A stretch of 64,000 bases of DNA from a virus. Taxonomy: Duplodnaviria > Caudoviricetes. Under the pieces are notes generated by a model. It was not told where the DNA came from. It worked only from the letters and a program-made list of their open reading frames with translations, and did not search any database. Position numbers and translations under genes: made by a program. The stretch is from positions 819-64,818 of IMG/VR virus record IMGVR_UViG_3300043775_000860; one strand, written 5' to 3'. Shown here one piece after another: positions 1-64,000 of this stretch (its first letter is position 1; every line of letters begins with the position of its first letter).

Positions 1-430
1 TGTCAGCCTTACCCTTCCACTGCTTACCCTTGATGTCTCCTATCATTGGCTTCTCGTAGATGTTACCCGACCTGTAGATTTCATCGAAGAATGTAATATT
101 TTTCTTCATTGTAGCTACAAGGGTATTGATTTCTTCTACCTCCTTGGTTAGGAGGCAGAAGTCAAGTCCATTGTCTTCAATGAATTTCTTATACTCCTTC
201 GTGGTTCGGGTGCTAACATCAACATGAGGTACATTGACAGCCTTCTCCGGTTCTATTAACAACTGATGGAACAATCTGCCTTCTGCGAAGTTCTTGTTGT
301 CTTCTCTGTGCGCCCTAAAGTTCTTAGGGTTTGACAACAAAGCACCAATGTCTGAGTTAGATAGGTAGTATTTACCCACGCCACTGTAATACTCATTGTC
401 GTCATTGAGTTTATCAATTATTTCCTGCAT
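1..430 (-). CDS. PD-(D/E)XK exonuclease, RecE/DUF3799-like (partial, runs off window)
   Basis: Hand translation from ATG at 430: MQEIIDKLNDDNEYYSGVGKYYLSNSDIGALL...EGRLFHQLLIEPEK...WKGKAD; the LSxS, GxxxH..LEP and KGKxD motifs are typical of this family; adjacent to an annealase gene. Confidence 0.75.
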   Translation of the reverse strand, partial: MQEIIDKLNDDNEYYSGVGKYYLSNSDIGALLSNPKNFRAHREDNKNFAEGRLFHQLLIEPEKAVNVPHVDVSTRTTKEYKKFIEDNGLDFCLLTKEVEEINTLVATMKKNITFFDEIYRSGNIYEKPMIGDIKGKQWKGKAD

Positions 431-434
431 GGTA

Positions 435-1028
435 TTACTGATTTAGGAGTGCAACAATATCCTTCTTGATGGCGGGGCTCATCTTGTACTTCCTGCTCAA
501 CTGCTGACCAATCTTCTCAATACCAATCTCCTTGTTCGCATTAACGTAGGCAACAACCTTGTCCCAATTCTCTGTATCCTTCTTGAGTTCAACCAAGCCA
601 TCTGACGGTGCGGCTGCCTTCTTGGTTGGCTCAGTAACCATCTCAGGTACATCCTCGCCTGTCCAAAGGCTCAGACCTAATCCGTGCATGGCAATTGCCT
701 TTGCAGTGCTTCTCTGAATTGATTTGGTTACATCTGTTGAAGTGACCTTGGCAATGGGAATTGAATTGTTCTTGAAGTCCATGACCGGTAGGTAGTCAAT
801 GTGCTCAATGCCATTAACCACAATACCAACCTTCACGTAGGCTGTAACGCCATCTGTAAAGTAATTTAAACCGGTGTGGTCGCTTTCGTAAACCTTCCTC
901 TGAGCATCGGGATAGATACTCTTTAGGGTTGCCCATGCATTTGCCCATGATAGGTAATCCAAGTTACCCTTACGCTCAATCTTGTCTTTGACGCTAATCG
1001 CTGATAGCTTTCCGTAAACTGATTCCAT
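435..1028 (-). CDS. Sak/Rad52-like single-strand annealing protein (DUF1071-like)
   Basis: YLSWANAW...YLPVMDFKN...IQRSTAKAIAMHGLGLSLWTGED motifs; likely start MESVYGK at 1028. Confidence 0.8.
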   Translation of the reverse strand: MESVYGKLSAISVKDKIERKGNLDYLSWANAWATLKSIYPDAQRKVYESDHTGLNYFTDGVTAYVKVGIVVNGIEHIDYLPVMDFKNNSIPIAKVTSTDVTKSIQRSTAKAIAMHGLGLSLWTGEDVPEMVTEPTKKAAAPSDGLVELKKDTENWDKVVAYVNANKEIGIEKIGQQLSRKYKMSPAIKKDIVALLNQ

Positions 1029-1044
1029 TGTATTTGATTTTGAT

Positions 1045-1347
1045 TTAAATGAATACTGCTTTCTCAATGTCCTTAACTACTTGGGCGTAGTCGGCATCCT
1101 CTTTAACCTTGATAGTAACTGAATTAACGCCATGGATAATAGAGGAATGCTTGATGTCATACCCATTGGCTTCCATGAATGTCTGAATGTAACCAAAGGT
1201 CATTGGTCTTCTGTAACACAGGTAGTAAAGCAAATGCCTAGCATCTACAATCCCCCGCTTCTTATTCTTGGAGAACAACTCCTGCTTTGTAATCCCAAAC
1301 AAGTCGACAACTCGGTCAACGTATTGGTTGAAAATTTCCTGCTTCAT
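1045..1347 (-). CDS. DnaA domain IV-like helix-turn-helix protein
   Basis: VVDLFGITKQELFSKNKKRGIVDARHLLYYL...KHSSIIHG resembles the DnaA C-terminal DNA-binding domain. Confidence 0.7.
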   Translation of the reverse strand: MKQEIFNQYVDRVVDLFGITKQELFSKNKKRGIVDARHLLYYLCYRRPMTFGYIQTFMEANGYDIKHSSIIHGVNSVTIKVKEDADYAQVVKDIEKAVFI

Positions 1348-1401
1348 TAGATTTAATTTAGTGAACGAATATAGTTAATATGTACAATACTCGTATAAAA
1401 T

Positions 1402-1662
1402 TTATTTAATTTTTTTCCACAAATAATCTTCAACCTTATCCACATCCTTGTCTGTGATGCCATCGGTGAAGAACTCTGCTGTGCTAAGTATCTGAATGTA
1501 GTGCGAACCCGCATAAACAATGACGTTCCTAGCGTCTACGTGCAAATTTTCGTTGGAAAAATTGTCTTTGAAGACACTAATCGGAACGATTCTGCCTGTC
1601 TCTACGAACTCTTCTTTGGTCTTGATTCCCTCCAAGGGGATTGATTGTAGTTGGTAATACAT
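1402..1662 (-). CDS. hypothetical protein
   Basis: ORF in early minus-strand cluster; probable start MYYQLQ after an A-rich leader and a TATATTTG box. Confidence 0.55.
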   Translation of the reverse strand: MYYQLQSIPLEGIKTKEEFVETGRIVPISVFKDNFSNENLHVDARNVIVYAGSHYIQILSTAEFFTDGITDKDVDKVEDYLWKKIK

Positions 1663-1701
1663 AATGTTAATTTGATTTAATTTGGTACAAATATACAACA
1701 A

Positions 1702-1941
1702 TTATTTCACATTGCTGCGCTTTAGCATATCATAATATTTTTGGGCGAACTTTACCTTCCACTCGCCCGTATGTCCATCCTCGTCAAGGGCGTACATGAT
1801 GGCGGTCTTCAGCATGAACTCCTCATCGGCTAAACTCTTCTCAAGTTCCTCTTTCATGATTCTGCTGACAAGACTTTCGTAATCATTGCCGTTCTTGTGA
1901 AGTGAATCGAATACTTTAATTAGCTTCTGTACTGTTGTCAT
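1702..1941 (-). CDS. hypothetical protein
   Basis: 79-aa ORF packed in the minus-strand operon. Confidence 0.55.
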   Translation of the reverse strand: MTTVQKLIKVFDSLHKNGNDYESLVSRIMKEELEKSLADEEFMLKTAIMYALDEDGHTGEWKVKFAQKYYDMLKRSNVK

Positions 1942-2053
1942 TTCTTTAGTTTTTTAAGCATCCAAAAAATTTCATTACCGAAGTATAGGCATAGCATAAC
2001 CGGCAAGCCTATGAAGACAAACGATAAAATTTCTACGATAAACTTTAGGTTTT

Positions 2054-2248
2054 TCATCCCCAATCTTCTTTTTTGTGTTGAACAATTTCTTCAACCTTTT
2101 CCATTGGCATGGTGTCCACCAATAGCATAAGTATTGAAGTGTTTAATTTTAACTCGTTGATGATGGTATAAACATCGTATGCGCTGATACCAATCTCCCG
2201 CATCTGTCTTAAGATTTCGGGGGTCTTTTCGTGGTTTATTATATTCAT
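2054..2248 (-). CDS. hypothetical protein
   Basis: 64-aa ORF with ATGA overlap to the upstream gene. Confidence 0.55.
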   Translation of the reverse strand: MNIINHEKTPEILRQMREIGISAYDVYTIINELKLNTSILMLLVDTMPMEKVEEIVQHKKEDWG

Positions 2249-2616
2249 CCGAAAACAATTTCACCCATTACAAGGTACTGAAAAATAGCATCGCTAGTGT
2301 CGGCATCGCCTTCTTCATTCAGTTCTGCGCTCCAAACCCTGCTGAAGTTTTTATCCTTTGACAGGTTGTTAACGCTTTCTATGATTGAGTCATGGCTTAT
2401 AACTCCAAGGCACTCTTCGGGATTCTCAAGGTCATGGATTGCCACCTCAACACCTTTGTCAAAGATTGCCATGAACATTGCCATGGACAATGCGGGTTCT
2501 TCAGACTTGGGAACCGCTTCCCTAATCTTTTTATGTTCCTTGCTTGGTATCAAATACCAATAATTGCTACCACCTTCCAAGGCGGTCACAAAAACGTTTT
2601 CCAAGATGTCTCTCAT
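2245..2616 (-). CDS. hypothetical phage protein
   Basis: 123-aa ORF (VTALEGGSNYW...DAIFQYLVMGEIVFG) coupled by overlaps to neighbours. Confidence 0.65.
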   Translation of the reverse strand: MRDILENVFVTALEGGSNYWYLIPSKEHKKIREAVPKSEEPALSMAMFMAIFDKGVEVAIHDLENPEECLGVISHDSIIESVNNLSKDKNFSRVWSAELNEEGDADTSDAIFQYLVMGEIVFG

Positions 2617-2924
2617 AAATTGTTTGTTTTTGGGATTTGTAATGATTCCGCTGCGAAGTCAATGGCTAAGAAGATTTGCTCTACAACGGCAGGATTTCTC
2701 AAGGCAATGTTTAGGATGCCTTGAGCCTCATCTTCGGTACAGCTGTAACTCTCAGTTACATCCGCGGTACACCAAAGATTGTCTGTGTAGTAGCCCATCT
2801 TTTTTAGGTTTGCTTTCAGCGTTTGTCTGTCATTTAGCTTCTTTCTTGTAATCAACAACTGCTCCCGCAGGTAGTCAATCTCAAGTTGGGCTGATGCCCT
2901 CTCGGTCATTTGTTTGTGGTTCAT
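2613..2924 (-). CDS. hypothetical protein
   Basis: Probable start MNHKQMTERA at 2924 after AAATCAAATCAAATCAAT leader; the longer ORF-track extension overlaps the tRNA-like element. Confidence 0.6.
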   Translation of the reverse strand: MNHKQMTERASAQLEIDYLREQLLITRKKLNDRQTLKANLKKMGYYTDNLWCTADVTESYSCTEDEAQGILNIALRNPAVVEQIFLAIDFAAESLQIPKTNNL

Positions 2925-2950
2925 ATTGATTTGATTTGATTTAAAGTGAG

Positions 2951-3033
2951 CCATCGGGGCAGGATTCGAACCTGCATAACCATTAACGGAATCATGACAC
3001 TTAGGTAGGCTCCACCATTTCCGACACCCGATG
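2951..3033 (-). tRNA. tRNA-like element / pseudo-tRNA (intact acceptor stem and T arm, unpaired anticodon arm)
   Basis: Minus strand: CATCGGG...GCAGG-TTCGAAT-CCTGC-CCCGATG-G, D-loop-like GGAAATGGTGGA, 83 nt; no canonical anticodon stem found. Confidence 0.6.
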
Positions 3034-3064
3034 AAAAAACCCCAATGTAGAAACATCGGGGGGT
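3034..3064 (-). terminator. intrinsic terminator-like hairpin
   Basis: Minus strand CCCCGATGTTTCTACATTGGGG followed by TTTTTT, downstream of the GATase-GGCT gene. Confidence 0.6.
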
Positions 3065-3087
3065 AAACTAACCATTAAAACACAACA

Positions 3088-4191
3088 CTATGCGTGGTAA
3101 GTTATGACTTCGTTCTCAGAAAACCAATCGTCACATCCATTGCAATGATAGTTACTGAATCCGTCATGGTCAAGGTCATTAAAACAATTTATACAGATAG
3201 GTTTCTCGTTCTTCACATCGAACTCATCATCGTCACTCAACTCGTCAAAGTACAACTGCCTACCCAACCTCCTCTCAGCCTCAAGCACCTCATCCTCATC
3301 TTCCTCCCACCACTTCTTAGTCTCGCTCTGCTTGATGAATGACACTGACTGTGTGTAGGTCTCATGAACCTCCTGCCCTCTGTACTTGTCAGCTATGTTA
3401 AAGTATATCCAACAAGTTAGCGTCCTGCCGTCCTTCATCTTGATTGGTATCTGCTTGCGCCTGTACCAATTCGGATGACCCTCCAACGCATCTAACCCCT
3501 TCATCACTGAATCACTAACCTTGAACACATCAACCTCAACATTGTACCCTATGCCCTTCATCTCAAAGAGGTAGGGCAAACCCGATATGATTAGCGGATA
3601 CTTGTCTTCTGTCTTACCTGCGCCCAAATGTTTTGAGGATGTCAAAAACCTATTGTAGTTGCTGTACCCCTTCTTGAGCGTTCCATACACCGCAACTAAA
3701 TTATCCTCAAGCACATTGCCCTTGCTGTACCAAATGCCATCACGCTGAATCCACAAGTGCTTGTTGTACATCTGAAACGTTCTGTTGCGGGTGTTGATAG
3801 TCACGAACCTGCTGTCATACTTCTCCAACTCCCTCTTCCATGTGTGCCTCGGAACATCCCCCAACGATTCAGCAAGTACCCTTGAATCACTCTTCTTGGC
3901 ATTGCCCATGCCCATGATAGTTCCGTTCATCATCAACCACTCATGCCTGTTGTTCCCGCACCTAAATGGATGCGTATTCTCTTGATTTACAGCGCCTACT
4001 GTGGCGTATCTAAAGTGACAGATGAAGGGTCTGTCGGTATCCAATACTTTGTATTGGTTTGATTTGTGGTATGTCACCTCGAAGGTGTCCAACCAAATAA
4101 CTCCTAACCCATGCGGGTTGATTCTGCTTGAGGTCTTTGCAACCTCCTTCGGAAGGGTCATACCCTTCTGCTTGATAATGATTATGCACAT
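3088..4191 (-). CDS. class II glutamine amidotransferase fused to gamma-glutamylcyclotransferase (AIG2-like), C-terminal Cys cluster
   Basis: N-terminal MC (Ntn nucleophile), HFRYAT, NTHPF, NGTI; then VYGTLKKG and LDALEG GGCT motifs; CxxC...CxxC tail. Confidence 0.85.
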   Translation of the reverse strand: MCIIIIKQKGMTLPKEVAKTSSRINPHGLGVIWLDTFEVTYHKSNQYKVLDTDRPFICHFRYATVGAVNQENTHPFRCGNNRHEWLMMNGTIMGMGNAKKSDSRVLAESLGDVPRHTWKRELEKYDSRFVTINTRNRTFQMYNKHLWIQRDGIWYSKGNVLEDNLVAVYGTLKKGYSNYNRFLTSSKHLGAGKTEDKYPLIISGLPYLFEMKGIGYNVEVDVFKVSDSVMKGLDALEGHPNWYRRKQIPIKMKDGRTLTCWIYFNIADKYRGQEVHETYTQSVSFIKQSETKKWWEEDEDEVLEAERRLGRQLYFDELSDDDEFDVKNEKPICINCFNDLDHDGFSNYHCNGCDDWFSENEVITYHA

Positions 4192-4210
4192 AGTGTTTGG
4201 TTTGTGGGTA

Positions 4211-4226
4211 GTGTCTTCGAAGACAC
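4211..4226. repeat. dispersed 16-bp palindrome GTGTCTTCGAAGACAC
   Basis: Perfect palindrome in the leader of the GATase-GGCT gene; further copies at 1562, 6141, 7959, 12513, 35948, 50565, 60271. Confidence 0.9.
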
Positions 4227-4287
4227 AGAACCCGGTTAATGTACTAAAGATGAACGAAGATACGACAATAATTGAACACTGCCAAAT

Positions 4288-4449
4288 TTACTTTTTCAAT
4301 CTTGCCTTAAATTTTTCTCTAACAAGTAGCGGACGGGTGGCTGAAAACTTTGTCCAAGCTTTCTCAACTGCCTCCCACTTGCTGTGTGCTATGATGTCTG
4401 TAATGAAGACGCCACCATAGTAGACTTTGAATAGCATTTCTGATTCCAT
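4288..4449 (-). CDS. hypothetical protein (53 aa, below ORF-track cutoff)
   Basis: Hand translation MESEMLFKVYYGGVFITDIIAHSKWEAVEKAWTKF...RLKK after an A-rich leader. Confidence 0.55.
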   Translation of the reverse strand: MESEMLFKVYYGGVFITDIIAHSKWEAVEKAWTKFSATRPLLVREKFKARLKK

Positions 4450-4469
4450 TGTGTTTTGATTTGGTTAGG

Positions 4470-4513
4470 AACTGAGGGTGGTAACGAACCACCTTCGCTC
4501 ATTGCTCTCAGTT
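4470..4513 (-). ncRNA. tRNA-like minihelix (acceptor stem + T arm only)
   Basis: Minus strand AACTGAG-(13 nt)-GGTGG-TTCGTTA-CCACC-CTCAGTT: 7-bp stem stacked on a 5-bp stem with a 7-nt TTCG loop; intergenic. Confidence 0.5.
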
Positions 4514-4521
4514 CTTGGGTG

Positions 4522-4749
4522 TTAATTTGTCGGAACCCAACCGACCTCAATTCCGATGTCATTCCCATTGGCAATGGCATCCTTGATTTCCTGAAGACTC
4601 CTGAGCCACCTGTCTGTGCCGTCAGGCATCAACTCATGGTATTCGAAGACAAGAGGACTGCACTCGAAAAGAATCTCCGCATAGGGCGTTACTACGTGCC
4701 ATACAAGGACTGAATCGTTTCTTCTGTTCGTGATTCTAAATTTTTTCAT
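4522..4749 (-). CDS. hypothetical protein
   Basis: Probable start MKKFRITNRR at 4749. Confidence 0.5.
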   Translation of the reverse strand: MKKFRITNRRNDSVLVWHVVTPYAEILFECSPLVFEYHELMPDGTDRWLRSLQEIKDAIANGNDIGIEVGWVPTN

Positions 4750-4759
4750 ACTGTTTGGT

Positions 4760-4948
4760 TTAATAATCATCATCAAGATACTCGCCCGCATCCATGTAGT
4801 CATGGTATCGGTCACGCCTGTATGGATACTTGTCACCATCGTAGCACTCGTCACACCAATGACCTGTACTTATTCCATACGCATCTGACCTCTCTTCCAC
4901 CCACTTGTCGGGATTCATCTCATGGGATTGCTCACAACCCCTGCACAT
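4760..4948 (-). CDS. small Cys-rich (zinc-finger-like) protein
   Basis: MCRGC...HWCDEC pair of CxxC motifs, acidic tail. Confidence 0.55.
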   Translation of the reverse strand: MCRGCEQSHEMNPDKWVEERSDAYGISTGHWCDECYDGDKYPYRRDRYHDYMDAGEYLDDDY

Positions 4949-4955
4949 GATTTTT

Positions 4956-5141
4956 TCACGCCTCATGGTCTTCGGTTTTGCTGTTATAAACTTCAGCACC
5001 CCACTTGGTGTGCCTGTCATGCTTGTAGACTGAAAACAAGGCATCCATGTACATCATGAATTCTTTCTTGTCTGCATCATTGAGGTAAAGCAGTCTGTCG
5101 ATTACCCCTTGAATAACTTCTAAACGCTGTTGTTCTGTCAT
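4956..5141 (-). CDS. hypothetical protein
   Basis: Short ORF downstream of a TATCTTTG box (5159-5166). Confidence 0.45.
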   Translation of the reverse strand: MTEQQRLEVIQGVIDRLLYLNDADKKEFMMYMDALFSVYKHDRHTKWGAEVYNSKTEDHEA

Positions 5142-5190
5142 GTTGTTCAATTTTAGTTCAAAGATAATACAATTCTAGATATAAACAAAA

Positions 5191-5634
5191 TTAAATTAAT
5201 CCATTCTCGTTGAATGAATAGTAGCTTTCATCTGTGATAATGAGATGGTCAAGCAACTTCATGTCAAAGAATGCACACGCGTTCTTAATCTTCTCAGTGA
5301 TTGACCTGTCGCCATCAGAAGGTTTGAGGTTGCCACTTGGATGGTTGTGGGCAAGGATGATTGAAGAGCAGGCGTTCTGCAACGCTATGGTCATTACAAC
5401 CCTTGGGTCTAAAACTGTCCCGCTGAACCCGCCCGAACTTACTCGGTAGTACCCAACAACATCATTGGCTCTGTTAAGGCACACCATGATGACCTCTTCT
5501 GTCCATAAAATTGTGTCGGCATTGAAGATTGAGCGCATAACCTCAACCATTTTTTCGGGGCTTGTGATAGTCACCCTGTCACCCTTGGTGACACTGACCT
5601 TCACCTTAATCTGTGGGAACTTGTACTTTTTCAT
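5191..5634 (-). CDS. RadC-like JAB/MPN domain protein
   Basis: E...LNRANDV...GGFSGTVLDPRVV...IILAHNHPSGNLKPSDGD...LLDHLII, the HxHPSG..S..D JAB motif. Confidence 0.9.
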   Translation of the reverse strand: MKKYKFPQIKVKVSVTKGDRVTITSPEKMVEVMRSIFNADTILWTEEVIMVCLNRANDVVGYYRVSSGGFSGTVLDPRVVMTIALQNACSSIILAHNHPSGNLKPSDGDRSITEKIKNACAFFDMKLLDHLIITDESYYSFNENGLI

Positions 5635-5650
5635 GTGCTAAATTTTAATT

Positions 5651-5718
5651 GGTTAAGACGGGAGGGGTTGCTCGTTCCTCGCTCCCGTTTCGGGTATTCA
5701 ACCCATCGTCAGTTAACC
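5651..5718 (-). ncRNA. hammerhead ribozyme, type I
   Basis: Minus strand GGTTAA-CTGACGA-T-GGGT-TGAAT-ACCC-GAAAC-GGGAG...CTCCC-GTC-TTAACC: full core, stems I-III; predicted cut between 5657 and 5656. Confidence 0.9.
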
Positions 5719-5943
5719 TCGGTGGTACTTCGACCCATCGGCGTGGGGGTTGATGCTCATGTCATGCTCGGCTTCTTGTAGCCACTTGGCATACTCAAGC
5801 ATGAGATTGACGAAATTGGTATCGTCATACCCCTCAAGGGTAATCCACATGATGTCAGCATCGCTAGTGTCTGAGGCAATGCCCTTAGAGGCTAAAAAGA
5901 ACTCCATTGTGGCGCTCCAATCGAAATGGTAGGTCTGTGTCAT
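5713..5943 (-). CDS. hypothetical protein
   Basis: 76-aa ORF whose TAA forms part of hammerhead stem I. Confidence 0.6.
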   Translation of the reverse strand: MTQTYHFDWSATMEFFLASKGIASDTSDADIMWITLEGYDDTNFVNLMLEYAKWLQEAEHDMSINPHADGSKYHRG

Positions 5944-5947
5944 GTGA

Positions 5948-6031
5948 TTAAAATTTAATGGTTAAACCTAGTAAAAGAAGGAAGGCAATGATGGTCAAGA
6001 GCAAGGCTGTGTTTGGTTCTGAATGTTTCAT
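5948..6031 (-). CDS. 27-aa single-transmembrane peptide
   Basis: Hand translation MKHSEPNTALLLTIIAFLLLLGLTIKF after leader AAAACCATTAAAC. Confidence 0.45.
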   Translation of the reverse strand: MKHSEPNTALLLTIIAFLLLLGLTIKF

Positions 6032-6086
6032 GTTTAATGGTTTTGATGGTTTCTGAGGGGGGCAGTCACGCTCTGCGTGGCTGTTT

Positions 6087-6135
6087 CCGTTTCGCCCTTT
6101 TGGGCTCATCAGCATGGGCAAACACCCATGGACGG
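6087..6135 (-). ncRNA. hammerhead ribozyme, type III
   Basis: Minus strand CC-GTC-CATGGG-TGTTTG-CCCATG-CTGATGA-GCCC-AAAA-GGGC-GAAAC-GG; predicted cut between 6131 and 6130. Confidence 0.9.
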
Positions 6136-6169
6136 TGGGAGTGTCTTTGAAGACACCCCCCTTCGCACT

Positions 6170-7066
6170 CTAAAGATACTGTTGGATGCTTTCGTGGATT
6201 GTTCCGGTAAGAATGAACTTTCGGAAATGCCTTGCCAACTCAAGAATCTCATTGGTCTTCTCTTCGTCACCATTGTACATGGATTTGATGATGGGGCGAA
6301 TGGTCTTCAGAAACGCCTCATGTGACCCATTAGGCTTGTTGACTGAGAAATCAACCAACTCATGCATCAGTTCATACCTGCGAATCATCTGCTTAACGCT
6401 TTCGAAGCGGGAAGGCACTCTGAACTCAAGGCAATTGTCTTTGACCAAGGCAACTTGGTACTTGTTATCCCAAAGGTGGGATGGGCACTCAGAATAGGTC
6501 TGCATCCTGTTGTTGTACTTGCAATAGGTGTTTTTTAACCTGTTGCGAAACAAGGCGTAAACAATGCCACAATTTCCCCTTACCATGCCCCTTAGGTCGT
6601 TACCATTGAACCCTTCAACAGCAATGGTAATGTGACCACCACAGCGTTTGTCTGAAGGGCTGAAACGGTCTTCAATGATACGGTCTGCCTTATGCATCAT
6701 GTCGAAAACCTTGTTGCGCCATGTGGATGCAGGAACAAGGGGCAGAATGTGGGTGACTGCCTCATAGCCACATGAGCCGTCCTTCTCAAACCCGCAGAAC
6801 AGCTCATATTCACGAACAGCGCTGCGGTGTAGGCTGTTTTTCTCTACCTCAAAACCAATGGTGAACTTGCTCCTGTAGTCACCGAAAGACTCAATGAGAT
6901 TGCCCCTTTGAGCCTTCTTGAGACCCGCAATGTCACCCTTCTTTGCCTTGCCCGAAATGTTGACGGGGTGGGGCTTGTTGTGGTATTCTTGAACTTGACC
7001 CCTAGACACCATTTGACGGTATCTGTTTAAGCCGTTTCCTTGCAATGTGAACTCTAAATTTTGCAT
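6170..7066 (-). CDS. putative amidoligase (COOH-NH2 ligase, glutamine synthetase-like fold)
   Basis: FTIGFEVE, DGSC.GYEAVT, CGGHIT, KY, LEFR motifs of the amidoligase-2 family; probable start MQNLEF at 7066. Confidence 0.75.
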   Translation of the reverse strand: MQNLEFTLQGNGLNRYRQMVSRGQVQEYHNKPHPVNISGKAKKGDIAGLKKAQRGNLIESFGDYRSKFTIGFEVEKNSLHRSAVREYELFCGFEKDGSCGYEAVTHILPLVPASTWRNKVFDMMHKADRIIEDRFSPSDKRCGGHITIAVEGFNGNDLRGMVRGNCGIVYALFRNRLKNTYCKYNNRMQTYSECPSHLWDNKYQVALVKDNCLEFRVPSRFESVKQMIRRYELMHELVDFSVNKPNGSHEAFLKTIRPIIKSMYNGDEEKTNEILELARHFRKFILTGTIHESIQQYL

Positions 7067-7082
7067 AAATTGAAATTTTAAT

Positions 7083-7137
7083 GGTTTGGACGGGGTTTGA
7101 CCCCCGTTTCGGCTATTCAAGCCATCATCAGCAAACC
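7083..7137 (-). ncRNA. hammerhead ribozyme, type I
   Basis: Minus strand GGTTTG-CTGATGA-T-GGCT-TGAAT-AGCC-GAAAC-GGGG-GTCAAA-CCCC-GTC-CAAACC; predicted cut between 7089 and 7088. Confidence 0.92.
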
Positions 7138-7760
7138 TATTGCGCTGAATTCATGGCATCAATCAAAAAGTTGATAGCCGACTGAATTTCATCCCTTGAA
7201 TTGGTAGTTTTGACTTCACCCGCCTCATTAATGCGGATTGAAATGTTTTTGTCGGGATGTTTGAAAGCAAGGGTAAAAATTGTGGCTGACCTTGTTTCCA
7301 CTTCAGCGCCTTCACCACCCTCTTCGCCATTTCCACCCTCTTCGCCTTGCTCCACAGCCTTTGCAAACTTCAGCAAGTTTTCAATAGACCTTACCACCTC
7401 TTCACCCCTGCCTTCAGCCTCAAGGCATTTCTGATTGAAATTCTCAATTACCCTAAAGTCTAACTTGCCGACCTTAAGCAATTTGTAGCTGAAGGATTTC
7501 TGCCACCCGAACACCTTTAGGAAAAACTCCTCATTTGTCCAACTTATGCCCTCCTCATTCATCTTGGCTTTGCCCTCTTCTGAGGAAAACCAAGCAAATG
7601 AATCCTTAACGGCATTGGCCAACAGAATGCTGTTGTCAAATTTTTTCTTCTGTGCATTGGTGTCGGCTCTTCTCAATGCATTGATGGTTTGGAGATTCAA
7701 GAACCTCTTCACTTCGGGATTACTAAGAAACGCCTGTTCGATTGAAAGTAAATTGCTCAT
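7137..7760 (-). CDS. hypothetical protein, first gene of the early leftward operon
   Basis: 207-aa ORF with Gly/Glu linker; its stop codon abuts the hammerhead. Confidence 0.7.
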   Translation of the reverse strand: MSNLLSIEQAFLSNPEVKRFLNLQTINALRRADTNAQKKKFDNSILLANAVKDSFAWFSSEEGKAKMNEEGISWTNEEFFLKVFGWQKSFSYKLLKVGKLDFRVIENFNQKCLEAEGRGEEVVRSIENLLKFAKAVEQGEEGGNGEEGGEGAEVETRSATIFTLAFKHPDKNISIRINEAGEVKTTNSRDEIQSAINFLIDAMNSAQ

Positions 7761-7958
7761 TGTTTTTGTGTTTAATGATTAAATATTTCACAATACTAGT
7801 TCAATACTTTTACATTTCCAAAAATATTTGAAACTTTTTTCCGAAATACTTTTCATTTCAGCGCAAACCATTGTCAACAAAGGGATTGAGCTAGTTGATT
7901 GAATAGACGAAAATTTGACGGGGAATGAATAGAGCGGGGGGTTAACCCCCTCTTCGGG

Positions 7959-7974
7959 GTGTCTTCGAAGACAC
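7959..7974. repeat. dispersed palindrome GTGTCTTCGAAGACAC
   Basis: Perfect copy in the divergence region. Confidence 0.9.
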
Positions 7975-8279
7975 TTTTGTTTTAAGTTTTACTTGAGGTA
8001 AGCCTTGCAAGGCGTTGATATTGAATAAATTAACAGGGCTGTGAATATTGCGCAGGATGCGGGGCAGGGGGCGGGGCAATTTCGAACAGCGCAGGTGTGG
8101 CGCTCCTATCATGTGGCAAAAAGCTAAAAAATCGACCGAAGCAGGGCAAGGTCAGACCCCCACCCCCTCAAAAAAAAGTCGTTTCCGGGCGGGGCCCACG
8201 CTCGCAGAACCGCTATATAACCCCCGTACTACGCATATCTGAATTACGCAATTGCTTATCTTTACTGAAACTTTATTTT

Positions 8280-8477
8280 ATGTACAACGATTTAACTGTT
8301 AAGAATGGCAGGCTTATAAACAATAGGCCGAATGGAGTTACCGGCATTCAGCAGGCGGCTCAGATTAAGAAGGACCTCAAGCGTGAGAAGAAGATTGAGA
8401 TGATGACTGAGGCTATTTACAGGGCGGAGATGCGTTCTGAGATGGTTGAGTCCATGATGGGTAAAAAAGAGGATTAG
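8280..8477 (+). CDS. hypothetical protein
   Basis: Probable start MYNDLTVKNGRLINNRP at 8280. Confidence 0.55.
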   Translation: MYNDLTVKNGRLINNRPNGVTGIQQAAQIKKDLKREKKIEMMTEAIYRAEMRSEMVESMMGKKED

Positions 8478-8505
8478 ACGAGATTTATGAAATCTTGTTT
8501 AAATT

Positions 8506-8545
8506 AGGGAGGGGTCACTTTGGTGGTTTCTCCCTTCTTCTTTTT
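8506..8545 (+). terminator. terminator-like hairpin
   Basis: GGGAGGGGTCAC-TTTG-GTGGTTTCTCCC followed by a T-rich tract. Confidence 0.5.
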
Positions 8546-8799
8546 ATATTACCCGATTATCTGTCATTGAATGATAGATTTTATGACACTTAACTAATTG
8601 ATTATTAAACTACTGTCAATTATGTCGATTTTTTTTCCGATTTCTAGTGGGAAATAAATAATAAAAGGAGGTAAATATATATATATATATAGGGAAGGAT
8701 GAGATTGACATGGTGGTTTTGGAATAAGCTTTTGTAATATCATTAAATCATTTTACTTTTGTTATGCCATGCTACGCATGGTATATTAAATCAAATCAA

Positions 8800-10398
8800 A
8801 TGGAATATTCACCTAAGGAATTGGTCTTCTCGGAAGAGGGCCGTATTAAGTTGGTTTCAGGTATTAAGAAAATTGCCGGTGCTGTTAAGAGCACGTTGGG
8901 TCCTAATGGCAATACTGTTTTGATAGAGAGTCCACATCATGTTCATGGTATTACTGTCACGAAGGATGGGGTAACTGTTGCGAAGGCGGTTGACTTGTTG
9001 GACCCTGTTGAGAACTTGGCGGTCAAGATGATGAAGGAGGCTGCTGATAAGACAGCTACCCTTGCAGGCGATGGTACGACAACGGCAATCGTGCTCACGG
9101 AAGCGCTAGTGCTTGGAGGACTAAGTATGATGAAGCCCCACCACAATCGGACTGAGGTGTTGAGACAGATGTTGGAGATAAGCAATAAGACGGTGGATAA
9201 GCTTCGCAGGAGGAGCAAGAAGGTATCGAGCAGTATGTTGGTGGACATTGCGTCTATTTCGGCTAACAATGACAAGGAGATAGGTAGGATTATAGCTGAG
9301 GTTTACAAGGATGTTGGTCGTAATGGTATTGTAACGGTAGAACGGTCACAAACAACCGATACGTATGCTGAGACCACTATGGGCTTGAAGATTGACAGGG
9401 GGTATTTGAGTCCGTTGTTTATCAACGACCAAAAGAAGGACGAGTGTGTGTTTGAGGATGTGATGGTATTGGTAGCTGACATTGAGATAGGAAATATTTT
9501 GCAGATTGAGAACGTATTGAAACCAATTATACAGGAAGGGAAGAAGCTTTTGATTGTGGCTCCGTGTCACAACAATGTGGTCAATACGTTTGCTGCCAAT
9601 GTGATGAAGAACAACTTGAAGATTTGTGCGGTTCAGCCGCCTAGCTTTGGGTATAAGCAGCATGAGTTGATGCAGGACTTGGCGGTATCAGTAGGTGCTA
9701 CCTACTTCAGTGAGAAGACCGGTGATGACTTGAGTCATATCAGCTATTCTGATTTGGGTCATGCTGCCAAGGTGATTGTTGGAAGGGATAGGACTGTTTT
9801 GATTAAGAGTGATTCGAAGATAGACCCTCAGAAGGTTGAGGAGAGGGTGTCTCAGTTGTGGGATGCGCACAAGTCTGCGACCAAGAAGGCTGACAAGGAT
9901 TTCTTAGTGGAGCGAATAGCGTCTCTTACGGGGGGCATAGGGGTCATTTATGTTGGCGGCAATACCGACCTAGAGCAGAAGGAGTTATACGACCGTGTTG
10001 ACGATGCTGTGTGCGCTGTGAGGTCAGCTTTAGAGGAGGGAATCCTTCCCGGTGGGGGGAAAGCCCTCTACGAAGTAGAGGTATATACCCTACTAGGCGA
10101 GATTGCCTCCGAGGAGCAGGACATAGCAGCTGCGATTTTGGATAGTGCATTGAAAGCACCGCTTGAGCAGATACTAACTAATGCCGGTTTGAAGGCTGAG
10201 GACTACTACACATCAGACATTGGTGAGGGTGTGGGGTTGAACGTGAAGACGGGTAAGATTGGTGACTTGATTAAGATGGGTGTTATTGACCCGTTGAAAG
10301 TCACCCGTTCTGCTTTGCAGAATGCGGTGTCTGTTGCAACAACTATCCTTTCAACCAATGCTATCATCACGATGGCGCGCTCATATGAGACCAAGTGA
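8800..10398 (+). CDS. groEL: phage-encoded chaperonin GroEL
   Basis: VKSTLGPNG, VTKDGVTVAK, AGDGTTTA, EEGILPGGG, GVIDPLKVTRSALQNAVSVA; start MEYSPK at 8800. Confidence 0.95.
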   Translation: MEYSPKELVFSEEGRIKLVSGIKKIAGAVKSTLGPNGNTVLIESPHHVHGITVTKDGVTVAKAVDLLDPVENLAVKMMKEAADKTATLAGDGTTTAIVLTEALVLGGLSMMKPHHNRTEVLRQMLEISNKTVDKLRRRSKKVSSSMLVDIASISANNDKEIGRIIAEVYKDVGRNGIVTVERSQTTDTYAETTMGLKIDRGYLSPLFINDQKKDECVFEDVMVLVADIEIGNILQIENVLKPIIQEGKKLLIVAPCHNNVVNTFAANVMKNNLKICAVQPPSFGYKQHELMQDLAVSVGATYFSEKTGDDLSHISYSDLGHAAKVIVGRDRTVLIKSDSKIDPQKVEERVSQLWDAHKSATKKADKDFLVERIASLTGGIGVIYVGGNTDLEQKELYDRVDDAVCAVRSALEEGILPGGGKALYEVEVYTLLGEIASEEQDIAAAILDSALKAPLEQILTNAGLKAEDYYTSDIGEGVGLNVKTGKIGDLIKMGVIDPLKVTRSALQNAVSVATTILSTNAIITMARSYETK

Positions 10399-10583
10399 AG
10401 GTTGGGGTACGATACGAAGCTGACACGATAGTTTGTTTGGAGTGCGACCATAAGTGGTTGGGTTACATACACGTAGACGTGATTGATTGGGGTAATGGTT
10501 TAGTTGAGGAGAGCAGGTCCGACCGGTTTGAGTGTCCAAATTGCGGAATGTATGAAGGCGTTATTTATGAAGATAAAGGATAA
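10395..10583 (+). CDS. small zinc-ribbon protein
   Basis: CLECDHKW...ECPNCG; GTG start overlapping the groEL stop. Confidence 0.5.
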   Translation: MKVGVRYEADTIVCLECDHKWLGYIHVDVIDWGNGLVEESRSDRFECPNCGMYEGVIYEDKG

Positions 10584-10755
10584 CATAGTCGAGATAGTAA
10601 AGCAGCGTTTCACTCAGAGGAGTGAGGAGGGCATCCGTAAGTATGGTACTACGCTAGAGAGGCGTGACCTTGATTGGTTGGATTGGATTACGCATTTGCA
10701 GGAGGAGTTGATGGATGCGGTGCTTTACATCGAGCGTTTAAAAGAAGAAAAATGA
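10567..10755 (+). CDS. small all-alpha NTP pyrophosphohydrolase-like protein
   Basis: RSEEGIRKYGTTL...WITHLQEELMDAVLY, EExxD motif of MazG-like fold. Confidence 0.55.
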   Translation: MKIKDNIVEIVKQRFTQRSEEGIRKYGTTLERRDLDWLDWITHLQEELMDAVLYIERLKEEK

Positions 10756-11009
10756 AAGCAATAGGCAAAAACATTGTTATTCGTCATGTTGACGAGGAAG
10801 TTAAGACGGCATCGGGGTTAATCCTGTCCGGAGATGACACCAATCAGCTGAGGTATAAGCGTGGGGTGGTGGTAACTCCCGGCACAGAGGTCAAGGCAAT
10901 CTCTGAGGGTGATGAGATTTACTATGACAAGGCTCAGAGTTATACCATGATTATCCACGATGAGCAGTACAGTATTATTCAGGAACGTGATGTAGTTCTT
11001 GTTCTGTAG
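10752..11009 (+). CDS. groES: co-chaperonin GroES
   Basis: MKAIGKNIVI...KTASGLILS...GVVVTPG...EGDEIYY...IIQERDVVLVL; near groEL. Confidence 0.85.
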   Translation: MKAIGKNIVIRHVDEEVKTASGLILSGDDTNQLRYKRGVVVTPGTEVKAISEGDEIYYDKAQSYTMIIHDEQYSIIQERDVVLVL

Positions 11010-11427
11010 ACTTGTTCTTTTTGGTGTGGGCGTTCATGGTTTTAATCATATTCCGGTAAACCTTGTCGGTATATGACACATTTTTCCTGAACATGGGGTT
11101 ATTTTCCCCGTTCATTGGGATTTCTTCCCCATTTAGTTTCTTGTAGATTGAGGTAATCATCCTTTTGGCCTTGAAGGACAGGCAGTATATTGCCTTTATG
11201 TTCCTTCTTGAGCCCCTTAGGTTCTCAATCCACCCTTCTTTTAGCAGTCTGTTGAACCGAACCTTGTCCCAAGCTACCAATTGGGCGAACTCTTGGAACT
11301 TGTCTTTACCGAAATAGCTTTCTGAGTAGAGGAACAGGAGCATGTCTAGGTCTGCCTGTCCAATTTCGTACCTAATCTTTACGTATTGTCGTATAACTCT
11401 CCAATACTTTAAATAATCTGATTTCAT
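10975..11427 (-). CDS. winged-helix-like DNA-binding protein
   Basis: DLDMLLFLY...FNRLLKEGWI...YCLSFKAKRMI pattern resembles MarR-type wHTH; lone antisense gene in a plus-strand region. Confidence 0.55.
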   Translation of the reverse strand: MKSDYLKYWRVIRQYVKIRYEIGQADLDMLLFLYSESYFGKDKFQEFAQLVAWDKVRFNRLLKEGWIENLRGSRRNIKAIYCLSFKAKRMITSIYKKLNGEEIPMNGENNPMFRKNVSYTDKVYRNMIKTMNAHTKKNKSTEQELHHVPE

Positions 11428-11432
11428 TTAAT

Positions 11433-11453
11433 TATATTTGTAATACAAATATA
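11433..11453. promoter_or_regulatory. overlapping opposed Bacteroidetes -7 promoter boxes forming an inverted repeat
   Basis: TATATTTGTA-A-TACAAATATA gives TAnnTTTG on both strands between the wHTH gene and the basic-protein cluster. Confidence 0.65.
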
Positions 11454-11548
11454 AAAATAATATGGACAAGCCTTGTACTCAAGTGGTAAAAGGGGCAACA
11501 ATGCCTAAACCAAAAAAATAATTTTTTAAACCCCCAAAATCAAAAGCG

Positions 11549-11683
11549 ATGAAAAAAGACAAACCAAGTTTGCCCGCTTCTTCAATGCTGAAGTCACCTG
11601 CTGCTGTAGGTCCTGCAGTAAAGAAAGCCGCTGCAAAGAAAGTCGTTAAAGCTATTATGAAGAAAGCTGCAAAGAAAAAGTAA
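11549..11683 (+). CDS. 44-aa Lys/Ala-rich histone H1-like peptide
   Basis: Hand translation MKKDKPSLPASSMLKSPAAVGPAVKKAAAKKVVKAIMKKAAKKK; TAATG coupling to the next gene. Confidence 0.6.
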   Translation: MKKDKPSLPASSMLKSPAAVGPAVKKAAAKKVVKAIMKKAAKKK

Positions 11684-11973
11684 TGGCTGAGAAATCAAAG
11701 ATGAAATGTAACCGTGTCGTGGCTTCTGACAGACCAGGCAAGAAGAGGATGGTGAAAGCTTGCTCTAACGGGCAGGAGAAGCTTATCCACTTTGGCGCTG
11801 AGGGTTATGGTCATAACTATTCAGCTGCGGCACGGTCTTCATTCAAGGCAAGGCACAAATGTAGTAGTGCTAGCGACAAGTTAAGCGCACGCTATTGGGC
11901 ATGTAAGAACCTTTGGGCGGGCCCCGGTGGCTCAACACAGAGTAGTCCTAAGTCACGTAAAGGGAAATATTAA
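11683..11973 (+). CDS. small basic phage protein
   Basis: KKRMVKAC...LIHFGA...RSSFKARHKC...KLSARYWACKNLW, a recurrent phage family. Confidence 0.7.
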   Translation: MAEKSKMKCNRVVASDRPGKKRMVKACSNGQEKLIHFGAEGYGHNYSAAARSSFKARHKCSSASDKLSARYWACKNLWAGPGGSTQSSPKSRKGKY

Positions 11974-12086
11974 TGAAAGCAATAAAGGCAAAAGCCAAGA
12001 AGTACGAATCCAAGAAATCCTTGGATGGTGCTATGAAATTCCTCAAGGGCAATGTATCATTGCCTAAGAAAAAGAAAAATAAATAG
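11973..12086 (+). CDS. 37-aa basic peptide
   Basis: Hand translation MKAIKAKAKKYESKKSLDGAMKFLKGNVSLPKKKKNK; TAATG coupling. Confidence 0.55.
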   Translation: MKAIKAKAKKYESKKSLDGAMKFLKGNVSLPKKKKNK

Positions 12087-12088
12087 TT

Positions 12089-12283
12089 ATGAATAGAGAT
12101 TACCCATTGGCTCCATCGCCAAATATGCAAGACAGACTTGATAGGCTTCAAAAAAGAGAAGATAAGCTTGTTTATAAAGGAAACAAGGCTGTTGACGAAG
12201 GTCGTGATAAAAAGGCTGACAGGATTCTTGGTAGAGCAGCAAAGGTTGAGGACAGGAAAATAAGAATGTCTGAAAAGAAGTAA
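12089..12283 (+). CDS. small basic protein
   Basis: 64-aa ORF in tightly packed cluster. Confidence 0.6.
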   Translation: MNRDYPLAPSPNMQDRLDRLQKREDKLVYKGNKAVDEGRDKKADRILGRAAKVEDRKIRMSEKK

Positions 12284-12284
12284 T

Positions 12285-12623
12285 ATGCCAAAAGACGCTT
12301 GTTACAAAAAGGTAAAGGCATCGTATGACGTGTTCCCTTCTGCAAGGGCTTCTCAAGCTATTGCAAAATGCAGGAAGGCATCGGGTACGGTAAGGAAGAG
12401 TGAGGAAGGAACAAGTCTGAAGAGGTGGGAGAAAGAGAAGTGGACGGATACCAAAACAGGTAAGGCTTGTGGTGCAGGGGGTAAGAATGAGTACTGCCGT
12501 CCTACGACTAGAGTGTCTTCGAAGACACCAAAGACCGCAAGTGAGTTGAGCCCATCAAAACTTGCTGCAAAGAAAGCTGAGAAGAGTAGGGTTGGAATGG
12601 GTAAAAGAGTATCTAAAGTTTAG
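12285..12623 (+). CDS. basic phage protein
   Basis: KDACYKKVK..Y..FPSA...LKRW.KEKW...YCRP..RVSSKTPKT, a recurrent phage family; contains a palindrome copy at 12513-12528. Confidence 0.7.
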   Translation: MPKDACYKKVKASYDVFPSARASQAIAKCRKASGTVRKSEEGTSLKRWEKEKWTDTKTGKACGAGGKNEYCRPTTRVSSKTPKTASELSPSKLAAKKAEKSRVGMGKRVSKV

Positions 12624-12635
12624 TATATTTGTAGC

Positions 12636-12896
12636 ATGAACTATCAAGAAGACAAGAAGAAAAAGATAAAAAGGGGTGATACTCCCTTGGCTCCTACTCC
12701 TGTTGTAAGATGGGAAAATAACATTAAAAACCCTGCAAATAGGCTTAATGTGAATGAGGTTTATAACAACAGGGATACTCCTGTTGATGCGCCGAAAGAA
12801 ACTCTTTTCAGAAAGATGTTTCCAAAGAAAGTTAGCCAAGGTGAGTACAATAAGTTTTGGGATGTAAAGGCTGACTCTATTCCAAGTAAGAAATAG
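12636..12896 (+). CDS. hypothetical protein
   Basis: ATG 4 nt after a TATATTTG box (12624-12631). Confidence 0.55.
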   Translation: MNYQEDKKKKIKRGDTPLAPTPVVRWENNIKNPANRLNVNEVYNNRDTPVDAPKETLFRKMFPKKVSQGEYNKFWDVKADSIPSKK

Positions 12897-12925
12897 TTTT
12901 TTTCAATAATCAAAAATCAAATCAA

Positions 12926-13336
12926 ATGGCAAACAAAGTTATCAAAACCAATGTAGAACTGTTAGAGCTAGTTCGTTCTCTTAACATGACTGCTGCTGAC
13001 AAAGGAAGCAAAGCAGAAGCAAAGCTTAAGAAGATTGCAGAGAAAATCAAACCAATCTTTGATGAGTACAATGAGAAGAGAGAAGATGTCCGTCTTGACC
13101 ACGCCTACACTGATAAGAATGGTGTATTGGAGTTGAATGAGAAGGGTGAATACAAGTTCACTAAGGATGGCATCAAAGCGATGGCTAAGGACATGAAGCA
13201 ACTACTTGAAGATACTTTTGAGTTTTATCAATTTACTTTTTCAACTGAAGGTATCGAAGACTTCAAATTCCTCGCAGGATGGGTTGAAGGCATAGAAGCC
13301 GAAAAACCATCTGAAGTAGATGAGCAAGTTCAGTAA
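12926..13336 (+). CDS. hypothetical protein
   Basis: 136-aa ORF with A-rich leader. Confidence 0.65.
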   Translation: MANKVIKTNVELLELVRSLNMTAADKGSKAEAKLKKIAEKIKPIFDEYNEKREDVRLDHAYTDKNGVLELNEKGEYKFTKDGIKAMAKDMKQLLEDTFEFYQFTFSTEGIEDFKFLAGWVEGIEAEKPSEVDEQVQ

Positions 13337-13466
13337 ACTTTCTGAAAAGATACAGAAGAAGCAAGGCATCAGTTCCAAAAGGGCTGATGCCATTGTTGCT
13401 TCTATAGGTCGGAAGAAATATGGTAAAACTAAATTTCAAAAAATGGCAAGCCATGGAAAAAAGTAA
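13320..13466 (+). CDS. 48-aa basic peptide
   Basis: Hand translation MSKFSKLSEKIQKKQGISSKRADAIVASIGRKKYGKTKFQKMASHGKK; fills the gap between neighbours. Confidence 0.6.
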   Translation: MSKFSKLSEKIQKKQGISSKRADAIVASIGRKKYGKTKFQKMASHGKK

Positions 13467-13629
13467 AGGACTAGGAGACACTATTGAGAAAATTACTACG
13501 GCTACAGGAATTAAGAAAGTTGTAGAAACCGTTGCAAAAGCTACAGGTAAAGACTGTGGTTGCGGAAAAAGAAAAGATGCGCTTAACCGTGCATTTCCTT
13601 ATAACAATGAAATTAAAAAATTAAACTAA
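13453..13629 (+). CDS. small phage protein (GLGDTIEK...CGC..R...LN family)
   Basis: MEKSKGLGDTIEKITTATGIKK...DCGCGKRKDALNRAFPY. Confidence 0.7.
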   Translation: MEKSKGLGDTIEKITTATGIKKVVETVAKATGKDCGCGKRKDALNRAFPYNNEIKKLN

Positions 13630-13631
13630 TC

Positions 13632-13889
13632 ATGGCATATCAAAAATTACAACCGGCAAGAGCTTCTGTTGTTACCAAGAGTGATACAGTTGACATTCCT
13701 AATCCCGGAGGTGGAGCAGTTGAAGGATGCGTTTTGTATGTAGGCACAGGAGGAATCCTTCGTGTTCTTACTGCAGGAGGTGACGATGTTACCTTTAGGA
13801 ACGTAGCCAACGGAAGTTTTTTACCCGTTCAGGTGATTCGTGTATTTGCATCAACAACTAACGCAACTGATATTATAGCATTATGGTAA
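13632..13889 (+). CDS. small virion (spike-base-like) protein
   Basis: LYVGTGG.LRV...GDDVTF.NV..GSFLPVQVIRVFASTTNATDIIALW. Confidence 0.65.
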   Translation: MAYQKLQPARASVVTKSDTVDIPNPGGGAVEGCVLYVGTGGILRVLTAGGDDVTFRNVANGSFLPVQVIRVFASTTNATDIIALW

Positions 13890-13911
13890 TAGCTATCACA
13901 ATACAGGTAAG

Positions 13912-14202
13912 ATGAATCTTCAAGAAAACAATAGACTTGATTATATGGCGGCAGAATTAGATGTTCTGAAGAAAGACATGGCTGAGGTAAAGTCTATGGT
14001 TACAGACATGTATCATATCTTGTCAGGCAATCCAATTGATAAAGATTCAAGTGGAATGATTGGAGACCTTAGGACAATGAAGAGAGAAGTGTATGACTTA
14101 AAGGCTGAGATAAAAAAGTACAAAGCATACTTTTATGCTATGGTAACACTTATTGGTCTTGGAGTGGTTAAAGTTATTATTGATTTCCTAAAAGGATTAT
14201 AA
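13912..14202 (+). CDS. coiled-coil protein with C-terminal transmembrane helix (lysis cassette)
   Basis: Hydrophobic YFYAMVTLIGLGVVKVII C-terminus. Confidence 0.55.
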   Translation: MNLQENNRLDYMAAELDVLKKDMAEVKSMVTDMYHILSGNPIDKDSSGMIGDLRTMKREVYDLKAEIKKYKAYFYAMVTLIGLGVVKVIIDFLKGL

Positions 14203-14324
14203 TGGCAAAAGGTGTATCAAATGTAAGGAAGATAAGTTTTGGCAAAAAGAAGACAGGTGTTGCTAAGAAATCTTACAACAAGCACAGTCCAAGACCAAAA
14301 CCATATAGAGGACAAGGAAGATAA
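14202..14324 (+). CDS. 40-aa basic peptide ending KPYRGQGR
   Basis: Hand translation MAKGVSNVRKISFGKKKTGVAKKSYNKHSPRPKPYRGQGR. Confidence 0.6.
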   Translation: MAKGVSNVRKISFGKKKTGVAKKSYNKHSPRPKPYRGQGR

Positions 14325-14335
14325 ATAATAATAAT

Positions 14336-14629
14336 ATGGCAGTTAAAAATTTAAACCCTGTAACTAGCATAATGGATTTTAAAACGTTTGCAAAGAATCC
14401 AATTGTGGCTACGTTATTCTTGGTTCTTATAGCAATATCGTATCTATACATAGATGTAAAATCTACATTTAAGGAACAAATATCATCTCAGAATGAGAAG
14501 GTTTTGAAGTTAGAGGAAAAGGTTGATGTGATGCAGGTTGTTCTTAGAAGAACTGATTCTTCACTAGCTGCTGCTACTTCAAAATTGAGTACACTAGAGC
14601 AATTGGGAAAAATTCAAAGTATTAAGTAA
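14336..14629 (+). CDS. membrane-anchored coiled-coil protein (holin/spanin-like)
   Basis: TM segment IVATLFLVLIAISYLYI followed by coiled coil. Confidence 0.55.
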   Translation: MAVKNLNPVTSIMDFKTFAKNPIVATLFLVLIAISYLYIDVKSTFKEQISSQNEKVLKLEEKVDVMQVVLRRTDSSLAAATSKLSTLEQLGKIQSIK

Positions 14630-14967
14630 TGAGGTATTTATTTTTTCTTTTATTGACAGGTTGTACTTTGAGTGCTCAGAATGAAAATGAGGATAATAGG
14701 AAAGATGCTGAGTTTAAGAAGTTGATTGATAGTGTGAAAAAAAATCACATCAATTTTAACAGTGTCAGTGAAAAGGTGAAAAAGAAAGAAGAAAAAATAG
14801 TTACTCAGGCAATTTCTAAAATTGCAACTTTAAAAGCAGAGGTAAGCAGTTTAAAGAACGAGATAGCAAATAAAGCGGATACTATCTATATACATGATAC
14901 TATTCAGATTACTGAGAAGAAGAATTTTTGGGGAAAAACAAAGGTTGATACTATAAATAATCAATAG
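14629..14967 (+). CDS. putative lipoprotein (spanin-like)
   Basis: MRYLFFLLLTGC lipobox then coiled coil. Confidence 0.55.
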   Translation: MRYLFFLLLTGCTLSAQNENEDNRKDAEFKKLIDSVKKNHINFNSVSEKVKKKEEKIVTQAISKIATLKAEVSSLKNEIANKADTIYIHDTIQITEKKNFWGKTKVDTINNQ

Positions 14968-15231
14968 ATGAAAAATATATTTAAATGGCTTTCGGGGTTC
15001 TTTTCTTCTGAAAGCGGAACATCTAGTAAAAGGCTCGTTGGAATTGTAGGTGCATTTGTATTGTTTTTTACAATGTACGATAACTCAAAATCTGAGAGTA
15101 CTTTTATGCCTGCCGATTCTTTAGTTTGGGCTACTTTTGCACTTAGTGCTACTGCTCTTGGCCTTACGACAATTGAGTCTGTAACAAATTTAATTAAAGG
15201 ATATAAAGAAAATAAAAATGAAAATATCTGA
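14968..15231 (+). CDS. holin-like protein
   Basis: SSKRLVG followed by two TM segments, directly upstream of the endolysin. Confidence 0.6.
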   Translation: MKNIFKWLSGFFSSESGTSSKRLVGIVGAFVLFFTMYDNSKSESTFMPADSLVWATFALSATALGLTTIESVTNLIKGYKENKNENI

Positions 15232-15682
15232 GCATCTTTCATTAGTTGAGGTAACAAGAAGTGAAACGGCAAAGCGCAAGGGAATTAGCAATACCCCAAC
15301 TGCAGAGCATTTGGAGAACTTTAAAATTCTTGCAGAGAATGTATTTGAGAAGATAAGGGTGCACTTTGGTGTACCTATCCATATCAGCTCCGGCTATCGT
15401 AGTAAGGAACTTAATGATGCGATAGGTGGCAGCCAAACCTCACAGCATAGCAAGGGACAAGCGATTGACATTGATATGGACGGTAGTGGAGATGGTGTCA
15501 GCAACGCTGATGTCTATAACTTCATCAAGGACAATCTTGAATATGACCAATTGATTTGGGAGTTTGGTACTGACAAGAATCCTGATTGGGTTCATGTATC
15601 CTTTTCAAAAGACAAAAACAGAAAGCAGCGTTTAAAGGCTGTAAAATCAAATGGTAAAACATCTTACGTTAATCTTCCTTAG
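15218..15682 (+). CDS. endolysin, peptidase M15A family
   Basis: ISSGYRS..LN..IGG...SQH..GQAID...WVHVS zinc-peptidase motifs. Confidence 0.9.
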   Translation: MKISEHLSLVEVTRSETAKRKGISNTPTAEHLENFKILAENVFEKIRVHFGVPIHISSGYRSKELNDAIGGSQTSQHSKGQAIDIDMDGSGDGVSNADVYNFIKDNLEYDQLIWEFGTDKNPDWVHVSFSKDKNRKQRLKAVKSNGKTSYVNLP

Positions 15683-16106
15683 CTTATTCCTATTATCATG
15701 TGCAACAAGGAAGGTAGCTGTAACTAAATCTAATGTAGAATTACGTGTAGATAGCGTAGTTATTGAAAAGAAGGATAGCAGTTTTGTTCAACAAAACGCA
15801 ATCAGCATAAAAGAGGACATTGATGAGATTGAGGTTGTTCCTATAGATACTGCAAAGCCTATAATTATAGGGGGAAAAGAGTACTTCAATGCTACTGTAA
15901 GGATTAAGAAAACGAAAAGAGAAATCATTGATACAACAAAAACTACTGTTGTAAAGTCTGAGCAGAAGCAAACAGAGGTAAAGAAAGATGAGAAAAGGGA
16001 GTTGTTTGTCAAGTCAGTAGACAAAAAGCCTAGTTACTTTAATTTATGGTGGCTACTACTAATACCTTTAGGGGTATGGTTGCTCAGACGCTATCTTCTA
16101 AAATGA
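15651..16106 (+). CDS. putative unimolecular spanin
   Basis: N-terminal lipobox LFLLSC, beta-rich middle, C-terminal TM WWLLLIPLGVWLL then RR. Confidence 0.65.
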   Translation: MVKHLTLIFLSLFLLSCATRKVAVTKSNVELRVDSVVIEKKDSSFVQQNAISIKEDIDEIEVVPIDTAKPIIIGGKEYFNATVRIKKTKREIIDTTKTTVVKSEQKQTEVKKDEKRELFVKSVDKKPSYFNLWWLLLIPLGVWLLRRYLLK

Positions 16107-16122
16107 GTATATTTGTTGAACA

Positions 16123-19100
16123 ATGGCACGGATAAGTACATACGCAATAATATCTACTCCTACACTGAACGATTTGTTAATCGGAACAGATGTAGAAGAC
16201 TTAAATAATACTAGAAACTTTTCCCTTGCTGATATAGGAACGCTCATAGGACAATTCTATGTTCCTTATGTCGGCGCTACGGGTAATGTAAATCTAGGTG
16301 CATACAGCATACAAGCTTCTGCTTTTATTGTTCCGGGAGGTCTTTCTTCACAGTTTGTTAAGGCTGATGGAACGCTTGACTCAACGGCTTATACGCCTCA
16401 GTCACGCACACTTACTATTAATGGTGTAACCTATAACCTTTCACAAGACAGGACTTGGAACCTTGGTACTATAGATACCTTGACAACAAATGGCACGGGT
16501 GGTGCTGCAACTTATTCGGCAGGTGTTCTTAATATACCTATCTATCAGTCTCAAGGTAACTACATAACACAGCTTTCGGGTGAGGCTACTGCTTCAGGTC
16601 CGGGAAATGCTACTGTTACCTTAAGCAATAGCGCTGTAATCAACAAAATATTAACCGGGCTCAACATTACCGGCGGTAATGTGGTGGCTACAGACAGTAT
16701 ACTAGAGGCGTTTGGTAAGGTTCAGAACCAAATCAACGGTCTAATTGGAGGTGTTCAGTACCAAGGCACATGGAATGCGGCTACAAATAATCCTTTCTTA
16801 CAGAGTTCAGTAGGTGTTCAAGGTCATTACTACGTTGTAAACGTGGCAGGTAACACCAACCTTAATGGTATTACCTCTTGGAACGTGGGTGATTGGGCCA
16901 TCTATGATGGTACAGCGTGGAATAAGGTTGACAATACTGATGCGGTAGTAAGTGTAAATGGGTATACGGGTGCTGTTGACCTTACGTATAGTGATGTTGA
17001 TGCGGCGGCGGCTGCGCTTGTGCTTACAATCAATGGTATAGGGTATGATTTGAGTACGAATAGGTCATGGACCGTAGGTGATGTTAGAACCGACAGTACT
17101 TATTACAATCCAACGTGGATAACAGCACTAGCTTGGAGCAAAATTATTAATACACCCACTACTCTTGCAGGGTATGGGATAACTGACGCTGTTTCTGATA
17201 GCAGAACGCTGTCCATTAATGGCGTTGGTTATGATTTATCTCAGGATAGGTCATGGTCAGTTGGTACAATTACTTCTATTTCGACAATTTCCCCACTTAC
17301 GGGGGGTACGATTACGAGTTCGGGGTCGATAGGTATCACCCAATCGGGCTCTGTAATGGACGGATACCTCAGTGCAGCTGATTGGAACACTTTTGATGCG
17401 AAGCAAGATGCACTTGTTCCGGTTGGGCCCATTACTTTGGTGGGGGTAAACATAGGTATAACTCAATCAGGCCCATCTTCTGACGGTTACTTGAGCAGTT
17501 CTGATTGGAATACATTCAATGACAAGCAGGACCCTATTACAAATCCTGTTACCGGTACGGGAACTCCTTACACAATCCCAATGTGGAGTTCTGTCAACAC
17601 AATTAGCGACAGTAACTTGTCTTATGCTTCTGATACTTTTACTTTCGAGTACAATAGTATTACAGGGGCTTCTGTTGTGTTTACAAACATAGGCAGTTTC
17701 CCATATACCTACTCTATACAAATGAATAACTTCGGTTCGCCGAGGGCAACTATTCATGAGTATAGCGATGGTGAGATAATTCAAACCATATCAGGTGTTC
17801 AAGTATCAAAGATATTCCCTGATGGTACTACTATAATAGGCACTAGCATAACAACCAATGGTTCTCTTCTTCAAGTTTATGGAGACCTATTTGTTGATGT
17901 TATAACAAACGCAGTTACTGACACAGATAAGTTTTTAGTATCTGATTCGGGTGTTGTTAAGTACAGGACAGGAAGTGAAGTGCTTAGTGATATTGGAGCT
18001 GTACCGACAACAAGAGAACTTACTATAAACGGTGTCTCATACGACCTTTCTGCGAATAGAACGTGGTCTGTAGGTACAGTTACCTCTGTAGACATGAGCG
18101 TTCCTACAGGATTTTCTATTGGAGGCAACCCGGTTACAGGAGCAGGCACTCTTGCTCTTTCGTTTAGCGCAGGTTATTCTCTTCCCACAGATGCAGTTCA
18201 ATCAACTTGGACGACTGCATACAACAGGAGTTTGACTTCTGCGGCAGTTACAGGAACGACTACAAAAACATTGACTCTAAATCAGCAGGATGGTGGAACC
18301 ATTACTGCTACTTGGAGTGATTTCGATACCGCCCCGGTTACAAGTGTGTTCGGAAGGACAGGGGCTATCATAGCTCAGTCAGGTGATTACACTACGACCC
18401 TTGTTACCGAGGGCACTAATTTATATTATCTTGATTCAAGGGCAAGAGCAGCAGTAAGCCTTACTACGCTTGGCAATAGTGGACCTGCTACTTATAGCAG
18501 TCTTACGGGTATATTCAATATCCCTGAATACACCATAGGTGGTTTGGGTGGAGTACCAACATCAAGGACACTGACAATAAACGGCACTTCATATGACTTG
18601 AGTGCAGATAGGTCTTGGTCAGTTGGTACTGTAACGAGCGTAGATATGAGTGTACCCACCGGGTTTGCTATAGGCGGCAATCCTGTGACATCAAGTGGTA
18701 CGCTTGCTTTGAGTTTTGCTTCCGGATACAGCCTTCCAACGAATGCCATTCAAGCTACTTGGACTACGGCGTACAATGATTCAATTGTTTCTGCTTCTGT
18801 AGCAGGAACTTCAACCAAGACACTTACTCTGAACCAACAAGATGGAGGAACAATTCAAGCATCTTGGAGTGATGCAGACACCGGACTGACTTCGGTTGGA
18901 TTGTCAATGCCTGCAGCGTTTTTGGTGTCAAACACTCCATTGACTAGCAATGGTGTTATAGCTGTTACGGGGGCAGGTACAGCCTCTCAATATGTAAGGG
19001 GTGATGGTCAGTTGGCGAACTTCCCTAGCAGTGGTGGTGGTGGTTCTTCGGTTAACTACTACTTAAATGGTAGTGTAAATCAAGGGTCTTTTGGTGGTAC

Positions 19101-20121
19101 TACGTACTATCAGATGAGCAAAACTCCTATTATTGGCGCAGGAACTGATTTTACAAGGACTTCAGCGCAGGGTAATGGATATGTTGCATCGTTTATAACT
19201 GATGCAGGAGACCCTTCTCTTTTGAATATACCGGCAGGTAATTGGAACTTGGAGTTTTATTTCTCTGCAAGTAGTGGTGGTGGCGCTCCTCAGTTTTATG
19301 CTGAGTTATATAAGGTTGACCAATCTAATAACTTTACTCTTATTGCAAGTGGCTCAACTGCTCCTGAAACAATTACAGGTGGAACGAATATAGACCAATA
19401 TTTTACATCAATACCTGTTCCTCAAACAACATTGCTTGCAACAGATAGGTTGGCAATTCGTGTATACGTAATACCTGACGGTAGAAACATAACCTTGCAT
19501 ACTGAGAACAGTCACCTTTGTGAGGTACTGACAACGTTCTCAACAGGACTCAACTCCCTTAACGGACTGTCTGCTCAAGTTCAATACTTCGCAACGGGTA
19601 CTAGTGGGATGGACTTCAATATTGACTCAGCCGGTAATACCCATACGTTCAACCTACCTACGGCTTCTTCTGTTAACAGGGGTGCTTTGAGTTCAACTGA
19701 TTGGGTGTTGTTTAACAACAAGCAGAATGCCATTACATTGACAACAACGGGAACTTCGGGCGCAGCTACGTTTGTGGGTAACGTGCTGAACATTCCTATT
19801 TATCAGTCAGTTTTAACTAATCCTATTACAGGTACGGGTACATCAGGTTATTTGTCTAAATTTACAGGAGCAACATCTATTGGAAACAGTTTGTTTTTTG
19901 AGAATGGGTCAGCCATTGGATTGGCAACAACAAGCATTGATGCTTCTGCGTTGTTTCAAATGGATAGCACTTCAAAAGGCTTTTTGACTCCAAGGATGAC
20001 ACAGGCTCAGAGAACGGCAATAGGTAGTCCTGCTGAGGGTCTTATAGTTTATCAGACAAATGGGGTAATTGGTTTGTATATTTACGCTAATTCAGTTTGG
20101 CGCTCACTAACAATGGTATAA
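16123..20121 (+). CDS. tail fibre protein 1 (1332 aa, internal repeats)
   Basis: Thr/Gly/Ser-rich; five TINGxxYxLSxxRxWxxG repeats; VTSVFGRTG and PTTLAGYGITDA fibre motifs. Confidence 0.8.
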   Translation: MARISTYAIISTPTLNDLLIGTDVEDLNNTRNFSLADIGTLIGQFYVPYVGATGNVNLGAYSIQASAFIVPGGLSSQFVKADGTLDSTAYTPQSRTLTINGVTYNLSQDRTWNLGTIDTLTTNGTGGAATYSAGVLNIPIYQSQGNYITQLSGEATASGPGNATVTLSNSAVINKILTGLNITGGNVVATDSILEAFGKVQNQINGLIGGVQYQGTWNAATNNPFLQSSVGVQGHYYVVNVAGNTNLNGITSWNVGDWAIYDGTAWNKVDNTDAVVSVNGYTGAVDLTYSDVDAAAAALVLTINGIGYDLSTNRSWTVGDVRTDSTYYNPTWITALAWSKIINTPTTLAGYGITDAVSDSRTLSINGVGYDLSQDRSWSVGTITSISTISPLTGGTITSSGSIGITQSGSVMDGYLSAADWNTFDAKQDALVPVGPITLVGVNIGITQSGPSSDGYLSSSDWNTFNDKQDPITNPVTGTGTPYTIPMWSSVNTISDSNLSYASDTFTFEYNSITGASVVFTNIGSFPYTYSIQMNNFGSPRATIHEYSDGEIIQTISGVQVSKIFPDGTTIIGTSITTNGSLLQVYGDLFVDVITNAVTDTDKFLVSDSGVVKYRTGSEVLSDIGAVPTTRELTINGVSYDLSANRTWSVGTVTSVDMSVPTGFSIGGNPVTGAGTLALSFSAGYSLPTDAVQSTWTTAYNRSLTSAAVTGTTTKTLTLNQQDGGTITATWSDFDTAPVTSVFGRTGAIIAQSGDYTTTLVTEGTNLYYLDSRARAAVSLTTLGNSGPATYSSLTGIFNIPEYTIGGLGGVPTSRTLTINGTSYDLSADRSWSVGTVTSVDMSVPTGFAIGGNPVTSSGTLALSFASGYSLPTNAIQATWTTAYNDSIVSASVAGTSTKTLTLNQQDGGTIQASWSDADTGLTSVGLSMPAAFLVSNTPLTSNGVIAVTGAGTASQYVRGDGQLANFPSSGGGGSSVNYYLNGSVNQGSFGGTTYYQMSKTPIIGAGTDFTRTSAQGNGYVASFITDAGDPSLLNIPAGNWNLEFYFSASSGGGAPQFYAELYKVDQSNNFTLIASGSTAPETITGGTNIDQYFTSIPVPQTTLLATDRLAIRVYVIPDGRNITLHTENSHLCEVLTTFSTGLNSLNGLSAQVQYFATGTSGMDFNIDSAGNTHTFNLPTASSVNRGALSSTDWVLFNNKQNAITLTTTGTSGAATFVGNVLNIPIYQSVLTNPITGTGTSGYLSKFTGATSIGNSLFFENGSAIGLATTSIDASALFQMDSTSKGFLTPRMTQAQRTAIGSPAEGLIVYQTNGVIGLYIYANSVWRSLTMV

Positions 20122-20124
20122 GAT

Positions 20125-23100
20125 ATGTCGAATTTAGCTACGATAGTAAACAACATATTAGCAGATAGTGGAATTGACGATTTAAACGTAGTTGTCACTA
20201 CCGGTTCGTATAATAATCCTGCTTGGATTACGGCATTGTCATGGTCAAAAATTACCGGAACGCCAACAACTTTGGCAGGATACGGGATAACTGATGCTTA
20301 TACCAAAACAGAAGTAAACAACATTGTAGCAAACTACCTTCCTTTGTCAGGTGGTACAATGACAGGTACAATTAATTCAAACGTATCTTATTTGTCATTT
20401 GTTTCTCAAAGTAATGGAACTAGTGCTGCTTGGAGAGGAATAATTGCTACAAAAAATTCATCTGCCGATATATCAACATTTATAGGAAACTATACCGGTA
20501 GGGGTGGCGTTTTTGGTCATACCAATGCTTTAGATGGATGGAATAATTTATGGGTAAATACACTTGGAATTTATGGACAAGGAAATGTTTATTTATCTTG
20601 GTTTACTTACGTAAAAGGAAATGGTACTGATACGGAGTATCCAATATTACACTCAGGAAACTATACTAACTACGCTGTACAAACAACAACTCAATCTAAT
20701 TGGAATAGCTATAACGTAATTGCTAATGTTGTTGGTCTATTAGCTTGGAAGAACTATGGTAGCAACCATGTTATTTTCGATGCTTCAGCAAGTACGTCTC
20801 CTAGCGGTACTTCAATAAGTAACACTGACAGTCAATATGCATGGGCTCCGGCTTATCCAACTTTAATGGGGTGGAATGGTGGTCAGACTTACGGCGTTCG
20901 TGTCGACCGTGCTCGATTGGCAGATAATGCTGATACCGTAGACGGATTTCATGCGACAAACGCTGCAGGCGGTCTTGCATACTATGCGTCTAATGGATAC
21001 CTGTACGCTCCTGCTTGGATAAATGTAGACAATGGAGGTATATTCTCAGGAACCAATAGCGCACACTTTAGACCTAACCCTAATACATATGGTCCATGGT
21101 TAATTTCGGGTTCTCGTAATAACTATTCAGGACTTGAATTTGATAGTTTGGTAAATGGGAATGTAGCCTTATCTATTTCAACAAGTTCAAACATTACAGG
21201 TTTCTATAATACATCGTATGGTTGGCAGTTCTTTTGGAACGGAGGAACAATGTATGTATATAAAAACTCATACGGAGGAGGTGCACAAGCAACTGTTCTA
21301 GACTCTACAAACTTCAACACTTGGGCAGCAGCACTTAATGGTAATACAGGACAGTCGTTTGGAGTTTTTGAATTGACTTATGCACAAACTCAATTTAATC
21401 CTTCATTAGCTCCAAGAACAGGTCTCAATCCTATGTCTATTAAGATGTGGGATAACTACTTTGCAGGCATAGGATTAGGTTCTGACTATGGAACTGTTTT
21501 AGATTATTATGGTAGAAGTGGTCATGTAAACACACAAGTGTATTTTGATGCAAGTGGGGGTAGTTGGTACAGAACTGCATCTTATGCGGCAGGATGGCAA
21601 GGTTGGCAGAAGTACGTTACTGAGAACGGCGCTACATGGAACATTAGCATTTCAGGTGGTTCTGCAACATCTCTTTTATTAACATCAAGTGGGTCATATT
21701 TAACACAATATGGCAGTGGGACGGTTGGATATGTTTATGCTTTAGCTTCAAATTTATCAGGCTTATTCCCGGCTTCAGATAACTCAAATTCTATTATTAC
21801 AGTTAATAGACATCCGGGTGATTATTACAGTCAGTTAGGATTTAGTTCTAACGGAGAGATTTACTACAGAAGATTTTCTGCTACTGTAATTAATACAACT
21901 CTACCTTGGGTAACACTTCTTACAAGCAATAACTATAACTCATACGCTCCAACATTAACAGGAGGAGGTGCTAGTGGAACGTGGAATATCAGCATTACAG
22001 GTTCTTCGGGAAGCGTTTCATTTAACAACTTAACAGATAAGACAGGAGGAACAGGAACTTATCAAACAAGTGGTGACTTCCGTGCTCCTGTGTTCTATGA
22101 TTCAGATGATACTAGTTATTATCTTAATCCAAATGGCGGTTCTGTACTTTACTACCTTCAGTTGAACGCTGCAGAGTCAATGGGATTATATGGTATTCGT
22201 GGTAGATTTACTAACGAGTATATTCACTTATATAACAAAGTTGGTATAGGAAATCCAAGCGGATGGGGGTCAGGTGAAACGGCTACTCCATTATTTGGTT
22301 TCTCTACATGGGGAGGGAACAATTTTGCTTATGGTAATGGTGCGCTTTCTACTTTTAATGGTCAGGTAAATATAAAGGGTAGCAGCATGTACGTGTCTGC
22401 TAGCCAATTGCACATAGGTCAGCAATCTGCAGGTACTGCTCAAATGAGTTTTGAAAGTTGGGGAGCGTACACAGGTGCAATTGCAATGAATTCTGCAGGA
22501 GCATTTACTTTTGGAGGTCAAGGTGCATCTAGTTGGAATTGGAAAACGTATTGTACATACAATGGCGACTATACCACATCAGGTAATACTGTTTTATCAT
22601 TAAGTAGTGGAGGTTCTTTAGTTGCTGTTGGAGATATGCGTTCTCCTATATTCTATGACTCAAGTGACACTAGTTATTATTTAGACCCTAACAGCACTTC
22701 AAATCTATACACCGTAAATGCTGTAAATTTTAGAGCTAGTAACGCAGTATACTTTGGTGGAGGCAATAATTATTTTACATGGAATGGTTCAGCAATAGCA
22801 TCAGACTCTGTTGTTGTTTCAAATGTGAGCATGCGTGCTCCAATTTTCTATGACTCCAATGACACTACTTATTACGTAGACCCTAATGCAACGTCAAATA
22901 TATATAAGATTAGGATAGGTAATAGTAATGAGATTCCGGGTCTAATTGGAATGGGAGCCGGATATTTGTATGGCATGGGCATTAGCAATGCATATACCGC
23001 AGTGCATGCTCATCCATCAGCAAATGGTGTTGCTCTTGGTTCTTTTGACGGAACAACGTTTACGTCAAAGTTCTATGTGAATCATGATGGGAATGCTTAT

Positions 23101-25794
23101 GCGATTACGGGAATGTATGCTCCGATATTTTATGACTCTCAAAACACAGCATACTATCTTGACCCTAGTAACTTTTCTAATTTATATTCAGCCAACTTTG
23201 CTAGCACTGTAAACTTTGCATCAGCTACAAATTGGTTTGGAGGATATGGTCCGGGTTCAGGTCCGGGAATAGGATTAGAGAATCAAGGTACTTTTGCTCG
23301 TTTTGCATTTTGGGGACTTGACTTCTACGATTGGAACGATGGTATAATGATGACCATTAACAATGGATATGTTAGTGCTACAAGTTCTTTCCGTGCTCCA
23401 ATATTTTATGACTCTCAGAATACTGATTATTATATAGACCCTAATTTAAATTCCAATCTTTGGAATTTAAGGTTATTAAATGGTAAGTGGTACACAGTAA
23501 ACAACGAAAGTGGGAACTCAGTTGATATTTATGTAAGACCTAATGGGGATAATACATACGTTTGGAGACATATATATGGAGGTAGCAGTACAGGATATGG
23601 TGTAGGTGCAGGTGGTTATGGTATATATAACCAAACTTTAGGTGGCGACTATAGTGCTATTTTTAGTTCATCAGGATTTGTAACATTCCCTTACTCGGTT
23701 AGGTCTCCAATATTTTATGATTCTGCAAATACTAATTATTATTTAGACCCTAATGGAGCTTCTGTATTAGATAGTGTTACGACAATTGGTAGGATATATT
23801 CTAACGAGTGGATTCAATTCAGTAACTATACAGGTCTTTATTCTCCAAATAACGGAGCGCATTTCCGTCCTAATACCGGTTCTTATGGACCATGGTTAAT
23901 TACAGGAACTCGTAATGGTTGGTCAGGAATTGAGTTTGAGAGTTTGGCTAATGGTAATGTTAGCATGATGATTGGCGCTAATTCAAATGAAACAGGATTT
24001 CATAATAATAGTTATGGATGGCAGTTTCGTTGGACTACCGGAACAATGTATGTATTTAAGGGTACATATGGAGGTGGAACTCAAGCTACAGTATGGGATA
24101 GTGTCAATGCACCTATATCAGTTTCAGCTACTCCTAACACATTAGCCTTAAGAAGTGGGGATGGTGATATTGCTGTAAGAGAACTTACGATGACTGTTGG
24201 TGTTCAAAGTTTTACACCATCTTCAATGGTGGGTATATATCCAACAACAAATCAAGCTGTAAAAGTAACAGCTTCAGGAACAAGAGATTTTTTAAATGTT
24301 CCTACTAGAACAGGTGGTGATGCTTCGGGAACTTGGAATATTAGTATATATGGAAGTGCAGCTACTGCAACATCATTAACACCAAACTATGCAGGTGATA
24401 GATATACCAATCCTCAAGTGTATTTCAATAATACAATTGGCCTAAAGGTTGCAATGACAGGAATGCCATACTATTGGTGTGACACATTGTGGATTAATGG
24501 ATATTCAGGTGGTGATGTTCTAAGCATGTGCGCATTGCATACATCTAGAGATGGATATCCTAGAATGTGGATTACTTCTCAAAATTCTACCGCTACTAGC
24601 TATGGAACTTTCTATCAGTTTTTGACGGAATTTAATTATTTAGATTATGCCGTTAGGACCACAAATCAGTCAAATTGGAATAGTTACAGTGTTATTGCTA
24701 ATGTAGTAGGATTGTTGGCATGGAAGAATTATGGTAATAGTCACGTTATATTTGATGCTTCAGCAACTACTTCTCCAAGTGGAGGTTCAATAAATAGAGT
24801 TGATGCTCAAAATGCATGGGCAGAATCATATCCAACTCTTATGGGTTGGAATGGAAGTCAGACTTATGGTGTACGTGTAGACAGTTCTCGTTATGCAAAT
24901 ATTGCTGACACTTTAGATGGATACCATGAGTATGCATTCATGAGGTATTATGGGTATTCAACTAGTGGTAACTTCCAAACATTCCAAGCTACACCGGGAA
25001 GACTTAGGTTTGACCAAGTTGGTGATATTGGTAGTGGCGCATGGTCAAATGCTCCAACAGGCATTTATACTTACGGAGGTGTTCTGAGTTATAGAGGAGA
25101 CAGTTTTGGTCTTCAAATATATGCTTCTCACACAGGAGGAATGGTGTATAAGACTCAGTGGAATGACGACCAATATTCAGGATGGCAAAGAATTCTTGAT
25201 ACTCAGAACTATACATCATATGCCGCTCCAAATGGAGGTGTGCTTACCAATATATTTTATTTCCAAAGTAATCTTGGTTCGTATTGCGGTTCATTGTCTA
25301 ACCCACCATTACAAGTATACTCAACAGGCAATAACTCAGCGTTTTTTTCCTTTCATAAATCAGGAGTATATGCTGTAAATATGGGACTTGATGCAGACAA
25401 CGTACTTCGTATTGGAGGATGGAGTGCTGCAGCAGATAGATGGGTGCTTGATATGAATGGCAATAATACTGTTGCAGGAAATATGACGGCAGTAGCTTTC
25501 TTTGAATCATCAGATAAAAGACTTAAAAAGATTGTTGACGAAAACTATCGACTTGAGTCAATCACCTCAATAAAGCCTAAGTTCTATGAAAAGAACGGAA
25601 GGCTTGAGGCAGGATATATTGCTCAGGAAGTTCAAGAGATTTACGCACACGCTGTCCAAGAAGGAGTAGAAGGATACTTGAACCTTTCATATGGGCAGGT
25701 GCATACGCTTAAGATAGCAAACCTTGAGGATTCTGTTGATGAAATCAAGAAGAAAATCAAGGAATTAGAAGAAAAACTAAACTCTTTATATTAA
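20125..25794 (+). CDS. tail fibre protein 2 (1889 aa) with C-terminal intramolecular chaperone (peptidase S74-like)
   Basis: Six P(I/V)FYDSxxTxYYxxP repeats; C-terminal SDKRLKK...GYIAQEV...coiled coil. Confidence 0.85.
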   Translation: MSNLATIVNNILADSGIDDLNVVVTTGSYNNPAWITALSWSKITGTPTTLAGYGITDAYTKTEVNNIVANYLPLSGGTMTGTINSNVSYLSFVSQSNGTSAAWRGIIATKNSSADISTFIGNYTGRGGVFGHTNALDGWNNLWVNTLGIYGQGNVYLSWFTYVKGNGTDTEYPILHSGNYTNYAVQTTTQSNWNSYNVIANVVGLLAWKNYGSNHVIFDASASTSPSGTSISNTDSQYAWAPAYPTLMGWNGGQTYGVRVDRARLADNADTVDGFHATNAAGGLAYYASNGYLYAPAWINVDNGGIFSGTNSAHFRPNPNTYGPWLISGSRNNYSGLEFDSLVNGNVALSISTSSNITGFYNTSYGWQFFWNGGTMYVYKNSYGGGAQATVLDSTNFNTWAAALNGNTGQSFGVFELTYAQTQFNPSLAPRTGLNPMSIKMWDNYFAGIGLGSDYGTVLDYYGRSGHVNTQVYFDASGGSWYRTASYAAGWQGWQKYVTENGATWNISISGGSATSLLLTSSGSYLTQYGSGTVGYVYALASNLSGLFPASDNSNSIITVNRHPGDYYSQLGFSSNGEIYYRRFSATVINTTLPWVTLLTSNNYNSYAPTLTGGGASGTWNISITGSSGSVSFNNLTDKTGGTGTYQTSGDFRAPVFYDSDDTSYYLNPNGGSVLYYLQLNAAESMGLYGIRGRFTNEYIHLYNKVGIGNPSGWGSGETATPLFGFSTWGGNNFAYGNGALSTFNGQVNIKGSSMYVSASQLHIGQQSAGTAQMSFESWGAYTGAIAMNSAGAFTFGGQGASSWNWKTYCTYNGDYTTSGNTVLSLSSGGSLVAVGDMRSPIFYDSSDTSYYLDPNSTSNLYTVNAVNFRASNAVYFGGGNNYFTWNGSAIASDSVVVSNVSMRAPIFYDSNDTTYYVDPNATSNIYKIRIGNSNEIPGLIGMGAGYLYGMGISNAYTAVHAHPSANGVALGSFDGTTFTSKFYVNHDGNAYAITGMYAPIFYDSQNTAYYLDPSNFSNLYSANFASTVNFASATNWFGGYGPGSGPGIGLENQGTFARFAFWGLDFYDWNDGIMMTINNGYVSATSSFRAPIFYDSQNTDYYIDPNLNSNLWNLRLLNGKWYTVNNESGNSVDIYVRPNGDNTYVWRHIYGGSSTGYGVGAGGYGIYNQTLGGDYSAIFSSSGFVTFPYSVRSPIFYDSANTNYYLDPNGASVLDSVTTIGRIYSNEWIQFSNYTGLYSPNNGAHFRPNTGSYGPWLITGTRNGWSGIEFESLANGNVSMMIGANSNETGFHNNSYGWQFRWTTGTMYVFKGTYGGGTQATVWDSVNAPISVSATPNTLALRSGDGDIAVRELTMTVGVQSFTPSSMVGIYPTTNQAVKVTASGTRDFLNVPTRTGGDASGTWNISIYGSAATATSLTPNYAGDRYTNPQVYFNNTIGLKVAMTGMPYYWCDTLWINGYSGGDVLSMCALHTSRDGYPRMWITSQNSTATSYGTFYQFLTEFNYLDYAVRTTNQSNWNSYSVIANVVGLLAWKNYGNSHVIFDASATTSPSGGSINRVDAQNAWAESYPTLMGWNGSQTYGVRVDSSRYANIADTLDGYHEYAFMRYYGYSTSGNFQTFQATPGRLRFDQVGDIGSGAWSNAPTGIYTYGGVLSYRGDSFGLQIYASHTGGMVYKTQWNDDQYSGWQRILDTQNYTSYAAPNGGVLTNIFYFQSNLGSYCGSLSNPPLQVYSTGNNSAFFSFHKSGVYAVNMGLDADNVLRIGGWSAAADRWVLDMNGNNTVAGNMTAVAFFESSDKRLKKIVDENYRLESITSIKPKFYEKNGRLEAGYIAQEVQEIYAHAVQEGVEGYLNLSYGQVHTLKIANLEDSVDEIKKKIKELEEKLNSLY

Positions 25795-25811
25795 TTTTAA
25801 ACAAAAACAAA

Positions 25812-26126
25812 ATGAAAACAATTCAACCCGTAACGGTATGGTACAATGGACAAGAAATTCAAGCAACAGTTCTTGGAGCATTCGTTCAAAATGACAACCT
25901 GTTAAACTCAGCAACGTTTCAATATCAACTTTTGCAACAAATAGCAAGCACAGGTGGGTATTCATACACCCAAGTTGTAGCTACCAACTACCTGACCATG
26001 ACAGGTCAAGACTATCTTGATTGGGATACCAACGACTACGCTTACGCTTGGATTGCTGAGCAATTGAATCTTACCATCACCGGTGAGTATGTTCCTCCAA
26101 CCCCTGTTCCTCCCGTACAACCCTAA
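25812..26126 (+). CDS. tail-fibre-associated protein
   Basis: Follows fibre gene; AYAWIAEQLNLTI family motif. Confidence 0.6.
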   Translation: MKTIQPVTVWYNGQEIQATVLGAFVQNDNLLNSATFQYQLLQQIASTGGYSYTQVVATNYLTMTGQDYLDWDTNDYAYAWIAEQLNLTITGEYVPPTPVPPVQP

Positions 26127-26129
26127 CAT

Positions 26130-26846
26130 ATGTCTTGGGCAAGTATAGCAAATAATCAAACTGTATCATTCAACAACTTACAGGATGCCGTGAACAATGG
26201 CGTGTTCACGCTTAAAGCGGCTATTCCTGTAAGTCTTGAACAGATAACAAAATCTGATGCTAATACGCATGTTTACATTAATACGTCCTATGGACCATAT
26301 GCAAGCAAGGCGAGCAATCAGCTTGTGGTAAAAAGCAACCTTCAAGCTATTACCTATTTTTATCTTTCATATAGTACAGTTGGATTCAGTGCTGCTTGTT
26401 CTGCATACCCAACCACTAGCATTTATTATGCTTCATACGGAAGTACATTACAGAACGGAACTATTATCTATACAGATGCAGGGCTTACAAACCCTGCACC
26501 TGCAGGATATTATTCAGATGGAACTAACTCTTGGCAGATAACGAGTGGAGGATTAGCAGGAGCCTTTTATAACCAAACTCCTTGTACTCTTCCATGCGAG
26601 TGTTATGTTCTTTACAACAATGATAGTATAGATATTTCAATATCTTTCTACGAGTGTGGTGGAAGTACAATAAATCCTGAGTGCTTGACTTGTCCTGCAG
26701 CTTCTCAAATATACTTGTGTATACAGGGTGGCAGAGGAAGTGAATACACTGTAAGTTATGGCACAACATGTGGTGGTGGTCCAATTCCTGCCTACACGCT
26801 TACGGCCTTGGGTACAAACTGTACTACTTCGGGAGATTGTATATAA
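26130..26846 (+). CDS. Cys-rich virion-associated protein
   Basis: IYTDAGLT...GYYSDG module shared with 42967 and 43224; many Cys. Confidence 0.6.
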   Translation: MSWASIANNQTVSFNNLQDAVNNGVFTLKAAIPVSLEQITKSDANTHVYINTSYGPYASKASNQLVVKSNLQAITYFYLSYSTVGFSAACSAYPTTSIYYASYGSTLQNGTIIYTDAGLTNPAPAGYYSDGTNSWQITSGGLAGAFYNQTPCTLPCECYVLYNNDSIDISISFYECGGSTINPECLTCPAASQIYLCIQGGRGSEYTVSYGTTCGGGPIPAYTLTALGTNCTTSGDCI

Positions 26847-26864
26847 AATACTTAAATTTGTAAA

Positions 26865-27104
26865 ATGTCAACAATAAATTCATACTCTACAGACGGCAAT
26901 GTTACCTATAACGATAAGCTTATAGGTACAGATGCTGAGGACTCAAACAAAACCAAGAACTTTACGGTTGGTTCAATACTTGAACTTCCGTTGCCATCAG
27001 TCCCCGTGTATGCCAATAACGCTGCCGCATTGGCTGCAGGGTTGGTAGTCGGTAAGGTCTACCGCATCACGGGTACTGATTACTTGGGTGTGGTCCACAC
27101 ATAG
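26865..27104 (+). CDS. small structural protein, N-terminus similar to tail fibre 1
   Basis: NDKLIGTDAEDSNKTKNF vs NDLLIGTDVEDLNNTRNF in 16123. Confidence 0.65.
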   Translation: MSTINSYSTDGNVTYNDKLIGTDAEDSNKTKNFTVGSILELPLPSVPVYANNAAALAAGLVVGKVYRITGTDYLGVVHT

Positions 27105-27132
27105 TATCATAAATTAAATCAAATCTAATCAA

Positions 27133-27360
27133 ATGGACATAAGGAAAATATCGGTCGGACCTGACTACAAGGGTGGTGCTATGCACTACATTGTAGGGCA
27201 AAAGGTTTTGGGCGATACATACGAGATACACCTCATAAAGTTTGAGTCGCAAGTCGGCTCAATTAAGATTTATATTATAAACGAGAAACAAGAGGTTATC
27301 CTGTGGAAAGAGTTTAATTCCACAATTCCTTTGGCCATCGAATATAATATAAACTATTAA
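27133..27360 (+). CDS. hypothetical protein
   Basis: IRKISVGPDYKGGAMHYIVGQ...WKEFN. Confidence 0.65.
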   Translation: MDIRKISVGPDYKGGAMHYIVGQKVLGDTYEIHLIKFESQVGSIKIYIINEKQEVILWKEFNSTIPLAIEYNINY

Positions 27361-27923
27361 TGCAGTCACCATTCAACTTTATTGTAAAACCAATTGCAGG
27401 CAAGAGGTATAACAATACAAAAGATGTAGCAGGAATAGACCTAATCATAAATACCTCAGAAGAAGACCATAAGTTTTCCAACAGGTATGCAGAGGTTATA
27501 GAGGTTCCATACAAGTACGATGGTCCAATAAGCAAGGGCGACACCCTGCTTGTTCACCATAACGTATTTAAATTCTACAATGATATAAAGGGTAGGCAGA
27601 AAAGCGGTCGGTCGTTTTTTCGTGATGATGTATTCCTAATTGACCCTGAGCAGTTCTATCTTTATAAAAAAGATGGCAAGTGGCATACCTATGATAGGCA
27701 TTGCTTTGTAAAGCCAATAGCTGCTATTGATTCCTATATCAAGAAACCATTTACCAATGAACCCCTCATGGGTATTATGGTATATCCTAACGACTATCTC
27801 GTATCGCAAGGTGTACGAGAAGGGGACACCATATGCTTCAAACCCGACAGCGAATACGAGTTTGATATTGAAGGGGAGAAGCTATACCGAATATTCGACC
27901 ATCAAATAACAATTATACTATGA
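27360..27923 (+). CDS. tandem GroES-like domain protein
   Basis: Two FIVKP/CFVKP...(K/E)GDT units with GroES-like pattern. Confidence 0.6.
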   Translation: MQSPFNFIVKPIAGKRYNNTKDVAGIDLIINTSEEDHKFSNRYAEVIEVPYKYDGPISKGDTLLVHHNVFKFYNDIKGRQKSGRSFFRDDVFLIDPEQFYLYKKDGKWHTYDRHCFVKPIAAIDSYIKKPFTNEPLMGIMVYPNDYLVSQGVREGDTICFKPDSEYEFDIEGEKLYRIFDHQITIIL

Positions 27924-28396
27924 ATGTACTTTTATTCGACAACATTATTCAATCTCCTGTAGATTACGTTAATGACATCCTAGAGAATGACTTTGAGGAT
28001 ATTTACGATGGCGTAAATGTATTCAAGAACATACAGGCTAGGGACCATGACGATGAGTTTGCTCTCTTTGTCAAGGACTTGTTTTCTGACTACTTTGTGA
28101 AATGGAACTTTGTAAGGAAGTCGCCATTGCACCAAGAAGAACCAAACTTCATACACAGTGATGAGATGATGGGTGATGTTACTGCGGTTTTATACCTAAG
28201 CGGAAACCACCCGGAAGAAGATGGCACTACCCTGTATGATGATGACAACAAGCCTGCTTGCGTTATTCACTCAAAGTTTAATAGGGCGGTTATGTTTGAC
28301 TCTAGCGTCCCTCACTCTAGGAACATATTTGAGAACTTCGGAGAAGAAGACAACGCTAGATTGATTCAAGTCATATTTCTTAAAAAGAAGAGATGA
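27920..28396 (+). CDS. 2OG-Fe(II) oxygenase
   Basis: IHSD...TAVLYL...GTTLY...KFNRAVMFDS..PHS...RLIQVIF: HxD...H...R facial triad. Confidence 0.8.
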   Translation: MNVLLFDNIIQSPVDYVNDILENDFEDIYDGVNVFKNIQARDHDDEFALFVKDLFSDYFVKWNFVRKSPLHQEEPNFIHSDEMMGDVTAVLYLSGNHPEEDGTTLYDDDNKPACVIHSKFNRAVMFDSSVPHSRNIFENFGEEDNARLIQVIFLKKKR

Positions 28397-28686
28397 GAGA
28401 TTCAAAAGAAGTGAAGCTAAAGATAATCGAGGCGGGTCATCAAGCTGTCGAACAGCTTATTAAGGTGGCAAAGGAGGATATTATTAAGCATGACCCTGAG
28501 GATGAATTATCTGCAGACAGGCTTAAGAACGCTGCGGCTACTAAGAAACTTGCAATCTTTGACGCTTTTGAGATTCTCAACAGAATCGAGTCGGAGAGGG
28601 AGGCAATAGAAATGCTTGATAAAGGAATAAATAGAACAGATACAAAACAAGGATTTGCAGAAAGAAGGTCTATATCAGGTCGTTAA
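28393..28686 (+). CDS. hypothetical protein (possible terminase small subunit)
   Basis: Helical 97-aa ORF immediately upstream of the large terminase. Confidence 0.45.
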   Translation: MRDSKEVKLKIIEAGHQAVEQLIKVAKEDIIKHDPEDELSADRLKNAAATKKLAIFDAFEILNRIESEREAIEMLDKGINRTDTKQGFAERRSISGR

Positions 28687-30892
28687 AGACCATGTGCCGC
28701 CGACAGCCATATCAAAAAAGAACAGTGTTCGTTCTTGGCAGTATGGTTACAACGAGCAGTACGACATGGTGGTAATCTCCAAGACAGGACAGATTGGGCA
28801 GATTATCAGCATAGCAGGATTGACCATTGCCCTACCAAATACTCCCAAAGAGTGTCATCAAAGACACTCAACAAAGAGTGAGCAGTATTGGGAAAGAGTT
28901 GACCTTCCTAAAGAACTCAGCAAAATTCAGTCAATCTTCCAATGGAACGAGATGCCTACCGAGTTTAAGGACCGGTGGGTTGACTACATTGAGGAAGAGT
29001 TCAATCGTAGGGAGAATGGGTTTTGGTTCATGAACAATGGCATACCTACCTATATCCCCGGTTCGCATTATATGTATCTGCAATGGTCAAGTATTGACAT
29101 TGGATACCCCGACTACCGTGAAGCAAATAGGATATTCTACATTTTTTGGGAAGCATGCCGGGCAGACCCTAGGTGCTTCGGAATGATATACCTAAAGATT
29201 AGGCGTTCAGGATTCTCATTCATGTCATCCTCAGAGTGCGTCAATGTAGCTACACTTGCTAGAGACTCAAGGATTGGCATCCTGTCAAAGACGGGTGCTG
29301 ATGCCAAGAAGATGTTCACGGACAAGGTTGTGCCCATAAATAGCAGGTTGCCATTCTTCTTCCGTCCAATCATGGATGGTATGGACAAGCCTAAGACTGA
29401 GCTAGCCTACCGCGTACCGGCATCAAAGATTACAAAGAAGAACATGAGCAACACCTCAGACAACGAGGTTGATGGTTTGGATACCACAATAGATTGGAAG
29501 AATACCGAGGAGAATAGCTATGACGGTGAAAAGCTACTTTTTCTTGCGCACGATGAGAGCGCAAAATGGGTAAAACCCAATAATATTTTAAATAATTGGC
29601 GTGTAACAAAGACGTGTTTGAGGGTAGGTAGCAAGATTATTGGTAAATGCATGATGGGTTCTACCTCAAACGCCCTAAGTAAGGGCGGTGATAACTATAA
29701 AAAATTGTACGAAGACTCGTCATTGAGTAGTCGGAACGCCAACGGGCAGACTAAAAGTGGTCTATACTCCCTATTCATCCCAATGGAATGGAACATGGAG
29801 GGGTTCATTGACCGGTATGGAATGCCCGTATTCAGAAAGCCTGAGCAATCTATTATTGGTGTTGACGGGCAGAAGATAACAAATGGCGCTATTGACTATT
29901 GGGAGGCTGAGGTTGATTCACTCAAGAGTGATGCCGATGCGCTCAATGAGTTTTACAGGCAGTTCCCTAGAACAGAGGGGCATGCTTTTAGGGATGAGAG
30001 TAAGTCATCACTATTCAACCTGACAAAGATATACCATCAGATTGACTACAATGATTCGCTCATTGAGTCACACAATGTTTCACGTGGAACATTTCATTGG
30101 AAGGATGGCGACAAGGACGGTAAGGTTATATGGACTCCCGATTCTAGGGGTAGGTTCTTGATAAATTGGGTTCCTCCTCCCAACATGCAGAACAATGTTT
30201 TTACAAGGAACGGTGTAAAGTATCCGGGAAATGAGCACTTGGGGTCATTTGGATGTGACCCGTATGACATATCTGCCGTGGTTGGTGGCAGGGGGTCTAA
30301 TGGTTCTCTCCATGGGATGACCAAGTACCACATGGATGATGCCCCGGTCAATCAGTTCTTCCTTGAGTACATAGCTCGTCCTCAGACTGCGGAGATATTT
30401 TTCGAAGAAGTCCTTATGGCGTGCGTGTTCTACGGGATGCCAATGCTTGCTGAGAACAATAAGCCTAGGCTTCTATACCACTTCAAGAACAGGGGGTATA
30501 GGGCGTTTTCAATGAACAGGCCGGATAGGGTTCTGAACAAACTGAGCAAAACAGAGCGAGAACTTGGGGGTATACCCAACTCATCGGAGGAGGTTAAGCA
30601 GTCTCATGCCTCAGCTATCGAGACCTATATTGAGAAGTTTATAGGGTTTGACACTACAAGTACCTATAGGCCATCGGATGAAATAGGGTCAATGCCATTC
30701 ACAAGAACGCTAGAAGATTGGGCAAGATTTGATATTAATGACAGAACTAAGTTTGACGCTTCAATTAGTTCGGGTTTAGCTATTATGGCAAACCAAAAGA
30801 ACGTATATTTACCTGAGAAAAAAGAGTCGAAAATTAGTATTAATTTTGCTAGGTACACTAATAGTGGAACAACAAGTCAAATTATTCGATGA
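28655..30892 (+). CDS. terminase large subunit
   Basis: LKIRRSGFS Walker A variant, LAHDE Walker B, MGST motif III, FGCDPYD RNase H-like nuclease; start uncertain. Confidence 0.9.
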   Translation: MQKEGLYQVVKDHVPPTAISKKNSVRSWQYGYNEQYDMVVISKTGQIGQIISIAGLTIALPNTPKECHQRHSTKSEQYWERVDLPKELSKIQSIFQWNEMPTEFKDRWVDYIEEEFNRRENGFWFMNNGIPTYIPGSHYMYLQWSSIDIGYPDYREANRIFYIFWEACRADPRCFGMIYLKIRRSGFSFMSSSECVNVATLARDSRIGILSKTGADAKKMFTDKVVPINSRLPFFFRPIMDGMDKPKTELAYRVPASKITKKNMSNTSDNEVDGLDTTIDWKNTEENSYDGEKLLFLAHDESAKWVKPNNILNNWRVTKTCLRVGSKIIGKCMMGSTSNALSKGGDNYKKLYEDSSLSSRNANGQTKSGLYSLFIPMEWNMEGFIDRYGMPVFRKPEQSIIGVDGQKITNGAIDYWEAEVDSLKSDADALNEFYRQFPRTEGHAFRDESKSSLFNLTKIYHQIDYNDSLIESHNVSRGTFHWKDGDKDGKVIWTPDSRGRFLINWVPPPNMQNNVFTRNGVKYPGNEHLGSFGCDPYDISAVVGGRGSNGSLHGMTKYHMDDAPVNQFFLEYIARPQTAEIFFEEVLMACVFYGMPMLAENNKPRLLYHFKNRGYRAFSMNRPDRVLNKLSKTERELGGIPNSSEEVKQSHASAIETYIEKFIGFDTTSTYRPSDEIGSMPFTRTLEDWARFDINDRTKFDASISSGLAIMANQKNVYLPEKKESKISINFARYTNSGTTSQIIR

Positions 30893-33324
30893 AAGATGTA
30901 TCGGTATCAATAAATTCACAAGCGTTTCCGACTCAGTTCGTAACTGATTCCGAAAAAGCTTCAGACACCTTTGGTCTACAGGTAGGCCAAGCAATACAGT
31001 ATGAGTGGTTTCGTAAAGACGGAAACAGATGTAGGTACTACAATCAGTGGGGCGACTTTAATCGCCTACGCTTATACGCACGTGGCGAACAGTCTGTTCA
31101 AAAATACAAGAACGAGCTTGCTATAGATGGTGACTTGTCTTATTTAAATCTTGATTGGACTCCTGTACCAATACTTCCAAAATTTGTGGATGTTGTTGTA
31201 AACGGAATGTCTGACAGGCTTTTCAAGGTAAAGGCGTATGCGCAAGATGCAATGTCTCAAGCAAAACGCAATAAGTATCAGGACATGGTTGAGGGTCAAA
31301 TGGCAGCCAAAGATGTTCTGAGTACAATACAAGAAGCTACAGGGGTTAATCCATTTATGATGAATCCCGAAGAACTTCCTCAAACAGATGAGGAGTTGTC
31401 TTTATACATGCAGCTTAAGTACAAGCCTGCAATCGAGATAGCAGAAGAAGAAGCTATCAATACAATATTTGACGAGAACCATTACCAAGATACACGAAAG
31501 CGCATAGACTATGACATTACTGTAATTGGTATTGGCATTGCAAAGCATGAGTTTCTTCCCGGAGCAGGCGTTCAGGTATCATACGTAGACCCTGCAAATG
31601 TAGTTTATAGCTACACTGAAGACCCTTATTTTCAAGACTGCTTTTATTGGGGAGAGATTAAAACTGTTCCAATAACAGAGTTGATGAAGATTGACCCAAC
31701 CTTGACCCGTGAACAGTTGCAAGAGATTTCAACGTATTCTCAAAGTTGGTACGACTACTATAACGTAGCGCAGTTCTACGAGAATAGTTTGTTCAGCAGG
31801 GATACTGCTACTCTTCTTTACTACAACTATAAGACCACCAAGAAGATAGTTTATAAGAAGAAGATTCTTGAGTCCGGTGGTTCTAGGATGATTGAAAAGG
31901 ATGACAACTTTAACCCTCCTACCGAAATGATGGAAGAGGGCAAATTTGAAAAAATTGAAAAGACCATTGATGTATGGTATGAAGGTATCATGGTTATGGG
32001 CACGAACATACTTCTTAAGTGGAAGATGTCCGAAAATATGGTTCGTCCAAAGTCTGCTTCTCAGCACGCTTTGCCGAATTATGTAGCCGTTGCACCAAGA
32101 ATGTACAAGGGAGTTATTGAGTCTCTAGTTAGAAGGATGGTCCCATTCGCTGACCTCATTCAACTTACTCATCTAAAGCTTCAGCAGGTAATTGCACGTA
32201 CCGTTCCGGATGGCGTGTTCATTGATGCTGATGGTCTTAACGAGGTAGACCTTGGTACAGGTCAGGCTTACAATCCTGAGGACGCACTTCGTCTTTACTT
32301 CCAAACAGGTAGTGTTATTGGTAGGAGTTATACCCAAGACGGGGAGTTTAATAACGCCCGTGTACCAATTCAACAGCTTACCTCAAACTCCGGAGCATCT
32401 AAGACACAGATGTTGATAGCTAACTACAACCATTATCTAGACATGATTAGGTCTGTTACCGGACTTAACGAAGCTAGAGATGGTTCAACTCCGGACCCTA
32501 ATTCATTGGTAGGGGTTCAGAAGCTTGCGGCACTTAATTCAAACACCGCTACACGGCATATACTTGAGGGCGGTTTGTTTATATATAGGTCTCTTGCCGA
32601 GGCCCTTACCTACCGAGTTGCTGACATTCTGCAGTACGCAGACTTTAAAGATGATTTTGCCAATAAAATAGGCAAATACAATGTGTCTATTCTAAACGAC
32701 ATAAAGGATTTGTATGTATATGATTTTGGTATTTTCATTGAAATTTCTCCTGACGAAGAACAGAAAGCTCAGCTTGAAGCAAATATTCAAATGGCTCTAT
32801 CTAAGGGTGACATCAACCTTGAAGACGCAATAGACATACGTGAGATAAAGAATCTCAAGCTTGCCAATCAGCTTCTCAAAATGAAGAGAATCAAGAAGCA
32901 GGAGCGTGAGGAGAAGATGGAAATGCAGAAGCAGGCAATGATTTCTCAGCAACAACTGAAGTCTCAAGAGATGGCATCTCAGACTGCTATGCAAAAGATT
33001 CAGCTTGAAACTCAAGCTAAAATGCAGATTAAACAGGCTGAAGTCGCGTTTGATATACAGAGATTAAGGGCAGAAGCTGAGATGAAGCAGATGCTGATGG
33101 GAGAAGAATTCAACTATCAGATGCAGATAGCCGGCGTAAAAGAGAGTTCTTTGTTGTCTAGGGAGGATATGAAGGAAAAGTCAAAGGCAAAAAGAATCAG
33201 CCAACAGAATAGCGAGCAGTCTAAACTTATAAACCAAAGGAAGAATAACCTTCCTCCTTTGAATTTTGAATCAAACGAGGACACCCTAGATGGTTTCGAT
33301 TTGGCTGAGTTTGAACCTCGTTAA
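30889..33324 (+). CDS. portal protein
   Basis: 811 aa after terminase; PILPKFVDVVVNG, TGLNEARDGS and C-terminal coiled-coil barrel. Confidence 0.85.
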   Translation: MKDVSVSINSQAFPTQFVTDSEKASDTFGLQVGQAIQYEWFRKDGNRCRYYNQWGDFNRLRLYARGEQSVQKYKNELAIDGDLSYLNLDWTPVPILPKFVDVVVNGMSDRLFKVKAYAQDAMSQAKRNKYQDMVEGQMAAKDVLSTIQEATGVNPFMMNPEELPQTDEELSLYMQLKYKPAIEIAEEEAINTIFDENHYQDTRKRIDYDITVIGIGIAKHEFLPGAGVQVSYVDPANVVYSYTEDPYFQDCFYWGEIKTVPITELMKIDPTLTREQLQEISTYSQSWYDYYNVAQFYENSLFSRDTATLLYYNYKTTKKIVYKKKILESGGSRMIEKDDNFNPPTEMMEEGKFEKIEKTIDVWYEGIMVMGTNILLKWKMSENMVRPKSASQHALPNYVAVAPRMYKGVIESLVRRMVPFADLIQLTHLKLQQVIARTVPDGVFIDADGLNEVDLGTGQAYNPEDALRLYFQTGSVIGRSYTQDGEFNNARVPIQQLTSNSGASKTQMLIANYNHYLDMIRSVTGLNEARDGSTPDPNSLVGVQKLAALNSNTATRHILEGGLFIYRSLAEALTYRVADILQYADFKDDFANKIGKYNVSILNDIKDLYVYDFGIFIEISPDEEQKAQLEANIQMALSKGDINLEDAIDIREIKNLKLANQLLKMKRIKKQEREEKMEMQKQAMISQQQLKSQEMASQTAMQKIQLETQAKMQIKQAEVAFDIQRLRAEAEMKQMLMGEEFNYQMQIAGVKESSLLSREDMKEKSKAKRISQQNSEQSKLINQRKNNLPPLNFESNEDTLDGFDLAEFEPR

Positions 33325-33373
33325 AAAAATTCAAGTTTTTTGTATAAATTTGTAACAAATTAAATCTAATCTA

Positions 33374-34480
33374 ATGGAATTTAAAGTGAGAGCACTCGAT
33401 GAGGTTGACTCAAAAAGCATTCAACAAGTTGAAAACGAACTTCTTCAAAAGCACGAACAACAATTGAATGGTGATTTTACGGAAAGTGAACCTAACATAG
33501 ACACTTCTCAGATAGATACTCAAACGGAAAGCGAAGGTGCTCAAGCGCCTGAGTTGACGGAAGAGCAAGTTCTTTCATATATTGGACAGCGTTATAATAA
33601 GCAAATCAATTCATTTGATGAGTTGGTGTCTGAGCGTCAGGAAAGCGAACAACTTCCTGAGGACGTGGCAGCTTATATGAAGTATAAAAAAGAAACGGGT
33701 CGTGGATTTGAAGATTTCCTTAAATTAAATAAGGACTTTGATAGCATGGACCCGGATACCATACTTCGTGAATATCTTACTTCTACACAAAAAGGTCTCG
33801 ACAGTGATGACATTGATGTGTTAATGGAGGAGTACTTGTACGATGAAGACATTGACGATGACTCTAAGATTAAAAAGATAAAGATTGCACGAAAAAAGGC
33901 TATTGCGGAAGCCAAGAACTACTTCAATGAACAGAAGGAAAAGTATAAACTGCCTCTTGAGTCAAGAGCAAATGGTTTATCTCCGGAGGAAAATGAAGGA
34001 TTTGAGGCATACCGTCAATATACACAACAGGCAAAAACCTTGCAGGAGGAAAACGAGCGTAAGCGCAATTGGTTTAACCAAAAATCAGATGAGGTCTTTA
34101 GTAAAGACTTCAAAGGTTTTGAGTTCGATATTGATGATAAGAAGATTGTTTTTTCTCCCGGTTCAGCAGCAGAATTAAAAAAGCTACAATCAAACCCAAT
34201 GAACTTTATAAACAAGTACTTGGATGAGAGTGGTCTTATTACTGATGCGGCAGGATACCATAAGGCTTTGTCAATCGCAATGAATCCCGACAGATTTGCC
34301 AAGTACTTTTATGAACAAGGTCAGGCAGATGCAACCGAGGATGTGATACGCAAGACAAAAAATATTAATATGTCTGAGCGAAAAGCACCTGAGGCTATAA
34401 GTAAAGGAGGAATGCAGGTGAAGGCGGTTGCACCGGATTCCGGAAGGAGTCTAAAAATCCGCAGTATAAAGAAAATTTAA
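33374..34480 (+). CDS. putative scaffolding protein
   Basis: Acidic helical protein between portal and capsid; preceded by TAAATTTG box (33345-33352). Confidence 0.55.
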   Translation: MEFKVRALDEVDSKSIQQVENELLQKHEQQLNGDFTESEPNIDTSQIDTQTESEGAQAPELTEEQVLSYIGQRYNKQINSFDELVSERQESEQLPEDVAAYMKYKKETGRGFEDFLKLNKDFDSMDPDTILREYLTSTQKGLDSDDIDVLMEEYLYDEDIDDDSKIKKIKIARKKAIAEAKNYFNEQKEKYKLPLESRANGLSPEENEGFEAYRQYTQQAKTLQEENERKRNWFNQKSDEVFSKDFKGFEFDIDDKKIVFSPGSAAELKKLQSNPMNFINKYLDESGLITDAAGYHKALSIAMNPDRFAKYFYEQGQADATEDVIRKTKNINMSERKAPEAISKGGMQVKAVAPDSGRSLKIRSIKKI

Positions 34481-34499
34481 AAATTAAAAACTTAAAAAA

Positions 34500-35921
34500 A
34501 TGGCAGTTTTACCATCACCCGGGTATCAGCTTCAGCCAAGTGCGGAGCAGGTCCCATTGTCCACGAACTATATTACCAACTTTAACTTCTTGAATCAGTA
34601 TCTTCCTGATACTTATGAGAAGGAGTTTGAGCGTTATGGTAATCGTACTGTAGCATCTTTCCTCCGTATGGTAGGTGCTGAAATGCCTTCTAACTCTGAC
34701 ATGATTAAGTGGGCAGAACAAGGTCGTCTTCACACTAAATATGTGAACTGCGATTCTTCTGCTGCTGCTGCTGCAGATTCTGCTACCATCACCGTAAGTG
34801 ATGCCAACGTAAGTGGTATTGCTATCCGTGCAGGTCAGACTGTTTTCATCTCTGAGAACTCTAGTGGTCTTTCTAACAAAGGTATTGTTACTGCGGTTAA
34901 CACCACAGCAGGTACTTTTGATGTAGCCTACTACGAAGCAGGTGGTCAAACATTCCCCGGTACAGGAACTCTTTCTGTATGGATTTACGGTTCTGAGTTT
35001 AAGAAAGGAACTGTAGGAATGATTGGTTCTTTGGAAGCTGAAGATGAAATCTTCGACAACTCTCCAATCATCATTAAGGACAAATACGCTGTAAGCGGTT
35101 CTGACATGGCTCAGATTGGATGGGTTGAGGTAACTACCGAGAACGGTGCTACCGGATACCTTTGGTATTTGAAGAGTGAGCACGAAACTCGTCTGCGTTT
35201 CGAGGACTACCTTGAGACTGCAATGATTGAGGCTGTGCCTGCTGAAAGTGGTTCAGGTGCTGCTAACGCATCTATCAACCCAATCTACGGTAACAAAGGT
35301 TCTGAAGGTATCTTCTACGTTGTTAACGACCGTGGTAACGTGTGGGGCGGTGGAAACCCGACTACACTTGTTGATTTTGACAGCATCATCTCTCGTCTTG
35401 ACAAGCAGGGCGCTATCGAAGAGAACGTAATCTTCGTTAACCGTGCCTTCAGCTTTGACATTGACGATATGCTTGCTTCTCAGAACAGCTATGGTGCAAA
35501 CGGTACTTCCTATGGTCTTTTCGACAACGATAAGGACATGGCGTTGAACCTTGGTTTCACAGGATTCCGTAGGGGTTACGACTTCTACAAGTCTGATTGG
35601 AAATACCTGAACGACCCAACCATGCGTGGTGGATTGCCTACAGGTGCACAAGCTGCAGGTACTGTAACAGGTCTTTTGGTTCCTGCCGGTTCAACTACTG
35701 TGTACGACCAAATCCTTGGCAAGAACGCTAAGCGTCCTTTCCTCCATGTTCGTTACCGTGCTTCTGAAACTGAAGACCGTAGGTATAAGACTTGGATTAC
35801 AGGTTCTGCCGGTGGTGCTCAAACAAGCGACCTCGATGCAATGGAAGTCAACTTCCTCTCTGAGCGTTGCGTTTGTACCCTTGGTGCTAACAACTTCGTG
35901 TTGTTCCGCTACGGTTCATAG
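34500..35921 (+). CDS. major capsid protein
   Basis: 473 aa, strongly biased codons, IKWAEQGRLH motif, position after scaffold, followed by a hairpin. Confidence 0.85.
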   Translation: MAVLPSPGYQLQPSAEQVPLSTNYITNFNFLNQYLPDTYEKEFERYGNRTVASFLRMVGAEMPSNSDMIKWAEQGRLHTKYVNCDSSAAAAADSATITVSDANVSGIAIRAGQTVFISENSSGLSNKGIVTAVNTTAGTFDVAYYEAGGQTFPGTGTLSVWIYGSEFKKGTVGMIGSLEAEDEIFDNSPIIIKDKYAVSGSDMAQIGWVEVTTENGATGYLWYLKSEHETRLRFEDYLETAMIEAVPAESGSGAANASINPIYGNKGSEGIFYVVNDRGNVWGGGNPTTLVDFDSIISRLDKQGAIEENVIFVNRAFSFDIDDMLASQNSYGANGTSYGLFDNDKDMALNLGFTGFRRGYDFYKSDWKYLNDPTMRGGLPTGAQAAGTVTGLLVPAGSTTVYDQILGKNAKRPFLHVRYRASETEDRRYKTWITGSAGGAQTSDLDAMEVNFLSERCVCTLGANNFVLFRYGS

Positions 35922-35935
35922 TCCGAAGAAAAACA

Positions 35936-35976
35936 ATAAAGGGTGGGGTGTCTTCAAAGACACTCCCCCTTATTTT
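35936..35976 (+). terminator. hairpin after capsid gene built on the dispersed palindrome
   Basis: AAGGGTGGG-GTGTCTTCAAAGACAC-TCCCCCTTATTTT. Confidence 0.55.
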
Positions 35977-35999
35977 AAAATTTAATTAAATTATATCTA

Positions 36000-36746
36000 A
36001 TGAAAAGTAAGTTGGTTCCTGCTGACAGGATTTATAAGCTTAAGGGAGATTCTGCTCCACTATCATACACTATACCATCAAGAAACACAAGGAGATTCCC
36101 TCTTCTTTGGTTTGATGAAGAAAATAATGTTAATAGACCTCTGAGGTATGCCATCAATCAAAAGACTCCTTTCGAGGACGAACAGGATGGAAACGCTATC
36201 GTAGAGCCTATTATTTTTGAGAACGGATTCCTAAGTGTTCCCAAAAACAACCCTGTACTGCAGGAGTTTTTGCATTACCACCCGCTAAACGGAAGGACAT
36301 TCGTTGAGGTAGACAACGAGAAAGACGCTGCAAAAGAGGTAGAGGTATTGAACTTTGAGGTAGATGCTCTGATTCAAGCTCGTCAGCTGTCAATAGAACA
36401 GCTAGAGACTGTATCAAGGGTATTGTTCGGAAAAGACCCATCAAGGTTTACCACTGCTGAGTTGAAAAGAGATGTTCTGATTTATGCCAAAAGGGACCCA
36501 AGAGGATTCCTGAACGTAATTTCAGACCCAATGTTGCAGCTTCAATCCAATGTGCACATATTTTTTGAGAATAAATTATTGACATTTAGGAACGGGCATA
36601 AGGAGGTTTGGTTCAATTCTACCTCTAACAAGAAGAAAATGCTGACAGTGCCGTATGGTCAAGACCCATACTTTACGGTTGCTGAGTTCCTAAAAACTGA
36701 CGAAGGTATTGATGCGCTTAAGATGCTTGAGAACTACTTGGCATAG
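36000..36746 (+). CDS. hypothetical structural-module protein
   Basis: 248-aa ORF after capsid. Confidence 0.7.
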   Translation: MKSKLVPADRIYKLKGDSAPLSYTIPSRNTRRFPLLWFDEENNVNRPLRYAINQKTPFEDEQDGNAIVEPIIFENGFLSVPKNNPVLQEFLHYHPLNGRTFVEVDNEKDAAKEVEVLNFEVDALIQARQLSIEQLETVSRVLFGKDPSRFTTAELKRDVLIYAKRDPRGFLNVISDPMLQLQSNVHIFFENKLLTFRNGHKEVWFNSTSNKKKMLTVPYGQDPYFTVAEFLKTDEGIDALKMLENYLA

Positions 36747-36774
36747 TTTAGTGTATTCATAGTGTTTGGTTACG

Positions 36775-36802
36775 GAGGGTATTTCTATACCCTCTTTTTT
36801 TT
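36775..36802 (+). terminator. intrinsic terminator
   Basis: GAGGGTAT-TTCT-ATACCCTC followed by T8; a TATATTTG box follows at 36806-36813. Confidence 0.8.
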
Positions 36803-36826
36803 GTTTATATTTGTAAAAAGAATACA

Positions 36827-37567
36827 ATGATAAATTCTGTAAGAAACACCGTATTGTCTATCCTAAATAAGAACAATTACGGATATATATCACCTTCAGA
36901 TTTTAACTTATACTCAAAGCAATCTCAGCTAGAAGTATTTGAGGAGTACTTTTCTGAGTATAATAAGATAACTAATATGCAAAATACACGAACTGCAGGT
37001 TCGGATTATGCAGATATTAGGAAGCCTATTGAAGAGGCTATGGAACTTTTTTCTCAAACGTCTACGCTGACTCAAGTAGCTCCCGCTTCAAATAGATTCT
37101 ATCTTCCGTCTTTAACTACAACAGGATATGATTATTTTTTAATAAATAAAGTATTGTGCTATGATGGTTCAGGGGCACAAAGGGTATTCAAAGGAGAAGC
37201 TGAAAAGGTTACTCATAGTAAAATTACCATGTTGGTCAACTCGTTGCTTACGACTCCTACAGAAACTTATCCTGCATATACCCAAGAGGGAGCAGTAATG
37301 ACCGTATACCCTACATCTATCAATCTGCCTAACGAAGTAGATGCTCAATACTTTAGGTATCCTAAAGACCCGAAGTGGACATATATTACACTTGCAAATG
37401 GAGAACCCGTGTTTGACCAATCACAACCCGACTATCAAGATTTTGAGGTTCCTGTAGAGGACGAGTATAAACTTGTTAGCAAGATACTTCAATACGCAGG
37501 AATGTCTATAAGGGAAATAGCTGCTGTTCAATTTGGCGGAGCTGAAGAACAAAAACAATCTGTATAA
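36827..37567 (+). CDS. head-tail adaptor / tail ring protein
   Basis: LNKNNYGYISPSDFN...YFRYPKDPKW; synteny. Confidence 0.6.
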   Translation: MINSVRNTVLSILNKNNYGYISPSDFNLYSKQSQLEVFEEYFSEYNKITNMQNTRTAGSDYADIRKPIEEAMELFSQTSTLTQVAPASNRFYLPSLTTTGYDYFLINKVLCYDGSGAQRVFKGEAEKVTHSKITMLVNSLLTTPTETYPAYTQEGAVMTVYPTSINLPNEVDAQYFRYPKDPKWTYITLANGEPVFDQSQPDYQDFEVPVEDEYKLVSKILQYAGMSIREIAAVQFGGAEEQKQSV

Positions 37568-37569
37568 TC

Positions 37570-38490
37570 ATGGCATACATATCTCAATATCAATATTATG
37601 AAAATGGTGGCAACCAACCTAAGGATGCCAATTGGGGGTCTTACCAATACGTAAGCCTGTATGATGTAGTCAACAACTTCTTGTTGATGTACTCAGGAAA
37701 CCATTCTCTAGTAAACAATGAAGAGCGTTATAAGATTCTGTTTCATGCAAAGCGTGCCATACAGGAGTTGAACTATGATGCATTTAAGCAAATAAAAGTA
37801 TTAGAGTTGACTGTTGATGACGGTCTTAGGTATATTCTCCCATCTGACTATGTGAATTGGGTGAGAGTAAACTTGTATAAGGATGGTTATCTTAGACCAC
37901 TTACTGAAAACATTCAAGTACTGTCCTCTCTTGCTTACTTGCAGGACCAAACAGGAAAGATATTATTTGACCAAAACGGCAATGCTCTTTCTCCTGAGTT
38001 TTCCGAGATTGACTTGCAGCGTTTGGAAGGAATAAAAAGAAGTATCTATTTGAACCCCGGACCTTACAATGGTAGGTATGGTTGGAATGTTGACGGTACT
38101 TGGTACTTTGATTATAGCATTGGCGACCGTTATGGTCTTAATACTGAGACAGCAAACTTCAATCCTACATTTGCTATTGATAAAAGAACGGGTGTTATAA
38201 ACTTCAACTCTGACATGTACGGTCAGTCTGTAATTCTTGAGTACATATCTGATGGTATGGAGGGAGGTAATGATGCTAGCGTTAGTGTCAATAAATTATT
38301 TGAGAAGTACATTTATGCTTATATTCAATATGAAATCCTAAACTCAAAACTTGGGGTTCAAGAGTATATAGTAAATCGTGCTCGTAAAGAGAAAAGCGCT
38401 TTGTTGCGTAATGCGAAAATCAGAATTAGTAACATTCATCCGGGTAGACTTCTTATGAATCTGCGTGGTATGGACAAGTGGTTGAAATAA
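37570..38490 (+). CDS. tail ring/structural protein
   Basis: LPSDYVNWVRV...ILEYISDG; synteny. Confidence 0.6.
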   Translation: MAYISQYQYYENGGNQPKDANWGSYQYVSLYDVVNNFLLMYSGNHSLVNNEERYKILFHAKRAIQELNYDAFKQIKVLELTVDDGLRYILPSDYVNWVRVNLYKDGYLRPLTENIQVLSSLAYLQDQTGKILFDQNGNALSPEFSEIDLQRLEGIKRSIYLNPGPYNGRYGWNVDGTWYFDYSIGDRYGLNTETANFNPTFAIDKRTGVINFNSDMYGQSVILEYISDGMEGGNDASVSVNKLFEKYIYAYIQYEILNSKLGVQEYIVNRARKEKSALLRNAKIRISNIHPGRLLMNLRGMDKWLK

Positions 38491-38491
38491 T

Positions 38492-41400
38492 ATGGCAAAT
38501 ATTACAAGGAACTTCATAGCGGGTAGGATGAACAAGGTTGTAGATGAACGCCTTGTTCCAAACGGAGAGTACATAGATGCACTCAATATCCGTATGGGTT
38601 CTACCGAGCAGTCTGAGATTGGTGTTTTGGAGAATACCAAGGGCAATACAAAGCTGACAACGCTCAAGTATATTGACGGAACCCCACTTAGTTCTTCTGC
38701 CAAATGCATAGGAGCAATTGACGATAGTGCAAATGAAACCTTGTATTGGTTTATTCATGACTCAGCATTCCCTGTAGGAGATACAGGAAAGCTAGACATG
38801 ATTGTATCATTTAATGTATACACCGGAATTTTAACTTATCACATTGTTAGTATTGATGATGGAGGTGGTCTCAATACCACTTTGAATTTTAATCCTCAGT
38901 ATTTAATTACGGGTATAGATATTATTGACAATCTGATATTCTTTACAGACAACTACAACCCTCCTAGATTCTTTAATAGAAAAAAGAACTACCCTGACCC
39001 TGTATTGAACATAGACCAATTTAGTTCCGAGTCATTACTTGTAATAAAAAGACCACCGGTAACTTCTCCTAGCGTTCAGCCAATTACTACAGGTCAGCAG
39101 GACAACTTTATGGAAAGCAGGTTTATCTGTTTTGCATATCGGTATAGGTATCAAGACGGAGAGTATTCTGCAATATCTCAATTCTCTGCTCCTGCATTCC
39201 AACCAAGACCTTTCCAATTTAGCGTTAACAGCTTTCTCAATGAAGGAATGGTTAACCTAAACAATACTGCTGTTGTAACATACAACTCAGGAGGTCCACT
39301 TGTTGTTGGTATTGATTTGCTTTTTAAGGAGGCGCAAAGCAATGTAATCAAGGTAATAGAGAAGCTTGATAAGGCTATCCTTGGTTTGTCAGACAATACA
39401 AACTACACATATACTTTTACCAACAGTAAGATATTTACTGTTCTCCCATCATCAGAACTGCTTAGGCTATACGACAACGTACCATTGCTTGCAAAAGCTC
39501 AGACAATAATGGGCAACCGTCTTATGTACGGAAACTATGTTGAAGGTTATAACATGTTGGATGAGAACGGACAACCTGTTAAGTTCGAATATCAAACAAA
39601 TTTAATATCTGAGTCGGTTGATTCTACAGAAGTTCCTAATAGTACAGGTACAGGTAACTATACTTTTGGGGGAGCTCAGACAATTAACAATTCAGTTGTT
39701 TACGTAAATCTTGATGGACTTGAGCTAATAGCAGGTTCATCAATAACCCTTGAACTGAGATTGTCTCATGCTGAATTCGCAGGAGATACTCCTTTCCCCA
39801 CAGAGCAATCTCAAAATATTAACCTTACTTTCTCTTTCACATTAAGCGTTTCTTATTCTTCTGTATATGCATTGGCTACAAGCATAGAGTTTCAGGAGGC
39901 AGTTGGAACTGCTGCCAATATACAGACCGTAGCAAACTCTTGCAATGGTACTACATTCACAGACCTATTTAACTGTACGCTTCCAAACAACTTGGATGCG
40001 CTTACTAAGTTCCAAAGTGGTATAAGCGCTGCAAGTCAGCCTATTGGTATTATCACATCACCTGCTAGCCAATCAATCGGGTTTCAGTTTCCTACAATGA
40101 GGTATGTGAACAATACCACTACTCCTACATTTAGCGTGTATGAGTACTATGAAGTAGCGTTTGTTGAGTCGTTTTATCAGAAAATAAACTCTCCAAGGAG
40201 TCTTCATAGTAACAGGGGGTATGAGATTGGTATTGTGTATATGGATGAGTTCAATCGTTCATCTACTGCATTGGTTAGTCCAAACAATACTGTTCATGTT
40301 CCATGCTCAGCTTCTGACACCAAGAACTCCATTCAGGTAACAATACCAACAACTCAAGTTCCTCCCTATTGGGCGACTAGGTATAAGTTTGTTATCAAGC
40401 CTGACGAGGAGAATTATGAGACCATATACAGTAGCATATTCTTCCTAGACCCATTGTCAAATGCTGCATATTTCTTGTTAGAAGGAGAGAACGCTAGAAA
40501 GATAGAGCAAGGTGATAGGCTTATCGTAAAGGCAGATACTAACGGACCAACAAACACTTGCGTCTATGCAACTGTTCTTGAGAAAGAAGCTAAGCAAGAA
40601 GGGTTTATTGAGATACCAAGCGAACTTGACCCAAGCGTAAACATACCTATCCCATCGGGGGTTTATATGAAAATAAATCCTAATAACTTCGCAGTTGTTC
40701 AGGACGAACTTTCGTTAATAGCACCGGGAACTGTACAGGTAGACCAAAATGATGCAGGAGAATATCCTATTCTCAACTACCCAATGAACAGATATGACAG
40801 CGTATCATCTGCTTATGTAGACTACACTGTACCTGCGGGAAGTAGAATAAAGATAGACTTTAAGTTCCAAAGACTTGGTGTTGGTAGTGGTAATGGTGCT
40901 TGCGAAAAAAGGATATACACATTAGAAAAAAATCTAATATCATCTGCCAACTACAATAACATGAAAGATTGGTGGGATGGTGATAATGTTGCTCAAGTAC
41001 TTGATGATGGTATATCTCAAGTAGGAGGAAACGAGTGTGATATAGAGAATACTTACATAGATACACTAGCTTCTAGTCCAAACGATATACCAACTGACCT
41101 GTGCACAAACTACTACAGGTTCTATCGCGACCCTGTAACCAACCAATTGCTGCTCATAATGAGCGGTACTGTTCGTTGTGGTGGGGTTCTGTCAAGAGAA
41201 AAGCGTAGGTCTACAATCATTGCAAACATTGAGGTGTTTAGGACTGAGAAGACTTTGATATTTGAGACTGAACCAAGCGATGCATTGCCTGATGTATTCT
41301 TTGAGAATGAATTATCCCTTCCTATAGTGAATGGATTCCATCAAGGAAACGTTCAAAACCAAACAACATCTCAGGCTGCAGTCATTGATACAGGGTTCTT

Positions 41401-42955
41401 CAACTGTTTCTGTTTTGGAAACGGCGCAGAAAGCTACAAGATTCTTGATTCAATTGTAGGCAAGACCTTTAATCTTGGCAACAAGGTGACATCGGTATCT
41501 GCTCAAGACTATAAGCGTGCTCATAGATTTGCGGATATTACCTATAGTGGTGTCTACAACTTTGAGTCAAACGTAAATAAACTTAACGAGTTCAACCTTG
41601 GGTTGCTCAACTATAAGTATTTAGAGGTTTCATTTGGACCAATCTACAAGTTGGACGGAAGGGAGACTGATGTTCTTACGCTTCAAGAGGATAAGATTTC
41701 ATACGTCTTGGCCGGTAAGAACTTGCTTTCTGATGCTGCTGCAGGTGGTGCTATTACCTCAGTTCCCGAAGTATTGGGTACTCAGATTGCCCGTGTTGAG
41801 AAGTATGGTATCAGTTTCAATCCTGAGAGTTATGTTCAGTGGGGATATGACAGGTACTTTACAGATGTAAAACGTGGTGTTGTAATCCAATTGAGGGGTA
41901 ACTCATATAGCAGCGACCAATTACGTGTAGTATCAGAACAAGGTATGAGGACTTGGTTTAGGGATGACTTTATTGATTCTTTCAATACTCAGAAGCTTGG
42001 TGGTTTTGACCCATATATGAACGAATATGTTCTAAATTCAAACAATATTGAATTACCTCAGCCTCAGGAGTGTTTGGCTTGTGGAATTGGTCAGACCTTT
42101 ACCATCTCAGCAGGAGACACCGTTACATATTGCGTAGACCTTGGTGTTGTTGTTGGTGAAAGTAACATCGTATATGAGGTAGATGACCTATCCACTGCAG
42201 AGTTTACCGTTACTGCTGTGTACAATAATGTACCTGTAACATCGGGAGTAACTGACGAATCAGGTTCATTGCTTATTCAAAAGATTAGCAATTCTGTAAA
42301 TGAGGTATTCATTACAATTGCAGCAATAGACACTGTAACAATATCCATAAATGCAAATTGTCCATTTGTCGAGCAAATAACCATATTGAACTTTACGTTT
42401 ACAAGTAATCCTGATGAAGGTCAGTTTATACATAACGAGTACAGGTACACAAGTGATGACTATGTATCACCTCTTCAATCCAACTTTATAACCTTTGGTT
42501 CTTCAACTCAAAGTCCTGTAGTATCGGGATACTCTCAAGTGACCGGTTCTCCGGGTACGGGTGGCTTTCCTCCTGCAGGTTCTGTAGTTGAGATAATATC
42601 CAACAAGATTGGTTTTGATACATTCGTATTCAATCCTGCATCAGACGGGTTTAGGTATCTGAGAACTAATACTGTTTACGCCAATAACCCTGCAGGTGTT
42701 GCAGCACTTCTTGCTGCTTCTACTGAGGTTACTCCAATAACCGGAACGGCTCCGACATATTCAGGTTCTTTTATAATGCCGTCAAGCGGACAATACTTAT
42801 ATTTGATTTGGGATTATAGGAAGTCTTTGCCACTTGAATTGTGTTATTCTACAGAAAGCGTAACAAATTCATGCTGCTTCTGCACTCAACCTGCACCACC
42901 CGAAATATTATGTTATTCAAATACAAGCGTGAATGACGCTTGTTGTAACTGTTAA
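38492..42955 (+). CDS. tail stabilization/nozzle protein (N-terminal major part) with Cys-rich tail
   Basis: RMNKVVDERLVPNGEYIDALNIR, FFTDNYNPPR, NRLMYGNY, YGISFNPES, GGFDPYMNEYVL motifs of crAss-like stabilization proteins. Confidence 0.75.
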   Translation: MANITRNFIAGRMNKVVDERLVPNGEYIDALNIRMGSTEQSEIGVLENTKGNTKLTTLKYIDGTPLSSSAKCIGAIDDSANETLYWFIHDSAFPVGDTGKLDMIVSFNVYTGILTYHIVSIDDGGGLNTTLNFNPQYLITGIDIIDNLIFFTDNYNPPRFFNRKKNYPDPVLNIDQFSSESLLVIKRPPVTSPSVQPITTGQQDNFMESRFICFAYRYRYQDGEYSAISQFSAPAFQPRPFQFSVNSFLNEGMVNLNNTAVVTYNSGGPLVVGIDLLFKEAQSNVIKVIEKLDKAILGLSDNTNYTYTFTNSKIFTVLPSSELLRLYDNVPLLAKAQTIMGNRLMYGNYVEGYNMLDENGQPVKFEYQTNLISESVDSTEVPNSTGTGNYTFGGAQTINNSVVYVNLDGLELIAGSSITLELRLSHAEFAGDTPFPTEQSQNINLTFSFTLSVSYSSVYALATSIEFQEAVGTAANIQTVANSCNGTTFTDLFNCTLPNNLDALTKFQSGISAASQPIGIITSPASQSIGFQFPTMRYVNNTTTPTFSVYEYYEVAFVESFYQKINSPRSLHSNRGYEIGIVYMDEFNRSSTALVSPNNTVHVPCSASDTKNSIQVTIPTTQVPPYWATRYKFVIKPDEENYETIYSSIFFLDPLSNAAYFLLEGENARKIEQGDRLIVKADTNGPTNTCVYATVLEKEAKQEGFIEIPSELDPSVNIPIPSGVYMKINPNNFAVVQDELSLIAPGTVQVDQNDAGEYPILNYPMNRYDSVSSAYVDYTVPAGSRIKIDFKFQRLGVGSGNGACEKRIYTLEKNLISSANYNNMKDWWDGDNVAQVLDDGISQVGGNECDIENTYIDTLASSPNDIPTDLCTNYYRFYRDPVTNQLLLIMSGTVRCGGVLSREKRRSTIIANIEVFRTEKTLIFETEPSDALPDVFFENELSLPIVNGFHQGNVQNQTTSQAAVIDTGFFNCFCFGNGAESYKILDSIVGKTFNLGNKVTSVSAQDYKRAHRFADITYSGVYNFESNVNKLNEFNLGLLNYKYLEVSFGPIYKLDGRETDVLTLQEDKISYVLAGKNLLSDAAAGGAITSVPEVLGTQIARVEKYGISFNPESYVQWGYDRYFTDVKRGVVIQLRGNSYSSDQLRVVSEQGMRTWFRDDFIDSFNTQKLGGFDPYMNEYVLNSNNIELPQPQECLACGIGQTFTISAGDTVTYCVDLGVVVGESNIVYEVDDLSTAEFTVTAVYNNVPVTSGVTDESGSLLIQKISNSVNEVFITIAAIDTVTISINANCPFVEQITILNFTFTSNPDEGQFIHNEYRYTSDDYVSPLQSNFITFGSSTQSPVVSGYSQVTGSPGTGGFPPAGSVVEIISNKIGFDTFVFNPASDGFRYLRTNTVYANNPAGVAALLAASTEVTPITGTAPTYSGSFIMPSSGQYLYLIWDYRKSLPLELCYSTESVTNSCCFCTQPAPPEILCYSNTSVNDACCNC

Positions 42956-42966
42956 AATAAAATAAA

Positions 42967-43212
42967 ATGGCAACTCAAGGAACTTATTACTTAAATGCTG
43001 CATCACTTGCTTTAGCTACTGCAGTTTACTCAGACGCAGGACTTACGACATTGGCAGCAGATGGTTTCTATGCTGATGGAAGTATCGTGAGGGAACAAGT
43101 ATTGGGAGTGTTACAGGCACAATCATCTTGCCCAACCTGTGGAACAGAAGTAACTTTGTGCTACTCCAACATAGACATTGTTGATGTATGCTGTAACTGC
43201 TTAGTACCATAA
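42967..43212 (+). CDS. small Cys-rich virion protein
   Basis: Paralogue of the N-terminus of 43224; ends LCYS...CCNC. Confidence 0.7.
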   Translation: MATQGTYYLNAASLALATAVYSDAGLTTLAADGFYADGSIVREQVLGVLQAQSSCPTCGTEVTLCYSNIDIVDVCCNCLVP

Positions 43213-43223
43213 AATAAAATATA

Positions 43224-44381
43224 ATGGCAACTCAAGGAACTTATTATTTAGATGCACCGTCACTTGGCTCAGCCACTGTGATTTACTCAGACATTAACCT
43301 AACGACAGTTGCTCCCGATGGATTCTATTCAGACGGGGTAATTTCTCGTGAGCAGGTATCGGGGGCATTGCTTCCGCAGGTGTCTTGCCCTAGCTGTGGT
43401 GTACCATGCGGAGGGTCAATATCTGCTTCAGGCGGTCAAGGAATATACTACCTTAATACTGACTTAGGTACAGCATTAGGTGCTATAGTTGTAACATTTG
43501 ACCCATTCGGAGTTCCCGATGGAGTGAAGGCTGAATTTAATGGTATAGTATATAACGCATTGGTATCTCCCGCATTTGGATACTTACAAGGAACAGCAAA
43601 CTTAGCTACGTACATAGGTGATACAGCCGGAAACTGCGGTATACCATCAGGTTCACCATACACCTTGACCGAGTATCAGTACGATGGTTCTTCATTTATC
43701 TCATTGGGAACCACTACACCTGTTACAATAACTTCGGGTCAGCTTGAACTTACTGCAGGAGCACCCGGTGCATCAGTAATGGTGATACCAAAAACAGTGG
43801 CATCTCCGTCCATACTTGCTCTTGAGTTTATTGGACCATGCTCAGGAACAGCCTTTAACATTAGCGTTAGTTGTCCTGCTGCGTTGGGGTCTTTTGACTC
43901 ATCTACCATGAATTCAAGTTCAACCCTTGCATGCGGAGATACTATAGACCAAACCTACTATGTTGCTCATGTAAATGGGTCAGCCGGAGTACTTGGCCTG
44001 TATGACTTGGTATTTAGTGACGCTAATGGAGAGTTTAAACTAGCTGCAGGGTTTTACAAGACCACTGATGCAGGACTAAACAATTGGTATCAAGTTGATG
44101 CAAATGGAATTATAGTATCGTTTGGTTCTTGTACAGGACCATACTCCTATACTATAGGTTTTGGTGGTTCTCCTGAAGATGCATGTGCGTTTATTGCTTC
44201 ATCAACTGTAACAGGAGATGCTGCTACATTCTGCTCATGTGCTAACTTTACCGGTTCCATATTTGCTGCAGCAACTACAGGTACTTGGTACGTCTCATAT
44301 GGTGGAGATGTGATTCAAGTTAATGTAATTAATGGCAATCCGGTAGCTAGTGTTTCAGGAGCTTGCGTTAATTGTGTATAA
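43224..44381 (+). CDS. Cys-rich virion protein
   Basis: MATQGTYYL...DGFYSDG..REQV..CPSCG module plus beta-rich domains. Confidence 0.7.
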   Translation: MATQGTYYLDAPSLGSATVIYSDINLTTVAPDGFYSDGVISREQVSGALLPQVSCPSCGVPCGGSISASGGQGIYYLNTDLGTALGAIVVTFDPFGVPDGVKAEFNGIVYNALVSPAFGYLQGTANLATYIGDTAGNCGIPSGSPYTLTEYQYDGSSFISLGTTTPVTITSGQLELTAGAPGASVMVIPKTVASPSILALEFIGPCSGTAFNISVSCPAALGSFDSSTMNSSSTLACGDTIDQTYYVAHVNGSAGVLGLYDLVFSDANGEFKLAAGFYKTTDAGLNNWYQVDANGIIVSFGSCTGPYSYTIGFGGSPEDACAFIASSTVTGDAATFCSCANFTGSIFAAATTGTWYVSYGGDVIQVNVINGNPVASVSGACVNCV

Positions 44382-44394
44382 ACTAATATAAAAA

Positions 44395-45201
44395 ATGGCA
44401 AATTATACAATAACATATAGCGAATCTGCCCAAGGATGGCCTTCGTTTTACTCCTTTCTGCCCGATTGGATGATTGGAATGAATAACTATTTCTACTCTT
44501 TCAAGGGTGGAAATTTGTATAGGCACAACGTAAACGAGACAAGAAACAATTTCTATGGCGTTCAGTATAAGTCATTCCTTCAGAGTGTATTTAATGATAG
44601 TCCTCTTGAAAACAAGTTGTTTAAGACCATTAACCTAGAGGGTGACTCAACTTGGGATGCCAATATGCAGACGGACATCCAAGATAGTGGGTTCATCCAA
44701 GACAATTGGTTCGAGAAAAAGGAGCAATCTTGGTATGGTTTCATCAGAAACGAAGGGACAACACCTGCCCAACCATCTGAGTACGCTTTGAGGTCTGTCA
44801 ATGGTATAGGTAGAAGTGCTACAATAACAGGTACAGGGGCAGCTGTTCAGGTAAACTTTACCATTGGAACTAGTCCTGTTGTAATAGGTGGCATACTGAG
44901 CATTGGGGATATGCTGTATTACGCATTACCCCCTTCATACTCTTCGCCTCTTTTGTTTGGTAGGGTTACGAATATACAGGTATCGTATCCTGTTGGATTA
45001 AACCGGATAACAGTAGATACCACCATACCCGGAGCGACAATACCATCCACACAGACACCGTATATCATGTATATAAAGAACTCAGTTGCGGAATCTCATG
45101 GAGTTTTGGGTCACTACTGTGTATTTGAGCTTGAGAACGACAAAACAACAAAGGTTGAGTTGTTCGCTGTTGAGTCAGAAGTGATGAAAAGTTATCCTTG
45201 A
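44395..45201 (+). CDS. tail stabilization protein C-terminal-like subunit
   Basis: TITYSE...GWPSFYSF.PDWM...FKGGNLYRHN...KLFKTINLEG...ELFAV. Confidence 0.6.
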   Translation: MANYTITYSESAQGWPSFYSFLPDWMIGMNNYFYSFKGGNLYRHNVNETRNNFYGVQYKSFLQSVFNDSPLENKLFKTINLEGDSTWDANMQTDIQDSGFIQDNWFEKKEQSWYGFIRNEGTTPAQPSEYALRSVNGIGRSATITGTGAAVQVNFTIGTSPVVIGGILSIGDMLYYALPPSYSSPLLFGRVTNIQVSYPVGLNRITVDTTIPGATIPSTQTPYIMYIKNSVAESHGVLGHYCVFELENDKTTKVELFAVESEVMKSYP

Positions 45202-45221
45202 TTTTGAATATCTTTGTATAG

Positions 45222-45632
45222 ATGTCATTTAATATACGACCATTGAACGAAAACGACTACGACTCTATACTAGTAGGGTGGTGGGAAGATTGGAAATGGA
45301 CACCTCCGGGTAAGGACTTCCTTCCGGACAATGGGATGGGTGGTATAATGGTATTAGATGGGGATGTTCCGGTTTGTGCGGGGTTTATGTACACCACCAA
45401 TTCAAGGGTAGCTTGGATTGATTGGATAATATCGAATAGGCAATACAGAAAAAAACCTCAAAGAAAAGAGTCTTTACTATTGCTTATAGATACATTGACA
45501 AACATTAGTAAAAATACCGGACACAAGTACGGTTACGCATTAATAAAACACCCAAGCCTGATAGAAATCTATAAGGATATAGGTTACATAAAGGGGGATG
45601 GGTACACGGGAGAAATGATTAAAGCATTATAA
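45222..45632 (+). CDS. GNAT-fold protein
   Basis: FNIRPL...PVCAGFMY...AWIDWII...YKDIGY; position before ejection proteins as in podoviruses. Confidence 0.5.
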   Translation: MSFNIRPLNENDYDSILVGWWEDWKWTPPGKDFLPDNGMGGIMVLDGDVPVCAGFMYTTNSRVAWIDWIISNRQYRKKPQRKESLLLLIDTLTNISKNTGHKYGYALIKHPSLIEIYKDIGYIKGDGYTGEMIKAL

Positions 45633-45633
45633 T

Positions 45634-46533
45634 ATGGCAGTAGGAACAGCAACAGCGGCAACATTAGCAGCAGTGGGAACAGGAATAGGCATAGCAACAT
45701 CAGCAGGAACAACAGCTATGTCATTTGCCCAAGCCGGTAATCAAAGAAAACTTCAGCGCAAAGCAGAACGTGAAGCGGCTGAAGCTATGGATGCAGCTAG
45801 GAAAAAACTTGACGTAAACTTTTACGAGCAATTAGCTATCCAAAAAGAACCATACGAACTTGAGCGTGAAGCACTTCTTTCAGCAGGAGCACAGGCTATT
45901 GAGGCAGGAAAGGAAAGTGAGCGTGGTGCTGCAGCTACAGCAGGTCGTATTTACATGGGTCAGCAAGAAGGTCAAAGACAAATAGCAGGTGCTATGGGCC
46001 AAGAACTTTCGGGACTTGAAAAGGCTACTGCAGCAGAGGAGAGTAGGCTAGCCGGCCTTCAGTCCAACCTTGATTTGGCACAGGCAAAAGGTGCACAGCT
46101 TGCAGCAAGAGATGCTCAAGAGGCAGCTAATCTAGCTACGACACAAGGGATGGCGGGAGTAGTTAACGTTGGTCAGCAGGTTGCAAAAGCGTTACCTCTA
46201 TATTTTAAAACACCGGGAGCTAGACAACTTTCAAACTTAGAAAGTGATTATAATAAGGCAGTAGAAGCAGGAACTTTATCGGGGCAGTTTAGAGACCTTA
46301 AAGGGAATATACTACCTTTTCAGCAAGCATTAGGCAGAATGGGTGGATTTGGTATTGACATGTCAAAAGTTTCAGGGATGACTCCGAGTCAATTCACAGA
46401 TTACATGTCGGGCCAAAATGTTTCTATACTAAAGAACATGGGTAAAGCAGGTTTTGAAGGAACATATGTAAAGCCTTTTTCTATAGACCCTTTTAAAATT
46501 TCTTCTTTTGAAGAGCAAATGTTCCCACAATAA
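45634..46533 (+). CDS. internal virion/ejection protein
   Basis: Ala/Gly hydrophobic N-terminus then Ala/Gln-rich helices. Confidence 0.6.
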   Translation: MAVGTATAATLAAVGTGIGIATSAGTTAMSFAQAGNQRKLQRKAEREAAEAMDAARKKLDVNFYEQLAIQKEPYELEREALLSAGAQAIEAGKESERGAAATAGRIYMGQQEGQRQIAGAMGQELSGLEKATAAEESRLAGLQSNLDLAQAKGAQLAARDAQEAANLATTQGMAGVVNVGQQVAKALPLYFKTPGARQLSNLESDYNKAVEAGTLSGQFRDLKGNILPFQQALGRMGGFGIDMSKVSGMTPSQFTDYMSGQNVSILKNMGKAGFEGTYVKPFSIDPFKISSFEEQMFPQ

Positions 46534-46544
46534 ATAATTAAAAG

Positions 46545-48416
46545 ATGGCAGGTACATATTACGGTTACGCTGAACGGAACGCAAGCGATGAAATAGATTG
46601 GTCGCAGATTGGTAAGAATATTACCGACATGCTTAGTACTGAAACTAAGATTCGTGAAGAGAAGAAGGCGGCTATTGATAAAGCTTCAAGGGAGTATGGT
46701 GAGACGTTGGCAAATGCTCCTCAGGGAGAACACCAAGGTATAAATCAATGGGCTTTGACTTATGCAGATAGTGCTCAGCAAGCTAGACTAATGCAGGATA
46801 GACTGCTTAAGTCAGGACAGTTGAAGCCAAAAGACTATATGGTTATGCGTCAAAACATAACAGATGGAACATCTCAAGCATTTAATCTCATAAAAGATTA
46901 TCAGGATGAGTATTCTGAAAAGATGGATAGGTATAGAAAGGGTCAAGCACAGGCGTTAGAGCAATGGTTGTTGGCAGAGGCAGAAGGTTTTTCAAATTTT
47001 AATAACTCAGAACTATATATTAATCCAACCGACTTTACAGTTAATATTGCCAAGAAAGAAAAGCAGATTGTTGACGGCAAAGAGGTGTATGTAATGAGCA
47101 AGAACCCTAATGACTTTACTACGGTAAATGCCATGAGGAATAGAATCAAGGGTAAGTTTGACAGATTGGATGTGGCAGCTACTTTGCAGGCCGGGGTAAA
47201 CACATTAGGTAAGGAGAAAGATGCCATACTTAAACTAGGTACACTTACTCAAGGGGGTTCAATTACTGAGATACTTGACATAACTAAGCGTAAAGATTTT
47301 GGTGTAGAAGCTAAAGAGGCAGTCTCTCTTTATGAAAGAGCAGAGTCTACATACCTAGATTCAGTAATGGTTCAGCCTACCAATATCAGTTCTATTCTAA
47401 CAGACTATGTTGGCATGGACCCCAAAACAAAAGAATCATATACCTATACTTGGGATGCTAGCAAAGCCGGCAAGAATGTGATACTGCTAAAGAATGATAG
47501 CGCAGGAAGACCTGTTCCTGAATTTACTGCAGACCAAAAAGAAGTAGCAAAGAATGCACTTCGTGAAAAGTTTAGGATAATGCTTGACAGGGAAGTTGAG
47601 ATTAAACCTGTTGCTCAAGCACAACTTCAAGAGAGAAGAGCAATTACACCTACTGAGGCAGGAATACTAGAAGAAAAAGACAAGGCTAAAAACTTTGCTC
47701 AAAACTTGGTATATTCACTGACAGGAGATGCTGCTCAATCTGCAGCAGGAACTAAATACTTGACAGCAAAAACAGGACTGCCACTAACTAAAGGAAAGGA
47801 CTCCTATGTAATCACAAACAAAGATGGTAATACTCAAACATTTGAGTTTAAACCCGATGGGACGCTTGCAGAACCTAGGAAGTTTTTGAAATCATTTGTT
47901 GGAGCCGTGAACACAATGGGATTGAATGAAGATGATGTTCTTAAATTTGTAGACCAACTGTTGCCAAAAAATTCTAAAATAAATTTACAGACAGTGGCAA
48001 AAGGATTTGATGTTCAAGAAGCGTCACAAGACCCACTTACTTTGTATGGTAATTTTGTAGAAAGTTCTGCATCTGCTACTGACATAAAAGATATGGGCAA
48101 GTCGGATGCTGCAAAGGCATTGAATAAAAAGCTTTCCGGACTAGGTGTTACGGTAAAACCTTCTCAGAATCCATTCAATGATAATATATTTGTTGTAAAC
48201 AAAGACGGTGAAGAGTCATCTGCTTTTGACGTTAAGGCTGACCCCGAAGGTGCTGTTGAAGGTATAAAGGAGTGGATTAAATCAAACATAAGCGGAAAAA
48301 CTTCATCAGGTAAAAAGAATTTTGTTAATACGCTTATTAGTACAGGAGTTATTAAAGGGCAAGCGCCTACAGGAACTACAACTACTCCAACTACAAAGCC
48401 GGGGAACGAAAGGTAA
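46545..48416 (+). CDS. internal virion/ejection protein
   Basis: 623 aa helical protein; synteny. Confidence 0.55.
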   Translation: MAGTYYGYAERNASDEIDWSQIGKNITDMLSTETKIREEKKAAIDKASREYGETLANAPQGEHQGINQWALTYADSAQQARLMQDRLLKSGQLKPKDYMVMRQNITDGTSQAFNLIKDYQDEYSEKMDRYRKGQAQALEQWLLAEAEGFSNFNNSELYINPTDFTVNIAKKEKQIVDGKEVYVMSKNPNDFTTVNAMRNRIKGKFDRLDVAATLQAGVNTLGKEKDAILKLGTLTQGGSITEILDITKRKDFGVEAKEAVSLYERAESTYLDSVMVQPTNISSILTDYVGMDPKTKESYTYTWDASKAGKNVILLKNDSAGRPVPEFTADQKEVAKNALREKFRIMLDREVEIKPVAQAQLQERRAITPTEAGILEEKDKAKNFAQNLVYSLTGDAAQSAAGTKYLTAKTGLPLTKGKDSYVITNKDGNTQTFEFKPDGTLAEPRKFLKSFVGAVNTMGLNEDDVLKFVDQLLPKNSKINLQTVAKGFDVQEASQDPLTLYGNFVESSASATDIKDMGKSDAAKALNKKLSGLGVTVKPSQNPFNDNIFVVNKDGEESSAFDVKADPEGAVEGIKEWIKSNISGKTSSGKKNFVNTLISTGVIKGQAPTGTTTTPTTKPGNER

Positions 48417-48437
48417 AATTAAAATAAAAAATTAAGC

Positions 48438-51400
48438 ATGCCGGACTTAAGACAAGCATTAAGAGATTTTGTAACTACATCTAATAGTGGTAAGTATAGT
48501 GATGAGGCTACATTGTTATCTAAGTTTCCTGAACTTCAGGGTTATAACATTGATGTATTAAGAGATTTTGTAACTACTTCTAATAGCGGTAAGTATGCTA
48601 CAGAGGATGAATTGTTTTCTAAGTTTCCGGAGTTCAGTGTTGGTGTAACACAACCCGTTGAATTAAAAAAAAAAGAGGTCGTCCTTCCTCCAAGACCAAG
48701 CGGAAAGCCTACGGACTTACCATTGGGAATTGGTTCATTGGAGTTTGCGAAACCAACTAAACCTGCTGAAGACCAAGGCAAACAGGGCACTATACTTAAT
48801 ACCATATCTTCTTTAGATAGGGGGTTCTACAAGAATCTTATAGGAAGTCCTATAAAGGGATTGGGTACTGCACTTGAAGGTGTAACAGGGAAAGGATTTG
48901 TTAGTGATGCCCTTATTAAGTTTGGTAACTACTTCAATAAAACAATTGATGAACTGACTCCTCAAGATGAAGAGTTTAAGAATAGTTTGACTGACCAATT
49001 TGGTCAAGCCTTTGGACAGGTTGCATCATTGATTGCTACAGGTGCTGCAGGAGCTTTGGGTAAAGGCGCAACTGCTGCACAGGCAGCGAAAACAGCATTG
49101 GCAGCACAGGCTGCACCAAAAGCTGTAGGAGCAGTATCAGCATTAAAGACATTGGGTTCTGAACTAGCTAGTCCAACTGCAGTAAGTGCAGGTCTAGCAA
49201 TGGGTCAGTCTGAATTTGAAAGAGCAAAGGAAGCGGGAGCTACAGATGAGCAAGCGTTTGAAGCGTTTTATAAGAACGCAGCAGTTGGCTCTGTCCTTGA
49301 GAAGATACCGGTAATGCAGTTCTTGAAACGATTTGAAAAGGCAAGTGCAGGTGGTATCAGCAATTACATTAAAACAAAAGGAGTTGCGGGTATTACAGGA
49401 GGACTTGAAGAGATGACTACCGAAGTTCTTCAAGGTATATATTCAAATGCTACCGCTAAAGATATTTACGATGCAAACCAAGACATGTTTGAGGGTCTTG
49501 CCGAATCAGGTGGTGTTGGATTTGGTGTTGGTTTCTTGCTCAATGCCATGGGTGCAAATGCTAAGCTATTAAGAAAGCAAGGAAAAGAAGAGGAAGCACA
49601 GGTTGTAGAAAACCAAATGGCACAGTTTGAATCTCAAGCTGCTAAAGGAGGAGTGTCTTCATATAAGATTGGTGGAGTAAAAGTACAGTCTCCTGAGATT
49701 ATCAATGACATGATTGATAACATGACTGCTACCGACTTAACAAAGGCTAACATTGAAATAGAAAACGACCCCGAACTAAACGATAAACTTCAAAATAAAA
49801 TTGTAACATCTTCTATTAAAGAGCAAGTTAGAGATGCCAATCCTAATATTAGCGAGGAAGACCTAGACTCTATCACAGATTTAGAAAAAGAATTAAGAAC
49901 ACTAGAAGGTAATACAACTCAATCGGGTAAAGATAAAGCAGCATCTATTCGTTCACAAATTAAAACCATACAAGAAAATGCCATTCAAAAGCAAACAGCA
50001 GGTGAAGTACCTGTACAGCCAAGAGCCGGAGTTAGCGAAACGTTGGAGGAAGGAAAACCCCAAGCAGAACCTCAAGTCCCTCCCGCAGAAGGTGTCCAAG
50101 CAGAAGTCGTCCAAGAAGAAGTAGACCAAGAAGCTGAAAGGAATAGGCTTAGCGATAAAGTATTTGAAGCCAAGAAAAACATGGCAAGGGCATCTGATAC
50201 TGAGGCAGCAATAGAAGAATACAATGCAGCCAAGAAAGAGTTGGATGACTTTGATGCATCTGTAGAACAAGCTAAAGACAAGAGAAGAGCACAATCAAGG
50301 GTTCAAAATATTATTGAGGATGAGAAAACTGAATCTCAAAAAGAAAATTATGAGTACAAAGAATTGTACGACCAAGACCCAAGATTAGCTGCATTACAAA
50401 GCTCAAAAGATTTGCTTGACTTTGTTAAGTCTGACAGCCTAGAGGAAAGAAGTGCTGTAAGAGGAGAGACTCTTGAAGAGGCGAAAAAATCCCAAGAACG
50501 TAGCATATTAAATATTCAACGAGACATTGCTGACTTGGAAGTGGACCTTGAAGCTAATCCTGTAGTGTCTTTAAAGACACAGGAAGTTGCTCCCGTTGAA
50601 GAGGTTGCTCCCGTTACTGAAGCAGCACTTGAGATAGAGCAGTACGAACCAATAACAGAGTCTCAGGTAAGCCACGAGAAGAAGTTCACCAAGGACAATG
50701 CCATTGATTACGAAGAAGACACTAGATTTACTGACAGTGGTCGTGAGGTTACATACCTATCAAGGGTTACTGTTGAGGCGTTGGATGATAACACCGGTGA
50801 TGCAATTGGTGGTCTAGTTAAGATTGTAGATGAGGATAAGAATGTAAGTTGGCAGGCTGTAGATTTGGATGGTAATGAGTTGGGTAAGCAAGACTTTGAC
50901 TCAATGCAAGAAGCCAAGACTGCTCTTGTAAACAATTGGAATAAGTTTCAGAAAAAAGAGTTTGATAAAGAGGTAAAAAGAAAAGCCAAGGCTGCAGAAA
51001 AAAAAGCTAAGGCTGAATCAAAGAAAAAGACTAAATTAGCGCAAGATGGAAAAGTACAACCCAAATCAACAGGAGACGGAACAGGACGGACAAAGGGCGG
51101 CGCAATTGCGCCTCTTGAAGGTGCGCCATCAGTACCGGGCGTTAACGGGCCGGACCCACAACTTGTTGCCGTTGCAGAACAGTATGCCAAAGACAACGGA
51201 ATCCCCTTCAAAAGACAGGCAGAGTACGTCAAAGTAGACGAGAAAAGGGCGAAGAGAATAGCCGATGCCTATGAGGCAATGGCTAATGACCCACAGAATC
51301 CCAAAGTTAAAGAAGCGTATCAAAACCTTATCAAGCAAACCATTGCTCAATACAAAGCATTGGAAGATGCGGGGTACAAGTTTTGGTTTATGGACTTGAA

Positions 51401-54400
51401 TATACCTAGCAATGCTGAGTATGCTTCATCTCCATACAATGCCATTCGTGATTTGCGTACCAATAAAGAGATGGGCGTATTCCCAACTACCGATGGATAC
51501 GGTGATGGCGGTTTGACTGAAGTTGATATAGAGAACAACCCGATGCTAGCAGACACGGGGTTGCAATGGCCCGTTGGTGGACCGGATGGCGAAATGAAAA
51601 CAGTATTAGCCAACGACCTTTTCCGTGCAGTACATGATGCATTTGGTCATGGTTTAGAAGGTGCAGGATTTAGAGCAAGGGGAGAAGAGAATGCTTGGCA
51701 GGCTCATGTAAGATTATTTACAGGCTCAGCTGTTGGTGCTATTACAAGCGAAACAAGAGGGCAAAACTCTTGGTTAAACTACGGTCCTAATGGAGAGCAG
51801 AATAGAACAGCAAAAGTTGAGGATACTGTTTTTGCAGAACAAAAGGTAGGTCTGATGCCTAAGTGGACATGGACAGAAGGCAAGGCTGCTGACATGGAGG
51901 AAAAGAAACCATCAAAAACAAAGCCAACTGTAGAAGAAGAAGGTCCAACAGATGAGGAAATATCAGCTATTGATGAGTTGTTGGATTTAGATGTTACAGA
52001 TGAAGATAATCTTGACAGAATATTTAATGTTCTTGATAATGCAGACAAGGCTTATACTAAAAGACTTTTTGGTCAAGCAAATAACTTTTTTCAAGCAATG
52101 GCTGACGGAACTGCAAGTCTTATAATTAAAACACTAAAGGTTTTAGTAAAGGGCGGAATGCTGTTGCGTGATGCAATCAAAAAAGTTGCTGATGATAATA
52201 ACGTATCTCAGCAAATAGTTAAAGACATACTCAACGTAGCTGACATTCAAGAAGGATTCGATGCTTTGATGGTTAAGGTTGGTGCTATGATTGAACGCCA
52301 AACAAGAAGGGGAACTCCTGAAGCTAGAATGATTAGCAACATTGACACCCTTGTTAGGAACTCAGAGGTATACCAAAATGCTAGCGACTCTCAGAAGAAG
52401 ATACTTGAAAGGGAAGCAAGGGCAAGAGCCGGTGCTCCTGCTAGAAGAGCCCCATCTATCGGTCGTATACTTGGGGTACTGAAAGACATTACAAATGTAT
52501 CTAGGGAAGACAAGCTTAAAATTATAAGTCAGATAAGGCAGTTGTCAAAAGACGCAGCCAAAGATTTGGCAAGTGAAATCCGTGACCTCGCTAAGACCGG
52601 TAAGATTACCGTCAATCAAGCAGCAAATATTGTTGCAAGGTTTGGTAAGGTCAATATGCTCAGTGAAATATCAGTGTCTAAGTTTGTTGACTACATGGCC
52701 AAGGTATTCAACGATGCTGAGTACAATGCAAAGTTGAGTTCAGCAAAAAATCTGAAGAAGGATATTGCTAAGCTTTCAAAGAACAAAGATAAGGATGCCA
52801 ACCTAAGAGACTTGGGTCAGGAATTTATTAAGATTGACCCATCAATGGTTGAGAACATTGACGAGTACAATGACATGGCATCTAAGATAAAGGAGGCAAT
52901 AACAGGTTCTAGGCTTGGAGGAAAACAAAAGGTATCATTCGCTAGCACTGTCAATGTTCAAGATGCGACTGCATATATCAAAGATACATTGGCGGCTCAG
53001 GACAAAATGATGCGTGAAGAAAAGGCTGCCGAGATACAAAGCCTTATGGGTATTGATGTGTCTGAGTTTAGTTACGATGACATGATGATGTTGTTGGAAA
53101 GTGACAAGCCTATTACCAAATACAACGAAGGCATCATCAGAGATACCATCAATAGAGCGTTTGGTATATACTCTAGCATCATAAAGGATGTAATGAGGAC
53201 AGGCAAAGACCCGTTCACCGGAGAAGATATTAAGTTCACCGAGTCTCAGAAGGATGTGGTTAATAGATTCATGGCAATGGACTTGAATATTCTCAAGCCT
53301 AAAGAGGCGCTTCAAGCTGTTGACGCTCTTGCCAACTTCTTGCAGAACCAATCCACTGCAAAGATGGAGGCTGTGGTTTCTAGGTATACAGGACTTGCAA
53401 ATGCAAAAGAGGTTAACTCAAAAGGAATAAAAGCTTTCCCATTAAAGAAGTATTGGTCTAAAACAATCGGAAGAATATTGGGAGAGCAAACCACAAACCT
53501 AAATGTTCTTTTTGAAAGAATGTTTAAAGGATTCAATAAGGGCGGTATGGTAATGGATAAGATGGGATTAACCAAACTTATCAATAAGAAAGCGTCTGCA
53601 GAGAAAGAGGCCAATAACATTGTAGACAGGTATGTAAATCTGTTCTACGACAAGAAGGCAAATGGAGAAGAGTTTAACTCTGCTTACAATAACATTGAAA
53701 GGGGCATGGCATCCTTTATGATGAGGAATGTTATTGGTACTGAGCAAGAGATGAAGGCTGAGTTTGATAGAAGAAAAGGTCTCATTGAGGAATCTATCTC
53801 TGAACTTGAAAAGGGTAATGACAAAGAGAAAGCTAAGGCTGAGTTATACAAGAAAGCTTACGAAAACATACTAGCAGAATCAAATACAATTGATGATGTA
53901 GTAAAGAAAGTAGACAAGGTAAACTTAGAGGGTGTTGACTTTTGGATGAATGAGTGGAACAACAAGTACGACCAACTGTCTGATGTAGCTGAAAACGTAT
54001 ACAATAAAAAGCTAGACAAGGACATCAACTATACTCCCGACAGATACTTTAAGCTGAGTTCAGATACCGGTACTGTAGAGATTACTGAAGACGATTCAGC
54101 GTTCCTTGTAAACAGCGGAGTAAACAACTTGTATCAAAGGGAGACAGGTGTTTTGATGACAGCTACAAGACCCGATAGTCTTCCTGTTAGTCCTGAAAGC
54201 GGAGATGTAAATAGGTATATTGATTTGTCCTTTGATAACAACAATGCAAACTCAATGTATGACGCATTGGTTGACATCAATACCGCTGCCCCGATAAGGC
54301 AGATACAAGCATTCTTAAACTCATCTGACTACAAGAAGATTGTTCCGACTTCAGAAGATGCAAAGATTTTGAAAGATAGGATACAGCTTTATGTTAGAAA

Positions 54401-56126
54401 CATAAGGGATAAGAACCCCTACTCTAATGACGAGTTGTCTTCTGTTGTGAGAAAGCTCAATAGAATTGCTGCCATTGGTGTTGGTCAGGCATTGGGTGGT
54501 GTAAGCCAACCGTTAAAGCAGGTTATACCCGTTATGCTAAACACTTTAATAAACACAAAAGGAAGTCTAAATTTATCAGCGACATTTAATAAGGCAAAGA
54601 ACAATTTCATCAATAATTCAGGATATGCCATTGCCAACAGGGGACTTGAGTCTCAAGCTCAAGTAGAATCATTGAATAAACTGATGGATGAAGTATCAAA
54701 GTCTAAGGGTGAAAAGCTTGTAAAGAAAATAGAAGAACTGAATAAATGGTGGTTGGACAACTTCTTGGTTAAGCCTGACGTATTTATTGCGAGGACATCT
54801 TGGTTATCCTACTACGAGAAGTATCTTAATGATAATGGAATAGACACCAAAGGCATTGACTACAATACCCATAAGCTAAACGAAGATGCCGCCAACTATG
54901 CTCAGCGTATGGTTGATAGGCAACAGAATATATCAGATACGGACTTGGCAGGTAAGTTGTTTGCAGATAGAGGCTCAGCAAATCAATTGTTGGTTAAAAC
55001 AATTATGCCATTTGCTAGTTTCAGAATGAACCAAGCATCTAGATTAGGCTCTGACCTTGCGACACTAACTAATAAGACATCATCAAAAGAGGATAAAGAA
55101 ATAGCTAAACTATCTATTGCAGGTTTTGGTGTTGAAGCCGCAGCATTTAGACTACTATCAATTGGTATATCAATATTGTTAGGTAGTTTGGAAAAGTTGA
55201 TAATGGGAATAGATGAGGATGACGAGGAGTATAAAAAGAGGGTTGATAATCTAATGAAAGGCGGGAAGACGGGTATGTTTACAGATGTATTTTCTCCTAT
55301 TCCTATTTCAGATAAGCTAGTTCAATCCGGTGGTGCTTTAATAACTCAAAGCATTGAAGATGCAACCGGACTTCCAACAGCGATATACTCTCCTAGAAAA
55401 GAAGAGTTTCTTCAAAATGCAGGATTGTTTGGTATAGCAGCAGATAGAGCAGCTCAGTTGTTTGAGATAACAAAACTGTCTGTAACAGGAAAGTATACTG
55501 ATGATTTTGGTAAAGAGAAGACGATATCTCCCAAAGCACAGGACGGTTTGAAAATGCTTATTGTTCCTGCGTTGATGACAAATACGGGTCTCGCTCCATC
55601 TGAGGTTAATAGCGTAATTAGATACGCTATCAAAGATTCAAAGAAGGTGATAAAGACCGCTGAGGAGAAAGAGCAGGAGATGGAAAGGAAGGAGCAGAAG
55701 GAGGAGATGAATCAACAGAAGATAGATGCGCTAGAGAATGCGAAGAAAAAAGCATCTAACCAAAAGTTGAGAGACGCTATAGATGAAAAGATATATGAGA
55801 TAGAAGCTACTCCTGAGGAAAAGAAAGAGATTGAGCAAGAGAATAAGGAAGAGCGTGATGAAAAGGAAAGTCTTTTGTATGACCCTCAAAGAAATATTCA
55901 ATACGATAATGAGTCTGAACTGAAAAGGTATAACAAAGTATTGTGGCAAAAGAACTTCGGAGAAAACTCACAATGGTATAAAGACCATAAGTACGAAGAG
56001 GAGGCAAACAAGTTAATGAATAAGGAGATTAGGAAGATAGAGGATAAGGAATATGGATATACTCCTTCTAAAAAGAAAAGAGCAAGGAACTCTGATGGAA
56101 CTTATAAAAGAAGCAGCGGAGGCTAG
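48438..56126 (+). CDS. giant internal virion (polyvalent-type) protein, 2562 aa
   Basis: Tandem N-terminal LRDFVTTSNSGKY repeats, Gly/Ala hydrophobic region, NDLFRAVHDAFGH domain, long helical C-terminus. Confidence 0.7.
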   Translation: MPDLRQALRDFVTTSNSGKYSDEATLLSKFPELQGYNIDVLRDFVTTSNSGKYATEDELFSKFPEFSVGVTQPVELKKKEVVLPPRPSGKPTDLPLGIGSLEFAKPTKPAEDQGKQGTILNTISSLDRGFYKNLIGSPIKGLGTALEGVTGKGFVSDALIKFGNYFNKTIDELTPQDEEFKNSLTDQFGQAFGQVASLIATGAAGALGKGATAAQAAKTALAAQAAPKAVGAVSALKTLGSELASPTAVSAGLAMGQSEFERAKEAGATDEQAFEAFYKNAAVGSVLEKIPVMQFLKRFEKASAGGISNYIKTKGVAGITGGLEEMTTEVLQGIYSNATAKDIYDANQDMFEGLAESGGVGFGVGFLLNAMGANAKLLRKQGKEEEAQVVENQMAQFESQAAKGGVSSYKIGGVKVQSPEIINDMIDNMTATDLTKANIEIENDPELNDKLQNKIVTSSIKEQVRDANPNISEEDLDSITDLEKELRTLEGNTTQSGKDKAASIRSQIKTIQENAIQKQTAGEVPVQPRAGVSETLEEGKPQAEPQVPPAEGVQAEVVQEEVDQEAERNRLSDKVFEAKKNMARASDTEAAIEEYNAAKKELDDFDASVEQAKDKRRAQSRVQNIIEDEKTESQKENYEYKELYDQDPRLAALQSSKDLLDFVKSDSLEERSAVRGETLEEAKKSQERSILNIQRDIADLEVDLEANPVVSLKTQEVAPVEEVAPVTEAALEIEQYEPITESQVSHEKKFTKDNAIDYEEDTRFTDSGREVTYLSRVTVEALDDNTGDAIGGLVKIVDEDKNVSWQAVDLDGNELGKQDFDSMQEAKTALVNNWNKFQKKEFDKEVKRKAKAAEKKAKAESKKKTKLAQDGKVQPKSTGDGTGRTKGGAIAPLEGAPSVPGVNGPDPQLVAVAEQYAKDNGIPFKRQAEYVKVDEKRAKRIADAYEAMANDPQNPKVKEAYQNLIKQTIAQYKALEDAGYKFWFMDLNIPSNAEYASSPYNAIRDLRTNKEMGVFPTTDGYGDGGLTEVDIENNPMLADTGLQWPVGGPDGEMKTVLANDLFRAVHDAFGHGLEGAGFRARGEENAWQAHVRLFTGSAVGAITSETRGQNSWLNYGPNGEQNRTAKVEDTVFAEQKVGLMPKWTWTEGKAADMEEKKPSKTKPTVEEEGPTDEEISAIDELLDLDVTDEDNLDRIFNVLDNADKAYTKRLFGQANNFFQAMADGTASLIIKTLKVLVKGGMLLRDAIKKVADDNNVSQQIVKDILNVADIQEGFDALMVKVGAMIERQTRRGTPEARMISNIDTLVRNSEVYQNASDSQKKILEREARARAGAPARRAPSIGRILGVLKDITNVSREDKLKIISQIRQLSKDAAKDLASEIRDLAKTGKITVNQAANIVARFGKVNMLSEISVSKFVDYMAKVFNDAEYNAKLSSAKNLKKDIAKLSKNKDKDANLRDLGQEFIKIDPSMVENIDEYNDMASKIKEAITGSRLGGKQKVSFASTVNVQDATAYIKDTLAAQDKMMREEKAAEIQSLMGIDVSEFSYDDMMMLLESDKPITKYNEGIIRDTINRAFGIYSSIIKDVMRTGKDPFTGEDIKFTESQKDVVNRFMAMDLNILKPKEALQAVDALANFLQNQSTAKMEAVVSRYTGLANAKEVNSKGIKAFPLKKYWSKTIGRILGEQTTNLNVLFERMFKGFNKGGMVMDKMGLTKLINKKASAEKEANNIVDRYVNLFYDKKANGEEFNSAYNNIERGMASFMMRNVIGTEQEMKAEFDRRKGLIEESISELEKGNDKEKAKAELYKKAYENILAESNTIDDVVKKVDKVNLEGVDFWMNEWNNKYDQLSDVAENVYNKKLDKDINYTPDRYFKLSSDTGTVEITEDDSAFLVNSGVNNLYQRETGVLMTATRPDSLPVSPESGDVNRYIDLSFDNNNANSMYDALVDINTAAPIRQIQAFLNSSDYKKIVPTSEDAKILKDRIQLYVRNIRDKNPYSNDELSSVVRKLNRIAAIGVGQALGGVSQPLKQVIPVMLNTLINTKGSLNLSATFNKAKNNFINNSGYAIANRGLESQAQVESLNKLMDEVSKSKGEKLVKKIEELNKWWLDNFLVKPDVFIARTSWLSYYEKYLNDNGIDTKGIDYNTHKLNEDAANYAQRMVDRQQNISDTDLAGKLFADRGSANQLLVKTIMPFASFRMNQASRLGSDLATLTNKTSSKEDKEIAKLSIAGFGVEAAAFRLLSIGISILLGSLEKLIMGIDEDDEEYKKRVDNLMKGGKTGMFTDVFSPIPISDKLVQSGGALITQSIEDATGLPTAIYSPRKEEFLQNAGLFGIAADRAAQLFEITKLSVTGKYTDDFGKEKTISPKAQDGLKMLIVPALMTNTGLAPSEVNSVIRYAIKDSKKVIKTAEEKEQEMERKEQKEEMNQQKIDALENAKKKASNQKLRDAIDEKIYEIEATPEEKKEIEQENKEERDEKESLLYDPQRNIQYDNESELKRYNKVLWQKNFGENSQWYKDHKYEEEANKLMNKEIRKIEDKEYGYTPSKKKRARNSDGTYKRSSGG
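49978..50124 (+). CDS. nested 48-aa basic protein in alternative frame
   Basis: MPFKSKQQVKYLYSQEPELAKRWRKENPKQNLKSLPQKVSKQKSSKKK preceded by A-rich TAAAACCATACAAGAAA. Confidence 0.5.
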   Translation: MPFKSKQQVKYLYSQEPELAKRWRKENPKQNLKSLPQKVSKQKSSKKK

Positions 56127-56539
56127 ACATACCTTACATACTTCAGACCCCTTTGCTTATCGTAATAAACCATGAGCTCTGCATCTGATGTAGCATTTTC
56201 ACGGGGAGGGCGACCTCCCCACTTTATTTCTCCGTGTAGTTGGTTCGCCTTACCATAGATAATACCATCCTCACACGCCCAAATTATAACGGGGGTTATC
56301 CTCTTATCAACCAACTTGACAAGCTTCTTGGCTGATATTGGCAGAGGATAGGCATCATGCATAGTCCTGATTCTACCCTTTACCTCAACGTATGAGATGA
56401 GTTTACCGTCCTTATCAAAGACTTTGTAGTCTATATCGTTTGGGTCTAGCTTCTTAAATGACCCTTCAAAAATCTTTACGAATACTTCTATTGCTTTCTT
56501 CTCCCTTATTAGGTCTTGTTCGGTTTCAAAAATCGTCAT
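56123..56539 (-). CDS. PD-(D/E)XK nuclease-like protein
   Basis: IDYKVFD...YVEVKGR motif. Confidence 0.65.
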   Translation of the reverse strand: MTIFETEQDLIREKKAIEVFVKIFEGSFKKLDPNDIDYKVFDKDGKLISYVEVKGRIRTMHDAYPLPISAKKLVKLVDKRITPVIIWACEDGIIYGKANQLHGEIKWGGRPPRENATSDAELMVYYDKQRGLKYVRYV

Positions 56540-56714
56540 CCTCCATTATTTTAATTACTTCCCTTAGGTCTCTCATTAGAGATTTGATGTTAATGCGTGC
56601 GTCAATATATTTCTTGTCTACCAAATTCTCGTAAATTTTAGTAACAAGGTCGTGGTGGCCCTCCGTCATAAACGAAATCCTGCGCCCCCTTTCATATTGC
56701 TCTTCCTTATTCAT
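56526..56714 (-). CDS. hypothetical protein
   Basis: 62-aa ORF coupled by overlaps. Confidence 0.55.
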   Translation of the reverse strand: MNKEEQYERGRRISFMTEGHHDLVTKIYENLVDKKYIDARINIKSLMRDLREVIKIMEDDDF

Positions 56715-57231
56715 TAAACATTCTCCTTATCTTTCTTTCAATTATAAACTCATGACCTATTGGAGTATTCTCGTCTATAAAATTAACAATTCTATTTAAT
56801 CTTTTATTATTACTAGTCAAGTCTTTCTTCATATTTGCCATCTTTTCTTTCAACAAAGTGTTTTCGTTCAGCAGGACGGTAAGCTTTGTGCTTAGTCTGA
56901 ATATCTCATTCTTTAAATCATACTCGCTAGTCAACTCTGAGGTGGGCGCTTTCTCTAAGATGAACAACTCCCTACACTTTGTATACTTACCTAGTATCTC
57001 AAGGTCTACATCCAATAGTTTGTTGATTGTTCTAGTATAATGGATTATGGTGGTGTGGTCTTTACCTAAGAAAGAACCTATCCTGTTCAGACTGTACCCA
57101 TACTCCCTAAGTATCTTTGCGAAAATCATCCTACCCTCCACCAAGTATCTCATTCTTTTCTTTGCACCTATGTCGGTTACTAGAACCATGTTTACAATAT
57201 CACGTAACACTTCAATGTCATTCCTTTCCAT
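56707..57231 (-). CDS. DnaA domain IV-like HTH protein with coiled coil
   Basis: RYLVEGRMIF...YSLNRIGSFLGKDHTTIIH matches the DnaA C-terminal DHTT signature; probable start MERNDI. Confidence 0.7.
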   Translation of the reverse strand: MERNDIEVLRDIVNMVLVTDIGAKKRMRYLVEGRMIFAKILREYGYSLNRIGSFLGKDHTTIIHYTRTINKLLDVDLEILGKYTKCRELFILEKAPTSELTSEYDLKNEIFRLSTKLTVLLNENTLLKEKMANMKKDLTSNNKRLNRIVNFIDENTPIGHEFIIERKIRRMFNE

Positions 57232-57460
57232 ACACTTCTGTTTTGATTCCCATTTGATTAAGTTCTTTGATTCTAAATTCCTGTAGCTTTGAAAGCTTTC
57301 CGTCCGGTCTTTTGATTTCACTGAAGAGCACGTCAGAATTTGGGGGTATAGCAATGAGGTCAGGGATACCATTCTTATTCGTTCTGATAAGTTTAATCAC
57401 GTAGTATCCCTGTGCCTCTAGCTCTTTAATCCTTTTACTCTGTATCTGCTGCTCTGTCAT
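57218..57460 (-). CDS. VRR-NUC domain nuclease
   Basis: TEQQIQ...GIPDLIAI...FSEIKRPDGKLSKLQ. Confidence 0.85.
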   Translation of the reverse strand: MTEQQIQSKRIKELEAQGYYVIKLIRTNKNGIPDLIAIPPNSDVLFSEIKRPDGKLSKLQEFRIKELNQMGIKTEVYGKE

Positions 57461-57680
57461 AGGTTTCGTTGTAGTTTATATTGTAATATTCCTCGCCATT
57501 ATTAAATTCTATCTCACGTGTTCCTAAAGAAAAATATCCATAGTATCCTGCATCCCATGCTTTTGCAATATTATCTTTTTCTTTTTCAAGAAATTTATCT
57601 TCAAGTATTATTGCTGATGCTTCTAAATTGAATGATTTTAAATATTCAATTGCTTCTTGCATTGCGGTTTGTTGTGCCAT
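57435..57680 (-). CDS. MAQQ-family cassette protein
   Basis: MAQQTA...EKEKDNI..AW...YNETY. Confidence 0.7.
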   Translation of the reverse strand: MAQQTAMQEAIEYLKSFNLEASAIILEDKFLEKEKDNIAKAWDAGYYGYFSLGTREIEFNNGEEYYNINYNETYDRAADTE

Positions 57681-57683
57681 AGT

Positions 57684-57884
57684 TTATTTGTTATAGGTTT
57701 CGTTGTAGTATTCTATTGCCCAGTCTTTATCATGGTTTATTTTACCTTCTAAAAAAGCATTCATAATCTGCTCTTTCTCCATTGCTTTTGCTTTTTCATA
57801 TATCTCTTTCCATTCTAATTCTGTTCGTAATTCCTGTTCTGCAATTTTATAAAATAACCATTCTACTGCTGTTTGTTGTGCCAT
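57684..57884 (-). CDS. MAQQ-family cassette protein
   Basis: MAQQTAVEWL...AKAMEKEQI...YYNETYNK. Confidence 0.7.
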   Translation of the reverse strand: MAQQTAVEWLFYKIAEQELRTELEWKEIYEKAKAMEKEQIMNAFLEGKINHDKDWAIEYYNETYNK

Positions 57885-57886
57885 TG

Positions 57887-58327
57887 TTATTTGTTATAAT
57901 TGTTAGCATATAGTTGTACCAAATTCAAATCTCCGCCAGTCATATACTTTCCGTACTTTTCACTAAACCTTCCACTATCTACCATATCTTCATTGTCTAA
58001 GTCTTTAAGGAAGTTTTGGTATAGTTCATTTGGTATGACATACCAATGTCCCGAATCATCTCTTACTGCTTTTACCTTATCCACATTAGTAGCTGATGCT
58101 TGTTCTAATGTTTCTTGTTCATTAAAATCATCGTCTGCTTTTTTAAAAAAATCATTGTAATAATCTTCAGGATTTGATGGATAACCCATTTTGCCTAATT
58201 CATAAGCAGTTTGAATCTCTTTTTTATGTATCTCCTCTGCTTCCTCAATAATAGATGGTGATAAAAGATGTCCAAAAAAATCCTCTGCGTTTTCTACTAA
58301 CCATTGAATTGAATTTTGTTGTGCCAT
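57887..58327 (-). CDS. MAQQ-family cassette protein with extra C-terminal domain
   Basis: MAQQNSIQWL...RDDSGHWYVIP...NK. Confidence 0.7.
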   Translation of the reverse strand: MAQQNSIQWLVENAEDFFGHLLSPSIIEEAEEIHKKEIQTAYELGKMGYPSNPEDYYNDFFKKADDDFNEQETLEQASATNVDKVKAVRDDSGHWYVIPNELYQNFLKDLDNEDMVDSGRFSEKYGKYMTGGDLNLVQLYANNYNK

Positions 58328-58330
58328 AGT

Positions 58331-58636
58331 TTATTTGTTTTTAAGTGCCCTCAAAAATATATCTGCAATTCTATTTATTCTCCAATCACTTTTCTTTTCT
58401 GCTACACTCTTTGGTTCTTCTTTCGTGTTGTTATGTATATCTACATTACTATAAGACATTAACATCGATTCTATATAAATTTGATGTAAATGTGGTGGAA
58501 TATCTTTGAACTCACCAATTATTGTAATAGGTAATTCGGTTTGTGTGCCAACGATTCTCATGCAAGTATTTATCTGTGCTTTTGTACCTGAAGGTATAGT
58601 CAGATTTGATGAAACAGAGTTTAATTCAATTACCAT
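58331..58636 (-). CDS. cassette protein
   Basis: 101 aa, ends KNK at the linker. Confidence 0.6.
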   Translation of the reverse strand: MVIELNSVSSNLTIPSGTKAQINTCMRIVGTQTELPITIIGEFKDIPPHLHQIYIESMLMSYSNVDIHNNTKEEPKSVAEKKSDWRINRIADIFLRALKNK

Positions 58637-58639
58637 AGT

Positions 58640-58924
58640 TTATTTTTTATAGGTTTCGTTGAATTTTTCATTGTAATACGCTTCAGCATATTCATCCTTA
58701 TAGTCAATTAATGATTGACCATCTAAATGAGCATCTTTCAAATTGTCCTTTTCAATCTGAAGAAATCTGCTGAAATCCTCGTGAGCATGAAATTTGATTG
58801 AACCATCTTCCTGTCTGCGTTCAACCAAGATAAAATTCAATAATTGCATAACCGCACTCATTGGTTTCTCCCTTACTTCAATAGATGGTTTCCAAGAGAT
58901 TGTTGTTGTTGCTGTCTGATTCAT
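58640..58924 (-). CDS. cassette protein
   Basis: EKDNLKDA...YYNE..NETYKK. Confidence 0.65.
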   Translation of the reverse strand: MNQTATTTISWKPSIEVREKPMSAVMQLLNFILVERRQEDGSIKFHAHEDFSRFLQIEKDNLKDAHLDGQSLIDYKDEYAEAYYNEKFNETYKK

Positions 58925-59001
58925 GTTATTTGTTTTTTGTAAAGTTGATTAAATTGGTTCATAATTGCCTACGCACTTATACGCATTTTTGTTGTGCCAT
59001 G

Positions 59002-59190
59002 TTATTTGTTTATAAGTATTAACAATCTAAAAGACAAACCCGTTATTATAAACATTAGCACAGTTAGTCCAACTAACAAACTTGGAATATCATCCATTTT
59101 ATTTAAATATACTCTAACCATGTAGTTGTACAAGTGTTGTATCAATACGATAAATAAGCATAGTGAGATTGTTGCGATTGTTAGTGCCAT
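59002..59190 (-). CDS. two-TM cassette protein
   Basis: Two hydrophobic segments, ends INK. Confidence 0.6.
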   Translation of the reverse strand: MALTIATISLCLFIVLIQHLYNYMVRVYLNKMDDIPSLLVGLTVLMFIITGLSFRLLILINK

Positions 59191-59193
59191 AGT

Positions 59194-59568
59194 TTATTTG
59201 TTTTTAACGATTTGAATTAGCTTCTTAAGGCAAGCAAGTTCTGCTTCTTCGTAGGTTTGGTACTGATAATTCGTTTCAAACATAAATTGTGTATTATACC
59301 ACACATCAAAATAATATAAACCTGTTTCATAGTCAGAAGATATAGTACTTCTATACCCTTTAGTCCTAAACCATCTAAATGCTTGTTGGTATAGTGGTGC
59401 AGGTATTCTCTCAAAAGGATAATTAATTTGCCTTTCTTCATCAGGAAATCTTACAAGCGAAACACCACCGTCAGTAGTTTTATAATAAGCATCTAACGAT
59501 ATCTCCTCAAAACCTAATTCTTTAAATTCTAATGCTTGTTCGTATGGGATAAATTCTTGTTGTGCCAT
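59194..59568 (-). CDS. cassette protein
   Basis: MAQQEFIPYEQALE.KELGF...APLYQQAFRWFR...TYEEAELACLKKLI. Confidence 0.7.
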   Translation of the reverse strand: MAQQEFIPYEQALEFKELGFEEISLDAYYKTTDGGVSLVRFPDEERQINYPFERIPAPLYQQAFRWFRTKGYRSTISSDYETGLYYFDVWYNTQFMFETNYQYQTYEEAELACLKKLIQIVKNK

Positions 59569-59571
59569 AGT

Positions 59572-59856
59572 TTATTTGTTAAAGGTTTCGTTATAATAAA
59601 TTTCAAAGATTGGTTTCTCTATTTCATTCTCCTTGCCTCTCCAAAATGATGCACACTTATGCATATTATCTTTCTCCATTTCCTTTGCTTGTTGAACAGT
59701 GTAGTCATATCCTTCAAGTTCAAGTTCTTTTACCAACCATTCAACTGCGGTCAATGATTTGTTGATTTCATTTTCTATCTCAAGAGCAGTTGGGGCGTAT
59801 TCAAGCCCCTTTGTTCTTGTTATTTTATCGTGTGCTTTTTTTATCAAATTTTCCAT
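59572..59856 (-). CDS. cassette protein
   Basis: TAVEWL...AKEMEKD...YYNETFNK. Confidence 0.7.
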   Translation of the reverse strand: MENLIKKAHDKITRTKGLEYAPTALEIENEINKSLTAVEWLVKELELEGYDYTVQQAKEMEKDNMHKCASFWRGKENEIEKPIFEIYYNETFNK

Positions 59857-59866
59857 GTTATTTGTT

Positions 59867-60025
59867 TTAAATTAATCCGTAAAGGTCTTTGTATGCATCC
59901 TTCTCTTTAATCTTTCTAGCTTTCTCGCAAGCTTTGCAATAGGTCGCCAATCTGTCTACCCTTGTATTGCTTTTAAAGAATTCCGTTTTCGGTTTCTCTT
60001 CCTTACATCTTGGACATTTCTTCAT
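59867..60025 (-). CDS. 52-aa zinc-finger protein
   Basis: Hand translation MKKCPRCKEEKPKTEFF...YCKACEK...GLI. Confidence 0.6.
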   Translation of the reverse strand: MKKCPRCKEEKPKTEFFKSNTRVDRLATYCKACEKARKIKEKDAYKDLYGLI

Positions 60026-61463
60026 TTTGAAAATGTTTTAAAGTATAATCTTTCTTTTTAGTAACCGCCTTGTATATATCCTCTTCAATGCCGTCCTTAG
60101 AGAACACCCAATAGACATGGTTAAACTTCCTATCCTTGGTGGTCATCCTGTCCTTGCTCTGCCAATAGCTCGTAGCACTGAAGTCAATGTTGTAGTAAAC
60201 CAAGTAGTCAGCATCCTTTAGACTAATGCCCTCCCTGCCTGAGACAATCTGCAAAGCTATGTTTTTATTAGTGTCTTCAAAGACACTTAGCTCTGTAGTT
60301 AGCTCGTCACCGAACACCTGCTTCAGCGCCTCCAACTCCTCCTTGAACTTATAAAAGATTCCAATCTTACAATCAGTAAAATGCTCTTTGATAAACTCTG
60401 CCTTCGTGGTATCTACAATCATTGACGCACCACTCTCAAACTTAATAGTGCCGGAGCAAAGCTGATGAACCTTCATCATCAACTTGACCGGTGTGTCAGC
60501 AAGTATCACTTCTGTCTTACCCTCTATTACCAAATCCTTCTTGAGTCTTTTGATAAGGTTGTAGGTTGAATCCTTGAGCGTAACATACAGAACCTCCTCA
60601 ATAGTCTTGGCTACAAACCCTGCCTGTGCCTGCGTATAGTTGATGGTGTACGGCTTCATCAACTCTATGATGGTGTCTAACCCATTAGAGTAGTCATTGA
60701 CGAACATACCATTTACCTTCCGCTGCTTGACTTTAACGTGGGTCTGTGCAAACTTGTAGAAGCTTCTAAACTCGCTGAATGGATTACCCGGTATGCCGTA
60801 CACTTGATGGTACATCTGAGAGTACGATTCAGGTGTTGGCGTTCCTGACAGTAGTATAACCATTGGGTTATTCTTGTGAATCAAATCCCTTACCGCCTCC
60901 GCCCTGTTACTTGGTTTAGGAAACGCTCCCATCCCGTGAGCCTCATCGCAGATTATCAAGTCCCAATTTATATCGGGGTCAATAGTGTGAAGGCTTTCAT
61001 AGTTTATCACACATAAAGAAAACGATGGAGACAGTAACTCAAAGTCGTTTAGAATAGAACTGATAGCCTTCTTCTTGGTTATGAACAAAACATTGTCTGC
61101 ATTAATCTTGTCTGCAATGCCAAGACTAGTCAGCGTCTTCCCCGTTCTAACTTCCATCGCAAGGTATAGGAACGTGCTGCTAAGCAATATTCCTACACCT
61201 TTTTCTATTATGTCCAACTGATAATCCCTAAACTCAACCTTACTTTTCTTCTCATAAAGAGCCTTATAGTATTCGCAACTGTTTAGTATTCTCTTCTCGT
61301 TCTCAGGATTGTTAATGTACTTGTTGACCTTTACTATCTCCTTTGTTTTACCCCTGCCTACAATGGTGTCTCTCTTTGCCAATATTATGTTTTTTAAACG
61401 CTCGCAATATTGCCACATCATGTAGTCGGAGTAGCCCGGATTCCTATCAATCAGCATTTTCAT
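60003..61463 (-). CDS. superfamily 2 (SNF2-like) helicase
   Basis: FRDYQ Q-motif, VRTGKT Walker A, ICDEAH Walker B, LSGTP, GREGISL, QSKDR. Confidence 0.85.
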   Translation of the reverse strand: MKMLIDRNPGYSDYMMWQYCERLKNIILAKRDTIVGRGKTKEIVKVNKYINNPENEKRILNSCEYYKALYEKKSKVEFRDYQLDIIEKGVGILLSSTFLYLAMEVRTGKTLTSLGIADKINADNVLFITKKKAISSILNDFELLSPSFSLCVINYESLHTIDPDINWDLIICDEAHGMGAFPKPSNRAEAVRDLIHKNNPMVILLSGTPTPESYSQMYHQVYGIPGNPFSEFRSFYKFAQTHVKVKQRKVNGMFVNDYSNGLDTIIELMKPYTINYTQAQAGFVAKTIEEVLYVTLKDSTYNLIKRLKKDLVIEGKTEVILADTPVKLMMKVHQLCSGTIKFESGASMIVDTTKAEFIKEHFTDCKIGIFYKFKEELEALKQVFGDELTTELSVFEDTNKNIALQIVSGREGISLKDADYLVYYNIDFSATSYWQSKDRMTTKDRKFNHVYWVFSKDGIEEDIYKAVTKKKDYTLKHFQNEEMSKM

Positions 61464-63867
61464 CTTGCTCTTTTTTCTTGTGAATGATTATCCACCTTCC
61501 TGTCAAATCCCTTCCCTCTTCCGGAACTGAATTCTCCTTGAAGATGCCATACGATATTAACCACTTGTAGAACTTGGTTCTGCTGATGGTCATCTTTGCC
61601 TTGGGCCCGTAGTCGGGATACTCGTTTATGAAGTCGTAGTACAAATCTTGCTTGTACAACCTAACACCCGTCTCCAAGCTTGTGTTCCTAGACTGACCTT
61701 CCAACAAACCGCACCACTCAATGAAGTCATGGCAGGTATCTGCTGACAGTTGTCTGATTTTAAGGTTGACAAACTTAGACTTGACTAGCCCCGTCCTCAA
61801 GTAGTTCTTTAGGCTACCAATCATATAGTTGTCAAACTCACACCAATCGTCATCGTTCCAATCACCAAACATCAACTTGCCGAACTCATCCAAAGGCGTG
61901 AAAGTCTTTGAATAGTATTGGTGTAACTCCAACTCCCACTTCCTCCTGGCAAAGCTATTGCCCGTACCCTTGATGGCATAGTTTGTGGTTATGGCAATCT
62001 TCGGAGACTTACTGAATGGTATCTTGATGGCATCCTTGTTCTTCTTCTCTAGTGTCAGACCCTCAGTGACTACGCTGAACAGGCGCTCGAAGTCGAAGTG
62101 CTTCTTCACATCATCAAAGCAAAGTATCTGAGTGTCGGCAGACACCAACTGATACGCAAAGCTTCTCTCAAACGTGAACGACTTACCATCTATCACCACC
62201 AACTTCTTCATCTTGGACAGGGCGTTCATAATCAATCCCTTTCCTGTTCCACCCTCAGGGTTATCACTGATGACCTCATCATTCAGAATCACAGCCGGAC
62301 AGAATGATAGGTTCTTGTATCCGTGCAGAAGGAATCCGATAGTACTCTCCATGGACTTGACCCTGCTGTCGTCTCCACCACAAATGTTCTTGATGAACTT
62401 CTTGAAGTCACACCTTCCGGTCACATCACACATACTGAAGTTCCTGTCAATCACATGGTCTTTCCATACGTACCCGCCAAGGTCTAGGTAGTCTATTGAA
62501 ACAATCTCATCCTTGGTAATTTTTACCGCACAGTTCTTGTAGTACAAGTAGGCTGCGTCTCTCGTATCCTCAATGAAGTAGATGTCAATGGTTGACAGCA
62601 TCGACAAGAACTCTTCCTTGAAGAACCTAGTATTGTCAGCGAAGTAGTTGTACACGGCTATGTCGTCCAAGTCAAGCAAGTGACCAAGCACGTAATCCTT
62701 TATCTCCTTGTCTGAGGTATGGTCGATTAGGTTGTTTGTAACCTTTACGAACACGTAGTTCTTGCCACCCTCCGGACAATACTTGTAGAACCCGCTGTCT
62801 TCCAAGAACTGTTTGAACAAGATATGTACGATTTTTATAACTCCCCTCTCGTTCCTGTCCCAAAATGTTTGTTTTGCATTCTCTTCCTCAACCTTATTTA
62901 GGACGGCATCAATAGTATCGCTATCCAAGTTGGAGTCTTGCAATTGGTAGCGAATCTCTTTTTTTGAGACACCTCTTCTAAGCTTGGCTTTGATTTGGTT
63001 TACCCTCTCCTCATCCTCGTAGTACTTCGTGCCGAAGTTGGAGGTGTGCTTGTAGGCTGAATCAATCGTTGTCTGAATCTCCCTCAGTGGGAAGTCGTCT
63101 GTTGCGAACTGATTCAATACGTAGGAGGCAAGGCTCTTGTTAATACCAAAGTCATTGAACGCCATAGCCAAGATATAGGCATTGTGATTGCGCTGCCCTT
63201 CAGCCATGGGATACTTCTTCTGCCACCACTTGACAAGTATCTCAACTATCTTATTCTCATCGGTGATTGGGATGGTTGCTTGGTCTCTGTACTTGCTCAC
63301 CTCTGTGTACTCAGCCTCCTCAATGGTATCCCAAACGGATGAATTCTCGTTAAAGTGAATTAGAGGGTCATAGGACTCGTAACACACTCGGCTAAGGTTC
63401 TTGCTCGTCTTATCGAAATAAGGCGAATTAAACGCCTTTTCTAGGCTATTAAAGTAGTTTGTATGGTTGTCTACATCTGCGGGTATCTTGACCAACACTT
63501 TCAGGCCATTGCCTGAGGGTGAGATGAAGACGGAGAACACATATTTATTTTTTGATAATGTCTCCTTGTCTTGGAGTAGTTCCTTCTGCTTCTGATACCC
63601 ATCGAAGTCAAGGCAGATTAAACCACTGTGCTCAATGATGGATGAATCTGACCGCTTGGAGAACGTACCACTGAAACAGATGGCAGGCAGTAGCTTCTTA
63701 ATCTCGTTACGCTCAGCCTTACCTTTCTCCTGCCTAATCTTCTTCACCAACTCCTTGCTTGCCCCACTCTTAATCCTGTCAAGGATTACACGTACATCTC
63801 GGTAGAATGGGGTCTCTGTTTCCTTGATATTTTGGAAGATAGTTATGTTGTATGTCGATAATGTCAT
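61447..63867 (-). CDS. primase-helicase (VirE N-terminal/BT4734-like, PriCT-like and P-loop domains)
   Basis: HSGLICLDFD, FISPSGNGLKV, GQRNH...SAY, GGTGKG Walker A, CFDD Walker B, ITTN. Confidence 0.85.
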   Translation of the reverse strand: MTLSTYNITIFQNIKETETPFYRDVRVILDRIKSGASKELVKKIRQEKGKAERNEIKKLLPAICFSGTFSKRSDSSIIEHSGLICLDFDGYQKQKELLQDKETLSKNKYVFSVFISPSGNGLKVLVKIPADVDNHTNYFNSLEKAFNSPYFDKTSKNLSRVCYESYDPLIHFNENSSVWDTIEEAEYTEVSKYRDQATIPITDENKIVEILVKWWQKKYPMAEGQRNHNAYILAMAFNDFGINKSLASYVLNQFATDDFPLREIQTTIDSAYKHTSNFGTKYYEDEERVNQIKAKLRRGVSKKEIRYQLQDSNLDSDTIDAVLNKVEEENAKQTFWDRNERGVIKIVHILFKQFLEDSGFYKYCPEGGKNYVFVKVTNNLIDHTSDKEIKDYVLGHLLDLDDIAVYNYFADNTRFFKEEFLSMLSTIDIYFIEDTRDAAYLYYKNCAVKITKDEIVSIDYLDLGGYVWKDHVIDRNFSMCDVTGRCDFKKFIKNICGGDDSRVKSMESTIGFLLHGYKNLSFCPAVILNDEVISDNPEGGTGKGLIMNALSKMKKLVVIDGKSFTFERSFAYQLVSADTQILCFDDVKKHFDFERLFSVVTEGLTLEKKNKDAIKIPFSKSPKIAITTNYAIKGTGNSFARRKWELELHQYYSKTFTPLDEFGKLMFGDWNDDDWCEFDNYMIGSLKNYLRTGLVKSKFVNLKIRQLSADTCHDFIEWCGLLEGQSRNTSLETGVRLYKQDLYYDFINEYPDYGPKAKMTISRTKFYKWLISYGIFKENSVPEEGRDLTGRWIIIHKKKEQDENAD

Positions 63868-64000
63868 GGTTATGTCGATTTTATGTCGTTTTTTCTTTTA
63901 TAACTATTTGAAAATGAACCACCTGATAGATTATGTCAATTATTTTTTTCCTTTGTAATTAAAAAAATAATAATAATAATAGAGAATATATATATATATA

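What the first reader, a model, noticed from the sequence alone, without database searches (positions are those of the whole stretch)
5651..7137. Three hammerhead ribozymes punctuate one early operon, two cutting exactly 22 nt before the next start codon
Seen: within 1.5 kb on the coding (minus) strand are two type I hammerheads (7083-7137, 5651-5718) and one type III (6087-6135), each with CUGAnGA, GAAAC and GUC core and three stems. The type I pair share the stem II loop UGAAU with compensatory stems (GGCU/AGCC vs GGGU/ACCC) and an extra U after the core. Both begin at the upstream gene's stop codon and would cleave 22 nt upstream of the next ATG (7066 amidoligase; 5634 RadC/JAB), leaving near-identical A-rich leaders (..ACCATTAAAATTT.. 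and ..ACCAATTAAAATTT..). Established: hammerheads self-cleave after GUC, leaving 5'-OH and 2',3'-cyclic phosphate ends, and single ones occur in phage intergenic DNA. Inference: the phage cuts its earliest polycistron into mono- or di-cistronic mRNAs with standardized 5'-OH leaders without host RNases, tuning stability and translation of host-takeover genes.
Basis: partly seen in the sequence, partly recalled or inferred. Interest (0 to 1): 0.92.

Follow-up and report, generated by a model that had tools for sequence, protein, structure and literature searches.

The report
Three hammerhead ribozymes in phage operon
Three genuine self-cutting hammerhead RNAs sit between genes of one operon in an uncultured lake phage, a well-conserved example of an arrangement already described for phages and prophages in 2011.

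Summary
A descriptor for the hammerhead core plus three helices finds exactly these three sites in 64 kb, both strands. In 200 shuffles the mean is 0.045 hits. The stop-codon overlap and both 22-nt leaders are as described.

In 69 related phage loci the same descriptor gives 104 hammerheads on the coding strand and 0 on the other. Covariation is strong. Five complete relatives carry 3-4 each, all within 4.1 kb of the same operon.

Rfam misses them: the type III scores 42 bits against a cut-off of 48.5, and the type I pair gets no hit.

It is the standard hypothesis of Perreault et al. 2011 (PMC3088659). "Exactly 22 nt" is one mode of an 18-33 nt range. The A-rich leader motif also precedes genes without a ribozyme. 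"Early" and "host takeover" are untested, and no RNA data exist.

Added here:
- Type I is replaced by type III at the same junction in relatives.
- A strong hairpin precedes nearly every type III.
- One window ribozyme is a chimera of two in a relative, marking a cassette gain or loss.

This scan has noted similar phage hammerhead punctuation in many other genomes.

The parts
7083..7137 (-). Type I hammerhead HH-A. Stem I 6 bp, extra U after the CUGAUGA core, stem II GGCU/AGCC with loop UGAAU, stem III 6 bp. Predicted cut after C7089.
7067..7088 (-). 22-nt leader left on the 298-aa gene mRNA after HH-A cleavage (5'-OH end at 7088). It contains AACCATTAAA.
6137..6160 (-). 10-bp hairpin with a UCAA loop carrying the genome-wide palindrome GTGTCTTnnAAGACAC. 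It ends 1 nt before stem III of the type III hammerhead and would become the 3' end of the upstream product.
6087..6135 (-). Type III hammerhead. Stem I 7 bp, stem II GCCC/GGGC, stem III 4 bp. Predicted cut after C6131. The Rfam RF00008 match is 6084-6138.
6065..6083 (-). Second small hairpin between the type III hammerhead and the leader of the 27-aa ORF (ATG 6031).
5651..5718 (-). Type I hammerhead HH-B. Stem I GGUUAA/UUAACC, extra U, stem II GGGU/ACCC with loop UGAAU, stem III 7 bp. Predicted cut after C5657. It is a chimera of the two type I hammerheads of relative G001.
5635..5656 (-). 22-nt leader of the RadC/JAB gene after HH-B cleavage.
7137..7760 (-). 207-aa gene with no family match. 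Its TAG stop (7139-7137) overlaps the first base of HH-A.
6170..7066 (-). No Pfam or PHROG hit; weak Atlas lead to PF12224.
5948..6031 (-). 27-aa hydrophobic ORF, the first ORF after the type III hammerhead.
5713..5943 (-). 76-aa gene. Its TAA stop (5715-5713) lies inside the 5' strand of HH-B stem I.
5191..5634 (-). RadC-like JAB domain protein (PF04002, E 7.2e-38).

Best explanation
The three elements are cis-acting self-cleaving hammerhead ribozymes, transcribed as part of one minus-strand operon of a roughly 65-kb uncultured lake phage. The host probably does not use Shine-Dalgarno sites and may be a Bacteroidota-type bacterium.

Proposed mechanism (inferred, not shown): each ribozyme folds and cuts once after its GUC. 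This would split the transcript into four pieces:
1. The 207-aa gene mRNA, ending in the HH-A body.
2. A 958-nt RNA (7088-6131) carrying the 298-aa gene. It has a 5'-OH, a 22-nt unstructured leader and a 3' end capped by the 10-bp hairpin plus ACCGUC>p.
3. A 474-nt RNA (6130-5657) that begins with the type III body and carries the 27-aa and 76-aa ORFs.
4. The RadC-and-downstream mRNA, with a 5'-OH 22-nt leader.

In both topologies the helix that holds the two products together is short: stem I of 6 bp in type I, stem III of 4-6 bp in type III. The products should therefore separate readily.

The upstream product keeps a stable 3' structure. The downstream product gets either a bare short A-rich leader (type I) or a structured 5' cap followed by about 21 nt of leader (type III). 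The likely effect is that each gene or gene pair has a stability and translation of its own, independent of its neighbours.

Shown: motif, position, strand bias, covariation, conservation. Inferred: cleavage in vivo and its consequences.
For: - Motif and significance.
- 69 related loci: 104 strict descriptor hits on the coding strand against 0 on the other. 46 of 69 loci have at least one. The hits are 82 type III, 22 type I and 0 type II. Core-only matches are 137 against 9. The relaxed descriptor gives 107 against 0.
- Covariation, type III, 68 rows: 93.2% of cells paired against 33-43% when slid; 13 of 17 pairs change on both sides.
- Covariation, type I, 34 rows: 98.6% against 27-40%; 13 of 15 pairs.
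- Position, type I: the 3' edge lies 12-27 nt before the next ATG in 21 of 24. The upstream stop overlaps the ribozyme's 5' end (-4 to +17) in 23 of 24.
- Position, type III: the 3' edge lies 12-28 nt before the ATG in 59 of 82, and 19-23 nt in 46.
- A type III sits just after the 298-aa gene in 34 of 54 assessable relatives, down to 44% protein identity.
- At the junction before that gene the window has type I. Relatives L010, L011, L013 and L014 have type III and L012 has type I. So the cut site is kept while the ribozyme form is swapped.
- A strong hairpin lies directly upstream of type III in 60 of 69 distinct contexts (MFE <= -10 kcal/mol; mean -15.9 against -6.9 shuffled).
- Five complete relatives have 3, 3, 4, 4 and 4 hammerheads, all within 2.2-4.1 kb of this operon and none elsewhere at E<=0.001. 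The window has no further copy.
- Precedent: Perreault 2011 reports triple hammerhead arrangements in prophages cleaving in vitro, and one in E. coli. It also reports a halovirus hammerhead 13 nt before a start codon whose cut site matches a mapped 5' end (PMC3088659).
Against: - No cleavage or RNA-end data. No RNA run holds the sequence (not evidence either way).
- Rfam's curated thresholds are not reached. Only 2 hammerheads in 20 related loci pass.
- The closest relative, G001, has UUC instead of GUC in both of its type I hammerheads at the RadC junction. This breaks the C15.2-G16.2 pair next to the cut site, so cleavage there may be weak or lost while the fold is kept.
- Both window type I ribozymes carry an extra U between the core and stem II, and have a plain 6-bp stem I with no obvious tertiary contact. 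Activity at cellular Mg2+ is therefore unproven.
- With flanking sequence the MFE of HH-A does not keep stem I.
- Many relatives lack a ribozyme at the same junctions, so the cuts are dispensable.
- Part of the pairing is by selection, because the rows were picked by a descriptor that demands 3-4 pairs per helix.
Confidence: 0.72

Rival explanations
1. The ribozyme plus leader is mainly a portable boundary module of small-gene cassettes. It insulates expression of whatever ORF follows it from the upstream context, as a natural counterpart of synthetic ribozyme insulators. Its conserved sequence also serves as the homology at which cassettes are gained, lost or swapped. This does not exclude cleavage; it shifts what is selected.
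For: - Window HH-B is a chimera. It matches G001 HH1 from the upstream gene through CGAAACGGG, and G001 HH2 from there through the leader and the RadC start. G001 has an extra 88-aa ORF between its two ribozymes.
- G001's hairpin plus type III before the 298-aa gene is 88.75% identical to the window's element after that gene, so elements are copied between junctions.
- ORFs that follow hammerheads are diverse. 86 of 106 match none of the window's operon proteins, and those 86 fall into 43 clusters, mostly 36-111 aa.
- Contig L083 has 10 type I matches to model R2 in 5.8 kb, and 8 strict hits arranged as ribozyme, 12-28 nt leader, 47-111 aa ORF.
Against: - One chimera is a single event.
- Recombination at any conserved repeat is expected and need not be selected.
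- The type III just after the 298-aa gene is conserved in place over deep divergence, which suggests a local function rather than mobility.
Confidence: 0.3
2. The elements act mainly as folded RNA structures, and cleavage is secondary or lost. They would serve as 3' stabilisers or 5' caps, as ribosome or RNase barriers, or as protein-binding sites together with the palindromic hairpin.
For: - G001 keeps fold, core and spacing but has a mismatch at 15.2/16.2 in two ribozymes.
- A sequence-conserved palindromic hairpin accompanies 40 of 69 type III contexts. It also forms stem III of type I ribozymes in L012, L049 and L052. This hints at a bound factor.
Against: - CUGANGA, GAAA and the A15.1-U16.1 pair are invariant in the aligned rows. 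H17 is never G by construction of the descriptor. Stems vary freely.
- That pattern is what selection for catalysis predicts. A mere hairpin would not need the core.
Confidence: 0.1
3. Cleavage is conditional on translation of the upstream gene. The upstream stop codon lies inside stem I or the core of type I ribozymes. A terminating ribosome would therefore unfold the ribozyme, and cutting would report or tune the ribosome load on the upstream cistron.
For: The stop codon overlaps the type I 5' end in 23 of 24 cases. GGUUAACUGAUGA offers TAA and TGA in two frames.
Against: - The overlap may only reflect compaction of a dense genome.
- Type III ribozymes sit 19-67 nt after the stop in 76 of 82 cases and cannot work this way.
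Confidence: 0.1
4. The excised RNAs between two cuts have a 5'-OH and a 2',3'-cyclic phosphate. A host RtcB-type ligase joins them into circular or spliced RNAs.
For: The end chemistry of hammerhead products fits RtcB substrates (established chemistry, recalled). Two internal fragments of 958 and 474 nt are defined by the three sites.
Against: Perreault 2011 looked for spliced or circular products from clustered hammerheads and found none. Nothing in the sequence calls for it.
Confidence: 0.03

Closest known systems
Clustered cis hammerheads flanking genes in prophages and phages (Perreault et al. 2011, PLoS Comput Biol, PMC3088659; passages read)
   Same: - Several hammerheads within a few kb, on the coding strand, flanking single genes or short gene blocks whose identity is not constant.
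- The proposed role is processing of long phage transcripts.
- Mixed types occur in one cluster.
   Different: - Here the arrangement is followed through one phage lineage: 69 loci and 5 complete genomes, confined to one operon.
- There are quantified spacing rules, a swap of topology at one junction, an obligatory upstream hairpin for type III, and a ribozyme-ribozyme recombinant.
- Whether Perreault's figures or supplements already show such details I could not see.
HHphage of haloviruses HF1/HF2 (described in PMC3088659)
   Same: A hammerhead directly upstream of a start codon (13 nt) in an early polycistronic unit. A mapped 5' end lies near the cut site.
   Different: It is an archaeal virus with a variant core that needs high Mg2+, and there is a single copy.
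Rfam Hammerhead_3 (RF00008) and Hammerhead_1 (RF00163)
   Same: Same core and helix topology. The type III aligns end to end with RF00008.
   Different: - Scores are below gathering (42 against 48.5).
- The type I pair, with an extra U after A9 and a plain 6-bp stem I, is not reported by RF00163 at all.
- Only 2 hammerheads in 20 related loci pass.
Hammerhead with an extra core nucleotide (De la Pena and Flores 2001, J Biol Chem 276:34586; only the title was seen, in reference lists)
   Same: A natural hammerhead tolerates one extra nucleotide in the consensus core.
   Different: That case is a viroid type III. That the position is the same (between A9 and G10.1) is my recollection and was not checked.
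Synthetic ribozyme insulators such as RiboJ (recalled; no call)
   Same: A self-cleaving ribozyme placed before a coding sequence gives a defined 5'-OH leader independent of the upstream context.
   Different: These are engineered, derived from a satellite RNA ribozyme, and leave a hairpin. Here the elements are natural and come in two topologies.

Membership tests
Hammerhead ribozyme | Conserved core: CUGANGA, GAAA, A15.1-U16.1 pair, cleavage triplet NUH | tested here: met
   All three sites have CUGA(U/C)GA, GAAAC and GUC. The two type I have one extra U between A9 and stem II.
Hammerhead ribozyme | Three helices around the core in the right order (type I open at stem I, type III open at stem III) | tested here: met
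   Descriptor hits with stems of 6/4/6, 6/4/7 and 7/4/4 bp. The MFE of the isolated type I sequences is the three-way junction.
Hammerhead ribozyme | Helices supported by compensatory changes in homologues | tested here: met
   Type III: 13 of 17 pairs change on both sides, 93.2% paired. Type I: 13 of 15 pairs, 98.6% paired. Caveat: the rows were chosen by a pairing descriptor.
Hammerhead ribozyme | Score at or above Rfam's curated gathering threshold | tested here: not met
   RF00008 scores 42.0 bits against 48.5. RF00163 gives no match at E<=10. This is an annotation threshold, not a biochemical criterion.
Hammerhead ribozyme | Site-specific self-cleavage giving 2',3'-cyclic phosphate and 5'-OH ends | not testable with these tools
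   No RNA run holds the sequence.
Hammerhead ribozyme | Tertiary contact between stems I and II for activity at low Mg2+ | tested here: inconclusive
   Three positions of the type I stem II loop are invariant or nearly so, and there are invariant unpaired A residues on both sides of stem I. Type III loops I and II are also conserved. No contact could be demonstrated.
Clustered phage/prophage hammerheads (Perreault 2011) | Two or more hammerheads within a few kb, on the gene strand, flanking genes in a phage context | tested here: met
   Three within 1.5 kb in the window. Five complete relatives have 3-4 each within 2.2-4.1 kb. The strand bias is 104 to 0.
One-to-many (trans or split) hammerhead systems noted elsewhere in this scan | Extra substrate-like sites (GUC plus the stem I 3' strand) without a catalytic strand of their own | tested here: not met
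   GTCYWAACCA occurs only at the two cis sites. The covariance models find no partial copies.

The most novel reading that the evidence does not exclude
In phages of hosts that do not use Shine-Dalgarno sites, 'hairpin-hammerhead-leader' units are natural, portable expression insulators and recombination joints for small-gene cassettes.

- Either topology places a stable, sequence-conserved hairpin just 5' of the cut and about 20 nt of unstructured A-rich leader 3' of it.
- Every cassette therefore yields an mRNA with a capped 3' end and a defined 5'-OH start, whatever its neighbours are.
- The conserved ribozyme sequence is itself the site at which cassettes are inserted, deleted and exchanged, as in the chimeric HH-B.
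- The conserved palindrome in the hairpin may bind a phage factor that couples this processing to the infection programme.
Probability: 0.25. Interest if true: 0.6.

Novelty: new member of a known kind. Interest (0 to 1): 0.4.

Why it matters
Reviews call the role of bacterial and phage hammerheads an open question (PMC6765202; PMC6155905). This window adds no new kind of element. The lineage around it does offer an unusually clean comparative data set:
- more than 100 ribozymes at defined junctions of one operon;
- tight spacing to start codons;
- interchange of type I and type III at one junction;
- a constant hairpin partner;
- a ribozyme-ribozyme recombinant.

These regularities turn 'they probably process mRNA' into specific predictions about RNA ends, product stability and context-independent translation. 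The predictions could be tested in vitro and, once a host is found, in vivo.

The result also shows that Rfam thresholds miss almost all of these ribozymes: 2 hits in 20 loci, where the descriptor finds 61 hammerheads (58 distinct sites).

Tried and rejected
- **Single-protein locus search:** The search for related loci with the 298-aa protein alone found no relative. An alignment with G001's ortholog was needed.
- **GenBank phages:** one metagenomic relative only, MW202828.1, at 46% identity. Neither the relaxed descriptor nor the models found a hammerhead in its locus L079. There is no cultured relative, so no host is known.
- **RNA evidence:** no RNA holder is listed for window 4400-8000.
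- **Laid DNA contigs:** four lake or freshwater DNA runs showed no differing letters and no informative joints. Short pieces of other contigs match only the ribozyme core (5686-5719) and the palindrome (6139-6161). Nothing follows for expression.
- **tRNA genes:** ARAGORN finds none in the window.
- **Type II hammerheads:** none in the window or the relatives.
- **Other Rfam matches near the sites:** CRISPR-DR56, wcaG, SECIS_4 and CC0196 at E 1.4-9.2. I take these as chance.
- **Trans or split hammerhead idea:** rejected for this window.
- **Sigma-70 promoter scan:** no enrichment, 14 found against 18.6 expected. The first minus-strand terminator-like site downstream of the ribozymes is at 3061-3040. 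The scan does not cover non-sigma-70-type promoters.
- **Pfam and PHROGs for the 298-aa and 207-aa proteins:** no hits.
- **Supplements:** the supplementary figures of PMC3088659 (gene-context and activity figures) could not be seen and may already show similar arrays.
- **Rows dropped:** one nested duplicate hit (L051, 5973) was dropped before the spacing and alignment counts. The 34-row type I alignment includes 9 rows from loci found with a pattern that demanded the extra U. The frequency of the U variant in that alignment is therefore biased.
Full report
**What is there.** The window is nearly all of a 64,818-bp IMG/VR virus record with direct terminal repeats, rated 100% complete.

On the minus strand a run of genes starts near 7760:
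- a 207-aa protein (7760-7137);
- a 298-aa protein (7066-6170);
- a 27-aa hydrophobic ORF (6031-5948);
- a 76-aa protein (5943-5713);
- a RadC-like JAB protein (5634-5191; PF04002, E 7.2e-38);
- further on, a GATase/gamma-glutamyl-cyclotransferase fusion (4191-3088).

**Is it more than chance?** I wrote a descriptor for the core CUGANGA, GAAA and UH. It demands stems of at least 4/3/3 pairs, allows an optional 1-nt insert after the core, and covers all three topologies.
- It returns these three sites and nothing else in 64 kb on both strands.
- In 200 dinucleotide-preserving shuffles the mean total was 0.045 hits and the maximum 2.
- The real stems (6/4/6, 6/4/7 and 7/4/4 bp) are well above the minimum.
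- Folded alone, both type I sequences give the hammerhead junction as MFE and centroid.
- With about 100 nt of context the MFE of HH-A replaces stem I by another pairing at an ensemble frequency of 0.02. The centroid of HH-B keeps all three stems. The type III keeps stems I and II between two flanking hairpins.

Rfam 15 reports nothing at gathering score. The type III reaches 42.0 bits against a cut-off of 48.5 (E 3.2e-07 on 2.2 kb). The type I pair is not reported by RF00163 even at E<=10.

- Cuts after C7089, C6131 and C5657 give 5' ends at 7088, 6130 and 5656.
- ATG 7066 and ATG 5634 each lie 22 nt after a cut.
- TAG 7139-7137 and TAA 5715-5713 overlap the 5' strand of stem I.
- Both type I share the loop UGAAU, compensatory stem II (GGCU/AGCC against GGGU/ACCC) and an extra U after CUGANGA.

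All of these are confirmed.

**Relatives.** A pattern made from the type I core found six other viral contigs, each with covarying stems I and III. Most carry 2-3 type I hammerheads. One of them, G001, is a syntenic relative with 79% identity in the 298-aa protein.

An alignment of the two 298-aa proteins then retrieved 69 loci from IMG/VR. Over their 472,782 bases:
- The strict descriptor finds 104 hammerheads, all on the coding strand and none on the other. 46 of 69 loci have at least one.
- The hits are 82 type III, 22 type I and no type II.
- Matches to the core alone, without any stem requirement, number 137 against 9.
- A relaxed descriptor gives 107 against 0.

Rfam's gathering score is passed by only 2 hammerheads in 20 of these loci.

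**Covariation.** For 68 distinct type III rows, 93.2% of cells pair, against 33-43% when partners are slid. 13 of 17 pairs change on both sides. For 34 type I rows the figures are 98.6%, 27-40% and 13 of 15.

Two caveats apply. The rows were chosen by a descriptor that demands 3-4 pairs per helix, so some pairing is by selection. Two type III rows with the U insert are misaligned in stem II. The strand asymmetry does not suffer from this.

**Where the ribozymes sit.** Covariance models built from these alignments find no further copy in the window with filters off. In five complete relatives (62-64 kb, terminal repeats) they find 3, 3, 4, 4 and 4 hammerheads. All lie within 2.2-4.1 kb next to the 298-aa gene, and none elsewhere at E<=0.001. 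In this lineage the ribozymes belong to one operon.

**Spacing rules.**

| | Type I (n=24, window included) | Type III (n=82, window included) |
|---|---|---|
| 3' edge to next ATG | 12-27 nt in 21 | 12-28 nt in 59; 19-23 nt in 46; 38-54 nt in 16, several with an extra hairpin |
| Cut to ATG | 18-33 nt; 19 nt in 6, 22 nt in 6 (the window's two among them) | not computed |
| Upstream stop relative to 5' edge | -4 to +17 in 23 | 19-67 nt before it in 76 |

So 22 nt is a mode, not a rule.

For the window's type III my ORF threshold of 30 aa skipped the 27-aa ORF. The real distance to ATG 6031 is 55 nt and includes a small hairpin.

**A constant partner.** The 42 nt before each type III fold into a strong hairpin in 60 of 69 distinct contexts (MFE <= -10 kcal/mol; mean -15.9 against -6.9 for shuffles). 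In most of the contexts listed the hairpin ends within a few nt of stem III.
- 40 of the 69 carry the palindrome GTGTCTTnnAAGACAC.
- The same palindrome occurs 9 times in the window, against 0.01 expected.
- It also forms stem III of type I ribozymes in L012, L049 and L052. Other sublineages use a palindrome of their own in both positions.

In both topologies, therefore, a stable hairpin lies just 5' of the cut and would end the upstream product. In both, the helix that holds the two products together is short: stem I is always 6 bp in the 24 type I, and stem III is 4-7 bp in type III.

**Turnover at fixed junctions.**
- After the 298-aa gene: a type III is present in 34 of 54 assessable relatives, down to 44% protein identity.
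- Before that gene: 9 of 69 relatives have a hammerhead (6 type III, 3 type I). All five closest loci have one: L010, L011, L013 and L014 have type III and L012 has type I. The window has type I.
- G001's element before the gene is 88.75% identical to the window's element after the gene.
- At the RadC junction G001 has two type I ribozymes flanking an extra 88-aa ORF. The window's single HH-B equals G001's first ribozyme up to CGAAACGGG and its second from there on. This indicates a deletion or insertion by recombination between ribozymes.

Both G001 ribozymes read UUC where the window reads GUC. This unpairs C15.2 and is the clearest point against uniform catalytic activity.

ORFs that follow hammerheads are varied. 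86 of 106 match none of the window's operon proteins, and those 86 form 43 clusters.

**Host and leaders.** None of 39 ORFs of at least 120 aa has an SD-like 4-mer at -18 to -4. Leaders are 48% A and 10% G. From recollection, this is the pattern of Bacteroidota.

A scan of one genome per prokaryote species for the GGTTAA-stem type I found 11 stretches. Six are in Bacteroidota, including a complete Paraflavitalea chromosome with two copies. The rest are mostly short contigs of metagenome bins.

The leader motif AACCA(A)TTAAA precedes five consecutive start codons (7760, 7066, 6031, 5943, 5634), with or without a ribozyme. The 'standard leader' is therefore an operon feature. Its first bases are used as the 3' strand of stem I.

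**What is known.**
- Perreault et al. [quoted passage not shown] They say this implies processing of long phage transcripts, and that three tandem arrangements cleaved in vitro and one in E. coli. They also describe a halovirus hammerhead 13 nt before a start codon (PMC3088659; passages and section 8 read).
- Reviews of 2017 and 2019 repeat this and call the biological role open (PMC6155905; PMC6765202; passages only).
- My searches turned up no paper on this phage lineage, on the hairpin-hammerhead unit or on ribozyme-ribozyme recombinants. The library lacks most subscription journals, and supplements were closed.
- This scan's notebook holds 717 notes with the words hammerhead, ribozyme, phage and intergenic, in at least 610 genomes. 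Several are operon-punctuating sets.

**Verdict.** The mechanism proposed is the accepted hypothesis and remains untested here. The finding is a new, well-conserved member of a known kind. Its comparative regularities are worth a specialist's attention but are not a surprise.

Noticed in passing
window 1562, 4211, 6141, 7959, 12513, 28852, 35948, 50565, 60271 (16 nt each): The palindrome GTGTCTTnnAAGACAC occurs 9 times, against 0.01 expected. The copy at 6141 is the hairpin directly before the type III hammerhead. In relatives it precedes 40 of 69 distinct type III contexts and forms stem III of some type I ribozymes. Its role is unknown: an RNA hairpin, or a site for a protein.
   Followed up: partly
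window 4470-4513 (-): The gap before ATG 4449 holds an acceptor-stem plus T-arm-like minihelix (GGTGG TTCGTTA CCACC inside a longer stem), ending about 20 nt before the start codon. That is the same spacing as the hammerheads. ARAGORN calls no tRNA. It may be an RNase P/Z-type processing signal doing the same job.
   Followed up: partly
window 7780-7771, 7086-7077, 6042-6033, 5963-5954, 5654-5644 (-): The leader motif AACCA(A)TTAAA (AATCATTAAA at 7780-7771) precedes five consecutive start codons of the operon, with or without a ribozyme.
   Followed up: partly
L083 (5,798-nt contig binned in an Aliivibrio MAG), + strand 533-4573: An array of 10 type I hammerhead matches to model R2 (8 strict hits). 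Each is followed by a 12-28 nt leader and a 47-111 aa ORF, and the ORF's stop abuts the next ribozyme in some cases. L087/L090 show 6 each and L088 shows 4.
   Followed up: partly
L009 7482-7410 and 7134-7067 (-) (relative G001): Both type I hammerheads read UUC instead of GUC, a C15.2/U16.2 mismatch, while the core, stems and spacing are kept. They flank an 88-aa ORF that is absent from the window.
   Followed up: partly
whole window: No Shine-Dalgarno use: 0 of 39 long ORFs. Leaders are A-rich and G-poor, with A peaks at -12/-11, -5 and -3. TATTTTTG at 7826-7819 (-) ahead of the first gene resembles, from recollection, the Bacteroidota -7 promoter element TAnnTTTG.
   Followed up: no
L089 (Paraflavitalea speifideaquila chromosome NZ_CP135920.1), locus 3830-4075 (-): Two type I hammerheads of the same GGUUAA-stem family lie about 100-175 nt apart in a cultured Bacteroidota genome. 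This could be an experimentally tractable relative.
   Followed up: no
window 6170-7066 (-): The 298-aa protein that anchors the operon has no Pfam or PHROG match. It does have at least 69 viral relatives. The only lead to Amidoligase_2 is an Atlas neighbour cluster in which 12% of members carry PF12224.
   Followed up: partly
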